Assembly: GCF_030684315.1 (NCBI RefSeq)
Contig: NC_081374.1
Span: 30,850,630-30,914,629 of the forward strand
Reading direction: 5' to 3'
Source of the DNA: Stegostoma tigrinum
Lineage: Eukaryota
DNA: 64,000 nt
In this document: in pieces, positions 1 through 64,000 of the stretch
How the letters are laid out: every line of letters begins with the position of its first letter
How positions within the stretch are numbered: the stretch's first letter is position 1
Notes under the pieces: model-generated
Database searches by the model: none
What the model was told of the DNA's origin: nothing
The model's input: only the letters and a program-made list of their open reading frames with translations
Translations under genes and position numbers: made by a program

Positions 1-54
1 CACTTGAGTTCTACACATCAGTCATCTGTTCACTGACATTCAAGGTCCGCCAGT

Positions 55-885
55 TACCAAAGTTAGTGTGAAGTTAGAGCAGGTAATTAAGAAAGGTAAT
101 AAAATGATATTGCTTTTTGGCAAAAGGAATACAATGTAAATGGATGAAGATAATGCTTCAGTTATACGGGGCACTTATGAGGCCAAAATCTGAAGAGCTG
201 AGCAACACTGCATACAGTGGCTAGCACTGCTGCTTTACAGTGCCAGGGTTTGATTCAAAATCAGGTGACTTTGTAGAGTTTGCACTTTCTCCCCACGTCT
301 GCGTGGATTTTCAATGGGTGCTCTGGTTTCCTCCTGCAGCCTAAAGGTACACAAGTGGGATGAACTAAATTGTCCATAGTGTCCAGCAATTTGCATGTTA
401 AGTGAATTAGCCATTGTAAATGCAAGGTTACAGAGATAGTGTAGGGGGTACGGGGTAGGGTCTGATTGGGATGCTCTTTGGAGGGTTGGTGCAGACTTGT
501 TGGGCTGAATGGCCTCTTTCTGCACTGTACTAATATATTTGTCACCTTAATAATGGAGGGAAGTAAACGTGATGGAACCAATTCAGAGTGGGTCGACCAG
601 GCTAATACCCAGAATGGACATGTTGTCTTATAAGGAAAGCTGGCAGGCTAGGTATATGTCTGCTGTGGTGCAGAAGACGAAGGGCTGACATCCTTGAAAT
701 ACAACATCCATAGGGGCCTTGACAAATTTGCTGGATAGAGGATATTTCTTGTTGTGTAAGAATGAACAATAGAGTGTCACCATATGAAAGCATAAGTTTG
801 TCTATTTAAAACTGAGATGAGGTAAAACTTTTTTCTCTCAGATGATCATGGGTCTTTGAAACTTGCTTCCTGAATGTGGTGGAAA
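55..885 (+). mobile_element. Decayed CR1 (HER1-like) LINE 3' fragment, interrupted by a SINE
   Basis: Degenerate CR1 RT C-terminal coding sequence (e.g. atgcttcagttatacggggcacttatgaggcc, like MLQLYxxLVRP) similar to the cleaner copy at 25030-25960; boundaries approximate. Confidence 0.7.
208..530 (+). mobile_element. HE1-like tRNA-derived V-SINE
   Basis: tRNA-like head (cagtggctagcactgctgc), V-domain-like core (gagtttgcactttctccccacgtctgcgtgg), CR1-like tail; similar to the copies at 16807 and 42474. Confidence 0.8.
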
Positions 886-1053
886 CAGAATCCTGTCACT
901 ATGACTTTTTACCTATTGTTATTAAGTAATAAACTGCACCATGTTGACTAAAGCTCATGCCTTGTCATTTACATTCATGAGTGGTTTATCGTCTACTTCT
1001 GTGAATTAGACAGACTCTCAGACGCATCATAGACAGATGATTAAAGGGTTTTT

Positions 1054-1142
1054 GTGGTGCAGTGTTGGCACCCCTGGCCCTGAACCAGGCCATCCAGGTT
1101 CAAGTACCACCCGCTCCAGAGATGTAATAACACTTATTCAAA
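1054..1142 (+). mobile_element. tRNA-derived SINE head fragment
   Basis: A-box-like gtggtgcagtgttggc and B-box-like ggttcaagtacc; no full cloverleaf. Confidence 0.4.
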
Positions 1143-2111
1143 CAGCATAATGATTATAATTTAAAACCTATCAAAATTGCTAATTATATGGATACCGCCA
1201 AAAATGAAATCCAATTGTCCAAGTATACACTAGATCACACTTCAAAGCACTCTCAAATAATATTTATGTGGTAAGTCACCAGTGTGTGTTAGTCATCAGT
1301 AAAGATTTATCCATCACTTAAATGTGTTAAGAATACTTGGAAATTATGATGGGAGCGATTAGATGGGCAATAAATATCCTAAGGATAATGAAAGGACTGC
1401 AAATGTTGATGATTGTCCATGGAATAGTTACATTGCAAGGGATATATGCTTCTTCCAGGCACTCCAAATTGTCCACTCACTTTGTAACAGTGTCACTGGG
1501 TAAATTTAGGAACAGATGTCAAGAATGTTTGCAAAGGGATGATTTTAAGCATGTTATTGCTACCATTAAAGTAGTGGATTGAATTTTGAATTTCACCTTA
1601 CTTTGTTAAGCATTCCTACATAATATTGTCATGTCTTCTGTGGCTAAAAGAGAGTGGCTTCCTTAATTTGTTATTTTCAGTATCATAACAGAAAAATTGA
1701 AGCTTATTGTTTTTACTAATTTGCCCTTCCCTTTAAATATAAGGTGGGCAGAAAGAGGGAATTTGTTGATGCTGCTCCGCATCAATTGTAAATTTACACT
1801 AAGAACTTAGGATCTACAATGGTATATTCAAATAAAATGTGATATTTCATAGGGTATTATCATTTTATTATGAACCACTAAATCCACACCTCTCCCTGGC
1901 CACTTGTTGTGACTGTACCAGCTCTTTACAGCTTGAGCAATGAAGTTGACCTGAAGATGACCTTCTGACTACAAATTCACTCGATCACCAAAATAACACA
2001 CTTGAATCTCTGGGATAATGGGAACTGCAGATGCTGGAGAATTCCAAGATAATAAAATGTGAGGCTGGATGAACACAGCAGGCCAAGCAGCATCTCAGGA
2101 GCACAAAAGCT

Positions 2112-2139
2112 GACGTTTCGGGCCTGGACCCTTCATCAG
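2112..2139 (-). ncRNA. Minimal type I hammerhead ribozyme motif (Neptune pLTR)
   Basis: Reverse complement reads CTGATGA-A-GGGTCCAGGCCC-GAAA-CG-TC. Confidence 0.8.
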
Positions 2140-2387
2140 AGAGGGGGATGGGGAGAGGGAATTGGGATAAATAGGGAGAGAGGGGGAGGCGGACCGAAGA
2201 TGGAGAGTAAAGAAGATAGGTGGAGAGAGTATAGGTGGGGAGGTAGGGAGGGGATAGGTCAGTCCAGGGAAGACGGACAGGTCAAGGAGGTGGGATGAGG
2301 TTAGTAGGTAGATGGGGGTGCGGCTTGGGGTGGGAGGAAGGGATGGGTGAGAGGAAGAACCGGTTAGGGAGGCAGAGACAGGTTGGA

Positions 2388-3630
2388 CTAGTTTTGGGAT
2401 GCAGTGGGTTGGGGGGAAGAGCTGGGCTGGTTGTGTGGTGCAGTGGGGGGAGGGGACGAACTGGGCTGGTTTAGGGATGCAGTAGGGGAAGGGGAGATTT
2501 TGAAACTGGTGAAGTCCACATTGATACCATTAGGCTGCAGGGTTCCCAGGCGGAATATGAGTTGCTGTTCCTGCAACCTTCGGGTGGCATCATTGTGGCA
2601 GTGCAGGAGGCCCATGATGCACATGTCATTTAGAGAATGGGAGGGGGAGTGGAAATGGTTTGCGACTGGCAGGTGCAGTTGTTTGTTGTGAACTGAGCGG
2701 AGGTGTTCTGCAAAGCGGTCTCCAAGCCTCTGCTTGGTTTCCCCAATGTAGAGGAAGCCACACCGGGTACAGTGGATGCAGTATACCACATTGGCAGATG
2801 TGCAGGTGAACCTCTGCTTAATGTGGAATGTCATCTTGGGGCCTGGGATAGGGGTGAGGGAGGAGGTGTGGGGGCAAGTGTAGCATTTCCTGCGGTTGCA
2901 GGGGAAGGTGCCGGGTGTGGTGGGGTTGGAGGGCAGTGTGGAGCGAACAAGGGAGTCATGGAGACAGTGGTCTCTCCGGAAAGCAGACAGGGGTGGGGAT
3001 GGAAAAATGTCTTGGGTGGTGGGGTCGGATTGCAAATGGCGAAAGTGTCGGAGGATGATGCGTTGTATCCGGAGGTTGGTAGGGTGGTGTGTGAGAACGA
3101 GGGGGATCCTCTTAGGGCGGTTGTGGCGGGGGCGGGGTGTGAGGGATATGTTGTGGGAAATACGGGAGACGCGGTCAAGGGTGTTCTCGATCACTTTGGG
3201 GGGAAAGTTGCGGTCCTTAAAGAACTAGGATATCTGGGATGTGCGGGAGTGGAATGTCTTATCGTGGGAGCAGATGCGGCGGAGGCGGAGGAATTGGGAA
3301 TAGGGGATGGAATTTTTGCAGGAGGTTGGGTGGGAGGAGGTGTATTCTAGGTAGCTGTGGGAGCCGGTGGGCTTGAAATGGACTTCAGTTACAAGCTGGT
3401 TGCCTGAGATGGAGACTGAGAGGTCCAGGAAGGTGAGGGATGTGCTGAAGATGGCCCAGGTGAACTGAAGGTTGGGGTGGAAGGTGTTGGTGAAGTGGAT
3501 GAACTGTTCAAGCTCCTCTGGGGAGCAAGAGGCGGTGCCGATACAGTCATAACCTACAAAGAGGCAGGCATAGCTGGGGTCCATGCGGGTGCCCATGGCC
3601 ACCCCCTTAGTCTGTAGGAAGTGGGAGGAA
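2388..3630 (-). pseudogene. Second, inverted truncated PLE RT/GIY-YIG ORF
   Basis: ORFs 3225-3638 and 2388-3194 match the plus arm; premature stop; 22-aa in-frame deletion that removes most of YIDD. Confidence 0.9.
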
Positions 3631-5034
3631 CTCCCCACCTACGTCCATGACACCACCCACGGCCTCCACCTCCTCCAAGACTTCCAATTCCCTGGCCCCC
3701 TACACCTCATATTCACCATGGACGTCCAGTCCCTATACACCTGCATTCCGCATGCAGATGGCCTCAAGGCCCTCCGCTTCTTCCTGTCCCGCAGGCCCGA
3801 CAAGTCCCCCTCCACCGACACTCTCATCCACCTAGCTGAACTCGTCCTCACCCTCAACAACTTCTCTTTTGACTCCTCCCACTTCCTACAGACTAAGGGG
3901 GTGGCCATGGGCACCCGCATGGGCCCCAGCTATGCCTGCCTCTTTGTAGGTTACGTGGAACAGTCCCTCTTCCGCACCTACACAGGCCCCAAACCCCACC
4001 TCTTCCTCCAGTACATTGATGACTGTATCGGCGCCGCCTCTTGCTACCTAGAATACACCTCCTCCCACTCACCCTCCTGCAAAAATTCCATCCCCTATTC
4101 CCAATTCCTCCGCCTCCGCCGCATCTGCTCCCACGATAAGACATTCCACTCCCGCACATCCCAGATGTCCAAGTTCTTCAAGGACCGCAAATTTCCCCCA
4201 ACAGTGATCGAGAACGCCCTTGACCGCGTCTCCCGTATTTCCCACAACATATCCCTCACACCCCGCCCCCGCCACAACCGCCCTAAGAAGATCCCCCTCG
4301 TTCTCACACACCACCCTACCAACCTCCGGATACAACGCATCATTCTCCGACACTTTCGCCATTTACAATCCGACCCCACCACCCAAGACATTTTTCCATC
4401 CCCACCCCTGTCTGCTTTCGGGAGAGACCACTGTCTCCGTGACTCCCTTGTTCGCTCCACACTGCCCTCCAACCCCACCACACCTGGCACCTTCCCCTGC
4501 AACCGCAGGAAATGCTACACTTGCCCCCACACCTCCTCCCTCACCCCTATCCCAGGCCCCAAGATGACATTCCACATTAAGCAGAGGTTCACCTGCACAT
4601 CTGCCAATGTGGTATACTGCATCCATTGTACCCGGTGCGGCTTCCTCTACATTGGGGAAACCAAGCGGAGGCTTGGAGACCGCTTTGCAGAACACCTCTG
4701 CTCAGTTCGCAACAAACAACCGCACCTGCCAGTCGCAAACCATTTCCACTCCCCCTCCCATTCTCTAGATGACATGTCCATCATGGGCCTCCTGCACTGC
4801 CACAATGATGCCACCCGAAGGTTGCAGGAACAGCAACTAATATTCCGCCTGGGAATCCTGCAGCCTAATGATATCAATGTGGACTTCACCAGTTTCAAAA
4901 TCTCCCCTTCCCCTACTGCATCCCTAAACCAGCCCAGTTCGTCCCCTCCCCCCACTGCACCACACAACCATCCCAGCTCTTCTCCCCCACCCAATGCATC
5001 CCAAAACCAGTCCAACCTGTCTCTGCCTCCCTAA
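3628..5034 (+). pseudogene. 5'-truncated PLE ORF: RT (TMDVQSLYT, GVAMGTRMGPSYA, YIDD), Cys linker (PCNRRKCYTC) and GIY-YIG endonuclease (VVYCIHCTRCGFLYIGET)
   Basis: ORF 3583-5034; its first ~15 aa are read-through from the inverted arm; 57-aa in-frame deletion after YIDD relative to the other arm. Confidence 0.92.
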
Positions 5035-5258
5035 CCGGTTCTTCCTCTCACCCATCCCTTCCTCCCACCCCAAGCCGCACCCCCATCTACCTACTAACCT
5101 CATCCCACCTCCTTGACCTGTCCGTCTTCCCTGGACTGACCTATCCCCTCCCTATCTCCCCACCTATACTCTCTCCACCTATCTTCTTTACTCTCCATCT
5201 TCGGTCCGCCTCCCCCTCTCTCCCTATTTATTCCAGTTCCCTCTCCCCAACCCCCTCT

Positions 5259-5286
5259 CTGATGAAGGGTCCAGGCCCGAAACGTC
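5259..5286 (+). ncRNA. Minimal type I hammerhead ribozyme motif (Neptune pLTR)
   Basis: CTGATGA core, stem II GGG..CCC, GAAA, palindromic ACGT helix III, GTC cleavage triplet ending at 5286; HHRs are established PLE components. Confidence 0.8.
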
Positions 5287-6559
5287 AGCTTTTGTGCTCC
5301 TGAGATGCTGCTTGGCCTGCTGTGTTCATCCAGCCTCACATACACTTGAATCTCTGTCAGCCTCTCATGATCTGAGCAAGGTCATAATTTGCTTTTAAAG
5401 TAGATTTTGTTTTTTTTAAATGGGCATTGTTGGATTAATTATGATTGCTTCCAGTCACATGAATTTTGTCAGAAAGCTACAGTTCAATAAACCTCTTATT
5501 GTATAATTACAAAGGACAAAGATAAAGCCACGATCCTCCTGGAATTTCACACCTGCTATTAGTTGGACTTCATAGCCAACAAACACAAAGATAAGTAAAG
5601 GGTTTGTCTGCTGAGTGGAGGCCTGATACAAAAAGAAGCTCGTGAAATTCATTATGCCTAAAGTGATGCAAATGGCTCAACAATTATCTTATACAATGAG
5701 CAGTAAGTTTTTGACCAGGGCATAGAAACTGCTCATTAAATTGAAATGGAATTATCCAGGAGCAGTCATATGAGCAATACTCGTTCAGTCTCTGGAGTGA
5801 TTAATTGCAATCTCTGGACCCCATTGCATTATTGTTTCAAAAATCTAATCTCATGCTAACAGTCTGCTAAGAAGCAAAGACTTGCTGACATCAATTCTGC
5901 CTCCAAAAAAAATAAAACCTTCAAGTGAAACTTGATTCCAGGCTGACAAACTCTGCCTCAGGTATAATTTTTTTTGAAACATGGTTTCAGAATAAAACTC
6001 ATATTCATCTGTAAACTAAACTATGTCTGTACACTGATCTCATCTTGCTCGGCCTGCACTAAGTTAAAAATGAGTTCTGTGACTTCAACAAAATACTTGA
6101 ATGGAAATGAATCCTCACCTGGACGCTGACTTTCTGAACTCAGACAAAAAAAAATGAATTAACGTTTGTATCTTTGATGATTGCTTTATTTTCAGTTGGC
6201 CTGCGTGTTTTCTTTGTTACAATCATCCCCTGCATTTCAAAGCCTGATTTAACCTGAAAGAGAGGTTTCTGAAGAGTCAGTTTTAAAAATTGAACATCAC
6301 AAATAGGACATTTGTCAGAACATGTTACAGTCTATTTTAGAGGGAAGAGTAGGAAAATGAGCAAACATCTCAAATCATGGACCAAAGACAAAGAAGATCA
6401 ATGAAATAATTCAATTTACTTCTCTCACATGTCTGTAACAATCTCCCAGGCATTGTCTGTGTGCACCCTGCTTCAGTTCAACTGTCACTGACACCCTCAT
6501 CCATGTGCTTCTTACCTAGGTTTCAACCATTGCAAAGCTGTCCTCACTGGCTTTTCATT

Positions 6560-7725
6560 TTCTATTCTGATAAATTTATGGTCATCCAAAACGCTGTTGT
6601 CCATGTCATTACTCATATAATGATCTGTTCACCCACTATCCATTGTGCTCACTGACGCCCACATTAGCAACACCTCAATTTTCCAGTGCTCTCCTTATTT
6701 TCAAATCCCTCTGGCATCAACCCTCCACATCTCTGATGTTTTACAGCTTACAAGCCACTGAAATCTATGTGCTCCTCCAATTCTGACACTTGGACAGATG
6801 AATTTTAATCAATTTTAGAGCTCGGTTCATGACAAACGACTACACCTCCCAGTCACAAACCACTACAACTCCTCCTCCCACTCCTTGGACGACGTGTCCA
6901 TCCTGGCCCTTCTCCAGTGCCACAATGATGCCACTCGAAGGCTGGAGGGACAGCACCTCATATTCTGTTTGGGAACCCTGCAGCCCACTGGTCTCAATGT
7001 GAACTTCACAAGCTTCAGAATCTCCCCGTCCCCAATCTCATCTTAAGACCAGCCCATCTCGTCCCCGCCTCCTTGACCTGCCCGTCTTTTCTCCCACCTA
7101 TCTGCTCCTCCCACCTCACTGACCAAACTGCGACCCCACTTCCTACCTACTGGCCTCATCCCCGCCTCCTTGACCTGTCTGTCTTCCCTCCCACCTACCC
7201 ACGCCCCTCCGTCCTCACTGACCAACCCCCGCAACAATTCCCTACCTACACTCACCTTTATTGGCTTTATCCTCACCTCCTTGACCTGTCCGTCTTCTCT
7301 CCACCTATCTGTTCCTCTATCCACCTTCTTTCATCACTTCCCCTTCTCTGTATTCATTTCAAAGTCCCTTTCCCCTCCTTCAAGACCTGAAACGTCAGCT
7401 TTCCTGCTCCTCTGATGCTGCTTGGTCTGCTGTGTTCATCCAGCTCGACACCTCGTTATCACAGATTCTCCAGCATCTGCAGTTTCTACTATCTCTGAAT
7501 TTTAATCGCACCATTTTCAGAGCTGTGCCTTCAGCTGTACAGATGCTAAATTCTGGAATTCCCTGCTGCCTCATTATTCCTCCTCCAACCCTTTAAGATT
7601 TTTCAAAAACTTATATCTTTAGCTAAACATTTGGCTATTTGTTCTAATGTCCTCTCATATGAATTGATGTCAAATGTTGTTGATAATTCTCCTGTAAAGT
7701 ATATTGGGACATGTTGTGATGTTAA
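6560..7725 (+). mobile_element. Old L2-type LINE 3' fragment split by a PLE
   Basis: L2-like 3' sequence (ccaaaacgctgttgtccatgtc...gccttcagctg...ctggaattccctg) is continuous across the insertion; similar relic at 35120-36330. Confidence 0.6.
6811..7495 (+). mobile_element. Neptune PLE 3' fragment (end of GIY-YIG, C-rich UTR, pLTR, tail)
   Basis: Homologous to 4730-5340; 12-bp TSD TGAATTTTAATC at 6799-6810 and 7496-7507. Confidence 0.88.
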
Positions 7726-7734
7726 AGGTCCCAC

Positions 7735-9310
7735 ATTCTGGCAATAGCACTGAAGAAGCGTGCTCCAGAAATTTTCACTTCCCTAGCCGAGCTCTTCCAG
7801 TACAGTCATAAAACTGGCATCTACCTGACAATGTGGAAATTTGTCCAGTTATGTCCTGTACACAGAAAAGAGGAGAAATTCAATCATTACAGCCTTGGTT
7901 CAAATACGGATAAAAGTGCTAAATTCCACAGATGAGATGAGAGTGACAGCCCTTGGCATCAAGGCTGCATTCAACCGAGTGTGGCATCAAGCAGCCTGAA
8001 CAAAACTGGAATCAGTGGGCAAAGCGGGGAGCAAAATATCTCCTGGTTGGAGTCATACCTGGCACATATGAAGATGGTTGTGTTTGTTTGGAAATCAGCG
8101 ATCTCAGCTTCAGGACATCTCTGCAGGAGTTCCTCAGGGTGGTGTCCGAGACCTAACTACATTCAACTGCTTTATCAATGACCTACTCTCTATCATAGAG
8201 TTGCAAGTGGGGATTTTTGCTGATGATTGCACAATGTTCAGCACCATTCACAAATTCTCAGATACTGAATTAATCCATATTCAAATGCAATAAGATCTGG
8301 TCAATATCCAAGCCTGGACCAATAATTCACAAATTACATTCGCTCCACACAAATGCGAGGCAATGATCGTCGCCAATAAGAGACAATATAACCATAACTA
8401 TTACCATCACTGAATCCCGTGCTATCAATATCCTTGGAGTTACCATGAACCAGAATCTCAACTGTCCTCACCACATAAATGCATTGGCTACAAGAGCAGG
8501 TCAGAAGGTAAGAATACTGTGATGAGTATCTCACCTCCTAACTCCCCACACCCTGTTCACTATCTACAAGGCACAAGTCAGGAGTGTAACAGAATTTTGC
8601 CCACTTATCTGGATATGTGCAGCCTCAACAACACTCACGAAGCTTAACGCCATCCAGGGCAGAGCAGCCTGCTTAATTGGCACTACATGCACGAGCATCC
8701 ACTCCTTCCACCACTGACAAACAGTCACAGGAGTGTGTATTATCTGCAATATGCACTATAGAAAGGTCCTTAGATGGCATGTTCCAAACCCATGACCACT
8801 TTCATATAGAAGGACAAGGGCAACCAATACATTGGGAACACTAACACCTATAAGGTCCCCTCCAAGCTACTCACCACCCTGACTTGTTAACATATTATTA
8901 TTCCTTCAAAATCTTAGAATTCCCTCACTAGGGACATTGTGGATTTACCTAGAGCACAGGGACTGCAGTGGTTCAACAACAGAAATCACACAACACCAGG
9001 TTATAGCCCAACAGGTTTATTTGAAAACACAAGCTTTCAGAGCTTCACTCCTTCTCCAGGTGTTAATGAGGTGGTATCAGACAAAGAATTTTTCAGTAAA
9101 AGACCAAAGGGTCACACTACTGATGAGGGTGTTTTAAATAAACCTAAGATGCTGTTAAACCGAAAAATAAAGGTTTTATCAGTGTGAAATAGAGGTGATA
9201 TTTTAGGTCAAGAAGGCAGCTCACTATCACTTTCTCAAGGGCAACCAGAAGCAGGCAATTAATGCTGACCAGCCAGCAATGTCCACGTCCCATGAATGAA
9301 TATATAAAAA
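7735..9310 (+). mobile_element. Decayed CR1-group LINE (family B), RT region and 3' end
   Basis: ORF 8078-8293 has GVPQG..FNCFINDL..IFADD; tail ends ccatgaatgaatatataaaaa. Confidence 0.85.
8972..9190 (-). mobile_element. Terminal fragment of a third PLE-like family inserted in the LINE
   Basis: Reverse complement contains a degenerate HHR (cac-CTGGAGA-aggag..ctct-GAAA-gctt-gtg) followed by aataaacctgttgg; LINE sequence resumes after it. Confidence 0.55.
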
Positions 9311-9679
9311 ACATGCAAGTTGTTATTGTGCTATATCTGGAAAAAATCATTTTGAGCCTAACAAACAAGACTTGAAAAGCAATTGAGAAAACCTATTGCT
9401 ATGGACATGATAAATATGTTCAATTAATAGGTAGACAGCTCAAAAGAGGTAAAATAAAAGCACATTTGGTACCAACATAATTCAGACTATTATAACAAAC
9501 ACATTGGCATGGTTACATGGTAATTCAGTAAACAGAAAGACAAGAAGGAAAATTTATTATGTTTAATACCTTACTTGAGGAAATGAATTAATGTGAAATT
9601 TTAGTGCTTCACAAAAGACATTCCCTTCTTCAAGATCATCTTTCCATGGATGACATGATAAACTACAACAATTGAATGC

Positions 9680-10312
9680 TGAAACTAGAATTGCTAGAGA
9701 ACATTAGTAGGTCCGGCAATATTTGTGGACAGAAAAGAGTGTTAACATTTCACATCCAGTGATCCTTCTTTAGAATTAGTAGTAGCTAGGAAAAGGTGGT
9801 ATATATGCTGAAGACAGGGGGCTGGTGTCAGGTATAAGTGAATACATGGAGATGGAACTCAGAGAGAGAAAGACAGTTCGGCAGACAAAGGAATAGACAA
9901 TGGTAAGCCAAGGAGAAAGAATGTTGAAACTGTGAACCATAAGCAGAAAATTAGCTCTGCTGAAAACAGCCCATGTCGTAATAGGGTCTGACGTTGAGGA
10001 TGGGTAAAACAAGGTATTTACATTCTACAATTATCAATGTTTTAGTCTTGAAGGCTATAGAATCCTAAGTAGCAAATTAGAATCTCATTTTAGCTCTCTC
10101 CCTGGACTCCATCTTCAACCATCCTTTCCTTCCCACCCCCGTCCCATCTTTAGCATACATTCCTCTTTTTCCTAGCTATTAATAGCTCTGAAGAAGGGTC
10201 ACTGGGCCCAAAACTTCAAGCCTACTATCTCTCCACAGATGCTGCTAGACCTGCTGAGTTTCTCCAGTAATTTCTATTGTTTCAGGTTTCCACCATCCGC
10301 AGTACTTTGTTT
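9680..10312. mobile_element. Old PLE family fold-back insertion
   Basis: Inverted pLTR arms (9680-9775 vs 10185-10280); CTGAAGA-agggtc..ccc degenerate HHR; tail on the right arm only. Confidence 0.7.
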
Positions 10313-11109
10313 TAATTTTAGTTTTGTTTGTTTTAAGAAAATGCTGTAGCAGGATCTTCCCCTGATAGCACAACGACAGTGCGTTAAAATTCCTCAGGAA
10401 GGACAACATACAATGGAATATAATTCTGTGATGGCAAACCCAACTTAAAAGTGCAAAGGGACTTGCTGAGCTTCCTGTGCACTTTATAACTTGAAGTTAA
10501 GTTTAGCAAAATGATTTCAGTGATGGGCACTCTTGCCTACATGTTCAATGCAGCTTTGGGGAGCTGAGCAATTCTGAGCAGAAGTGCAGCAGGCCTCTTT
10601 CCTATCCAGTTATAGTTCAATACTTTAACTCTCAAATTGAAATTGAGTGCTGGAAAATGACCTCAGCTTTAACGGTGGTGGTATATTTACTTCAATTCAA
10701 TGTCAGTTCTAAAAATAAAAGAAAGTTCAATATTTTAAGCAATGTGCCATTATGATACATTTGTAATACAAGATTAGAAGTAACATTAATCACATAAACT
10801 AATGGATCAGCTGCATTCCTGAAACACTTTCCAGTGCTTTGAATTCCATTGCACAGTGCTGAACAATGTCAAATAAATGTTATTTCTCTTCATCACAGAC
10901 TTACACTCTTATAGGATTAAAACAGATCAGGCTTCTGTCCTGCACCTCAAAAAAATAATTACTTTAGAGTTATGTAGTCTTATATTCATTAGAATCTCAT
11001 GAGGGCTTTTATCTGAATATAAGCTGTATTACTAGTAAAATATTACTTAGAATATTCATTACTACGCTCTAAGTAGTACAGTAGTGTGAGCAAATAACTA
11101 TAGATATAT

Positions 11110-11470
11110 CAAGATAACACAGTGTGGAGCTGGAGGAGCACAGCAGGCCAGGCAGCATCACAGGAGCAAGAAAGTTGACATTTTGGGTCTGGACCATTCT
11201 TCAGAATTCTTTGATAATACAATGTGAGGCTGGATGAACACAGCAGGCCAAGCAGCATTGTGCTCCTGAGATGCTGCTTGGCCTGCTGTGTTCATCCAGC
11301 CTCACATTGTATTATCTTGGAATTCTCCAGCATCTGCAGTTCCCATTATCTCTTCAGAATTCTTTCTTCAGTCAACTTTTCTGCTCCCCTAATGCTGCCT
11401 GGCCCGCTGTTCTCTTCCAGCTCTATACTGTGTTAACTCTGACTCCAGCATCAGCAGTTCTCACTATCTC
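11110..11470. mobile_element. Older PLE mini fold-back containing a nested younger mini fold-back
   Basis: Outer arms ~11110-11205 and ~11370-11470 are inverted pLTR copies, with the tail on the right. Confidence 0.8.
11213..11352 (+). mobile_element. Young PLE mini fold-back (hairpin plus tail)
   Basis: Apparently perfect ~45-bp inverted arms; TSD TCTTCAGAATTCTTT at 11198-11212 and 11351-11365. Confidence 0.9.
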
Positions 11471-11479
11471 AACCCCCTT

Positions 11480-11660
11480 CTTAATATTATTAATATGTGA
11501 TGTGGGTATTTCTGGCTTAACCAGGTTTATTAACCATCCCTACCTGTGCTTGATAAGATGTTGACAAGAAATATTTCTTGAATCACTGTATCTTATGTGG
11601 TGAAAGAGTACTGTTAAAAAGGGAGCTCCTGGATTTTGAATTAGTGACACAAGGTATGAT
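11480..11660 (-). mobile_element. Family B LINE 3' tail relic
   Basis: Reverse complement resembles the tail at 9210-9310. Confidence 0.5.
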
Positions 11661-11955
11661 TATTCAATCAAGAGAAAGAAATTTGTTTGAAATGGCTCAA
11701 CTAATACTGACTACTTATGGGCCACCACTCTGCCATAAGGATTTTTCACACAACAGGGAGACTAGCACTGTGTTTCCATGTTGCTAACTACTTCTTTGCA
11801 ACATTGTAGCCTTGTGAAGGTCCTTAACTCCTGTTCAGAGACTTGGAGATCTTGGAGGCTGTGCCCTACAATCTTTCCCACTCTCCTCAGGTAATTTTCG
11901 TAAACCATGTTTTCCTCTGATTTGCCCTGCTGATCCTCCCTCACTGAGACCAGAC

Positions 11956-12699
11956 CAGCTTTTTGCATATCTGGGTTCCATGATGCCTCCTGTTCAGGGA
12001 TTAGCCGCAGTCCCTGCAGTAACCACTTCTGCCCACAGTGCTACTGGGAATAGAGTTGCCAGCCATTTGGCTGGCTGATAGCTGGGGTTCTTCCTCCGAT
12101 GGGGAATTGCTTCAATGGTCATAAAATGCAATGGGCTGAATTAATACCCATAACCATCAAAATATGGAGCACAGCAGACCAGCAGTTAGTGAGAAGAATT
12201 CTGGGTTATCTTTGAAAGCAAGAGTGGGGATCTGAACTTTACAATTAACAGAAATCCTTACAACTTAAGTTCTTCAGGGTTCAGTCTTATGACCAACTAT
12301 CTCGAATTGCTTCAACAATCCTTCCTTCAGCTTTTTGCATATCTGGGTTCCATGATGCCTCCTGTTCAGGGATTAGCCGCAGTCCCTGCAGTAACCACTT
12401 CTGCCCACAGTGCTACTGGGAATAGAGTTGCCAGCCATTTGGCTGGCTGATAGCTGGGGTTCTTCCTCCGATGGGGAATTGCTTCAATGGTCATAAAATG
12501 CAATGGGCTGAATTAATACCCATAACCATCAAAATATGGAGCACAGCAGACCAGCAGTTAGTGAGAAGAATTCTGGGTTATCTTTGAAAGCAAGAGTGGG
12601 GATCTGAACTTTACAATTAACAGAAATCCTTACAACTTAAGTTCTTCAGGGTTCAGTCTTATGACCAACTATCTCGAATTGCTTCAACAATCCTTCCTT
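11956..12699. repeat. Tandem duplication, 2 x 372 bp
   Basis: 11956-12327 repeated at 12328-12699, identical by eye; 2-bp CA microhomology at the junction. Confidence 0.93.
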
Positions 12700-13220
12700 C
12701 ATTTTAACATCAGACATGGGGGGATGTTTTCTGATGAATGCACAATATTCAGCAATATCTGTGACTCCTCAGATACTGAAGCAATGTGTCTATGTGCAGC
12801 AAGATTTGGATCTTATTTACCTTTAAACCAATAAGAAACAATTAATATTAGTGCATACAAGTGGCAGGAAGTAAGTATACATAGCACAAGAGAATCAAAC
12901 TAGCTCCATTTGAGGTTCAACGGTATTACTATCATTGAATCTTCCGTTAGCAACATCCTAGGGCTTACCATTAACCTGAATCTGAACTGAAAAAGCCATA
13001 AAAATACGGAGGCTACAATAGACAATCAGAGTCAGAGCATTTTGCACTAAATAAGTCATTTCCCAAACCCCCAAAACCAGTCCACTATCTAAAAGCCACA
13101 AGTTGGAGAAACGTAATGGAATGCTTTTCCATTTAATTAAGTAGTTGAATGTGGCTTCAAGCACATGCAAGAAGCTTGACACCATCCAAGGCATAGCTAT
13201 CTAGAAGGACAAGGGCAGCA
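12690..13220 (+). mobile_element. Decayed family B LINE RT fragment
   Basis: Similar to 8190-8820 (ctgatgaatgcacaatattcagc...aagcttgacaccatccaagg). Confidence 0.7.
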
Positions 13221-13387
13221 GCCTGTTACAATCACTGTTAATTCTTGCTATGAATATACTGGACAAGCAGATTTTTTTAATGATCAGCCATAACAGCCCA
13301 TAATCATTTAAAGATTTGAAAGCTTGTAAGTTACCAAGGGTAAGAAACTAACTGGCAGGATCCCATTGTTGAAGTGAAATGCCCGAG

Positions 13388-15950
13388 AAAAAGACATAGG
13401 AGCAGAATTAGACCATTTGGCTTGTTGAGTCTGTTCTGCCATTTGATCATGGCCATGTTTCTCAACCCCATTCGCCTGCTTTCTCCCCATAACCACTGAT
13501 TCCCTTACCAATCAAGACCCTAGCTATCGCTGGTTAAATACACACAATAACTTGGCCTCCATTGCCCTCTGCAGCAAATGAGTTCTACTGACTCACCACC
13601 CTGTAGCTAAAGAAATTCTTCCTTATCTCAAAAAAGCATCATCCCTCCAGGTCCAAGTCTCTCACACTCGTGAAAGCATTTTCTCCACACCCAATCTATC
13701 CAGGTTTCTCAGTATTCTGCAAGTTTCAATGAGATCCCCATTGAATACACACCTCAATTGTTATTCATATGATAAGCCCTTCAACTCCAGGAACATCCTT
13801 GCAAATCTTCTCTGGACCGTCTCCTACGCTAGCACATCCTTCTTTAGTTACAGTCCCAAAACTATTCATAATATTCTAAATGCAGTCCATCCAGGGCCTT
13901 ATACGGCCTCAACAGTACATTTGTGCTCTTTTATTCTAACCCCCTTGAAATGGATGCTAACATTGCACTTGCCTTCCTAACTGCTAATCGAACATGTATG
14001 TTAACATTAAGAGGATCCTGAACAAGACTTCCAAGTTCCTTTATGTTTCAGATGTCTGTAGCCTTTCTACATTTTAGAAAATAGTCTATGCTTCTAATTT
14101 TCCTACCAAAGTGCATAAACTCACACTTTCCCATATTGTATTCCATCTGCTACTTCTTTGCCCACTCTCCTAGACTGTCCTCCTTCTGCAATCACCTGTC
14201 TCCTAGCACTACCTGTCCCTTCATCTGCCATTGTTTCATCAACAAGCCTCAGTTCCTTCATCCACATCTCAAAACGACTCCTGCAGAACTCTACGAGTCA
14301 CCAACAGCCATCCTGATAAAGACCCCTTTCTCCCTACTCTGCTTTCTGCTAGTCAACCAAACCTCTATCTATGCCAGTATCTTGCCCCTGGCACCATGGT
14401 CTCTTATCTTATCCAGTACCTCCTGTGCAGCACCTTGTCAAAGGTCTTCTGTAAATCCATATAGGTCACTGGCTCTTGTTTGTCTGATTTGCTTGTTACC
14501 TCCCCAAAGAATTCAAACAGATTTATCAGGAATGTTCTGTACCCATCCACAACCCTTTGACAAAGCTGTGATAAGTCAGCCCCATTTTACCATGCACTTC
14601 CAACTGCTCTGCAATTTCATCCTTGATAACAGAATCTAAAAATCTTACCAATAACCAAGGTTAATCTAATGGGCCTATAAGTTTCTGCCTTCTGCATCCC
14701 TCCCTTCTTAAACAGGGTTGTTACATTAGCCATTTTCCAGTAATCCGGGACCCACCCTGACTCCAGTGATTCCTGCAAGATCACCACCAATGCATTTACA
14801 ATCTCCTCAGCTATCTCCTTCAGAACTGTGGGTGTAGTTCATCTGGTCTGGGTGATATGCCTACCTTCAGACCTTTCAGCTCTCCCAATACCTTCTCCTC
14901 AATGACAGCCACTACACTCAGTTCTGCCCTTAATTCTCTTCAAGCTCCGGTATGCTGCTGGTGTGAAATCTGATAAAATGTATCCATTCAGTTCCTCTGC
15001 TGTTTCTTTGTTCCACATTACTACTTCTCCAGTCTCATGTTTATATATAAAGCTTGCAATCTTCTTTTACACTACTGGCTACCTTACTATCAAATTTCAC
15101 CTTCTCCCCCTTTCTTTTTGCTTTTTCGATTATCCTCTGCTGATTTTTAAAGGTTTACCAATGTTTTGGCTTCCCACTAAACTCGACCATATCAATGTTT
15201 TTTTCGAGATAACAAAGTGTGGAGCTGGATGAACACAGCAGGCCAAGCAGCATCTTAGGAGCACAAGATGCTGCTTGGCCTGCTGTGTCATTCCAGCTCC
15301 ACACTTTGTTATCTCGGATTCTCCAGCACCTGCAGTTCCCATTATCTCGGATATTTTTCCTTTGCTTTTATGCTGTCCGTGGCTTACCTTGTCAGCCGTG
15401 GTTGCCTAATCCTCCTTTTAAAATGTTTTGTCTTCTTCGGGACAAATTTCTGCTGTATTGCCCCAATGACCCACAGCAACTCCTGCTGTTGCTGCTCTGC
15501 AGTCTTCATTGTTCGGTTCTCCTGCCAATCACCTCTGGCCAGCGCCACCCCCATGTCTTTGCAGTTACCTTTACTCAGTTGTAATACCATTACACCTGAT
15601 TCAAGCTTCTCCGTCTCAAACTACAGGGTGAATGCTATCATTTTTTTTTCACTGTCTCCTCGGGATTCATTCACCCTAAGCTCCCTCACCAAATCTTCCT
15701 CAGTTTACTTCACTCAACTCAGAACTGCCTGTTCCCTAACAGACTCTACCATAGTCAGCTCCAAAAAAAACCATCCTGAAAACATTCCACAAATTCCTTT
15801 TCTTGGGTTCCACTACCAAACTAATCTTCTCAGCCAATCTGCATATTGAAGTTCCCCAGGATGAGTATAACAGTGGCACCTACCAAAGAAATTTCCAGCC
15901 TTCTTCCCATCAACACCCCAAAGGACAGTCTGATCCAATTTTCCATGATC
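13388..15950 (-). mobile_element. Decayed CR1 (HER1-like) LINE with internal deletions
   Basis: Reverse-strand CR1 tail (acataggagcagaattagaccatt) followed by RT and EN relics similar to 30760-34015. Confidence 0.8.
15205..15348 (+). mobile_element. PLE mini fold-back inside CR1
   Basis: ~55-bp inverted arms, short loop, tail ending ATTATCTC; TSD not clear. Confidence 0.85.
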
Positions 15951-16197
15951 TCCGAAACCTTCTTCCTTTCTCTCATCACCTTCCCTTTGTAATGATAGGC
16001 GTAGGTGGGATAGCATCTCTTTCACCTCCACATTTGTCATTATCCAAGATCCTTATACTTTTTCTACATGAAATAGCAACTTACTTACTTTAAATTTTCC
16101 TCAGTCATTCAATTCTTATTGACTGTTCATGAAGCAGTCTCCTTTACACCAAGCAGGTCAAATACAAATTGGGTGATGGGCTTACTGTAGATTTCAA

Positions 16198-16252
16198 GAT
16201 ATTTTATCTTGGATTTTTATCTTGGATTCTACAGCATCTGCAGTTTCCATTA
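16198..16252 (+). mobile_element. PLE tail-only micro-insertion
   Basis: 55 nt of PLE tail flanked by 16-bp TSD TTACTGTAGATTTCAA at 16182-16197 and 16253-16268. Confidence 0.8.
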
Positions 16253-16321
16253 TTACTGTAGATTTCAATTCAGTTTGTAGCTATGATCCTGAGCTTGTGG
16301 CTGCCTGTCATTTGAATTCTC

Positions 16322-16606
16322 AAACCCCAAGCCGCACCCCCAGCTACCTACTAACCTCATCCCACCTCCTTGACCTGTCCGTCTTCCCTGGACTGACCTA
16401 TCCCCTCCCTACCTCCCCACCTACACTCTCTCCACCTATCTTCTTTACTCTCCATCTTCGGTCCGCCTCCCCCTCTCTCCCTATTTATTCCAGTTCCCTC
16501 CCCCCATCCCCCTCTCTGATGAAGGGTCTAGGCCCGAAACGTCAGCTTTTGTGCTCCTGAGATGCTGCTTGGCCTGCTGTGTTCATCCAGCCTCACATTT
16601 TATTAT
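16322..16606 (+). mobile_element. Young Neptune PLE 3' UTR/pLTR fragment without tail; HHR motif at 16516-16543
   Basis: Near-identical to 50136-50415; TSD ATTTGAATTCTC at 16310-16321 and 16607-16618. Confidence 0.9.
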
Positions 16607-16806
16607 ATTTGAATTCTCTGTTGCATTTTCTGTCTATACTTAGCTTCCAACACTGTTTCAATAAAACAAGAAAAAATAGCATGCCATCTTTTGATAAGGC
16701 ACTTTACAATCTTCTGGGGCCAACAATGAGTTCTGCAATTTAAGATTATAATTCTTGCCTTTTTTTTCTCAGAATGAGGTGCTAATTGCAGTAACAATAA
16801 GCTAAA

Positions 16807-17122
16807 GGGCAACACGGTGGCTCAGTGGTTAGCACTGCAGCCTCACAGCACCAGGGACCTGGGTTCAATTCCAGCCTTAGGCAACTGTCTGTGCGGAGTT
16901 TGCACATTCTCCTCGTGTCTGCATGGGTTTCCTCTGGGTGCTCCAGTTTCCTCCTGCAATCCAAAAATGTGCGGTCTAGGTAGATTGGCCATGCTAAATT
17001 GCCCATAGTGTTCAGGGGTGTGTGGGTTATAGGGGGATGGATCTGGGTGGGATGCTGCAAGGGGCGGTGTGGACTTGTTGGGATGAAGAGCCTATTTCCA
17101 CATTGTAGGGAATGTAATCTAA
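16807..17122 (+). mobile_element. HE1-like V-SINE, full length
   Basis: A box tggctcagtggttagc, B box ggttcaattcc, V-domain-like core, CR1-like tail. Confidence 0.9.
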
Positions 17123-18044
17123 AGTATTAGAAATGCATTGAGTTTTTCTCTTCTATTCCCAGTATGCTTACATTTAAGAATTATCCCGCATTTAAATGCT
17201 TCTTCTATTTCTTCATTCTCAACTGCTCTGCGATATCATCGGAATATTTAGACTATACCTGGTGCCACTTTCACTGTTGAAGTTACAACTGATGTGGAAA
17301 TTGAAGTTGCATTGATGTATTGTAGCATTTATTCAGCAGTTTGATAGCATTCTAAATCTGCAACAGTGTAATAAAATTACCCTTTTGGGGTCAGCAGGAA
17401 TTGTACATCATCCATATCAAACAGTTTTTAAATCATGTCACTAAAAATGCTACCTGAAAGGGGAGTGCAGACCAATAGGATATTTCCATTTTAAGTTCAT
17501 CACTGAAAACAACTTGCAGACTCTTCAATGTTGAACATTAAACTCATGTAACTTGCAAGAGGTTCTGTGATTATACAGAAATATGGGCATTACTTCAGCT
17601 TCTAATTCGGATTTCTGTTTATCTGAGTAAGCCTCTGAAACAGTGATATCAGCAAAGCCGTTTTATTCTGGCCACCCTATTGTCCTTAAATCATTTGACT
17701 CCATTCTGAAATAGATCTACAGATGTTAGATGATGAGCACAATTTTCAGGTATGGATGTTTTTCACAAGTAACCCTCGCTTTGTGAGGACTACTTACTGA
17801 TAGAATGCAAAGCAGCAGAGCTCAAATCATTCCTGTTCTGACATTGACACCAGTGTACTTCTGACTAAAGTCCATTTATCCGGAGATCACAAGTGAAAAT
17901 CTTGTTGATTTACTTTTAATATTCTTCTTCCTCATTTTTGCGAGAAGATGTAAGCCAAAGTCAAGATTCCTGACTGGCATTTTGTCAAACTGTAGAAGCA
18001 AAGCAGGAATTTCTAGATGTAAATGTCTCAAATGTTTTAAAATC

Positions 18045-18545
18045 ATTTTTTTTGCAGGATGAGGGCATCGTTGGCAATGCCAGCAATTATCTCTAATTGC
18101 CCAGAGGGCAGTTAAGAGTCAACCACATTGGTGTAGGTCTGGAGTCACATGTAGGCCAGACCAGGTAAGGATGGCATTTTCCTTTCCGAAAGGAGATAAT
18201 AAAGGCTGCAGATGCTGGAAGCCTGAGCCGAGAGGTGTTCTGAAGGTGTATAGTCCTGATGAAGGGATTTGGCCTGAAACTTTGACTTACTTGCTCCTTG
18301 GATGCTTTCTGGCCTGCTGTGCTTTTCCAGCCTCACACCTGTAGACTCTCCTGAAGGACCTTAGTGAACTGGATTGGTTTTCCTGACAATTGACAATGGA
18401 TTCATTAATAGAGACTGTTAATTCCAGATTTTCATTGAATTCAAATTCCACCATTTGCTGTGGCAGGGTTTGAATCCATTTCCCCAAAATCTTACCTATG
18501 GTCTCTGGATTAACAGTCCAGCAATTGTACTATTAGGCAGTAGCC
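18045..18545 (-). mobile_element. tRNA-derived SINE family B, interrupted by a PLE fragment
   Basis: Reverse complement matches 40912-41245; tail resembles the family B LINE tail. Confidence 0.75.
18193..18349. mobile_element. PLE micro-insertion: inverted tail plus direct pLTR with HHR-like core
   Basis: gagataataaaggctgcagatgctgg (inverted tail), then ctgatgaagggatttggcctgaaact; decayed TSD tcc(t)gaa(a)gga. Confidence 0.65.
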
Positions 18546-18555
18546 TCCTATACTT

Positions 18556-19102
18556 GTTGTGGTTGCTTCATTCACCAAGCTGGTTCGTTAGTTTGCAGAC
18601 GTTTCATTACCTTCTGGGTAGCATCATCAGTGCAGCCTCCGATGAAATGTTGTTGAATTTTCCTGCCTGGTGTTTAAACTCTGAGGTCAGTTGGATTTGA
18701 TTACCTAATTTCCAGTTTTCCTTCGCAGTGGTGTATATATTGGGTCTAATTCCATATGTTTATTGATGGCCTTCTTGGTGGAGAACGAAGCTTCTAGAAA
18801 TTTCCATGCTTGTCTCTGTTTGGCCTGTCCTTGGATCCACCAAGAAGACCATCAATAAACACATAGAATTAGGACCTATATATATATACCACTGTGAAGA
18901 AAAACCAGAAATGAGGTAATCAACTCCAACGGACCCCAGAGTTTAAATACCACATGGGAAAATGCAACATCACTTTATCAGAGGCTAACTGATGATGTTA
19001 CCCAGAAGGGTAAGGAAACGTCTGCAGAACAACAAATCAGCTCGGCGAGCCAACTAACCACTGCATTCACAATCTGAGCTACAAATCTACTGAAGAACCT
19101 TA
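18556..19102. mobile_element. Older Poseidon-type PLE fold-back; HHR motif at 18989-19022
   Basis: Inverted arms covering the GIY-YIG end and pLTR, homologous to 51280-51610; tail on the right arm only; decayed TSD ..cct(a)tacttg. Confidence 0.82.
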
Positions 19103-20208
19103 GAGCTCCCCTACTTGCTTTATAAACTTGCTGACCAATGAATGGAAATGAACCAAATGATGAAGCATTCTCACAGGTGGAATAGAACGGCTAGATTTCA
19201 GATGATATGCACTGTTGAGATCAAATCATTAAGATTACAGATTTTGTTTCCACCATTACAGTTTGTTAACATAGTCTGTGCTGTCAAACAAAGTCAGTCC
19301 AGTGCAGAGCCATGTGCCATTGATCTTCTTCACACATATGTCAAAGCCACTGTCATAAGTCCACACTCTTCTGAGTGAATATTAATTGACTGTAGCTAAT
19401 TCAACTTCATACAGAATATGTTAAGAGAGGATATTGAGGATACCCTACTGACCCAAGCTCCAGTTCCATATGATCTGATATCATTATGACACAGCTCCTT
19501 TTGCTCATGCTTAATAGCAAAACTTGGACTAAAGTTGTAATACCTAAGACACTTACTGGGTGCTTAACTTAAGTATCTTCTAAAATGAACATTATTAGGA
19601 AACACAGTAATTATTTGATCTCAACAGTGCAGACCATCTGTAGTCTGGCAATTCCATTTCACCAGCAGAGAATCCTTCATCATTTGGTTCATTACATCCA
19701 AAGGTTACCACATGTGCATGATTACTCTGGGAACCATTGTAACATGATCTGTTTAGACATGCAGAAAACCTTTGTGGTTCAGGAGAGCACCAGGCTGAAG
19801 AGCGGACCATCACCCATCCATTCCTAAGGTGCTTATTTCAGGGCATCCATCCAAAACATAAGCTGTCTGTAATGAAGTCAATGTTTATGTTTATGATATA
19901 CAATTAAATTCATCTTTAACAATAATAGTAATGTTTCCAACTTGCATTAAAAGGTTAAGTGAAGAGCACAGAAACCAGATGAACTCCCACTCCTAACTGA
20001 AAGGGTGACACATGTAAGCCAACTATGTCCATATCTATGAGTGTAAAATAAATACCCATGCCATTTACATTCAGGTCTTTTTTAGTGTAAAAATATATCT
20101 TTTGGAATATTAAAGCTTTGATCTTGTCAGAACATTAAAAAATAAAATTTTCTGTTTACTTTTTGCATTTTTTGAGTTTCATCAGAAACAGGAGAATTCT
20201 TTTCAGTA

Positions 20209-20384
20209 GAGATTACAAGGTGTAGAGTTGGGTGAACACAGCAGGCCAAGCAGCATCAGAGGAGCAGGAAAGCTGATGTTTCGGGAGCCTTCCTGCTCCT
20301 CTGATGCTACTTGGCCTGTTGCGTTCACCCAACTCTACACCTTGTAATCTCAGATTCTCCAGCATTTGCAATTCCTACTATCTC
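20209..20384 (+). mobile_element. PLE mini fold-back
   Basis: ~65-bp inverted arms plus tail; TSD GAAT(T/A)CTTTTCA(G/C)TA at 20194-20208 and 20386-20400. Confidence 0.88.
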
Positions 20385-20889
20385 TGAATACTTTTCACTA
20401 ATTGTTTTGTGCCTAATTTTATTGAAAGAAGTTTAATTATTATTTGTTTAATACAGTCAATTCACTTTTCCATTGTTTTCAATGTGTCAAAAGAACAATA
20501 ACTGCATTTATACGGTTTAAAGTAATTGGAAGAAAACTGAGGGGATTAGTTGACTTCTAGTTTCAGATTATGTGATCTCTAGACATATGAACTTAAAATT
20601 GGGATGCTTTATTTAGAAGAAAAATCTTGCATTTTCAAATAGGTTAATGCATTCTTCTTGAGGCTTATAAGGCTTCACAACCAATGAATTAATTTGAAGT
20701 GGTGTCACCTCCTTTATTTCAGGAAGGTTACATGTTTGTTTTAATTATATTCTTCTATTAAATAGAAAGAATATTACACATTTCACATATGCTGCTCTGC
20801 TACACAGGACCTTGTAACATTAGAGGCAAAAGGACTGTATTGCTTTTGGATGTAATGTTATGAGACCATTCTTTTAACATTACAAATGA

Positions 20890-21360
20890 ATGTAATAGGA
20901 ACTGCAGAGTGAGGGTGTTGTACTGAAATGAATGCAAGCACAGGTTGTAGCACAGCTTGAAATTGGCAGGTATGCTGTTGTGGGCATCACAGAAACCTGG
21001 TTACAAGGCGATCAGGTCTGGGGCTAAATATCTAAGGATACACATCCTATTGCAAGGATAGACAAATGAGCAGGCAGGGCAAGGTTGCCTTATTAGTATG
21101 AAATGAAATTAGCAAGTGGCATGGTGGTTCAGTAGCTAGCACTGCTGCCTCACAGTGCCTGGGCCACAATTAAGTTTTATAATATAGATGGATAGCAAGA
21201 AGTGATATAATGTCGGAAGGTGTAGAATCTGTGTGGATTGAGTTTTAAAAAAAGCTGCAAAGAAGGAAAGATTTTGATGGGAATTGTATGTGAGCCTCCT
21301 AGTAATGGTTAGGACATGGGGAAGAAAATAAATCAGGAAACAGAAAAGGCATGCGTAAGA
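20890..21360 (+). mobile_element. CR1 endonuclease-region relic with a SINE head fragment at ~21116-21165
   Basis: gttgtgggcatcacagaaacctggttacaagg (VVGITETWLQ) and GIVxxPPS-like motif. Confidence 0.7.
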
Positions 21361-21361
21361 A

Positions 21362-21680
21362 AGAATTTCATAGATTCCCTACAGCATGGAAACAGGCACT
21401 TTGGCTCAACTAGTCCACACTGACCCTTGGAGCATCCCACCCAGGCCCAGCCCCTATATAACATACACACCCCTGAACACTACAGGCAATTTAGAACAGC
21501 CAATCCACCTAACCTGCACATCTTTGGACTGTGGGAAGAAACCAGAGCACCCAGAGGAAACCCACACAAACACAGGGAGAATATGCAAACTCCTCACAGA
21601 GGACAACCTGAAGATGGAATTGAACCCAGATCCCTAGTACTGTGAGGCAGCAGTGCTAACCACTGAACCATCATGCCACC
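21362..21680 (-). mobile_element. HE1-like V-SINE
   Basis: Reverse complement of the family at 16807 and 42474. Confidence 0.85.
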
Positions 21681-23601
21681 AAGGTAAACAATTGAGTGTT
21701 AGGCTCCAATTAATAAGATCAGGGATTGGTGATGAGAGAAAGGGAGAAGATTTTGGAGATCACGGAAATGTGGATAAGACTGTCATTTTGGATGTTGATG
21801 TGAATAATACCAGCGATTTCTTTGGTGAGTGGCATTGTGCTGATGATAGTAATAATGGCAGAAGATCATGACTTTTGCCCAGTTTCAAAACGCACAGCAT
21901 TTGAAAATCTACCTTAACTTGCCTTGTAAGCACACCCTCAATATGATAATATATCAGGATTCAGTTTTGACTTGGATAATTAAAAGTTCGTGAATGAGTT
22001 TGTTTTATTTGTATAAATGATTTTGTTATCTAAAAATAAAAAGAGGGCAACTCGGGTTTTAATTTTCATGCCAAAAACAATCCACAAAAAACTGGACTAA
22101 GTGATAATTTCCACTTATGATACTTCTATCTTCTCCAATTGACATTGATTCCGCAGAAATTATCCTTGCAGGTTATGAGCTTAATAGTGTTTTGGAAATA
22201 ATTTGTTTATTTGTTTTTAGAAATTGTTGAAGGTACTGTCCTTATAGGGAAAATAGTTTTATATGCCTCTCACAAAACAGAGCTGGAATGGAGTGTAGCA
22301 ATTCCGCTACTTTCACCTTATGGTCTCATTTGTGACATTACTGCTCATTATTTTCTATTGCGTTGGCTCATAGTCACCCAGATAAGAGACCTGTTGAATA
22401 TCATGGTTAAGAAAGCAGAACTGATAAAGGCCATAGAATCACTGAGGAACTAACGACTACAGTAGTTAGATTCAACATAAAATTATAAAAGGGCAACTGA
22501 GAGATGTGGAAAAGGATGCTATATTTACTGTAATAAGAAGAACCTGATGCAAATTAACTGAGCAGAAAATTCAGCAAACGGGATAACAGACAACAGCAGT
22601 TAGAGGAATGTCATTAAGATTAGTGAAGTGCTCATTGCAAACCAAAATTATGAAGCTATTCATTGACCAAAGGCCCAAACAGGTAAAGGAACGAATAGTT
22701 CCTGGACTGTGAATATATCTAACAGACAGATATAGCAATTAGGATCTTATTGGGAGAGATGAGCAATAAATTATATCCCTGGCTCCAGTGTGGGAATTCT
22801 GGTAATGTTATTGTAACCTATTGTTTTCTTTATCTGCCACAGCTTGCGGGCATTTTTCATTCACTTCCCCGATCTTTCTTTTCTTTGTGATATTTTAGAG
22901 TATGGTTACAATTTATTTTGTTCCTTGAGTCATAATTTAAAGGTACCTCATTCAGTCCTTGAGTCTTCAGCATTACTGCAATACCCAGATTGCTTGCTTT
23001 GTGAGATCAGATGTTTCTCCATGTGCCTTGTTACATTGGTTTTGTCTTGTAGTAAGAGGTATTATCAGAATAAATTACATTATCTATATTTCAAGGGATC
23101 AGACCTCCTTTCTTCTTCTTTTAAAGGAGTAAGTGGCATTAGGATGCTTCATGTCATTTTCATAACAAACAGCCACCAACTTGCATCATTTTCCAGCTGC
23201 AATCATAAACCATTTGAAGAACAACACTGTTTTGGATGAGAATGTTGTACATTTGTTTATAAGCAGGAGAATGGCTCTATCCCATTTACATCTGGTGAGA
23301 TTTGATTCTTTCGAAAGGCTGTCTTGTATTCAAACTGCAACTCGCTTTACTGCAACAGCTGCTCACCGCTGTAGTGTGTTTAAGTGAATGTGTGGTGAAG
23401 TGGGCTTCATTATCAGTTTAATGGAGAGATTATTGTTTTAACTTATTAACTATCTTAAGACATCAAATTATCTTATTCCTGTGATTACCTCTGCATAATC
23501 CAAAAAGACATTAAGGTTGTGATGACTGTTTGGATTCTTGAGTCTCAATGATAACCTCTTCATGGTGAATCACTAACTAATCTACGTGAGGATCCTGTAT
23601 C

Positions 23602-23793
23602 AGAGATGATAGGAACTGCAGATGCTGCAGAATCCGAGATAACAAAGTGTGAAGCTGGATGAACACAGCAGGCCAAGCAGCATCATAGGAGCAGGGAGGC
23701 TGACATTTCGGGCTAGGCCCAAAATGTCAGCCTTCCTGCTCCTATGATGCTGCTTGGCCTCCTGTGTTCATCCAGCTCTACACCTTGTTACCT
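23602..23793 (-). mobile_element. PLE mini fold-back (tail on left)
   Basis: Inverted arms pivot at gggctaggccc (HHR stem II); decayed TSD aggatc(c/t)tgt. Confidence 0.85.
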
Positions 23794-24297
23794 AAGGATC
23801 TTGTTGAGTATGAGTCCTCTTGGTACCACCAATGGTCAACGTGGAGGAACTCATCACCTAAGCCCTTGAGAAAGCAGATCCAGTGCCCTTAACAGACTTC
23901 GAAGTAAGTAGCCAATTGGATACACAGATGATTTACTCGTGGTGGTTAATAAATGGAGAAAGAAAACTGTCACGGTGAGTTGGTGATGGGGAGAAAAAAC
24001 ATTCAGTTGTGTGTGAGAGAACTCTGGGATATAGAAAGAATAAAAAAATAAAGCAGACCTAGGGATGGGCCTAGGGAACACTCTGTCCTCATCTGGGACT
24101 AGCCTATGACAGCCACAAGTAATGGTTCTATTTTAGAATTCAACAATAAATGATATTCCTTTTATCTGGATTTCTTGATTATAGTATCCCTGGAGATTTC
24201 CATAGACTAAGAGGCAGATCTGATGCAAACTTCCTGCTTAGCATAATATCACCTTGCTTGACTATTCAATCCTTTTTAGAGTTGGCACACTCTAAAG

Positions 24298-24426
24298 AAA
24301 TTGAAGAAGGGTCCAAACCCAAAGCGTCAAGTTTTCCTGCTCCTCTGATGCTGCCTGGTCTGCTGTGTTCATCCAGCTCCACACCGTGTTATCTCAGACT
24401 CCGGCATTGGCAGTTCCTACTATCTC
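24298..24426 (+). mobile_element. Solo PLE pLTR plus tail, starting at a degenerate HHR
   Basis: tgaagaagggtccaaacccaaagcgtc...cagttcctactatctc. Confidence 0.75.
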
Positions 24427-24499
24427 TGAGTAAGACATTGAAATGTGTAGAAAGTACAGGACAGTAATAAGCCACTCAGCCCAAAAACTTCATGCTGAA

Positions 24500-24600
24500 A
24501 TGCAAACAAAAGCCTCTGGAGAAATTCGAGTTTGGCAACATTTGTGGAGAGAGAAAAAACAGTTAACATTTCAAATCTGATATGCCTGTTCTTCAGAATT
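24500..24600 (-). mobile_element. Old-family PLE pLTR relic
   Basis: Similar to 9680-9775 and 39185-39270. Confidence 0.55.
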
Positions 24601-25029
24601 GCTGTTTCCACTTAAGCCATATAACGGTTTCCTCCCCCTAGGTCTAATATCATAACTCTCAATTCCCTTCTCACTCGTGTTTGTCAAGCATTTGCTTATA
24701 TATATTTATTCACTTGCCTCAAAGACCCTCTGTTGTAGCAAATTTCACATTCTCACCATTCTCCAGGTAAAAAAAAGTTTCTTTTGAATTTGCTTTTTGA
24801 TTTAAGACACAGCTGACAATCTCTTTTGCATTCATACGACAGAACTTAAAATGTCACATGTATGAATACTGGCATAATGAGATCTTAAACCTTCCTCTTC
24901 ATTCAGATAACCATTCAGAATTTGATCAGAAATCTAATTGTCGATATTCTTGCCATTCCTTCTGGTCCTACATAGGTTGTGTAAAATATGGTAGAAGAAG
25001 AAATACAGTACAAAGGGAAAGTATAAGAT

Positions 25030-25960
25030 AGATAGGTGGACAGGCAGGTAGTATTGAGGAGGTGGGGAAGCTGCAGAAAGATTTAGACAGTTTAGGAGAG
25101 TGGTCCAGGAAATGGCTGATGAAATTCAATGTGAATAAATGTGAGGTTTTGCACTTTGGAAAAAAGAATACAGGCATGGACTATTTTCTAAATGGTGAGA
25201 AAATTCGCAAAGCAGAAGTACAAAGGGATCTGAGAGTGTTGGTCTAGGATTCTCTAAAGGTTAACTTGCAGGTAGAGTCCGTAATTAAGAAAATGAATGT
25301 AATGTTGTTGTTTATCTCAAGACGGTTGGAATATAAAAGCAGCGATGTGCTTCTGAGGCTTTATAAAGCTCTAGTTAGGCCCCATTTAGAATACTGTGTC
25401 CAATTTTGGGACCCACACCTCAGGAAGGACATACTAGCCCTAGAGCATGTCCAGCGGAGATTCACATGGATGATCCCTGGAATGGTAGGTTTAATGTATG
25501 ATGAACGGCTAAGGATCCTGGGATTGTACTCATTAGAGTTTAGAAGGTTGAGGGGAGATCTAATAGAAACTTACACGATAATGTATGGTTTAGAAGGGGT
25601 GGATGCTAGGAAGTTGTTTCCGTTAGGCGGGGAGACTAGGACCCGTGGGCACAGCCTTAAAATTAGAGGGGGTAAATTTAAAACTGAAATGAGATGACAT
25701 ATCTTCAGCCAGAGAGTGGTGGGCTTGTGGAATTCACTGCCACGGAGTGCAGTGGAGGCGGGATGTTGGATGCCTTCAAGGCAGAGATCGACAAATTCTT
25801 GATCTCAGAAGGCATCAAGGGCTCTGGGTAGAGTGCAGGGAAGTGGAGTTGAAATGCCAATCAGCCATGATTTAAATGGCAGAGTGGACTTGATGGGCCG
25901 AATGGCCTTACTTCCAGGCCTTACTTCCACTCCTATGTCTTATGGTCTTATGGTCTTATA
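25030..25960 (+). mobile_element. 5'-truncated CR1 (HER1-like) LINE, well preserved
   Basis: ORFs 25062-25247 and 25266-25697 (MKFNVNKCEVLHFG, LYKALVRPHLEYCVQFW, RRLRGDLIE, TRGHSLK); 3' (TCTTATGG)n tail. Confidence 0.92.
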
Positions 25961-26749
25961 TAGAATTGAATTCTTCCTTTGTTATAAAATCAGAGTTGAT
26001 AGCATTGTTGATAAATACCCATATAGAATACAATTATGATATTTATGTGTTAGCTGGCTTTTCCCCTAAGATATCTGGGGAGTTGTTCTCTCTAAGACGT
26101 TTATCCAAATAAATGTACAACTATCAAAATCTAGAAATATTCATCAGGTTAGGCATCATCTATGGAGAGAGAAACAGAATTAACATCTCCGTCAGATCAA
26201 TTACTTTGCAGCAACTTTATAGCATCCACAGTGATTTGCGTTTTGGTTCCACGATGATTAAATTTGGATCTTTCTTTGGGAAACTTGTGAATCAGTAAAC
26301 TTTTCCTGTACCCATGAGTGATTAATGTCTGACCAATGTAGGTTTCTTTAAAATTCCTTTAGTTTTACTAAAGTGCATTCTACACTTCGAGCTTAGTAGA
26401 GTGTTCTTTGATACAGAGTACTTCATCACTCTTTTTAGTCTCTGATGTTTGTCTGTTGATGTTAATGTTACGTCATCATTTGTATTATTACATATTCTGT
26501 TGACCACCAAACACTCCAAGTATAATCTCACTTTATTTTAATAGTATTAACCTATTTTCTTAAACTAGTTATATTCTCACAATCTCCCAAAGTCCTAACT
26601 ATCAGGTCAACCCTTCACAGTGCTTTTACAGCTCTCCTTGCTCTTGATCTTGTCACAGTTGCTCAGGAACAATAGTCTTCAATCAATTCATACCTGAAAC
26701 ACCAATTTGTGAGGCAAATCATGTAGTCTTCTGGTCATCATCCCAGAAC

Positions 26750-27900
26750 TTAGTAGTTCAAATGCATTTGTTCTTGCTTGTTCTAGTAATATTCGAGCTT
26801 TTTACTTTCTTCTGAATGTCCCAAATGGAGTTAGGGTGAAACAAGATTGTGGATGTTCAGTTCGTTTAAGGATTGGGCCTTCAGACTATTGATCTCTGAT
26901 CTCTGTCATTTGACTTGATGCTATATTAATAAAATCTTCACTTTATGACTTGACTTATACGAGTTCTTCTATTTTTGCTCTTTGACATTTCTCTGTTGAC
27001 CTTTTCACTTTTAGTGTTCTGAATTAACGATCAGTTTTCAGTTTTGCTTCAACAATGGAACTTATATTTTTAAGTTGCAGCTCCTAAACAAGTCTGCCAG
27101 TGAAACTCCAGTGCTTAAGGGTGATGCCTTCTTTATTCTGCGAGGCTAAATCTAAATCTAAATCTTATTTCAAGATTATCTATATTTAGCTAAATTCTTA
27201 ACCATTAGCATTTTAATAGTTTTCACCAGGCTCTTGGCCTGTCCAAATGCCTTTAGGAGAAAAGAGGTGGGAATGTGATTGATTCTATATTCTTCTGCAA
27301 TTTTTTAAGAAGTATTTATTATATATGAACAGTAGACCATTATCTTGGAAATATATTCATTAATGCACCTACCTCTGTTTCAGCTGTGTAGTGTGGAATC
27401 TGGTAGTTTCCAACCCCCTGAATAGTAATGCTATGAACAGGTCAAAGAGATTTGCTCCCAACCTTTGCCAGAGTCTTTCTGGAAAGCTAGATGATAAAAT
27501 CACCCTGATGGTGTTTGTCCATTAACTGCACAAAAAAAGCAGGACAATATGAAGTTTACAGTTGCTTTGGAATTTTCTGGCCACAAAACAGAAGAATGAT
27601 TTCTACACCTCATTATTCCCAAATTATCCCCATCACTGTCATAAGGAATGTCTTTCCTCATAACTATCAAATGGTAACACCCAAGGCCAAGTACCAGAAG
27701 ATCATCCATTAGCATTCCATGTGTCCTGTCTTCATTGAACTTCTATGCAAGCTGATTAGTTAGACTTTATTTCGACCAACCACCTTCCTAGTCTGCGTAC
27801 TTTCCAATTGCCTTTCACTTTGTGTTTTCTGGATAATTTTGTAGTTTTGTTCCTTACTCAGAAGCTGGGAAAGATTTTGTCACAACAGATGAAAATGCTC
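26750..27900 (-). mobile_element. Highly decayed Ty3/Gypsy pol (integrase) relic
   Basis: Manual translation across frameshifts: NLGIMRCR..VLWP..SCFFC (HHCC zinc finger region), FPERLWQRLGANLFDL, DNG, AEEYRINH, VKTIKML, SPLSTGVSLADL. Confidence 0.7.
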
Positions 27901-27907
27901 GTCAGAA

Positions 27908-28005
27908 CTGGTCTGAAGAAGTCATACCAGATTCAAAATATTAACACTGTTTCTCTCTCCACAGATGCTGCTAGACCTGTTATGTTTCACCAGCAATTTT
28001 TGTGC
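27908..28005 (+). mobile_element. Old-family PLE pLTR relic
   Basis: ctgaagaagtc...ctctccacagatgctgctagacctg. Confidence 0.6.
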
Positions 28006-28257
28006 TTGTCCTGTCCACATATGAATGGTTACGGCCTCAATCTGGTAGGATTTTTCAATGCTCCTTTATTCATAGTGCAGTATATCAGATATTTGTAAGT
28101 AAATAAATCTCTCTGTTGTATAGTTTCTAATACATGGCTGCTGATGTCACAATTATGTCAATAGTATCTTACTTTTGCACATCCTAATAGGCATACCCTC
28201 ATGTTAATTTGAGACTAAATATTGTTACTGTTGAAAACACAGATTGCCTGTTTGACC

Positions 28258-29182
28258 TAACACGGTATAGAGCTGGATGAACACAGCAGGCCAAGCAGCT
28301 TCAGAGGAGCAGGAAAGTTTGACATTTCCGGTCGAGACAGAAATGGGGGAGGGGAAGGGGATTCTGAAACAAATAGGGAGAGAGGGGAAGGTGGATAGAA
28401 GATGGATAAAGGAGAAGATAGGGTGGAGAGGAGACAAACAGGTCAAAGAGGTGGGGTTAGAGCCAATGAAGGTGAATGTAGGCTTGGTTTCCCCGATGTA
28501 GAGGAAGCCACAACGAGAACAACAGATACAGTATATCACATTAACAGATGTTCACATGAACATCTGTTTGATGTGGAAGGTCTTCTTAGGGCGTGGGATG
28601 AGGGTGAGGGGGGTGGTATGGTGCAAGCGGAGGCTTGGGGGCCACCATGATGAGGCCACCCAAAAGATGCAGGAACAGTATCTCATACTTCACTTGGGAA
28701 CCCTGTAGCCCAAGGATATCAATGGGGGCTTCACAGACTTCAAAATCTCTCCTCCCCCGACCACACCACAAAACTAGCCCAGCTAGTCTCTGCCTCCCTA
28801 ACCATTCCTTCCACCTCAAGCCCCACTACCATCTCCTACTCACTAAACTCATCCTGCTTCTTTGACCTGTCCATCCTCCCTGGACTGACCTATCTCCTCG
28901 CTAACTCCCCACCTACACTCACCTTTACTGGCTCCATCCCCATGTCTTTGACTTGTCTGTCCCCTCTCACCCAATCTTCTCCTTTATCCATCTTCTATCC
29001 GCCTCCACCTCTCTCCCCATTTATTTCAGAATACCTTTCCCCTCCCCCATTTCTGAAGAAGGGTCTCAACTTGAAGCGTCAAACTTTTTTGCTCCTCTGA
29101 TGCTGCTTGGCCTGCTGTGTTCATCCAGCTTCACGCCGTGTTATCTCAGATTCTCCAGCATTAGCAGTTCCTACTCTCTCTC
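28258..29182. mobile_element. Neptune PLE fold-back with internal deletions
   Basis: Minus arm ~28258-28625 (YCICCSRCGFLYIGET), plus arm ~28625-29180 with tail; TSD CCTGTTTGACC at 28247-28257 and 29184-29194. Confidence 0.88.
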
Positions 29183-30759
29183 ACCTGTTTGACCCGTTCA
29201 TTTGGAAAGAAGTCAAGTTCTACAGTTGTGGAAAAATAACTAGAGGTTATCTGGCTCATTTTCTCCATCTGTAAACTTACCAAATTTGTCGAGCTAAGAG
29301 ATGTTGAAGTGGAGTATTAGACGTTGTCTTGTCATCCTGATATACAAACTGAAAAGGCTTTAACATGGCCAAAACTGAGCACCTGATTCTTCCACTGTTT
29401 AAACACAAAATCATTCTACAGTTTTCCTGATCAATAGTTTAAAAAACCTTTCTAAATTGCTGGCTATTCACACAATAACTTTTGGTGCAATGCACATTTT
29501 AAAATTTATGAATCTCTTTGATGTGATACAGAAAATAATTTTGAATCATAAGCTGTTCATGTATTTTGCTATGACCATTTAGTATTAATCATATTAAGAA
29601 TTTGATATAGAAATATATGAATAGCCACAAAGACAGTATGATGCTTCCCATGAGGTCTGATAAACCAAATTTACTAAGTAATCCCAATAAGAAAACCAAT
29701 GAACAAGATTTCACTTTCATAACTTCTAAGTCGACAACCAAATGAAAAGTGATAAAAGTTACACATGAAGTGCAGTCTCAATAAAACATTCCATATTAAA
29801 TAGTAGATAGCAAAGATAAATTTCATGGATTTATTAGGCTGTATACTCAGCAGACATGGCACTCATTTCAGCCACAAGGGTCATTCTTTAAGAATATAGC
29901 CAGCAATTCTCATTCAAACTGCTCGAAATTAACCTAAGGCCCACAGGTAAAGTTTTCACCAAAATAGCACATTTCTGTGGAACTTCTTCAGCTCTGCTCA
30001 CGATAGGCTTTGACCAGAATCACCTTTATTCAAACCCTCAGTGACAATCCTGTGTAGACAAATCCTGGTAGTTAATTACTTGCTGCAGCAACCCTGGTAA
30101 TTGTCTATTGCCAGCTCCTGAATCCAGTTTTCATTATCTTCAGCCTCTCTGCCCAGTGGCATTTAGTGATCTCAGCTTGTTTGGCTATTTTTTTAATATC
30201 ATTTCAACAGCTTCATACAGTCATAGAATCATAGAGCATAGGAACAGACCCTTCAGTCCAACAAGTCCATACCAAACATAATCCCAATTGGGCGAGATTG
30301 CTCTGAAGAAATTTTCACCACCTTCACAATTAAGTGCTCAGTGAGAAAACCCATGGGTGGCTTTCTTGACATCCCAATAGTTAAGGCCCATATGTAGTCA
30401 ATTAATAGTCACAAATCCCTCTACATGCCACCTCTCTGATAACTTTCCCCCCCAGCTGGAGAAGAAGGTGGCTAGTTTCCTGACCTGGAAATCATGGCAA
30501 CATGCCTGCTGAGATTTTGGGAAGGGGGCAGGCTCCGATTGCATATCTCTCTAAATGTTAAAGAAAAACACATCAGGCAATATTTAAAAAGGTGATTTTA
30601 CATGAAGCGAAAATTTGCTTTTCCTTTATATTCCATTATGTATTTGAGAGAGGTAACAGTAAAGTTTGGCAAATACAGCTATAAAGTTATATTATGAAAT
30701 ATTTTAAATCATGCTGTCAATCCACCACTTGTTAACAATGAATATAAAGGACTAAAAAT

Positions 30760-33700
30760 CCTGAATGGCTCACCTCTTATTCTTATACTGTGATCCCCTT
30801 GTTCTGGACTTCCCCAACATTGGGAACATTCTTCCCACATCTGGCCTGTCCATTCCCATCGAGATTTTATATGTTTTTATGAGATTCCCCCTCTCATTCT
30901 TCTAAATTCCAGCAATTTTGAGCCTAGTTGACCCAGTCCTGCCATCCCATGAATCAATCTGGTGAGCCTTTGCTGGACTCCCTTAATAACAAGAACGTCC
31001 TTACTTAGACTAGGAGACCAAAACTGCAAACAATACTCAAGGTGTGGCTTCATCAAGGCCCTGTATAACTGCAGCAAGACATTCTTACTCTGACACTCAA
31101 ATCCTCTTGTTATGAAAAACAGCATGCCATTAGTTTTCTTCACTGCCCGCAGGATGCCAATCTTCAGCAACTGTTCCACTATGACACCCAGGTCTCATTG
31201 CACCTCACCTTTTCATAAACTGCCACCATTCAGATAACAATCTGCCTTCCCATTTTTGTAACCAAAGCATATAACCTCATACTTGTCCACATTATATTAC
31301 ATTTGCCAAGTATTTGCCCTCTCAGCCAGCCTGTCCAAGTCACCCTGCAGCCTCTAAGCATCCACCTCACAGCACACATTGCCACCCAGCTTACGGACAT
31401 CTGCAAATTTGGAGATATGCCACTGAATTCTTTCATCCAAATTGTTAATGTATATATGAAGACCTGAGGTTCCAGCACTGAAATCTGTCACATCCCACTC
31501 ATCACTGCCTGCCACTCTGAAAAGGACCTGTTTATTTCAACTCTCTGCTTCCTGTCTGTAAACCAGCTCTCCATCCATGATATTATGTCTGAAATCACGA
31601 TCTTTCATTTTCTTTACCAATCGCTTGTGTGGAACTTTGTCCAAAGCCTTTTGAAAATCTAGATACACAACATCTGCTGATCCATCATTGTCTACTCTAC
31701 TGGCCATATCCTCAAAAAAATTCCAAAAGATTTGTAAAGCGTGATTTCTCTTCAGTGAAAAAGAGAATCATCCATCCTGACTACGACCGATTCTGTCACT
31801 TTCCATATACTTAGTTATTACATCATTAATGATTGACTGCATTTTCCCCACCACCAATGTCAGGCTAACTGGCCTATAATTCCCCATTTTGTCTCTACCT
31901 CCTTTTTGAAAATTGGAATTATATTAGTCCCCTTCCAGTCCATTGGAACTCTTCCAGAATCTACAGAATGCTGTAAAATGACCACCAACGCATCCGCTAT
32001 TTCTAGGGCTATGTCCTTAAGCACTCTGGGATGCAAAGCATCAGGCCCTGGGAACTTATTGGGTTTTAATCCCATCAATTTCCCCAAAACCACTTCCTGA
32101 CTAATAAGGATTTCCTTCATGTCCTCCTTCATGCTTTTATAAAATTCATTAACGGTATGAAGGCATTGTTGGCTAGGCAGTATTAATTGCCCAAAGGGCA
32201 GTTCAGAGTCAACTACATTCCTATGCATCTGGAGTCATATGTAGGCAATATCAGGTAGGGATGGCAGTTTCCCATCACTAATGGACATTAGTTAACCAGA
32301 TGGATTTTTGTGACAATCAGCAATGGTCATCATTAGATTCTTAGTTCCAGATGTTTTTATTGAATTCAAATTCGACCATCTGCAGTGGCAGCATTCAAAC
32401 CCAGGTCCCCAGAATATTATCTGGGTCTCTGGATTAACAGTCCAGTGATAATACCATAAGACTATCTCCTGAAGCTTGATTTTCTGTCTCCTACCATTTC
32501 CTGAAGATTGTTTGTGCCCTCCTTAGTGAAGACAGATCTAAAGTATTTGTTCAACTGCTCTGTCATTGTTGTCCGTTATGAAGTTACTTGATTATAGTTG
32601 CAGGGGACCTACACTTGTCTTTGCCAGTCTGTTTCTCTTCATATATCTGTAGAAGATTTTGCTGTCAGTTTTTATGTTTTCCACAAGCTTAATTTCATTT
32701 TCTATTTTGTCCTCTTCTGCTAAATTTTAAATTTCTCCCAGTCCTCAGGTTTCCTGCTTTCTCTGACCAATTTATATGCCTCCTCTTTGGCTTTAACACT
32801 GTTCCTGATTTCCATTGTTAGCCATGGTTGAGCCAAATTCCCTGTTTTACTATTATGCCATACAGAGATATTTCGTTGTTGAAGTTCATCCAAGTGATCT
32901 CTAAATGTCTGCCATTGCCTATCCACAGTCAACCTCTTAAGTATTTTCAGCATGTTTGTCCTTGCCAATGCATGCTTCATACTATTAAAGTTAGGTTTCT
33001 TTAAGTTCAGGATCATAGTTTCAGATTTAATTGTGTGACTCTCCATCTTAATGAAGAATTCGATCATATTACGGTCACTCTTCCCTAAAGGATCTTGCAC
33101 CACAATGATGTGAATTAATCCTCTCTCATTACACAATACCCAGTCTAGGAAAGCTTGTTCTCTAGCTGGTTCCTTGACATATTGGTCAAGGAAACCATCA
33201 CTCATGCATTCCAGGAAGTCCTCCTCCAGCACTTTGCTACCAAGTTTGGTTAGTCCAATCAATATGTAGATTGAAGTCACTCATGATAACTGTTGTACCC
33301 CTAGAGCACAAATCTCTAATTTCCTGTTTGATACAGTCTCCAACATCACAATTACTGTTTGGTGGTCTGTATACAACTCCCACTAACATCTTTTTCCCTT
33401 TGGCATTCCACAGCTCCACCCAGACAGTTTCCACATCATCCAGGCTAATGTCCTCCCTAACCAGCAACGCTACCCCACCTTCATTTCCTTTCTGTCTGTC
33501 TTTCCTGAAAATTCAATAATCCTGGATTTTGAGGTCCCATCCTTGGTCACTCTGGAACCAGATCTCTATGATCCCAATTACATCATATCCATTAATCACT
33601 GTTTACACAGTTAATTTATCCATCTTATTGCAAATGAGACACAGAGTCTTCAGGTTCATTTTTTTTTGTCATTTATTGCCCTTTTAGAATCATTGTGAAA

Positions 33701-34015
33701 TGTGACCCTTTTTGATTTCTGTGTTTGGTTTTTCTGCCTTCCACTTTAAATTTTCCACTTACTGTCATTTGTTTCTGTCCCCTATTTAGTTTCCCTCAAT
33801 TTACTGCATTGGTTCCCATCCCCTGCCATATTAGTTTAAACCCTCCCCAATAGTGCCAGCAACTCCCCCTAGGACATTGGTTCCAGTCCTGCCCAATTGC
33901 AGACCATCCGTTTTGTACTGATTCCAATTCCCCTAGAGCTGGCTCCAATATCCCAGGAATTTGAATGTGTCCCTCTTGAACCGTCCTTCAAGCCATATAT
34001 TCACCTTAGCTATCC
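30760..34015 (-). mobile_element. Large decayed CR1 (HER1-like) LINE: EN, RT and part of the upstream region
   Basis: ORFs with VGVVYRPPNS, MSDFN, LDWVLCNE, PGPDALHPRVLK, LYRALMKPHLEYC. Confidence 0.9.
32160..32470 (-). mobile_element. SINE family B inserted in CR1
   Basis: Matches 18045-18545. Confidence 0.75.
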
Positions 34016-34537
34016 TACCACAAAATGTCTGCAAATAAACATTAGAGAGAGTATTTCAAAAGATAAATAGAAAGTGTAGACATAATTGTGAATATTTATA
34101 AAAAACATTGAATTTTTCATTACTTGCATACTTTACAGAATATTATTTACAAAAGGGTTCCACTGAAATTTATACTTAGCATTATTTTTATTTATGTGTC
34201 AACGTATGATCACTATCACAACAGATCAAGTAATATGTCTTGGAATATTAATTCCATAAATATCCAACTTGTAGATCTGTCACCTCAAACTGTTCAGATT
34301 TTCATTATAATTAGATTCTCTTCTGCATATAATTAGCTTAATGCTATAGAAAACTTCTTTGGTGTTTCCAGAACCAAAATTTTATAGTCATCCTTCTATG
34401 ATTCTATGATCCTTGTCTTTTCAATTCAGGATTTTTCCTTCCTGCCACATAGGCATTTGGGAAATCCACCCCACTGATACCAACTATCCTTCATGGAATC
34501 TCAATCCTGTACTGTTATTTTGTAACTTTTATGGACT

Positions 34538-34650
34538 AGTGGTAGTTTAGTAGATGCCAGACTCAACTCTCAATCAGAAGGTTAATGGTTCTAGTCCCAG
34601 TCCAGAGGCTTGGGCTTAAATTTTAAACTGGAGATGTGTACCCAGTGTAA
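34538..34650 (+). mobile_element. SINE head relic (possibly SacSINE1/DeuSINE-like)
   Basis: gtggtagtttagtag..tcagaaggttaatggttctagtcccagtccagag; family assignment is from memory only. Confidence 0.4.
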
Positions 34651-35119
34651 GGCTCAATGGACTTCAATCAGGTATAATTGGAGTTGCATTCCAAAAGCTT
34701 TTGTACTTCCTTTTTTGAAAAGGCTTGCTCATCTTAGATTTTTGCTGAGATAATGGCTCTTTTTCACTCTCTGGTTATAAACTACAATATTATAAACACA
34801 CTTCCATTAGTTTTCCAGGAGGCACATAGTAATTTCAAATCAAGGCTATTGAACAAACTGAGTCAATTTTTAACCCCAGTTGCAAAAATGTACCAATGCT
34901 CATATGTCACTAGCTTGAAATACAAATTCTTGGAAAATATGCCTCTTAACCTTTCATCACAATACAGAATTTAGAAGAAAGATAGAGATAGCCTGGGTTA
35001 TTTTATTGAAGCTGAAGAATGCATTAACAAGAAAACTCAAGCTTATAACAAGGAGAAAACTCATAAGATGCTTTGTAATTATGATAACAAACTGAATTCC
35101 CTGCTCATTTTTCTTTTTA

Positions 35120-36330
35120 TGTGACGTTCGACATGGTTGTTCATACAGCTCTTCTTTAATGTCTCTATTTCACCATCCATTTGGGGGTGGGGCTGAACTT
35201 AGCTGGTTCTGTTCTTATCTACCAAATCACAGGAAGGAAACACCATCAATGCCTTCCCTTCCCATTTCCACATGCTTTCCTCTGGTGTTCCTCAAAGATC
35301 TATATCTGACCCACCAAATTTCTCATCCATATGCTGTCCCTGACCAAAATGACACAAAAACACATCATCTTTTTCCACATGTACCTTTGGGGATATCCAC
35401 TTGCATTGCAGGGCTTATCCCAACTGCCTAAATTCTTGGGCTGCTTGTCTAGCATCCAGAGAAGAGCAGAAATTTCTTCCAATTAAATATAGAGAAGACT
35501 GAAGCTGCTGTCTTTGGTTCCTATCACAAACAACAACTTAAATAATAAAATAATATTATATAATAATTAAATAATAATAATAATTGAAAGGTATTTCACA
35601 GAAGCCATGCATGACATCAAGTCTCACAAGCAGATGCCAAAAGCTTGATCTAAGCAATCTGTTTTACGAAGTCTGAAAGGAGAAATGAGAGGCAGAGAAT
35701 CAATTGAAGGAGCAATTAAAATGGAATAATATTTAACACAGATTTAATCCCTCTCCCTGGCAATAGTCTATGGCTGAACCAAGCTGTTGCAACATTTGAC
35801 TCCAGCATGCACTTTCATTCTCATATCTCATGTTCACTATTCCCACCTCCAGAAAATCACCCGAGGCCACCTTGCATTATCTCATCTGCAGAAATCTTGT
35901 CAATGCTTTAGTTCCCTCAGACTTGGCTATTCTAATACACTCCCTGCATTCTGTTCTCTGTAAACTTGAGGTCATCCAAGGATGCCCCCTGTCTAAATTT
36001 ACACCAAATCCAGATCACCCATTATCCCAATGCTCATTGACCTAACTGGGATCTGTTTAAGCTACACCTTAATTTTAAAATTCTTATCCTTCTTCTCAAA
36101 TTCCTCAAAGGCCTGACATCTTCCCTATCTTGTAATTTCCCCAAACCCTGCAGACCCCCTCGAGATCTAACTCTAAGTTTCAAGAGATCTAAACACTTCT
36201 TGATCTTTAATTTTAATCATTCCACCATTTAACACTTCCAGCTCCCTAAGACCTAAGCTTTCCAATTTTATCCCTCAACATCTCCAACTCTTTGCCTTGC
36301 TCTCCTCTTTCAAACTACTTAATAATCAGC
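35120..36330 (+). mobile_element. Old L2-type LINE relics
   Basis: ctggttctgttcttatct (WFxSYL), ggtgttcctcaag (GVPQ), aagactgaagc (KTE), and a 3' part similar to 6560-7725. Confidence 0.6.
35538..35585. repeat. (AAT)n-like low-complexity tract
   Basis: aataataaaataatattatataataattaaataataataataatt. Confidence 0.7.
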
Positions 36331-36384
36331 ACTTTGGTGAAGATTTTGATATTGACTATCGTAAGTCCTTTCATGGCTTAGAGC

Positions 36385-39145
36385 CAGAAGTCAATGCCAC
36401 AAATCGACATGTTGAGCTGCCGTTTAGAGGAAACTTTAGTAGTAGTGATAATAATATGATGGAGTTTTACATACAATTTAAGGGAGGGAAGAGTAGGTTC
36501 AAACCATATTTTATAAATATATGAGGGTATGGAAACAAAGCTGGCCAAAGTGAATTTCACAATCACTTTAAAGGATAGGTAAATAGAGACGCTGTGGCAC
36601 AAATTTGAGGGGATATTTCAAAACATACACATAGATACATTCCAGCATGTAAGAAAAATTCCAAAGGACAGATCCACAATCCATGGTTAACTAGAAATGT
36701 TAAAGATATTGTCAGACCAAAAAAAAAACATATAATTGTGCTGTCAGTCTAGAGATCAGAAGATTGGACAGAAAATACAATATTAAAAACTAGCAAAGAA
36801 TGATCAAAAAGTAAGGAATTAAAAGTTATATTTTCAGAGAAAGCTAACCAGAAATATTAAAGCAAAATAAGATGTTCTATTAATATTTAAAGAGGAAAAA
36901 AGTTACTAAGGTTTCGGAGTAGATTTGTAGCTCGGGTTGTGGGTGTTGAGTTTGTTGAAGTTGGTTGGTTCACTGAGCTGGTTTCTTGTTTCACAGTTGT
37001 TTCGTCACCATGCTTGGTAACATCCTCAGTGCAGCCTCCAATGAAGCATCAGCGTGTTCTTCCACCTGGTTTTTAAACTCTGGAGCCCATTGACAAGGAT
37101 TGCCTCGTTTCCGGGTTTCCTTCGTAGTGGAATGTATATGGAGTCGAGTTCAATGTGTTTATTAATAACCTGCTTTGTGGAGCGCCCTGCTTCTAGGAAT
37201 TCTCGTGTCTGTCTGTGCCTAGCTGTCCCAGGATCTTGGTGTTGTCCCAGTCAAAGTCGCAGCTCTCCTTCTCCATGTGGATTGAGATGAGTGAGTGTTG
37301 GTCCTGCCTTTTTGTAGCCAGTTGGCGTTCATGTACTTTTGTTGTTCGTTTCCTTCCTTTTTATCCGATGTAGTGTTTCTCACAGTCTCTGCAGGGGATC
37401 TTGTCGATGACATTGGTCCCGTCCATGACGGGGAGCGGATCCCTTGGGTGAGCAGTTGTCATAGGGTTGGTGTGGGCTTGTGTGCCACTCTGATGCCCAG
37501 CGGTCGTAGGAGTCTTGTGGTGTGTTCTGACGTGTTTCTTATATAGGGTAGTGCGATGAGTGTGTCGTGGCATGTAGTCTCTTTCTGATGCTGTTCGTGT
37601 AGGCATCTTCTGACCCAATTCTTTGGATATCCATTGTCCTTGAAAACCTGGAAAAGGTATTCTTCTTCCTCTTGGCATGGTTCCATGTTGCTGCAGTGTA
37701 TTGATGTCCTTTTAAAATGTGTTCGCATGCAGCTTTGTTTGTGTGTGCTGGGATGGTTACTGTTGAAGCTCAGTACCTGGTCTGTGTACGTGGCTTTTTG
37801 ATGAACTTTCGTTTGCAGTTCCCCATTTGCCTTGTGCTCTACCATGACTTCCAGGAATGGGAGCTGTTTGTTTTTCTCTGGTGAATTTAATTCTGGTGAG
37901 GGTGCTGTTTATAAGTTTATGTGTCTCCTCTAATTTGATCCATTTAATGATGACAGAGGTGTCGTATACGTAGCGTATCCATAGTTTTGGTTGGATTTGC
38001 AGAAGGGTAATCCTTTCTAGTCTTTGTGTCACTGTTTCTGTTATGAATCTGGAGACAGGTGATCTCATGGGTGTCCCGTTGATTTGTTCGTGCATTTGGC
38101 TGTTGAAAGTGAAGCAGGCAGTGAGGCATAGATCCAATAGTTTGAGCATGTTGTCTTTGGCGATGGTTTCACTGGGATCGTGCTCTTGTTCAAGTAGTGT
38201 TGGAAGAATTTTACATAGTGAGCATTTGTCTTCTAGAAAGTGGGCTGGAAAATTGATGGTGGAAAATAAGGCAGTGGTATTCTGCATATGTTTGAACTAT
38301 AGATGATTCAAGCAACAATCCAGCAGGAGCAAAATACTAGAAAGTGGGAGAATCCCAGGGAAATTATAACCATCAGAGATATTGTATTGAATAAACTATG
38401 GAGCTGTGGACTGACAAATGCATCCTGATATTTTTCATCCTAAAAGAAGTGGCTAGTAAGATCATTGATGATTGGGTTTAATTTTCCAAAGCTCTCTTGA
38501 TTTGGGGACAGGACCATAAACAGCAAAATAACAAATGCAACCCATTTTTTCAAAAATGGAAGCTGACAGAAAGCAGGAAACTATAGGTCTGCTAGCATTA
38601 CATCTGATATCTGGAAACTGTTAGAAGGTAGTTTTTAAGAATTTATTGCAGGGAGTTAGATAAGGTCAAGGTAATCAGGTTGAGTTAATATGGTTTTCTG
38701 AAAGAGAAATCATGTTGAAACAACTTATTGAAGTTCTTTGAAGAAGTAGCGAGCACCGTGGATAAAAGGGAACCGATGGATATGCTATATTTAGATTTCC
38801 ACAAAGCATTTGATAAAGTATGATATCAAAGATACTTGTGGAAAACAAAACCTAATGATGTAAGCATATTAACATAATGGAAGGATGGTTGGGAACAGGA
38901 AGCACAGAACAGGAATAAATAAATCTTTTTTCAGGCTGGGAAGATGTGATGATTGGCGTGCCACCAAATCAGTGCTGGGGCCTCAAATATAGACAATTTC
39001 TAAAAATGAATTATATTAAGGAACAGAAGGTATGGCCGCCAAATTTGCTGACAATACAAAGCTAGGTAGGAATGTCAGTTTTGAAGAGGCTGTAGAAATC
39101 CGTAGATATGCTTAAAGCATAGGCAAAGATTTGACAAATGAAAGT
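36385..39145 (+). mobile_element. Decayed CR1 LINE interrupted by a Poseidon PLE
   Basis: agtagtgataataatatgatggagttt (SDxNMMEF), tatttagatttccacaaagcatttgataaagta (YLDFxKAFDKV), aaatttgctgacaatacaaag (KFADxTK). Confidence 0.8.
36905..38205 (-). mobile_element. Poseidon-type PLE, 5'-truncated (RT, GIY-YIG, pLTR, tail)
   Basis: ORFs with GTPMRSPVS, WIRYVYDT, SNHPSTHK, NGYPKNW, KIPCRDCEKHYIG; decayed HHR near 36995-37032. Confidence 0.9.
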
Positions 39146-39177
39146 GCAATTGCTGAACTCCAAAAGTTAAATATTAA

Positions 39178-39385
39178 ATAAAATAACAAAAACAGAAGTT
39201 GCTAGAGAAACTCAACAGGTCTGGCAGCATCTGTGGAGAGAAAGCAAAGTTAACATTTCATGTCCCTTCTTCTGAAACATTATTTCTGCTTTCTCTCCAC
39301 TGATGCTGCCAGACCTGCTGAGTTTCTCCAGCAATTCCTGCTTTTGTTTCTGATTTCCAACATTCACAAGTCTTTGTTTTATTTC
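39178..39385 (+). mobile_element. Old-family PLE mini fold-back
   Basis: ~65-bp inverted arms pivoting in the HHR region; tail on the right. Confidence 0.75.
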
Positions 39386-39671
39386 AATGTTAGCTACTAC
39401 GCTTATCATTTAGAAACAGATTATCTAATAAACATAACCAGTACAAATTTATTATAAAAATGACATTTCAGTTAACAAGCTTTTGTCACTTGTAGATGTT
39501 ATAGAATAATACTACAATGGTTCTATGAGGGATTTACCATTTTAATCAATTACAATTCAAAGGGGTAAATGGAATTTCAAACCAGACAACCTAAATTCAT
39601 GTTTACATAACATAAATTTATTCCAAAGTTATCAACTTCACCAGCATGCAACTACAAAGCAGTAGCCAAGT

Positions 39672-39900
39672 CACTGTGGATGCTGGAAATCTGAAATTTA
39701 AAACAGAAAGTGCAGGAAATATTCATCACATCAGGCAGTGGCTGTGGAGAGAGACACAGAGTTAATATTTCAGGTTGATGGCTCATCATTTGAATTAGAC
39801 AAATAAGAGACATAGTAGGTTTTAAGCAAGTACAGAGTCAGAAAAAGTGAGGCAGGTGGAAAAAAGAACAAAAGAGAAGATCTGTGAAAGAGTGAAGAAA
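39672..39900 (-). mobile_element. Old-family PLE 3' end relic
   Basis: ctgtggatgctggaaatctgaaa...ctgtggagagagacacagagttaatatttc. Confidence 0.6.
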
Positions 39901-40089
39901 ATCATTGTAAAGAATTGCTCCTCCCTCTGACCACACAGAACCAACCCAAGGCAATTCACAAATGTATGAACCGAAAATGGATTGTGAACATTGCAGTGCA
40001 GAAACTGTTTGAAATGATTCCCAATGCATCCTACAGACATCACCTCTGTAAGACAAGGGTTGGTATTTCTGTTTCTGCAGATTGGTACC

Positions 40090-40289
40090 TGTAGTGATTG
40101 CAACAAGGTTGGCCAGATTGATATCATAGAATATGAGTTCCCTGATTGGGGCTGTTAATCTGGTTGACAGTAAAGAACAGGAATGTCCGACATCTTAGTA
40201 TTCTCTGAGCTGGCTCTAAGGGAGTTGAATCACTGTCATGGACCCTGGTGATTTGGTGATGGGATATTGGCCTCTGTGGAGTTATTTTA
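40090..40289 (+). mobile_element. LTR of a probable Gypsy element, with a degenerate PBS-like sequence just downstream
   Basis: Begins TGTAGT, ends TTATTTTA (decayed ..TTCA), then gtagccacagg; homologous to the minus-strand copy at 57532-57738. Confidence 0.55.
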
Positions 40290-40911
40290 GTAGCCACAGG
40301 GAAACAAGAGACTTGTAGACTCAGGATTTTTTTGTTTTACTTTAGAGAACATTTTCATAGTGAGAAATCAGGTACCCTGCAATAAAGAAAAGGTCAGGCC
40401 TTTGAAATTCCAATTCACTGAGGAATCTTTCCAGTCATCTGGAAATTGTTCATTTATCTATGTAAGATGGTTTTGATTCAGTTTCTCAGAAGGTTAAAGG
40501 ACAATATACTTCAACAGGCTTTTCATTTGATTTCTGACAGCATCTTAGCACACCCACAAAAAAAGAAAACCAATGAACCCCCCCAAAATTAGTAAATTTA
40601 GGACAGAATATTATCATCACTGTTTGAATAATTGCTTCAGCACTGCAAATAACACTCAAGAGCAATCTTACTATTGGATTACAGGTAAAAAAGGCTAGGA
40701 TATTTCATAAAAGGTAGACAATTATTTTCCACCACAGACGTAATTAAGTGAAGGAAAGAGATTTCATTAAAATATGAAATCAACCTCTACAGCATGAATA
40801 AGGAGAGCATACATTAAATTAAAATGGCAATGGGCTCAACAGGAACATGTCTGCATTACCTCAGAAATATTATCAGCTCCACAGCACACAGACCCACACC
40901 CTCCTCTGAAG

Positions 40912-41245
40912 GGGAGGTGATAGCCTCATGGCATTATCACTGGTTTATTAACACAGAGCCCTAAGTAGTGTCCCGGGGGCCCGGGCTCAAGGTTAGACGG
41001 TAGAATTTGATCCAATAAAAATTTGGAATTAACAGTGTAATGATGGCCATGAATCCATTATCGATTGTCAGAAAAACCCATCAGGGGCTCTAATGTCCTT
41101 TATGAAAGCAGACTGACATCCTATGTCTATGTGTGATTCCAGACCCACAGCAGAGTGGTTGACTCTCAACTGACTTTTGGGCAATCAGGATGGGTAATAA
41201 ATATGGTTTGGCCAGCAACATCCACAATCCTGAGAAAAATTAAGA
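40912..41245 (+). mobile_element. SINE family B
   Basis: tRNA-like head, central ccagacccacagc..gtggttgactctcaactg, LINE-B-like tail. Confidence 0.75.
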
Positions 41246-41585
41246 TAAAAAATACTCTCAGAAAAGATGATCACAGGAAGACAAAGAAATCAGTTACAAG
41301 ACAATTTCAATGATGCCCTGAGTGTCTTCGGCACCAGGGAATTTGACTGACAGTGGCACTGAGGAACCCTGCCAAAACTGGAAATGATTCAATCTTACCA
41401 GAAATCAGCTGGAGGGCAAAATATTGCAGATGCAGATACTACTACTCGCCATACGTTTCTCACTGCCTGGATATCCCATGATCCATGACTTTTGCACCAT
41501 TTTTAAAAGACAGTCATGGTCCAAGTCAAGGGCTGGCAGTCTGGAGCTATTGTAATCGGCTTGTGCTACTCGCCCTGGGAAAGTT

Positions 41586-41656
41586 TGTAACAGTGTGGAG
41601 CTGGAGGAACACAGCAGACCAGGCAGCATCATAGCAGCAGGAAAGCTGACGTTTCA
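41586..41656 (-). mobile_element. PLE pLTR end fragment (tail-less)
   Basis: gtgtggagctggaggaacacagcag...gaaagctgacgtttc. Confidence 0.75.
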
Positions 41657-42345
41657 AGTCACAGCTGAAAATATCAGACTTTGGAAGCAGAAAGATCCGG
41701 TCTTGGCAAAACTGAAATGGCTGGTGCCGATGGGGGAATCCAAAGGGCCGTCAAAACCAGAATTGAAACTTTCTTTGATCCAATCAGACCAGATCACAGT
41801 CGAGGAAGGCATATTATTATGGGGAGCAAGAGAACTGTCCCGAACATAGGTACTGGCTGAACCGCATCAAGGTCATCCAGGGTTTCTAAAATGAAGATGT
41901 TAGCAACAGGTTATGTCTGGTGGCCAGGATCAGATGCAAACATGCCATATTGGGTGGCATAGTGCTCAGAGTGCCAACAAGGTCAAAAATTACTTCCAGC
42001 AGCTCTCCCATATTTGTGGGAATGTCTATGTACACCCTGGACTCAGGTGCATGTCCACGATGTAGGTCCTTTCATGGGCTCAATGTTCTTCGTCATTATG
42101 ATAGCCTATTCAGTATTGTTGGACATGTGGAGTGGTTCATTCACCAAATATGGGGATGAGGAGAAAAAAAAAGCAGGTATCTCTTGCAACACACACACTC
42201 CAAAAAGTATTGGTCACAAATAACAGGCCATTGTTTACCAACAGGGAACTTGAGTATTTTCTGAAGTCAAATAGCATTTGATAGATAAGGACAAATCCAT
42301 ACCATTCATCATCCAATGGTCTGGGAGAAACAGCAGTCCAAACTT
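41657..42345 (+). mobile_element. Decayed Ty3/Gypsy integrase region
   Basis: QKDPVLAKL, GILLWGAR, HQGHPG..KMKMLA.GYVWWPG, PWTQVHVHDVGPFMG, PYHSSSNGL.E.AVQT. Confidence 0.85.
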
Positions 42346-42473
42346 ATGTTTCCATCCAGTCTGACTATATAATTTTCCCCCTCAGCCTCAGTCATATCAA
42401 ATCAACATGTCAGGTTAGGTAGTGCACGTGGGAGACTAACCTCACACCGTACCTTAGAGCTGAAGGGTTTTAA

Positions 42474-42788
42474 GGGCGGCACGGTGGCTCAGTGGTTAGC
42501 ACTGCAGCCTCACAGCACCAGCGACCAGGGTTCGATTCCAACCTCGGGTGACTGTCTGTGTGGGGTTTGTATGCTCTCCCCGTACCTGCGTGCGTTTCCT
42601 CCAGGTGCTCCAGTTTCCCCCCACAGTCCAAAGATGTGCAGGCTAGGGGGATCGGCAGTGCTAAATTGCCCGCAGTGTTCAGGGGTGTGTGGGTTATGGG
42701 GGATGGGTCTGGGTGGGATGCTTCAAGGGGCAGTGTGGACTTGTTGGGCAGAAGGGCCTGTTTCCACACTGTAGGGAATCTATTCTAA
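42474..42788 (+). mobile_element. HE1-like V-SINE, young full-length copy
   Basis: Intact A box and B box (ggttcgattcc), V-domain-like core, tail gggcctgtttccacactgtagggaatct. Confidence 0.92.
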
Positions 42789-44014
42789 ATGCTGACCCCT
42801 TTGACTGATGACTGCTGGCAGGTATGATCAGCAGCCTGGCTTTATATTGATGTTAAAAAGCAAGTCAAGACAAGTGCTGTGTGTATTTAAGCTCTAGCTG
42901 AGAGGAGCAAAGTGCAAAACGACAAGGAAAATCAACAATTCTATAAGTGTCCAATTTGGCACAAAGTTACAGAGCACTAAGAGAGCAATCCGAGGGGCCT
43001 GAGTTGCATCCTGGTCCAATGCTTAAGATGAGATCCTATCCCTGTACACAAAGAGTCCTGGCAGTAGCATTGCAATGAAAGGTGCACCACAGCTCCATAG
43101 TGCATCACTGAAGTGCAGAGCCATGTTTCAAGTGGATCAGAGATGTACCACAAGGATCTGTTGAGGTTAGTACATGGCTGATGCCCAGGTCAATGGACAG
43201 GGGTGTCACTGTCCATGGAGGGTGCCCTGAGGTATTTGTGGCTGATATCCAAGACTGAGGTCCTAAGGGGCAAGAGGTGAACTTACCAGGTAACCGTTCT
43301 GATTTTCATATTGAGGATTGTCACCATCTGTCTAGCACAGAGACAAATGGTGGACTGAATATAATAATGAGCCGTTAATCCGTGCTAATGAAACCAAACA
43401 GCCCTCCCTACACTCAATAGTGAGAATCTTTTGGAAAATGAGACGTTTTGCTCTCAACATTGCAACATTTGCTCAGACAAGATGAAATACGGTGTTCAAA
43501 TCAAACTCAGTGCAAATCTTTAGAGAAAGTTAAGACGTATTTTATGTGACATCTATATTAAATATTTGAATGCGAGATCCACAGGCAAGAAAAATAAAAG
43601 ACAAGATAAAGAAATATTGCACAAAGGAATCTCTAAGTTTTGAACAGAAGAAATACTCTAACAGAACAAAATAGTTAGTTAGGCATCTAGGAAGACAACC
43701 TGAACAAAGATCTGACATTCGCTGCTGACATAAACAATGATACATCAAGTTTAAATGAAAACTTGGAGATCACCTCTGAGGGACTTGCAAGTGAGATTAG
43801 AGAGAATAGCAAAACCACTACAATGTTTATCCTTGGGAGAAACAGACTTTTGGAGGAGACGTAGGAGGCTTTATTTACTATGTAGAGACAGTAACTCAGG
43901 GAGATGTATAGTGTAAAGGGTTAATTTTCTACTAGGCAGGCAGCAAGCTACAGCAATAATGACACAATAGATCACATGGTAAAGAGATTCTGAAGACAGA
44001 TGCTACTGTGTAGA

Positions 44015-44214
44015 TAATAGTGTGAAGCTGGATGAACACAGCAGGACAAGCAGCATCTCAGGAGCACAGAAGCTGACGTTTCGGGCCTAGACCCTTCATC
44101 TAGGCCCGAAACGTCAGCTTCTGTGCTCCTGAGATGCTGCTTGGCCTGCTGTATTCATCCAGCTTCACACTTTGTTATCTTGGATTCTCCAGCATCTGCA
44201 GTTCCCATTATCTC
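44015..44214 (+). mobile_element. Young PLE mini fold-back
   Basis: ~75-bp inverted arms pivoting in HHR stem II, plus tail; 14-bp TSD TGCTACTGTGTAGA at 44001-44014 and 44215-44228. Confidence 0.92.
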
Positions 44215-47200
44215 TGCTACTGTGTAGACTTCATTCTCATTCTAAAGGTGTAAGCAGCTCACAGAATGTGAAGAAACAGTCATCCTAAAAAGACCATAGG
44301 CTCTCTGAGGCTCCAGTACGCTCTCTTAAGCAAAGTAGGCTCTCTTAATGTCTTTCAATACCCTCAAATATAAGAAGAAACTAGTTTGGAAATATATTGC
44401 TATGCATTTACCAAGGTGGAATCAAAATCATGGAACTTTTCCGACTCAATATTTCAAGACAGCTCACTGCCACCTTCAAGGGCAAATATCGCTAGACAAC
44501 AAACTCCACTGATACTCATGTCCTATGAAAGATTTTGTTAAAAATAAATGCTTGATAGTGCATAATTTAAGAATGCATTTGAAATTTTAATCTTCCAATA
44601 TCACAAATCATATACCAGGTAAGCAGATTCAAGACTGCCTTTCCTCTTCTGTAGGAGGATAAATTGGTAGTAATGCAGTTTCAATAATTAGATGCGTTTA
44701 GTTGGACAATATATCCTGCTGTCTGTCAATACTTCACATTAAGTTTATCTAATGATTGAATGCACATACAGGTGATCGACAATATGAGCTACTTTCATGA
44801 AAAGATCTAAACTGCTTCAAATCACGTAACTGCAGGTTTAAAATAAGAAATGAAATAGTGTTCAGTACCTCTGTAAAACCTTATTTTAAAATTGTCACAG
44901 ACATCCAATATTTGTTCTCCAAATTGGTAAATGGCACAGATACATAATTTTCATTATACCTTTCTTGGTTACTTTCTAAGCACATGGACAACTTGTGGCA
45001 CAAAGCACATGAATTGTAATGGATCAAAACAAAAAAAAAGATTGTCGAGCAATACAATTAGTAAATCAATTTGAGTATAATTTCTTTCTGGTCCGAGGCA
45101 GCTTCTGGCCGGATAATTAAAGCCTTTGATCGTAGAAAGAGCTTATCGGCCTACATGTAGGAGGTAGTGACAGACAGTGTACAAGTACAATCACATGTCA
45201 CAAGGCCAGGGCATATAGTGACAGTAATTGGAAGGGGTATGCCCAATGAAGCAAAAGCAAAGTGGTTGCAGTGGTGGGAACAGGTTGACTATAAATGGGC
45301 AAGCAGTCAACATGATAGAGAAGGCCATCGAGAAAAGAAAACAAGGCAGGCAGCAGAATAAAGAACTACACAACGTAGTTACTAAGAGGCAGCAAAGAAT
45401 GTGGCAATTAATACAACATAGGCAAACATTTTAAGCAGAGTTTGCAGGCATTACATGCAAAACTAAATTGACACCATATTTGGCTAAAATATCGACACAG
45501 GAAAGGTGACAGACAGCAAGTGTTTCCAGGCATTACACTTTTGATTTATGATAGAAAAATAAAGGGAATGGAGATAAAACCTTGTTCTGCACTCAGTGTA
45601 TTTGAACAGGAATGGTTAAATATGTCTAGGAATTAATTTACAAGCAAGTCAAATTGTAAGTACAAATTGCGTTATTGTTGCAATATCGTTCTGAAGAGAG
45701 ACAAATACTACTGTCCTTCGAGTACACAGGTCAGTAGAATAAAAGATCCTACAATCAAAATTAATTTTGCCTGATAACAATTTTAACAGATTCTAGACGG
45801 TGGAAAGAATTTCATTTAAAAAATGGAATTGAGGCATTCACACTTCTATTCAACAAACTATTTGCAATACTATAATTTTAGCTTTGAGAAATCAGACAAA
45901 CATAGATTTAACCATATAATTATAATTGCTTTCTTAATCTTAATCACCTTATTTTGTTTTTAAAAACAACAGTGCAGTATCACACAATTTCAATGATCAT
46001 GTAAGAAATTATTTATTTATTCAAGTATAATTTCAGCACTGGATGTTTTAATTGATTTTATCTCTAGTTTTTTTTAAAGGGTATCCTCCATGCCATAAAT
46101 TAACATTTAAATTAATTCAATAATTTACAGCTGTATTTTTGTTCTCTTCAGTTTCTCAGCCTGTCCAACTGAAGGCAAACTGTACTGAATGTACACTTTC
46201 CTCCTACAGCTGCCATTAAAAGATGACTGTAACTAAACAGTTTAGCATAACTTAATTTGCTAATGTTGACATATCTATTTAAAGCAACATGTTCAGAGCC
46301 AGATCAAAACCAAGTGACTTCTAAAATACATTAATAATCCTTAGCTGTTAAATATTTCAGCTGTCTAACTCAATCCTTATATGTCAGAGTGTAGAAATCT
46401 GTAAGAACCAGTTACATTTCATGCCTGAAATTCAGGATTTGTTTGGGTAGAAGATTCAATTACTGGCTGTTCTATTTACTAGCTGACAGTTTGTGAGAAA
46501 CACAATTACAGAAGGAAAGTAGTAGCATCCTATCCTCCGAAAGAGAACAAAGGGTTGGAACCTATAATTTGATATGGAAGCAAATGGTGCAGTGTACTTT
46601 CTGACCAAATAAATTCCAAGATCAACAGTGCCCCCAAATGGTAACAAAGTGACAACATGATGTTGAAAATAACATAAGCAGGTATGGGACTCTTGAGAGC
46701 AGTTTCCCTTTTTGGAAAAAAACAAGGATTTTTGATGAATTAAAGACCAAATAATAACCAGAATGGCACCACGAGTGAAAGAAACTCGAATGGATACCTA
46801 GCATAACATTTATCAAAGTAAGGTTGGTTGAGGAAGAAGACTGAAGCCAATTTTGGGCATCTCTGATTTTGGAAAGTCAAGGCGTTTGAGTTTCTTTCTC
46901 AAGAAAAGAGAGGCTTCTCAGTCAAATAATTTATATTTTCAAGATTGTGCGGAAAATGGACTAAGCTGGTCACTGCATATTGTTAACCATGGCAATTCGA
47001 TCAAATAACAGGGGCACAAGATAAAAATGAACAAGTTATAAGTGAGAAAGGTAGGTTACATGAAATGATTCTATTTTCCTCCAAAGGTTAGAGACTTGCT
47101 CCATAAATTACCAAGGAAGATAATCAAAGACAGTATAAGTAGATTGAAAAAACAATGAAAAATGAGTCTGGGAAAAGAAAACTCTGATGGTCAGTGACCT

Positions 47201-47509
47201 ATGTCATAACAGTGTTGTCACTTGTGCCAAAATGTCATACACGTACCAGTTTCGGACAAGAGGTCCTACTCACATTAGAACCATCTGTGTAAATGTGCTT
47301 TATAAACAAAAGGAACAGGGATCTAACATTACAAGTCTCTATTCCATATCATTTTCTATGAATTTACATGCTTAGAGTGGATGTCAACCTGACTCTCATT
47401 TTCTTGCTCATCATTATGGTGCTTTAATTTGTAATATCAAATCATAATATATAACTTTTAATCGCTCTATTGTGAGGTCTTTAGTGTGCTCCCATTTAAA
47501 ATGTATTTT

Positions 47510-48200
47510 ATTTTTGTTTACTCATGGATTGAGGACATTGTTGGCTAGACTGGCATTTAATGCTGTCCACTGAAAAGGCAATGGTGAGCTGCTTTCTTGA
47601 AGTGTGGCAGTCCATATGGTGTATTATAACCCAGAATGCAGTTAGGGAGAGAATTTCAGGATTTTGATCCAACCATGAGTTTGCAAGTGGTCGTGTTTCC
47701 ATGTATCTGCTGACTTACCCTTCTAGATGGAAGTAGTTTAGGGTCTTTTGCGAATTTCTGCAGCGCATGTTGCAGATAGTACACACTGCTGCTACTAATC
47801 ATCAGTGATGGAGAGAGTTAATGTTTGTGGATGTTGTACTAATCAAGCGGGCTGCTGTGTCTCAAATGATGTCAAGCTTCTTGAGTGTTGTTGGAGCTGC
47901 ACTCATCCAGGCAAGTGGGGATTACTCCATTCCACTCCTGACTTGTGTCTTGTGGATAGTGAAATAGGTTTTGGGGAGTCAGGAGATGAGTTATTCGCTG
48001 TAGGATTCCAAGCAGCTGACATGCTCCTGTAGCCATTGTGTTTATATGGCTAGTCCAGCTCAGTTTCTGGTCAATGCGATGTTGACCATGAGTAATTTGG
48101 TGATGGAATTGTCATTAAAAATCAAGGGTAATGGTCAGATTGTTTTGTTTTATTGGAGATGGTCATTGCCTGGCATTTGTGTGGCACAAATGTTATCTGG
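47510..48200 (-). mobile_element. Family B LINE 3' fragment
   Basis: Reverse complement similar to 8340-9310. Confidence 0.8.
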
Positions 48201-48624
48201 CATAATATGAAGGAAAATGCATTTTTGAATTAAACGCTTATGCATAGGGCCAAACATCCACCTTTATCTAAAAAGGGGGAAGGGGATGGGAGAAGTTTAA
48301 ATAATGAATTAAGTGAAGTAAAACAAAATGTGGAAGGTACAACAACATGCCCCTGTTGGATGGTTACATGGGCATATTTCTACAGAACATGGTTGTGAGG
48401 ATGCAACCCAAATGCCATATTAGGATAAGGGAGTTTAGGCTCAATACTTACAGAAACTAAAAACCAACGCCCAAGATGAGAACTAATTAAAGTAATGTAG
48501 CAAGGTAAAAAGTACCAGTCATCATTATTTATTTCATAGATTATTTGCAATTCTCCACACTTGCATCAAGTTGTAACACAATATTATAGTTCATATATAT
48601 TATATGTGCACAGGCACACAAGCA

Positions 48625-48820
48625 TGGGGTGAGTTGGCTGGATAGTTAGTTTGCAATGCAGAGTGATGCTAAGACTGTGGGTTTAATTCCTGCATGGGCT
48701 GGAGTCACCATGAAGGTCCCACCTTCTCAAACTTCCCCATCATCTCAGGGGCGGTGACCCGTAGGTTCAACATCACCAATCAAGAGAGCACTCCTCGGGA
48801 ACTATGATGAATTTACCTGA
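48625..48820 (+). mobile_element. tRNA-derived SINE family C
   Basis: B-box-like gggtttaattcc, then gtcaccatgaagg..ggtgacccgtaggttcaacatcacc; second copy at 57290-57470. Confidence 0.55.
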
Positions 48821-49526
48821 ATTCATACATATAGCTCAGAAGGAAACATATTTATGATGAGACGTGGAAGTCAGAATCATGCCATACCCAAATCAAAATC
48901 ATTTTTAACAACCATATTACATAACATATGGATCTATCCATACAGGCACAGGGATTCTGCTCATGCTTATCACTGTGCAGGGTGTTTCCTCCAATTTCAA
49001 ATTTCTCAAGATAATGTTTCTGTTAGTTCAACCAGATATCACCCTGAGGTCACAATCTCATACTGCAGAGAGGCCTCTGGTCAACGGTATCCAAAGGCAC
49101 ATCGCCACTGATATAGAGCTGTCCTCATGAGAAATGTTGGGCCTCATCAACCTCTCACACACAAGCAGATCTTCCCCAGAGATGAATTACTCTAAAAGTC
49201 AGCCTTGGCCTCTAGCACCCTGAAATAACTTCAAAAGAAACTGCAACTTAACAACAGGGGCCACTACAAATCACAGCAAGATTCTGCTGTCAGTGGCAAA
49301 ATAGAAAATTGAATTATAAAAATAGAAGTTGAAGCACAACATATTAAAGAAATAACAAACTTTAAGATGTGCAAAAGGGAAACCAAAAATGCTCGCAAAT
49401 AAGTTCCATACTATGGCCTCTGTTGCTTGCACATCTGTTACTGCCTTCTGAGTTCCTGATTTTAATAATGCAATCTAATAAAGCATTCTGGATGTGAGTT
49501 TGCTCGCTGAGCTGGAAGGTTAGTTT

Positions 49527-49566
49527 TCAGACATTTCGTCACCATTCTAGGTAACATCATCAGTGA
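49527..49566 (-). ncRNA. Hammerhead ribozyme motif (Poseidon pLTR, inverted copy)
   Basis: Reverse complement of 51497-51536. Confidence 0.78.
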
Positions 49567-49593
49567 GCCTCCGACGAAGCGCTGGTGTTATGT

Positions 49594-50458
49594 ACCTTCC
49601 CCCGCAACCGCAGGAAATGCTACACTTGTCCCCACACCTCCTCCCTCACCCCCATCCCAGGCCCCAAGATGACATTCCACATTAAGCAGAGGTTCACCTG
49701 CACATCTGCCAATGTGGTATACTGCATCCACTGTACCCGGTGCGGCTTCCTCTACATTGGGGAAACCAAGCGGAGGCTTGGGGACCGCTTTGCAGAACAC
49801 CTCCGCTCAGTTCGCAACAAACAACTGCACCTCCCAGTCGCAAACCATTTCCACTCCCCCTCCCATTCTCTTGATGACATGTCCATCATGGGCCTCCTGC
49901 ACTGCCACAATGATGCCACCCGAAGGTTGCAGGAACAGCAACTCATATTCCGCCTGGGAACCCTGCAGCCATATGGTATCAATGTGGACTTCACCAGTTT
50001 CAAAATCTCCCCTTCCCCTACTACATCCCTAAACCAGCCCAGCTCTTCCCCCCCACCCACTGCATCCCAAAACCAGTCCAACCTGTCTCTGCCTCCCTAA
50101 CCGGTTCTTCCTCTCACCCATCCCTTCCTCCCACACCAAGCCGCACCCCCAGCTACCTACTAACCTCATCCCACCTCCTTGACCTGTCCGTCTTCCCTGG
50201 ACTGACCTATCCCCTCCCTACCTCCCCACCTACACTCTCTCCACCTATCTTCTTTACTCTCCATCTTCGGTCCGCCTCCCCCTCTCTCCCTATTTATTCC
50301 AGTTCCCTCTCCCCATCCCCCTCTCTGATGAAGGGTCTAGGCCCGAAACGTCAGCTTTTGTGCTCCTGAGATGCTGCTTGGCCTGCTGTGTTCATCCAGC
50401 CTCACATTTTATTATCTTGGAATTCTCCAGCATCTGCAGTTCCCATTATCTCTTATCA
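49594..50458 (+). mobile_element. Young Neptune PLE 3' fragment nested in the Poseidon pLTR arm; HHR at 50325-50352
   Basis: Intact GIY-YIG frame (ORF 49585-50100); 12-bp TSD CTGGTGTTATGT at 49582-49593 and 50459-50470. Confidence 0.93.
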
Positions 50459-51496
50459 CTGGTGTTATGTCCCGCTTTCTATTTATCTGTTTAGGTTTCC
50501 TTGGGTTGGTGATGTCATTTCCTGCGTTGGTGATGTCACTTCCTGTTCTTTTTCTAAACAAATTACAGGAAACCTTCAAGACCATCAATAATACCCTTAC
50601 TGGCATAACATTCACAAAAGAGGAGGAAAACAACAACAAACTGCCATTCCTAGATGTCACAGTAGAGCGAACAGCCAATGGGGAACTTCAAACCAGCGTC
50701 TACAGGAAAACAACACATACGGACCAAATACTAAACTACAGGAGCAACCATCCCAACACCCACAAACGAAGCTGCATTAGAACATTATTCCAATGAGCCA
50801 CCACACACTGCAGCACAGAGGAACTATGAAGAGCAGAAGAAAATCACCTATACAGCGTATTCAAAAAGAATGGGTACCCAATGAACACAGTCCGCCGATT
50901 TCTCAGCAACAAACCCAAACAAACAGACAAAACAGTCAGAAACGATAACCACTCTCCCCTACATCAAAGACATTTCCGAAATGACTGCCAGACTACTCAG
51001 ACCTCTTGGCATCTGGGTAGCCCACAAACCCACCACACACTAAAACAGCAGCTAGTGAACTTAAAAGACCCTATACAGACAACAAATAAAACGAACGTCA
51101 TCTACAAAATACTTTGCAAGAACTGTGACAAACACTACATTGGACAAACAGGCAGAAAGCTAGTCACCAGGATACATGAACATCAACTAGCCACAAAACG
51201 ACATGACCCACTGTCACTAGTATCCTTGCATAAAGATGAGGAAGGACACCACTTTGATTGGGACAACACATCCATCCTAGGACAAGCCAAACAGAGACAC
51301 GCACGAAAATTCCTAGAAGCATGGCATTCCAACCGGAACTCCATCAACAAACACATTGATTTGGAGCCAATCTACCATCCTCTCAGAAAAAGAACAGGAA
51401 ATGACATCACCAATGCAGGAAATGACATCACCAACCCAAGGAAACCTAAACAGATAAATAGAAAGCAGGACATAACACCAGCGTTTCGTCGGAGGC

Positions 51497-51536
51497 TCAC
51501 TGATGATGTTACCTAGAATGGTGACGAAATGTCTGA
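51497..51536 (+). ncRNA. Type I hammerhead ribozyme motif (Poseidon pLTR)
   Basis: TCA-CTGATGA-T-GTTACC-TAGAAT-GGTGAC-GAAA-TG-TC-TGA: stem I TCA/TGA, 6-bp stem II, GTC cleavage site at 51533. Confidence 0.8.
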
Positions 51537-51954
51537 AAACTAACCTTCCAGCTCAGCGAGCAAACTCACATCCAGAACCTCAACCTGAGCTACGAATCTT
51601 CTCAAAACTCACTAATAAAGCATTACTGAGAGAAACAATCAGAAAGTCCACGCTGTTATTACAAGCCCCTGGAACAGGTGGGACTTGAAAACAATCCTGA
51701 TCCTGAACTAAGTAATTCTAATGCTCAAGGAGGGTGACATCCTTGGCTATTGGTAAAACCCTCTCAGTGATGGGCAACCCACAGACACAGTGCTACCATC
51801 TGATTTTACAATCCTACCGTCTGTAAGCCTGCTCCTGGAGAGATTGTGATCAGCGAAATTCCACGCTACAGCACTTATCAGGAAAAATAAGTCCTGAGCC
51901 AAATGGGAACAATATTCAAAGGGAACCTCTCAAAAGATGACTGATTTTATGGTT

Positions 51955-52043
51955 GATAACAAGGTATACAGTTCGATGAACACAGCAGGCCAAGCAGCAT
52001 CATAGGAGCAGGAAAGCTGATGTTTCGGCCCTAGACCCTTCAG
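51955..52043 (-). mobile_element. Solo PLE pLTR fragment (tail-less), ending in the HHR core
   Basis: gataacaagg...gaaagctgatgtttcggccctagacccttcag. Confidence 0.8.
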
Positions 52044-52989
52044 TTGTTGTGTGATGCGTTTCAGAACATTCATCACGTTTGACTAACTGGCATCCTTTCT
52101 TTGACAGATTAATGTTAAGAATTAGTAATCCACACAAAAGACTTCATTATTTTCCGTGGGAATATAACCACAGGATAAACTGCAAATATTAGACATTTTA
52201 ACTTTCTTAGTGCATCTATATTGGTCATATTTCCCAGAACAAACAATAGCTGACTTACAAGGTGATAAAACTGACTGTTGCCAATTTAGCTTCATCCCCA
52301 ACAAATTTATAGTGGCTGGTTGCAATCCAATCCCAACGTGCCTTGGTGACTTCCTTAGTGCTGAATATCCACTTCTGTAAAAAAGAGTGGAAGGAGCAGG
52401 GGTTGTCACAGCTTGGATGAAAAAGACCTTACATTGAGAACAGAACTTCAACAGAATGAATGTCCAGTTGACATCACAAAGCATAAGAAAGAATAAGACA
52501 ATGTAGAAATATAGAGTATTTTTTCACTCTTTCCCAGTGATTCATGCATCTGCAACATGGTACAATTTAATAAATTTCATACAAGAGTCAGCATGTATCT
52601 CCAGCTTATAATTCTCCTTCTATAATGTAAACCAGTGAAATCACCAATACAAGTGAGTAGAGGCTGTGCAGACTCGTTAGGAGTCCGCAAGGAACTTCTC
52701 ACTCCATTCAGTGTATCCAATACTCGGTCGCTCTTAGTTTGCACCTGGCTTCATGTACCCGTTATCCACATCTCTTCTTGTGTAGCCATTGCTGCATAAA
52801 TGTTTCCCAAACCCAATCCATGCCCCTGTCCTGCTAACCACACAACTGGATTCTACAAAGTTTTTGCCACTTTGAGAGCCAAATATGGAGGATGGTATTA
52901 ACATTTAACTCATTGACCACTCCACCTTTAGAAAGGCCCCGTGAGGGATTGAGTGGTAGAACAAGAAAAAGAAGTGTTATCCCATCACT

Positions 52990-54480
52990 TGGACAGAATT
53001 GCGGTCAGAGCAGAATGGCCTGGGCAAAACCTAAACTGAGCATCAGTGATTGCTAAACAAGCGCTGCTTGATAACACTTTTGATGACACTTTTCTGCACT
53101 TTACTGGTGAAGGAGAATAGACACTTGGTATGGTAATTGGCTGGTTTAGATTTGTCCTGTTTTCTCTCTACAGGGCATTCCCACATTGCTAGTTAGATGC
53201 CAGTATTGTAGCTGTACTGGAACTGCAGATGAAGTGTACGTAAGCTCTGTACTATTGCTGGAATTTTGTCAGAGCCCATGGTCTTTGCATAAAATAGAGT
53301 CATAGAGATGTATAACTTGGAAATCGACCCTTTGGTTCAACTCATCCATGTCGACCAGATGTCCTCAATAAATCTATTCCCAATTGCCAGCATTTAGCCC
53401 ATATCCCTCTAAACCCATCCTCTTATGTACCTATCCAGATGCCTGTTAAATGTTGTAATTGTACAAGCCTCCACCAGTTCCTCTGACAGCTCATTCCACA
53501 CATGCACCATCTTCTGCATGAAAAAGTTTCCTCTTAGATGGGAACAAATAACATCCCAGAAACGTTAGGGAACCAAGGGTGGATTGAGAGGGTAGATTTG
53601 AAGGAAATCAGTATCAGCAATAAAACATTGCTGAGGAAATTACTGGAGTTCAAGGATGCCAAACCACCATGGCCTGATAATCTACATTTCTGACTTCCTA
53701 AAGGAAGTCATCCTGGAAATATTCGATAATTCAGCGGTCACCTTCCAAAATTCCAAAATTCCCTGGACTTTGAAGTAATCTGTACTATTAAAATCCTAGA
53801 GAGACAAAAAAGACAAAGAATTATAAACCAATACCAATTCAGTAGTGGGGAAAATGCTAGGGTATGTTATACAATGCACGGTAACAGAACATTTGAAATG
53901 CATTAATGGGGTTTTTAAATGCTTTGATTAGGTCTCTCCTAAGAGGTTAGTGAACAAAGTTAAAGCACATGGAGTAGAGGTTAATATATTGTTTAATATT
54001 GTTTGAGCATGATTTAAATGCTGATATTTTAAGAATAGTAGACGTACAAGGGATGTGGATATTCTTGTACAGCAGTGAATGGGAGTGAACAGGTAGGCAG
54101 CAAGCAATTGGAAAGGCAATTGTATATTGGTCTTTATTGAAAGAGAATTTGAATTCAGAAGTAAGAATGCCCTACTGCAGATATAAAAACAGGTTCAAGA
54201 TAAGGGAAAGACTACTTAGGACTAGAATATGTCCTGATTCAAAATCTAGTGAACCTGTGTAATTCTCTGCCAGAGAAGGCCATGGAGGCCAAGACAATGA
54301 ATATATTTTTTAAAAATTGTTAAATTTTTAAATTCTAGAAGAATCCAGGAGAAAGCAGGAATATGGCATTGAGGGTAAAGGTTTGGCCATGATTGTATGG
54401 AATGGCAACACAAGCTTGAAGGGCCAAATCAGGCTCAAAGGTCCAGATAGCCAACTCCTGGTCCTAGTTTCTATGTTTCT
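52990..54480. mobile_element. Cluster of CR1-group relics (minus ~52990-53290 and ~53295-53535; plus ~53540-54480)
   Basis: CR1 tails (agagtcatagagatgta..; tcctagtttctatgtttct) and RT-like fragments. Confidence 0.7.
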
Positions 54481-57289
54481 CACCAGCTCTGAGGAGAAGA
54501 CGGCCACCTCACAGGTAAGTAAACAGAGTGTGAATGTGCTAAAAGTGAGATTGGGTATGAGCACTGATCTGGTCAAAAATCATCCAAACAACTACCACCA
54601 TCTAACTATCAAGCAGCAATGTGTTATACCCTGGGAAAGAGTGGCACCTCACATATTAACAAATCTTTATGTTTTTCTAGGAACTGATTGACAGGGGATG
54701 TTTCAACCCCAGTAATGTGAGTATTTGAGCAGCATAATGTCTTGTTTATAAAGGTCCCAATTAATGGAGGAAGTCTGTACTCACTGAAGTGTGGAGGAAG
54801 TAGTGTATACCGACCAGGTACATACCTCATGCATGTCTATATTTAGGTTTGGGTTTCCCATTTTCAGTTACCAAAATTGCATCAGTGAATATAATTCCAG
54901 CAGGGTGGTGTGCTAATATATATTTGCAACATGCTAATGGATACAAACGAGGTTTAAGATCAGAAAGGTCATCCTGCCTGAAATGTTCCGTGTGCTTAAT
55001 AGCAAAATGTTAACTCACTGATGGAAACTAAATTTTTACCTCCTACCCAATTCATTGCCCTCCCTAACCTTTTAAAAGCTCTAGATAGGCCTTGAAACTT
55101 AACCCCATATCTTCAACCTTTCTGCATGAAATAAGGAGGGAGCATTAAGCAGCCTTCAGGATTTCACAGCCATTTAGAACACATTGAACATAGAACAGGT
55201 CAGCACAGGAACGGGTAATTTGGGTCATGATGTCTGTGCTGAACATGAATTTGTTTAATCAATTTTTGGCCTGTGACAATGGAAGGACTTTTCCCGCTTA
55301 ATCTTCTCATGTTTATTTCAAAGCTCATGAAGTAAGCTGGAGCTGTTACTCTATTCTCCCCATCTGTTCTCAGGCTAAGAACTCTAATGACCTGATGATG
55401 AGATTGATGCTGGTGGTTCCTTTTGTGAGTGTCTCTGTTATTGGCATATTGGGAGTACAGTGCAAATTAGCACTGTTCCAAGACACTACTTGTGTGAGAA
55501 AAAGTGAAATGTACTTGGGCTTCCTAACAATGTTCTGACTACCTTCCATGGTCATATGCATAGAGGAAATGGCATCAATATTTTGCCAACATGTTCTTTT
55601 GAAAAAGTTTTGATTAACCTCTGCATGGCTTTACAAATTGGGGGCACATTAACCAGGTGATACTCTTGTCTGCCCTATGTCAGGTGGTACCCCATGAACC
55701 ATCACCACTGTTACTGCTCAATACTTCCTTTTCACAATTTCTATTTCCTTTTTTGTAATTAGCATATTTGTTTTGGTACTTTCTCATAGTCCAGGTGCTG
55801 ACACTTAGTGATCAAATGAGAATTTCCAAAGTTGTCAAAGTCGGTACGGAGACTGTTAGGATTGGGGGAGTATACAAAGTTACTGGTATGTTACCATTCA
55901 TAGTTCAACATTTGCTTGATAAAGCCACTGATCTATGCATTATGTACATAGACGCTACATGTAATAATGATAAAATTATAGCATTTTTTAAAAAATCATC
56001 ATATTGTCATCATATAGGAAGAGAAACTCAATTACAGATAGGACATTCAGACACACAATCAATTCAGTACACAATAAATCTGCTGAGTACTGTGGAGATA
56101 GAATGAATCATAGTCGTTGGCTATGATTGTCCTCTTCACCTTTGATAGTGGATTTGTGACTTCGCGTACTGCTGAAGTTCTTAGCCCTCCATCTTCTTTC
56201 AAACTTGTTATGACAAAATTTGCAGAGAAGAAAACAAGAATCTAAAAGGAGAAGATGATAAGATTAGTTTTTTGTAACCACTCACTTTACTGAGACAGGC
56301 TATTGTGAAAATCTTACCTGTAATGGGACTTCAATTTAAAACACCTGAACACAACTGTAATCATGAAATATTCTATTATTTAATAAATTCAGATATTCAT
56401 TTAAATAAAATTATTCATGCGATATCTCGAGATGAGCTACATCTTCAAATTATTGGATTAATATAGTCCTAAAGAGATAATGCAAAACATTGCAGTTGCT
56501 GGTAAAATACGCAGCATTCACAACATAATTTTCTGATACCATTCACTGAAAATTGAATTATCTGAGCTCTAAAGTCAAAGATATTTGTCATCATTGAATA
56601 AAGAAATCAGCATGAAATGGCCACAAGTTTCCTAAATTCACTAAGCAATTCTTGTATTTCTGTATGCACCACTAAATCTTGGAACACCACAAATTAAACT
56701 TATGACAGATGAGGCTATTTAGTCACAATCACATTATCTCCCTGACTCACTGATCTATTAAAATGTTTTTCAAATTGCCCTCATTTTAGTTTTATAAATG
56801 CAATTCCAAAAATAGATATTAAAACCAAAAGCCCAAACCAATCCACCCCTTAAAAAATACTGTCCAGTAAACAAATAAAGAACCACTTGATTAAATAAAA
56901 TGTATACATTTCCAAGCTGTCCCAAACACTTCACTAGCATTCAGGCAGGGAAATTACACATCAAGACAGTGGTACTGTTGTAAAGTTCACCTCCATCTGT
57001 TACAATCTAGCAGAGATGTCACCATGTTTCTTTTGGTTTCCAATCCACCAGAACTCATGACAGCAATTAATTAAGGGGTTGGCATTGATGCTACTTAACT
57101 TGAGTATTCAAGTATTTACACGAACATGTAGCATATTAAATAAAAATAGTATTTGTTAATTGGAAATTAATAAAAAGCCTTTGATGACAAAAGACAACCT
57201 TCATCCACCGTTACTTTGGTCCCAATAATCTAGTAACTAATGGTAAAGTTCATATAGTCTTATCAAATATTGTGCTGCTCTCTAATGTG

Positions 57290-57470
57290 TGAGAGAGAGA
57301 GCAAAAACACTACTGGTGGTTTAAACTGAGGTTCACTACACTTGAGGTGAGGGGGGAAGATCGAAAAGAAGTATCTTTTCATGGTAACCTCAGCCAGTGT
57401 AGAAATTCAATCCTTACTATTAGCATCATTCTACATTATAAACCATCCATCCAAGCTAACCAACTGCTAC
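57290..57470 (-). mobile_element. SINE family C
   Basis: Reverse complement similar to 48625-48820. Confidence 0.55.
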
Positions 57471-57531
57471 CTAGTTACTAATGAATATTTGTAAGCATAA
57501 TCACTTTTTAAAACAGGTAGAGGATGGGAGA

Positions 57532-57738
57532 TGAAATGATGCACAGCGGTTGGTATCCTCTCACCAAGTCACCCATTAGGTACATGTGTACAGTACACTG
57601 GCTTGATCAGCCAGCCCAGAGTCAGTTCCTGAAGTCAGTAAATTCTCTGAAGCCCCTGTTTATATCTGTCAGCCAGGTTAACAATCTCAGTCAAGGATCT
57701 CATAGGCAATAACATCCACCTAGTTATAATCTCTCCAG
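57532..57738 (-). mobile_element. Solo LTR, same family as 40090-40289
   Basis: Reverse complement shares tatgag(a/t)tcc(c/t)tga, gttaa(c/t)ctgg(c/t)tgacag and ggtga(c/t)ttggtga..ggata; ends TTTCA. Confidence 0.6.
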
Positions 57739-60231
57739 GGGAGAATTGAAATTCCTGAAACATAAGAAAAAGACGGACCCGAATTTACATATGTTCCAGG
57801 TTTTATCAGGTCCTGCCCGATAATGATTGAGAAAAAAAATCAATTTAAATTGGGAGTAGGAACTTTTCATGTTTGTCCCAACCAGTAAGTCCAAACTTAT
57901 TTACACAATTGCCTTGGTGTTAGTCAATGATTATTTTTAAAATAAAGCTGTTTCCTTCAATTGTGTTAGTGAGATTTATATACACAGCAGTAAATTCTAA
58001 AAAATTGGTTAATATATTTCAACTGTCTCAGATTTAAGTAGCAAGGATGTTGTGTGTCTTTGTTTGACATTCTACATATTCCATTTTTATCCAAACAATT
58101 TATGGCAATGAATGTTGCTAATACTAGCATATAATGAGATTCTTTTTTTTAGAAAAGTTTTACATTGCTATCCTCCATTTTTCTTTGAAGTGTATTTCAT
58201 TGCTTGAATTCCACTGCTTCATGCTGTGTAAGGAGTACTTACCATAGATCCTGATGTTATCAACCTACATCTCTGCACCACAGATTTATGTGATTATTTT
58301 CAGTCTTATTATTAGCGTACACAATTAAATAAGACTCTTGAGTTGGTTTTGTTTTAAGTCATTGTTGCCTTGTACGTGTGGAAGCTTTACTTCACAGTTA
58401 ACTGAAAAGCATTGGTATGTCAATATCATCTCATGTCATTATCAACTCTGTTGTGCAGATTGGTGCTTGGTATCATGTCCAAACATACTATAAGGCAGAC
58501 AGCAAAGACAGATGATGGTGTAACTGGCTGCAATTGGATGATTTGGCTATAATGTACTGAGAAATCAGACCAGAACCTGATTGCTGATTACGCGCCTTTA
58601 AATTGGTCAATAGCCCAGAAAATTTCAAATCAATACAAAACGTACCATTACGTTATATGAACTCATGTGCCTCATAAATCCCAAAGTTTCAAGGACAAAT
58701 CTTGACTTGAAACCACAAAGTTTGTTATCAAAATTGTAGTCCTTTTCTATTTTTAGGATAAACTATTCAATTAGATGTCAAAAGTTGGATGGATAATGTC
58801 GATTTGCGCTCAGGTTAAGTCCATCTGTGACACAGTATAATGAGTTTTAATTCTAGCATTATAAATTCGGCAAAGGTAAAAAAAAATGACATTCTTAAAG
58901 CATTGAATAGCTCACAATATTATAGTTTAAAATCTCAATATTGTTGATTGGTCTTTTTGTTGTTATTTCAAAGATACATTTTAAAATGCATTTTCAATAT
59001 CGAGCCAAATTTTGTGGCCAACAAAATAGGGAGGCTAAAGCAAGAGACCAAATTACTGTCTAATGTTGAATAAAGAACTAGAAATGGTTAAGACTGAAAC
59101 ACCAAGTCGTTATAGTGTGAAGTTTGCACTAGCTTCTATTCAATGTTTCCAGTACAATTTTTATCTATAATCAGCCAAGCATGAGCAGCAGAAAAGATCG
59201 TAGAATTGTTCATGTAGAAATTGGGCTTTCACAATCCATAAGATTGGCTTTAAAGTAAATCATTCTGATCCTAGCCCCACCCCAAATATTGGAAATGGCC
59301 TCAAATTAAATCAAATTGATAAGCGTGGCAAGTTTTCACTGTTTGCAATTGTTTGCAGTGACTGAAGGGATGCTTTCATGTCAAGAAGGGCACCAGCAAT
59401 TATACTCTAAAGTCTATAAGATATATGAAAATGTTACTTTTAAATTCATTTATAGGGTCTGGTTACTGTCCGTCATTAGCTGCTCTTGGGAAGAGCTATT
59501 TTCTTGACAACTGACTGGCTTGCTGTGCCACTCCAGGGGGAAGTTAGGAGTCAATTATTTCCATGGGTGGAATCTTGCCATCTACTGGACGACATGAGTA
59601 TTGAGAAAGTTTAGAGAATCACATGAGATCAGCGGTAAGGGGTTTGCTGGTGCCAAGAGGTAACAGTCCCATTTTCGAACTAAGTGTTAAACGCAAGACA
59701 AGATTCTCACCAGTAGTGCTGAGAGGTGTATCGCAGGCATTAACATCCTCATTACAACGTAATTTTGACTTACTAATATGCAGTTTTCCATTCTTCCATC
59801 CTTTGGATAGAAACTAAAAGTCAATAATTCTTGACAGGAGAGTAAGAGCAATAATCTGGTGAGTGAGCGAATGCATTGAATGGGGTTCCAAAATCATGCT
59901 GCATGAACAAGTTTGTAAAGACCATGAGAAAACTTGTGAGGCTCATAAAGAGAAACCCTCTGTGAAAAACTTAGATCAGATTGGTCAAAGATGGCAGATT
60001 TCCTTTCCCAAAGGATAGTAGACATTTATTAGAAACTGACTAATGTTCATAACTGTAATTTATCTCTTCAAAGTTATGTTCAGCAACTTAAAACCAGGTT
60101 ATTGATAGTTGATGGACTAAATAATTGATTTTAAAATGTTTTTATTTGTAATAAACCAATTTTCAGTATGCTAGTAAAAGTGAATATATTCAATGACTCA
60201 TTCTCCATGACTTTGTCAGAAAATAGTTTCT

Positions 60232-60392
60232 TCACACAATCCAAAGATGCGCAGGCTAGGTGGATTGGCCATGCTTAAATTGCCCACAGTGTTTGGGGAT
60301 GGGTCTGGGTGGGATACTCTGAGAGTCAGTGTGGACTTGTTGGGCCAAAGAGCCTGTTTCCATACTGTAGGGATTCTATGATTTTATGATTG
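60232..60392 (+). mobile_element. HE1-like SINE 3' half
   Basis: ccaaagatgcgcaggctagg...ctgtagggattctatgatt. Confidence 0.8.
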
Positions 60393-61219
60393 AAAACTGC
60401 AGCACATTACCACACTTAAATATTTCAAGAATTTCTTTTAAAATCAAGACAAAGGTCAGTTATAATCTAATAAAATGCAATTGTGCTGGCTCACAGATTT
60501 GATAGCTGTGATTATGAAGATAATTTTGAGGAAATGTATGTTATTTTAAATGCTACTTTTAGAAAGATTGCTAATTAAGCATCCACAGCTGAACTCCATT
60601 CCAACATTTTTGATTCCAATGTCAATCTGAAGTGATACATATTCACAAGATACATCGGAGGTCCTGTAGCTAGCAGTTGAAATTCAAAGGGCCATTGAAT
60701 AGTACAGCATAAGAGATGATCATTCAGACCATGGCTCTTCCAGCTCTTTGAAGGAGCTAGCCAACTAGTTGAATTCCTCTGTCCTTTTACCTGAAATGCC
60801 ACAATTGTTTTCACTTCAAATATTTATTCAATTTCCTTTTTAAAATGTTTTTTTAAATCTGTTATAAATGCAAGGTTTTATAAGATTGTTGTGTTTTGGG
60901 ACTATGACCAAACATTTAATTTTAAAATTTTTGTATGGCATTGAATGTGTTGAATGGCGTCAAATACAAACTGCTCCAGTGGAGTTATCTTAAGCGATTT
61001 CCATGATTTGCAGCTCATTATCTATGCAAGTAAGATGTTACAGATCTTGCTTGGAGAATCATATGGTGGGTGAACTGAAAGACCTAATAACAGACTGGAC
61101 TTTCTAGGGTTGGAGCTTCTGACACCACATTATATACTGGACAAATCATCACTTGCTACAAACCAGGAGCTTCTCCTCACCCTGTGGTTGCCAACTGTAC
61201 GATCCCAGAGATATCTCCT

Positions 61220-61885
61220 AGGAAGTTGAAGCTGTCTCCCAATTTCACCAATGGTGCCCTCCAGATGCTGCTAAACAGAGTGACAACAGAAAGAGCATCC
61301 TTCTCTGGAGCTATCTGATCAGAGCTATCCAGCATGGACCAAGATCACAGTATCGTCAGTAGCACTGGCCTGCACCAAAAAAACTGGAATTCAATGCATG
61401 GAAAACATCAGTGATCTCTGTGCAGCATGAAGGTACATGCCACTGTCTTCTCTCCATCATTTTGTACTCACAGGGCTATCAATCACTTTAACACTGCCGT
61501 TATACAGGTACCTCTCAAAGCCTTATAGCTTATTGGCCTCAGCATTTAATGCTTGACATACACTCAAAGGCTCAAACTCACCTCATTCCTAAACTACTAA
61601 CCCTTCTTGCCCTCTTGACTTCCAACATACTTACCAGGCAGCCCTCATCACCTGACATGGTAATGCCTGTTCACTTACTGTTGCTGCACACATTTTCATT
61701 ACATTGAACCCTTCTCTTTATCTCAATGCAGAGAAACTGGCACATAACAGGCTGAGAAGACCAAGATTGGTGGCATCTTTATCAAATATTAAGGTTCTGA
61801 CCCCCTTGGAGGAAAGGGCCTTTGAGCAGGCCCGGGAAGACCAAGCCTATTCCTATGGGAATGGGGAAACATCAATGGGTCGGTA
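61220..61885 (+). pseudogene. Decayed two-exon Myb/SANT-like gene (NAIF1/MSANTD type) of a PIF/Harbinger transposon
   Basis: SPNFTNGALQMLLNRV..., AWTKI...KKTGIQC.ENISDL; GT at 61433, polypyrimidine tract and AG at 61730-61731; then EKLAHNR..KIGG..NIKVLTPLEERA; contains stops and frameshifts. Confidence 0.6.
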
Positions 61886-62254
61886 GCCCATTGAGCAACA
61901 TTGTATTCTGCTCCTCTTAGATTATCCTGAAGGCTCTGATTTAGCTCTTCTGTATCATCAATGAGTAATTCCTTCTGTTCTCCATACACTAACACTATGC
62001 AGAACAATGCACGGCAACACAGGCTGCAGCCTAGGCCCCTCTGCACCAATGTAACACATGAGATCGAAGACCGCAAACCATCGGAGGATGAATGGGTTTG
62101 CCCATATTCTCAACTTGCATAGTGATAATTATCTGGTGGGTACCTTTGCCAGAGTAGGCACGAGGACACAATCTGGTTGGGAAGCAGGGCAAGAAGAAAT
62201 GCTTAGTACCTCTGACACTCAGAGGTCTGTCAGGAACAAGATACCTACACTACA

Positions 62255-62398
62255 GGGAGGCAATGGCCTATTGGTATTATCACTGGACTGTTAATCCAGA
62301 GACTCAGATAATGTTCTGGGGACCCAGGTTTGAATCCCACCTTGGCAGATGGAAAAATTTGAATTCAATAAATATCTGGAACTAAGAATCTAATAATG
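62255..62398 (+). mobile_element. SINE family B 5' half
   Basis: gggaggcaatggcctattggtattatcactggactgttaatccagag..ggtttgaatccc. Confidence 0.7.
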
Positions 62399-62479
62399 GC
62401 TGACACTGATGTAGTGCTAATTATTTAGAAAGAAAATGTCACAGAGGCAGAATCCACAATGGCACAAAGTTTGAGATAG

Positions 62480-62870
62480 CCGAACAGGTGAACAAAAAAT
62501 TGACAAGAGTGGACTTTCGGGAAGCAGAGAAATGAAGAGTTCATGAGGAGAAGTGGAAAGCAGAATTAGGTTAGAGATAGGGAGAAACAAGGCCACCAAA
62601 GCATTTCAACATAAACTTGTGATTTTTACTCTTAAAGCATTTGGGGACTTGAAACCAATAAAGGTCAGTGATGAACAATGCTTGGTGTGTCGGCTTAGGT
62701 TACTTACAGTCGGATGTTGAACGATCTGATCTTTAAAAGTAGGAAGAGGGTGAGAATGAGGAGGAATAGGAGGATGTGCAAGAAAATGTTAGAACAATCA
62801 ACTCTGGAGCTGTCAATAGTATGGATGAATATTGGAATGGTAGATGCACTGAGGTAGGAGTAAGGATGAC
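62480..62870 (-). mobile_element. Old L2-type LINE relic
   Basis: Reverse frame IHTIDSSRVDCSNIFL resembles the L2 motif IHAFVTSRLDYCNSLL. Confidence 0.45.
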
Positions 62871-64000
62871 CATTCAAATAAGAAAGAAGAGGAGGATGGG
62901 AGTACATCATTAGGGGTCCCCTCTGGAGTGACTCTCCAGTAAATGTAATGGTAAAGGATGAAACAGGAGAAAAATATTTATAATAATTTATTCAGAGATA
63001 AGCATGATAAACATGCACCTCCTCAATTACAAACTCGATTGCCAAAGGAAATTCCTAGTCAGTACTCACTACCTATATCCAATTAAATGCAGGGAATATA
63101 CAACTAACAGCTGGTGTGATGATGCAGGATTAGTGTACAAGTCATTGCTGAAGATGCTTTGGCAATGTTCATTCAGATAAGAACAGAATCAAGTGGGAGT
63201 AAAGCCGCTGAGCTGAACAGTGGAGAAGTGCAAGAAAAATGATGTGGTCAGTCATTGTCAGATGCAACATCAAGGTTTGTAAAGCATGAGCAGGAATAAC
63301 ACAACACAGTTATAAGAATATGAGGTATAATTTGTGACTTAGACTCACGGTGACAGTGAAACAGGAAGACTTGTAGGAAATATAGGGAAGATTTGGGAAG
63401 GGCTAATGCATTTAAGGATGCTAAAACACAGATGGAGGTTGAACATCGGAGCAGGTAGCTCACAGGAACATTGGTATCATGTGGAGAATTCTTCAGAGTA
63501 GGAATATAAAGGTGGTGATTTTGAAAGGGCTGTACACAGCATCTGTGAAAATACAGCCATTTTTTGAAAAGTTGGTTCAAATGAGGGCAAGTAAAGAGGT
63601 CCAACGAGCAAGAAGTAGCATACGTGCAAGGTGCATCTGGAAGTGAATCAATGATTCAAGTATCTGATGATTTTTCTGACTTTGTTGTTTACAATAACAT
63701 ATAAAATTGGTTGAGTAAGATGTGTTTGTAATAATAAATATATATCACATATTGTAAAATAAATGTGAAAAATAATGCAAAATAGAGCATTCTATCATCA
63801 TGGCATAATTCTATGATAAAAGAGATTGCTATTCAGTTATAATGTTTTGATTACTTTGTTTATTTGTTCATTTTCACCAAAGATGGGCTGTTGGCATGAT
63901 CTTGCTTCTTCCCTGGCTTTCTTCCCCAGTCCCCATCTCAATGTTATCCACACTCACATGTTTTTCTTTCTTCCTCCTGTGTTTTTGTCTTCAATTTCTG

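Follow-up and report, generated by a model that had tools for sequence, protein, structure and literature searches.

Results of our analysis indicate that the short hairpin insertions of the Stegostoma tigrinum genome represent a Neptune-like Penelope element in its shortest inserted form, twin cDNAs having probably run off the 5' end of the element's RNA at about position -31 and been joined anew at each insertion site; we put the probability of this reading at about 0.7. The hairpins are likely to be by-products at a dead end, for which the beginning of uncut RNA served as template, rather than a mobile family in its own right made by a ribozyme.

In the window, that is, the whole stretch of 64,000 nt that was analysed, all seven hairpins and three solo copies named in the preliminary description of this DNA are present where it had placed them. 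The design ascribed to them (inverted pLTR, direct pLTR, tail, PLE origin) is borne out, with a clear TSD in several cases. Ends of arms are given below relative to the predicted hammerhead cut, +1 being the base right after GAAACGTC.

20209-20285, minus strand: focal hairpin, inverted arm; element -10 to about +67, tail-less, family B
20286-20386, plus strand: focal hairpin, direct arm; +1 to +101, tail included
20194-20208, plus strand: focal hairpin TSD, left copy, 15 bp; right copy at about 20386-20400, with 2 mismatches
11110-11470: outer family-B hairpin, arms -29/-2, with a younger family-A hairpin inserted at its pivot
about 11213-11353: inner family-A hairpin, arms +19/+6, TSD of about 12-14 bp
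15205-15349: mini hairpin, arms about +6 (0 by the aligner)/+16, entirely downstream of the cut
23602-23793, minus strand: mini hairpin, pivot in stem II, arms -19/about -18 (-6 with one reference), tail on the left
39178-39400 (right end approximate): family-C hairpin, inverted arm to about -31, direct arm from about -7, by eye
44015-44215: family-A hairpin, arms -25/-16, TSD of 13-14 bp
24298-24428, plus strand: solo copy with tail, end at about -26 to -29
41586-41660, minus strand: solo copy without tail, end at about -12
51955-52041, minus strand: solo copy without tail, end at about -22
50321-50453, plus strand: intact family-A reference end; -31 is 50321, hammerhead core from 50325, predicted cut after 50352, tail end 50453
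2014-5341: long insertion built in the same way, its two inverted arms of kilobase length, with remnants of RT and GIY-YIG, Cys-rich linker and 15-bp TSD
2116-2139 and 5259-5282: hammerhead motifs of the long insertion 2014-5341
28255-29181: family-B insertion of medium length, again built in this way, TSD of 11 bp

A TSD is visible at 20209, at 44015 and at the inner copy at 11215, and weakly at 23602; no clear TSD was found at the outer 11110 copy, at 15205 or at 39178. The start of the focal direct arm at the AGC that follows the cut (+1), on which the preliminary description had laid weight, was confirmed, but this is one arm of 14, and its partner arm extends to -10. Five of the seven window hairpins include bases from before the cut. 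The placing of every pivot within ~25 nt of the cut is largely an effect of picking copies of 140-210 bp, since with 3' ends fixed at ~+65 and ~+101 such a length forces the pivot to lie near the ribozyme. The insertions at 2014-5341 and 28255-29181, which share the design and have distant pivots, had been omitted.

Several other repeats lie in the window. At 18150-18350 lies a further pLTR family (D, the fourth), whose stem I differs, apparently as an inverted tail-first piece followed by a hammerhead-bearing arm. A second PLE remnant, Poseidon-like, spans 50459-51577; it has GIY-YIG but no visible Cys linker, carries inverted arms of 97 bp and its own hammerhead-like motif near 51497-51535, and abuts the tail of a family-A copy. 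Two further long inverted-repeat insertions occupy 18559-19061, which resembles the end of this second PLE, and 19147-19693. A SINE-like 5' end is present in two inverted copies (21116-21163 and 21632-21679), which we take to resemble the shark HE1 SINE.

The parent of the hairpins is, to judge by the Cys-rich linker in its translation, a Neptune-like Penelope element. The damaged copy at 3574-5034 matches RVT_1 (E=3.6e-4) and GIY-YIG (E=1.4e-3), both below the Pfam gathering scores. A single ORF with RT and C-terminal GIY-YIG, the arrangement of an EN+ PLE, is continuous with the hammerhead region, and its translation has two CxxC-like pairs ahead of the GIY-YIG motif, a Cys-rich linker between RT and EN being a Neptune feature (PMC3846280). 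Walking along the element, +1 to +101 runs on into the 5' UTR, with an ATG at +139, so that the ribozyme motif, like both 3' ends, belongs to the first part of the transcription unit; full-length copies extend beyond +101 into the ORF. The motif is a predicted minimal type I hammerhead, with the core CUGANGA / GAAA / NUH, stem II and stem I, and occurs intact four times in the window, versus 0.21 expected. The Rfam search of the window returned no hammerhead family, its best matches being sub-threshold miRNA models. Stem I has 2 bp in family A and 4 bp in family C; among 153 motif matches its first pair is conserved in 95% and its second in 93%. In certain hairpins (L129, 7918-8148, and similar ones), symmetric -29/-29 joints rebuild a 4-bp stem I of the family-A motif, which the long hairpin would be likely to trap.

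The genome searched comprises 3.2 Gb in 835 contigs. Of 180 random 10-kb stretches requested, 153 existed (1.53 Mb), so that the sampling covers large contigs only, and this sample holds 82 mini hairpins with a median length of 202 bp, or about 54 per Mb, which scales to a copy number of the order of 170,000. Exactly one tail is present in 73 of them, and the 3' ends lie at about +65 and +101. A TSD of at least 8 bp, mostly of 12-18 bp, flanks 60 of the 82, versus 1 of 82 in the control with shuffled flanks, and the hairpins thereby combine the inverted pLTR, one-sided tail of 30-40 bp and TSD of EN+ PLE insertions. An arm reaching -5 or further upstream of the cut occurs in 76 of the 82, and therefore the template was not the 3' cleavage product, which lacks that sequence. 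Both arms begin at or after +1 in six of the 82; in the focal hairpin they begin at -10 and +1.

The two arms of a hairpin appear to be separate cDNAs. Among 75 hairpins in which arm length was compared, the tail-less arm is longer in 37, the tailed arm in 21 and the arms are equal in 17. Fold-back of a tailed cDNA was rejected as their origin, since the tail-less arm is so often the longer one, as two separately primed cDNAs would give. Within one insertion, subfamily variants are discordant between arms at 59 of 757 sites, versus 7,403 of 17,749 for random pairs, which indicates one RNA or one source and gives no support to two different source RNAs per hairpin. The junctions comprise 29 with overlap, 10 blunt and 43 with inserts, symmetric blunt joints at -29 to -32 being common. 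Many inserts of the class with a spacer of 72-82 nt, among the matches listed, are copied from nearby sequence, and such locally copied junction inserts resemble polymerase theta end joining. The arms stand head to head, and not as the head-to-tail tandem units, each with a hammerhead, of retrozymes. At one locus (L219), an inverted arm bearing the tail lies in front of a full-length copy.

The positions at which arms stop carry the main argument. Of the 357 arms of families A and B in the sample, six were too short and four ran into the edge of a stretch; the other 347 were scored, the references being the 63 natural long copies left from 69 candidates after 6 had been taken out by hand. Stop rates, which omit nine arms with ends beyond +40 and take L214/L215 as one count, reach 0.057 per base at -35 to -28 (97 of 212 arms at risk), so that about half of the arms pass; at the cut (-1 to +5) the rate is 0.005 (11 of 304), 11 times lower, and beyond the peak (-60 to -36) it drops to 0.002 (6 of 115), which forms a cliff. 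Elsewhere it is 0.005 at +6 to +20, 0.008 at -19 to -10 and 0.022 at -27 to -20. The peak at -35 to -28, the 5' edge of the ribozyme, is alike in tailed and tail-less arms, in arms at least 93% identical to the reference and in family B. Family C was scored on 116 of its 124 arms with a seven-copy profile, which fixes the ends with an accuracy of several bases; 53 of the 77 arms that reach the first C of the core end at most 9 bases upstream of it, and 7 of 112 end near the cut. A strong pile-up of ends in the hammerhead region of more than one family, as first described, is therefore real (families A, B and C), but the histogram of 5' ends has neither a main peak at the cut nor a smooth decay: it breaks off at the 5' edge of the ribozyme.

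An alignment artefact caused by the divergent upstream tract is unlikely, as the peak is kept in arms at least 93% identical to the reference and in spacer counts that use no reference. A splice junction at -31 was rejected, since the arms that end there lack a common upstream exon. One locus (L148) carries a direct 37-nt duplication of the -34 to +3 stretch. The reference-free count was made genome-wide for family A from the spacer between the +1 motifs of the two arms. A spacer of 56-66 nt, which corresponds to a pivot near -31, occurs in 8,682 hairpins; 733 have 72-82 nt, and most of those listed still end near -31, with short locally copied inserts. The remaining classes are 20-30 nt (2,064 hairpins), 0-10 nt (89) and a 4-nt overlap in which AGCT at +1 to +4 is the pivot (709). 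Pivots near -31 thus number 8,682 and those near the cut 798. The five bins total 12,277 hairpins, bins 11-19, 31-55, 67-71 and above 82 nt being left out, and the AGCT class makes up at most 6% of them (709 of 12,277), a share lower still once the left-out bins are added.

These observations may be accommodated by the following course of events. The RT-endonuclease of the element would cut both target strands 12-18 bp apart, and each target 3' end would prime a cDNA at +101 or about +65, inside the 5' UTR of the uncut RNA. Both cDNAs would then run to the 5' end of the RNA near -31, most likely its transcription start, and their two ends would be joined by microhomology-mediated end joining of the host, the loss of one cDNA leaving a solo stub. 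Such stubs would be unable to move again, as they lack the RNA downstream of +101. The protein of Anolis Poseidon cuts and extends both strands in vitro, and its two internal RT starts flank the tail; shortening the RNA at its 5' end shortens the products, ribozyme cleavage is dispensable and RNA downstream of the start sites is required (PMC11167929). These in vitro data come from a different clade than the Neptune-like parent.

The assignment of -31 as a transcription start draws on the cliff, on initiator-like motifs and on Drosophila Penelope, in which a transcription start and an internal promoter lie within the pLTR (PMC2377424). In all three families (A, B and C) an initiator-like motif precedes the core by 4 bases; these motifs are weak evidence, as each reference contains 5-11 of them per ~300 nt, and the three families are related to one another. 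An extra G before the ends, a possible trace of a cap, is not in excess (9 of 33 vs. 11 of 47). When full-length copies reach the region for a second time, none of 10 stops at -35 to -28, the nearest ending at -38 (P=0.002 at the first-pass rate), the 10 having been taken from the best 40 matches to one subfamily, so that they may share a master. The lack of a second-pass stop implies that long copies need another template, either a read-through tandem or a circle.

The transcription start has a competitor in a block on a longer RNA. Either a protein bound to the upstream pyrimidine tract or to the hammerhead would serve as template boundary, or trimming by a 5'-3' exonuclease would proceed as far as the 5' edge of the ribozyme. 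We regard such a block as unlikely, although several observations agree with it. A template boundary of this kind is analogous to that of a telomerase-like RT. The RT of PLEs is indeed telomerase-like (PMC11167929), about half of the arms pass the -31 stop, and, although the families differ in upstream sequence, this stop falls at the 5' edge of stem I (which has 4 bp in family C), where a block by a nuclease or a protein would be expected to place it. However, a stall intrinsic to the sequence is made less likely by the absence of a second-pass stop (0 of 10), stalling of the RT by a folded ribozyme should occur at the ribozyme's 3' side, a region of low stop rate, and the symmetric blunt joints at -29 to -32 are common. 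It is less probable still that the hairpins form a MITE-like non-autonomous family that propagates itself, each copied as a unit. Their density (82 in 1.53 Mb) and the recurrence of some junctions would suit such a family, but junctions vary widely, and those that recur are, among the matches listed, blunt or microhomology joints able to form repeatedly. One junction with a distinctive insert was examined, and its four occurrences all lie in C1:174-177 Mb, which fits local duplication. The best 40 of 4,969 candidates include no near-identical copy of the 20209 hairpin, the best reaching 89%, so that a self-propagating class left no sign in this search or at the one shared junction. Dispersed copies with one internal structure, as expected of MITEs, were not seen, a limited assessment based on the varied junctions, on that one junction and on the focal hairpin. 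Several hairpins with identical junctions cluster in the same region (G000:C1:174-177 Mb), which suggests segmental duplications.

The reading of the preliminary description, in which hammerhead cleavage leaves a 3' product of ~100 nt that serves as main template and founds the hairpin class, appears the least credible; as the main route it is refuted by the stop rates, with the peak of ends at -35 to -28 and not at the cut, and with sequence upstream of the cut held by 76 of the 82 hairpins. Certain traces at the cut nevertheless speak for it. The 20286 arm starts at +1, as do 5 of the 347 scored arms (four insertions), versus ~1.5 per neighbouring base (P 0.02-0.07). The 709 AGCT pivots compare with about 43 at ACGT, the palindrome that lies 5 bases upstream (extrapolated from 24 of the first 50 matches listed of 89) and about 370 on stem II (from 9 of the first 50 listed of 2,064). 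Moreover, 10 copies genome-wide, beside 115,775 exact intact ones, carry at least 3 extra A's (3-12) exactly at the predicted cut, versus none at a control site, this comparison having one control site and an uncounted denominator, and 3 of the 10 copies could have arisen by palindrome correction; the longest run, 12 A's, is in a long family-A copy (L164, minus strand near 3959-4090; G000:C17:40830693-40830733). Against this stand the small AGCT class (at most 6% of the binned hairpins), the stem I of only 2 bp in family A and the results of Frangieh et al., in which uncut RNA was dominant and no reads ended at the cut (PMC11167929). Cleavage of the kind first proposed thus accounts for no more than a few per cent of the copies, and hairpins made from ribozyme-cut RNA likely amount to a few per cent.

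The AGCT pivots, the A-runs and the second-pass result together fit a cut and re-ligated circular template, such as the circular intermediate proposed for metazoan PLEs (PMC4209133). It is possible, though we hold it only tentatively, that two templates are in use: linear RNA beginning 4 bases before the core, which through internal priming would give stubs and hairpins only, and a cut, re-ligated circle, which would lack an end at -31 and would give the long and tandem copies, the extra A's being ligation scars. If so, the A-run scars would be genomic evidence of in vivo cleavage by the hammerhead of an animal PLE. Read-through tandem transcripts from a few masters, however, explain the second-pass result equally well.

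If the stubs were copied from the start of uncut RNA, as we favour, about 10^5 of them would serve as base-resolution footprints of two priming sites, a stagger of 12-18 bp and a sharp template end, and they predict an RNA 5' end at -31. The minor classes at the cut site offer a handle on in vivo cleavage by minimal hammerheads. Such hairpins could also be mis-annotated as MITEs or microRNA precursors. In the twin priming of L1, both target strands prime cDNA, and the resulting inversion is joined by microhomology. The L1 cDNAs copy different parts of the RNA, whereas here both copy the same 95-130 nt, which yields a hairpin.

Inverted pLTRs, tails, TSDs, solo pLTRs and hammerheads are already published features. 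No description of the stub class or of the -31 boundary was found in the literature covered, outside the scope of which lay subscription papers, Repbase entries and the supplements of PMC11167929. The hairpins resemble published EN+ PLE insertions (PMC3846280, PMC8557442, PMC8969392) in the inverted 5'-truncated copy abutting a direct copy, in the tail at one end, which is of 30-40 bp in those reports, and in the TSD, the solo pLTRs and the palindromic 5' ends of pLTRs. In contrast to the insertions described in the accessible parts of these papers, they often consist of two ends only (median 202 bp), have TSDs of 12-18 bp, reach ~170,000 copies and have their 5' ends heaped at one boundary; a 5'-end histogram of this form was not found in those parts. 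The origin of tandem and inverted PLE structures has been described as unresolved (PMC8557442).

The Poseidon element of Anolis (PAc, PMC11167929) is alike in its two internal RT starts, which flank the tail downstream of the hammerhead, in the cutting and extension of both strands and in a product length set by the RNA 5' end with cleavage not required. It belongs to a different clade, and its hammerhead overlaps the ORF start, whereas the ATG lies at +139 here; the work on PAc, in its accessible part, mapped 3' ends and not genomic 5' ends or hairpins. With the minimal type I hammerheads of PLEs (PMC4209133) our motif shares CUGANGA, the extra A before stem II, G10.1-C11.1, GAAA, the palindromic helix III and the short helix I. 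In contrast to the hammerheads as presented there, the motif here is predicted, and genomic ends mark its 5' edge, with a minor class at the cut. The non-LTR retrozymes (bioRxiv 10.64898/2026.07.22.740005) are likewise non-coding, derived from pLTRs and equipped with a type I hammerhead, but they are described as head-to-tail tandem units, whereas the insertions studied here are head-to-head pairs whose own replication is not evident.
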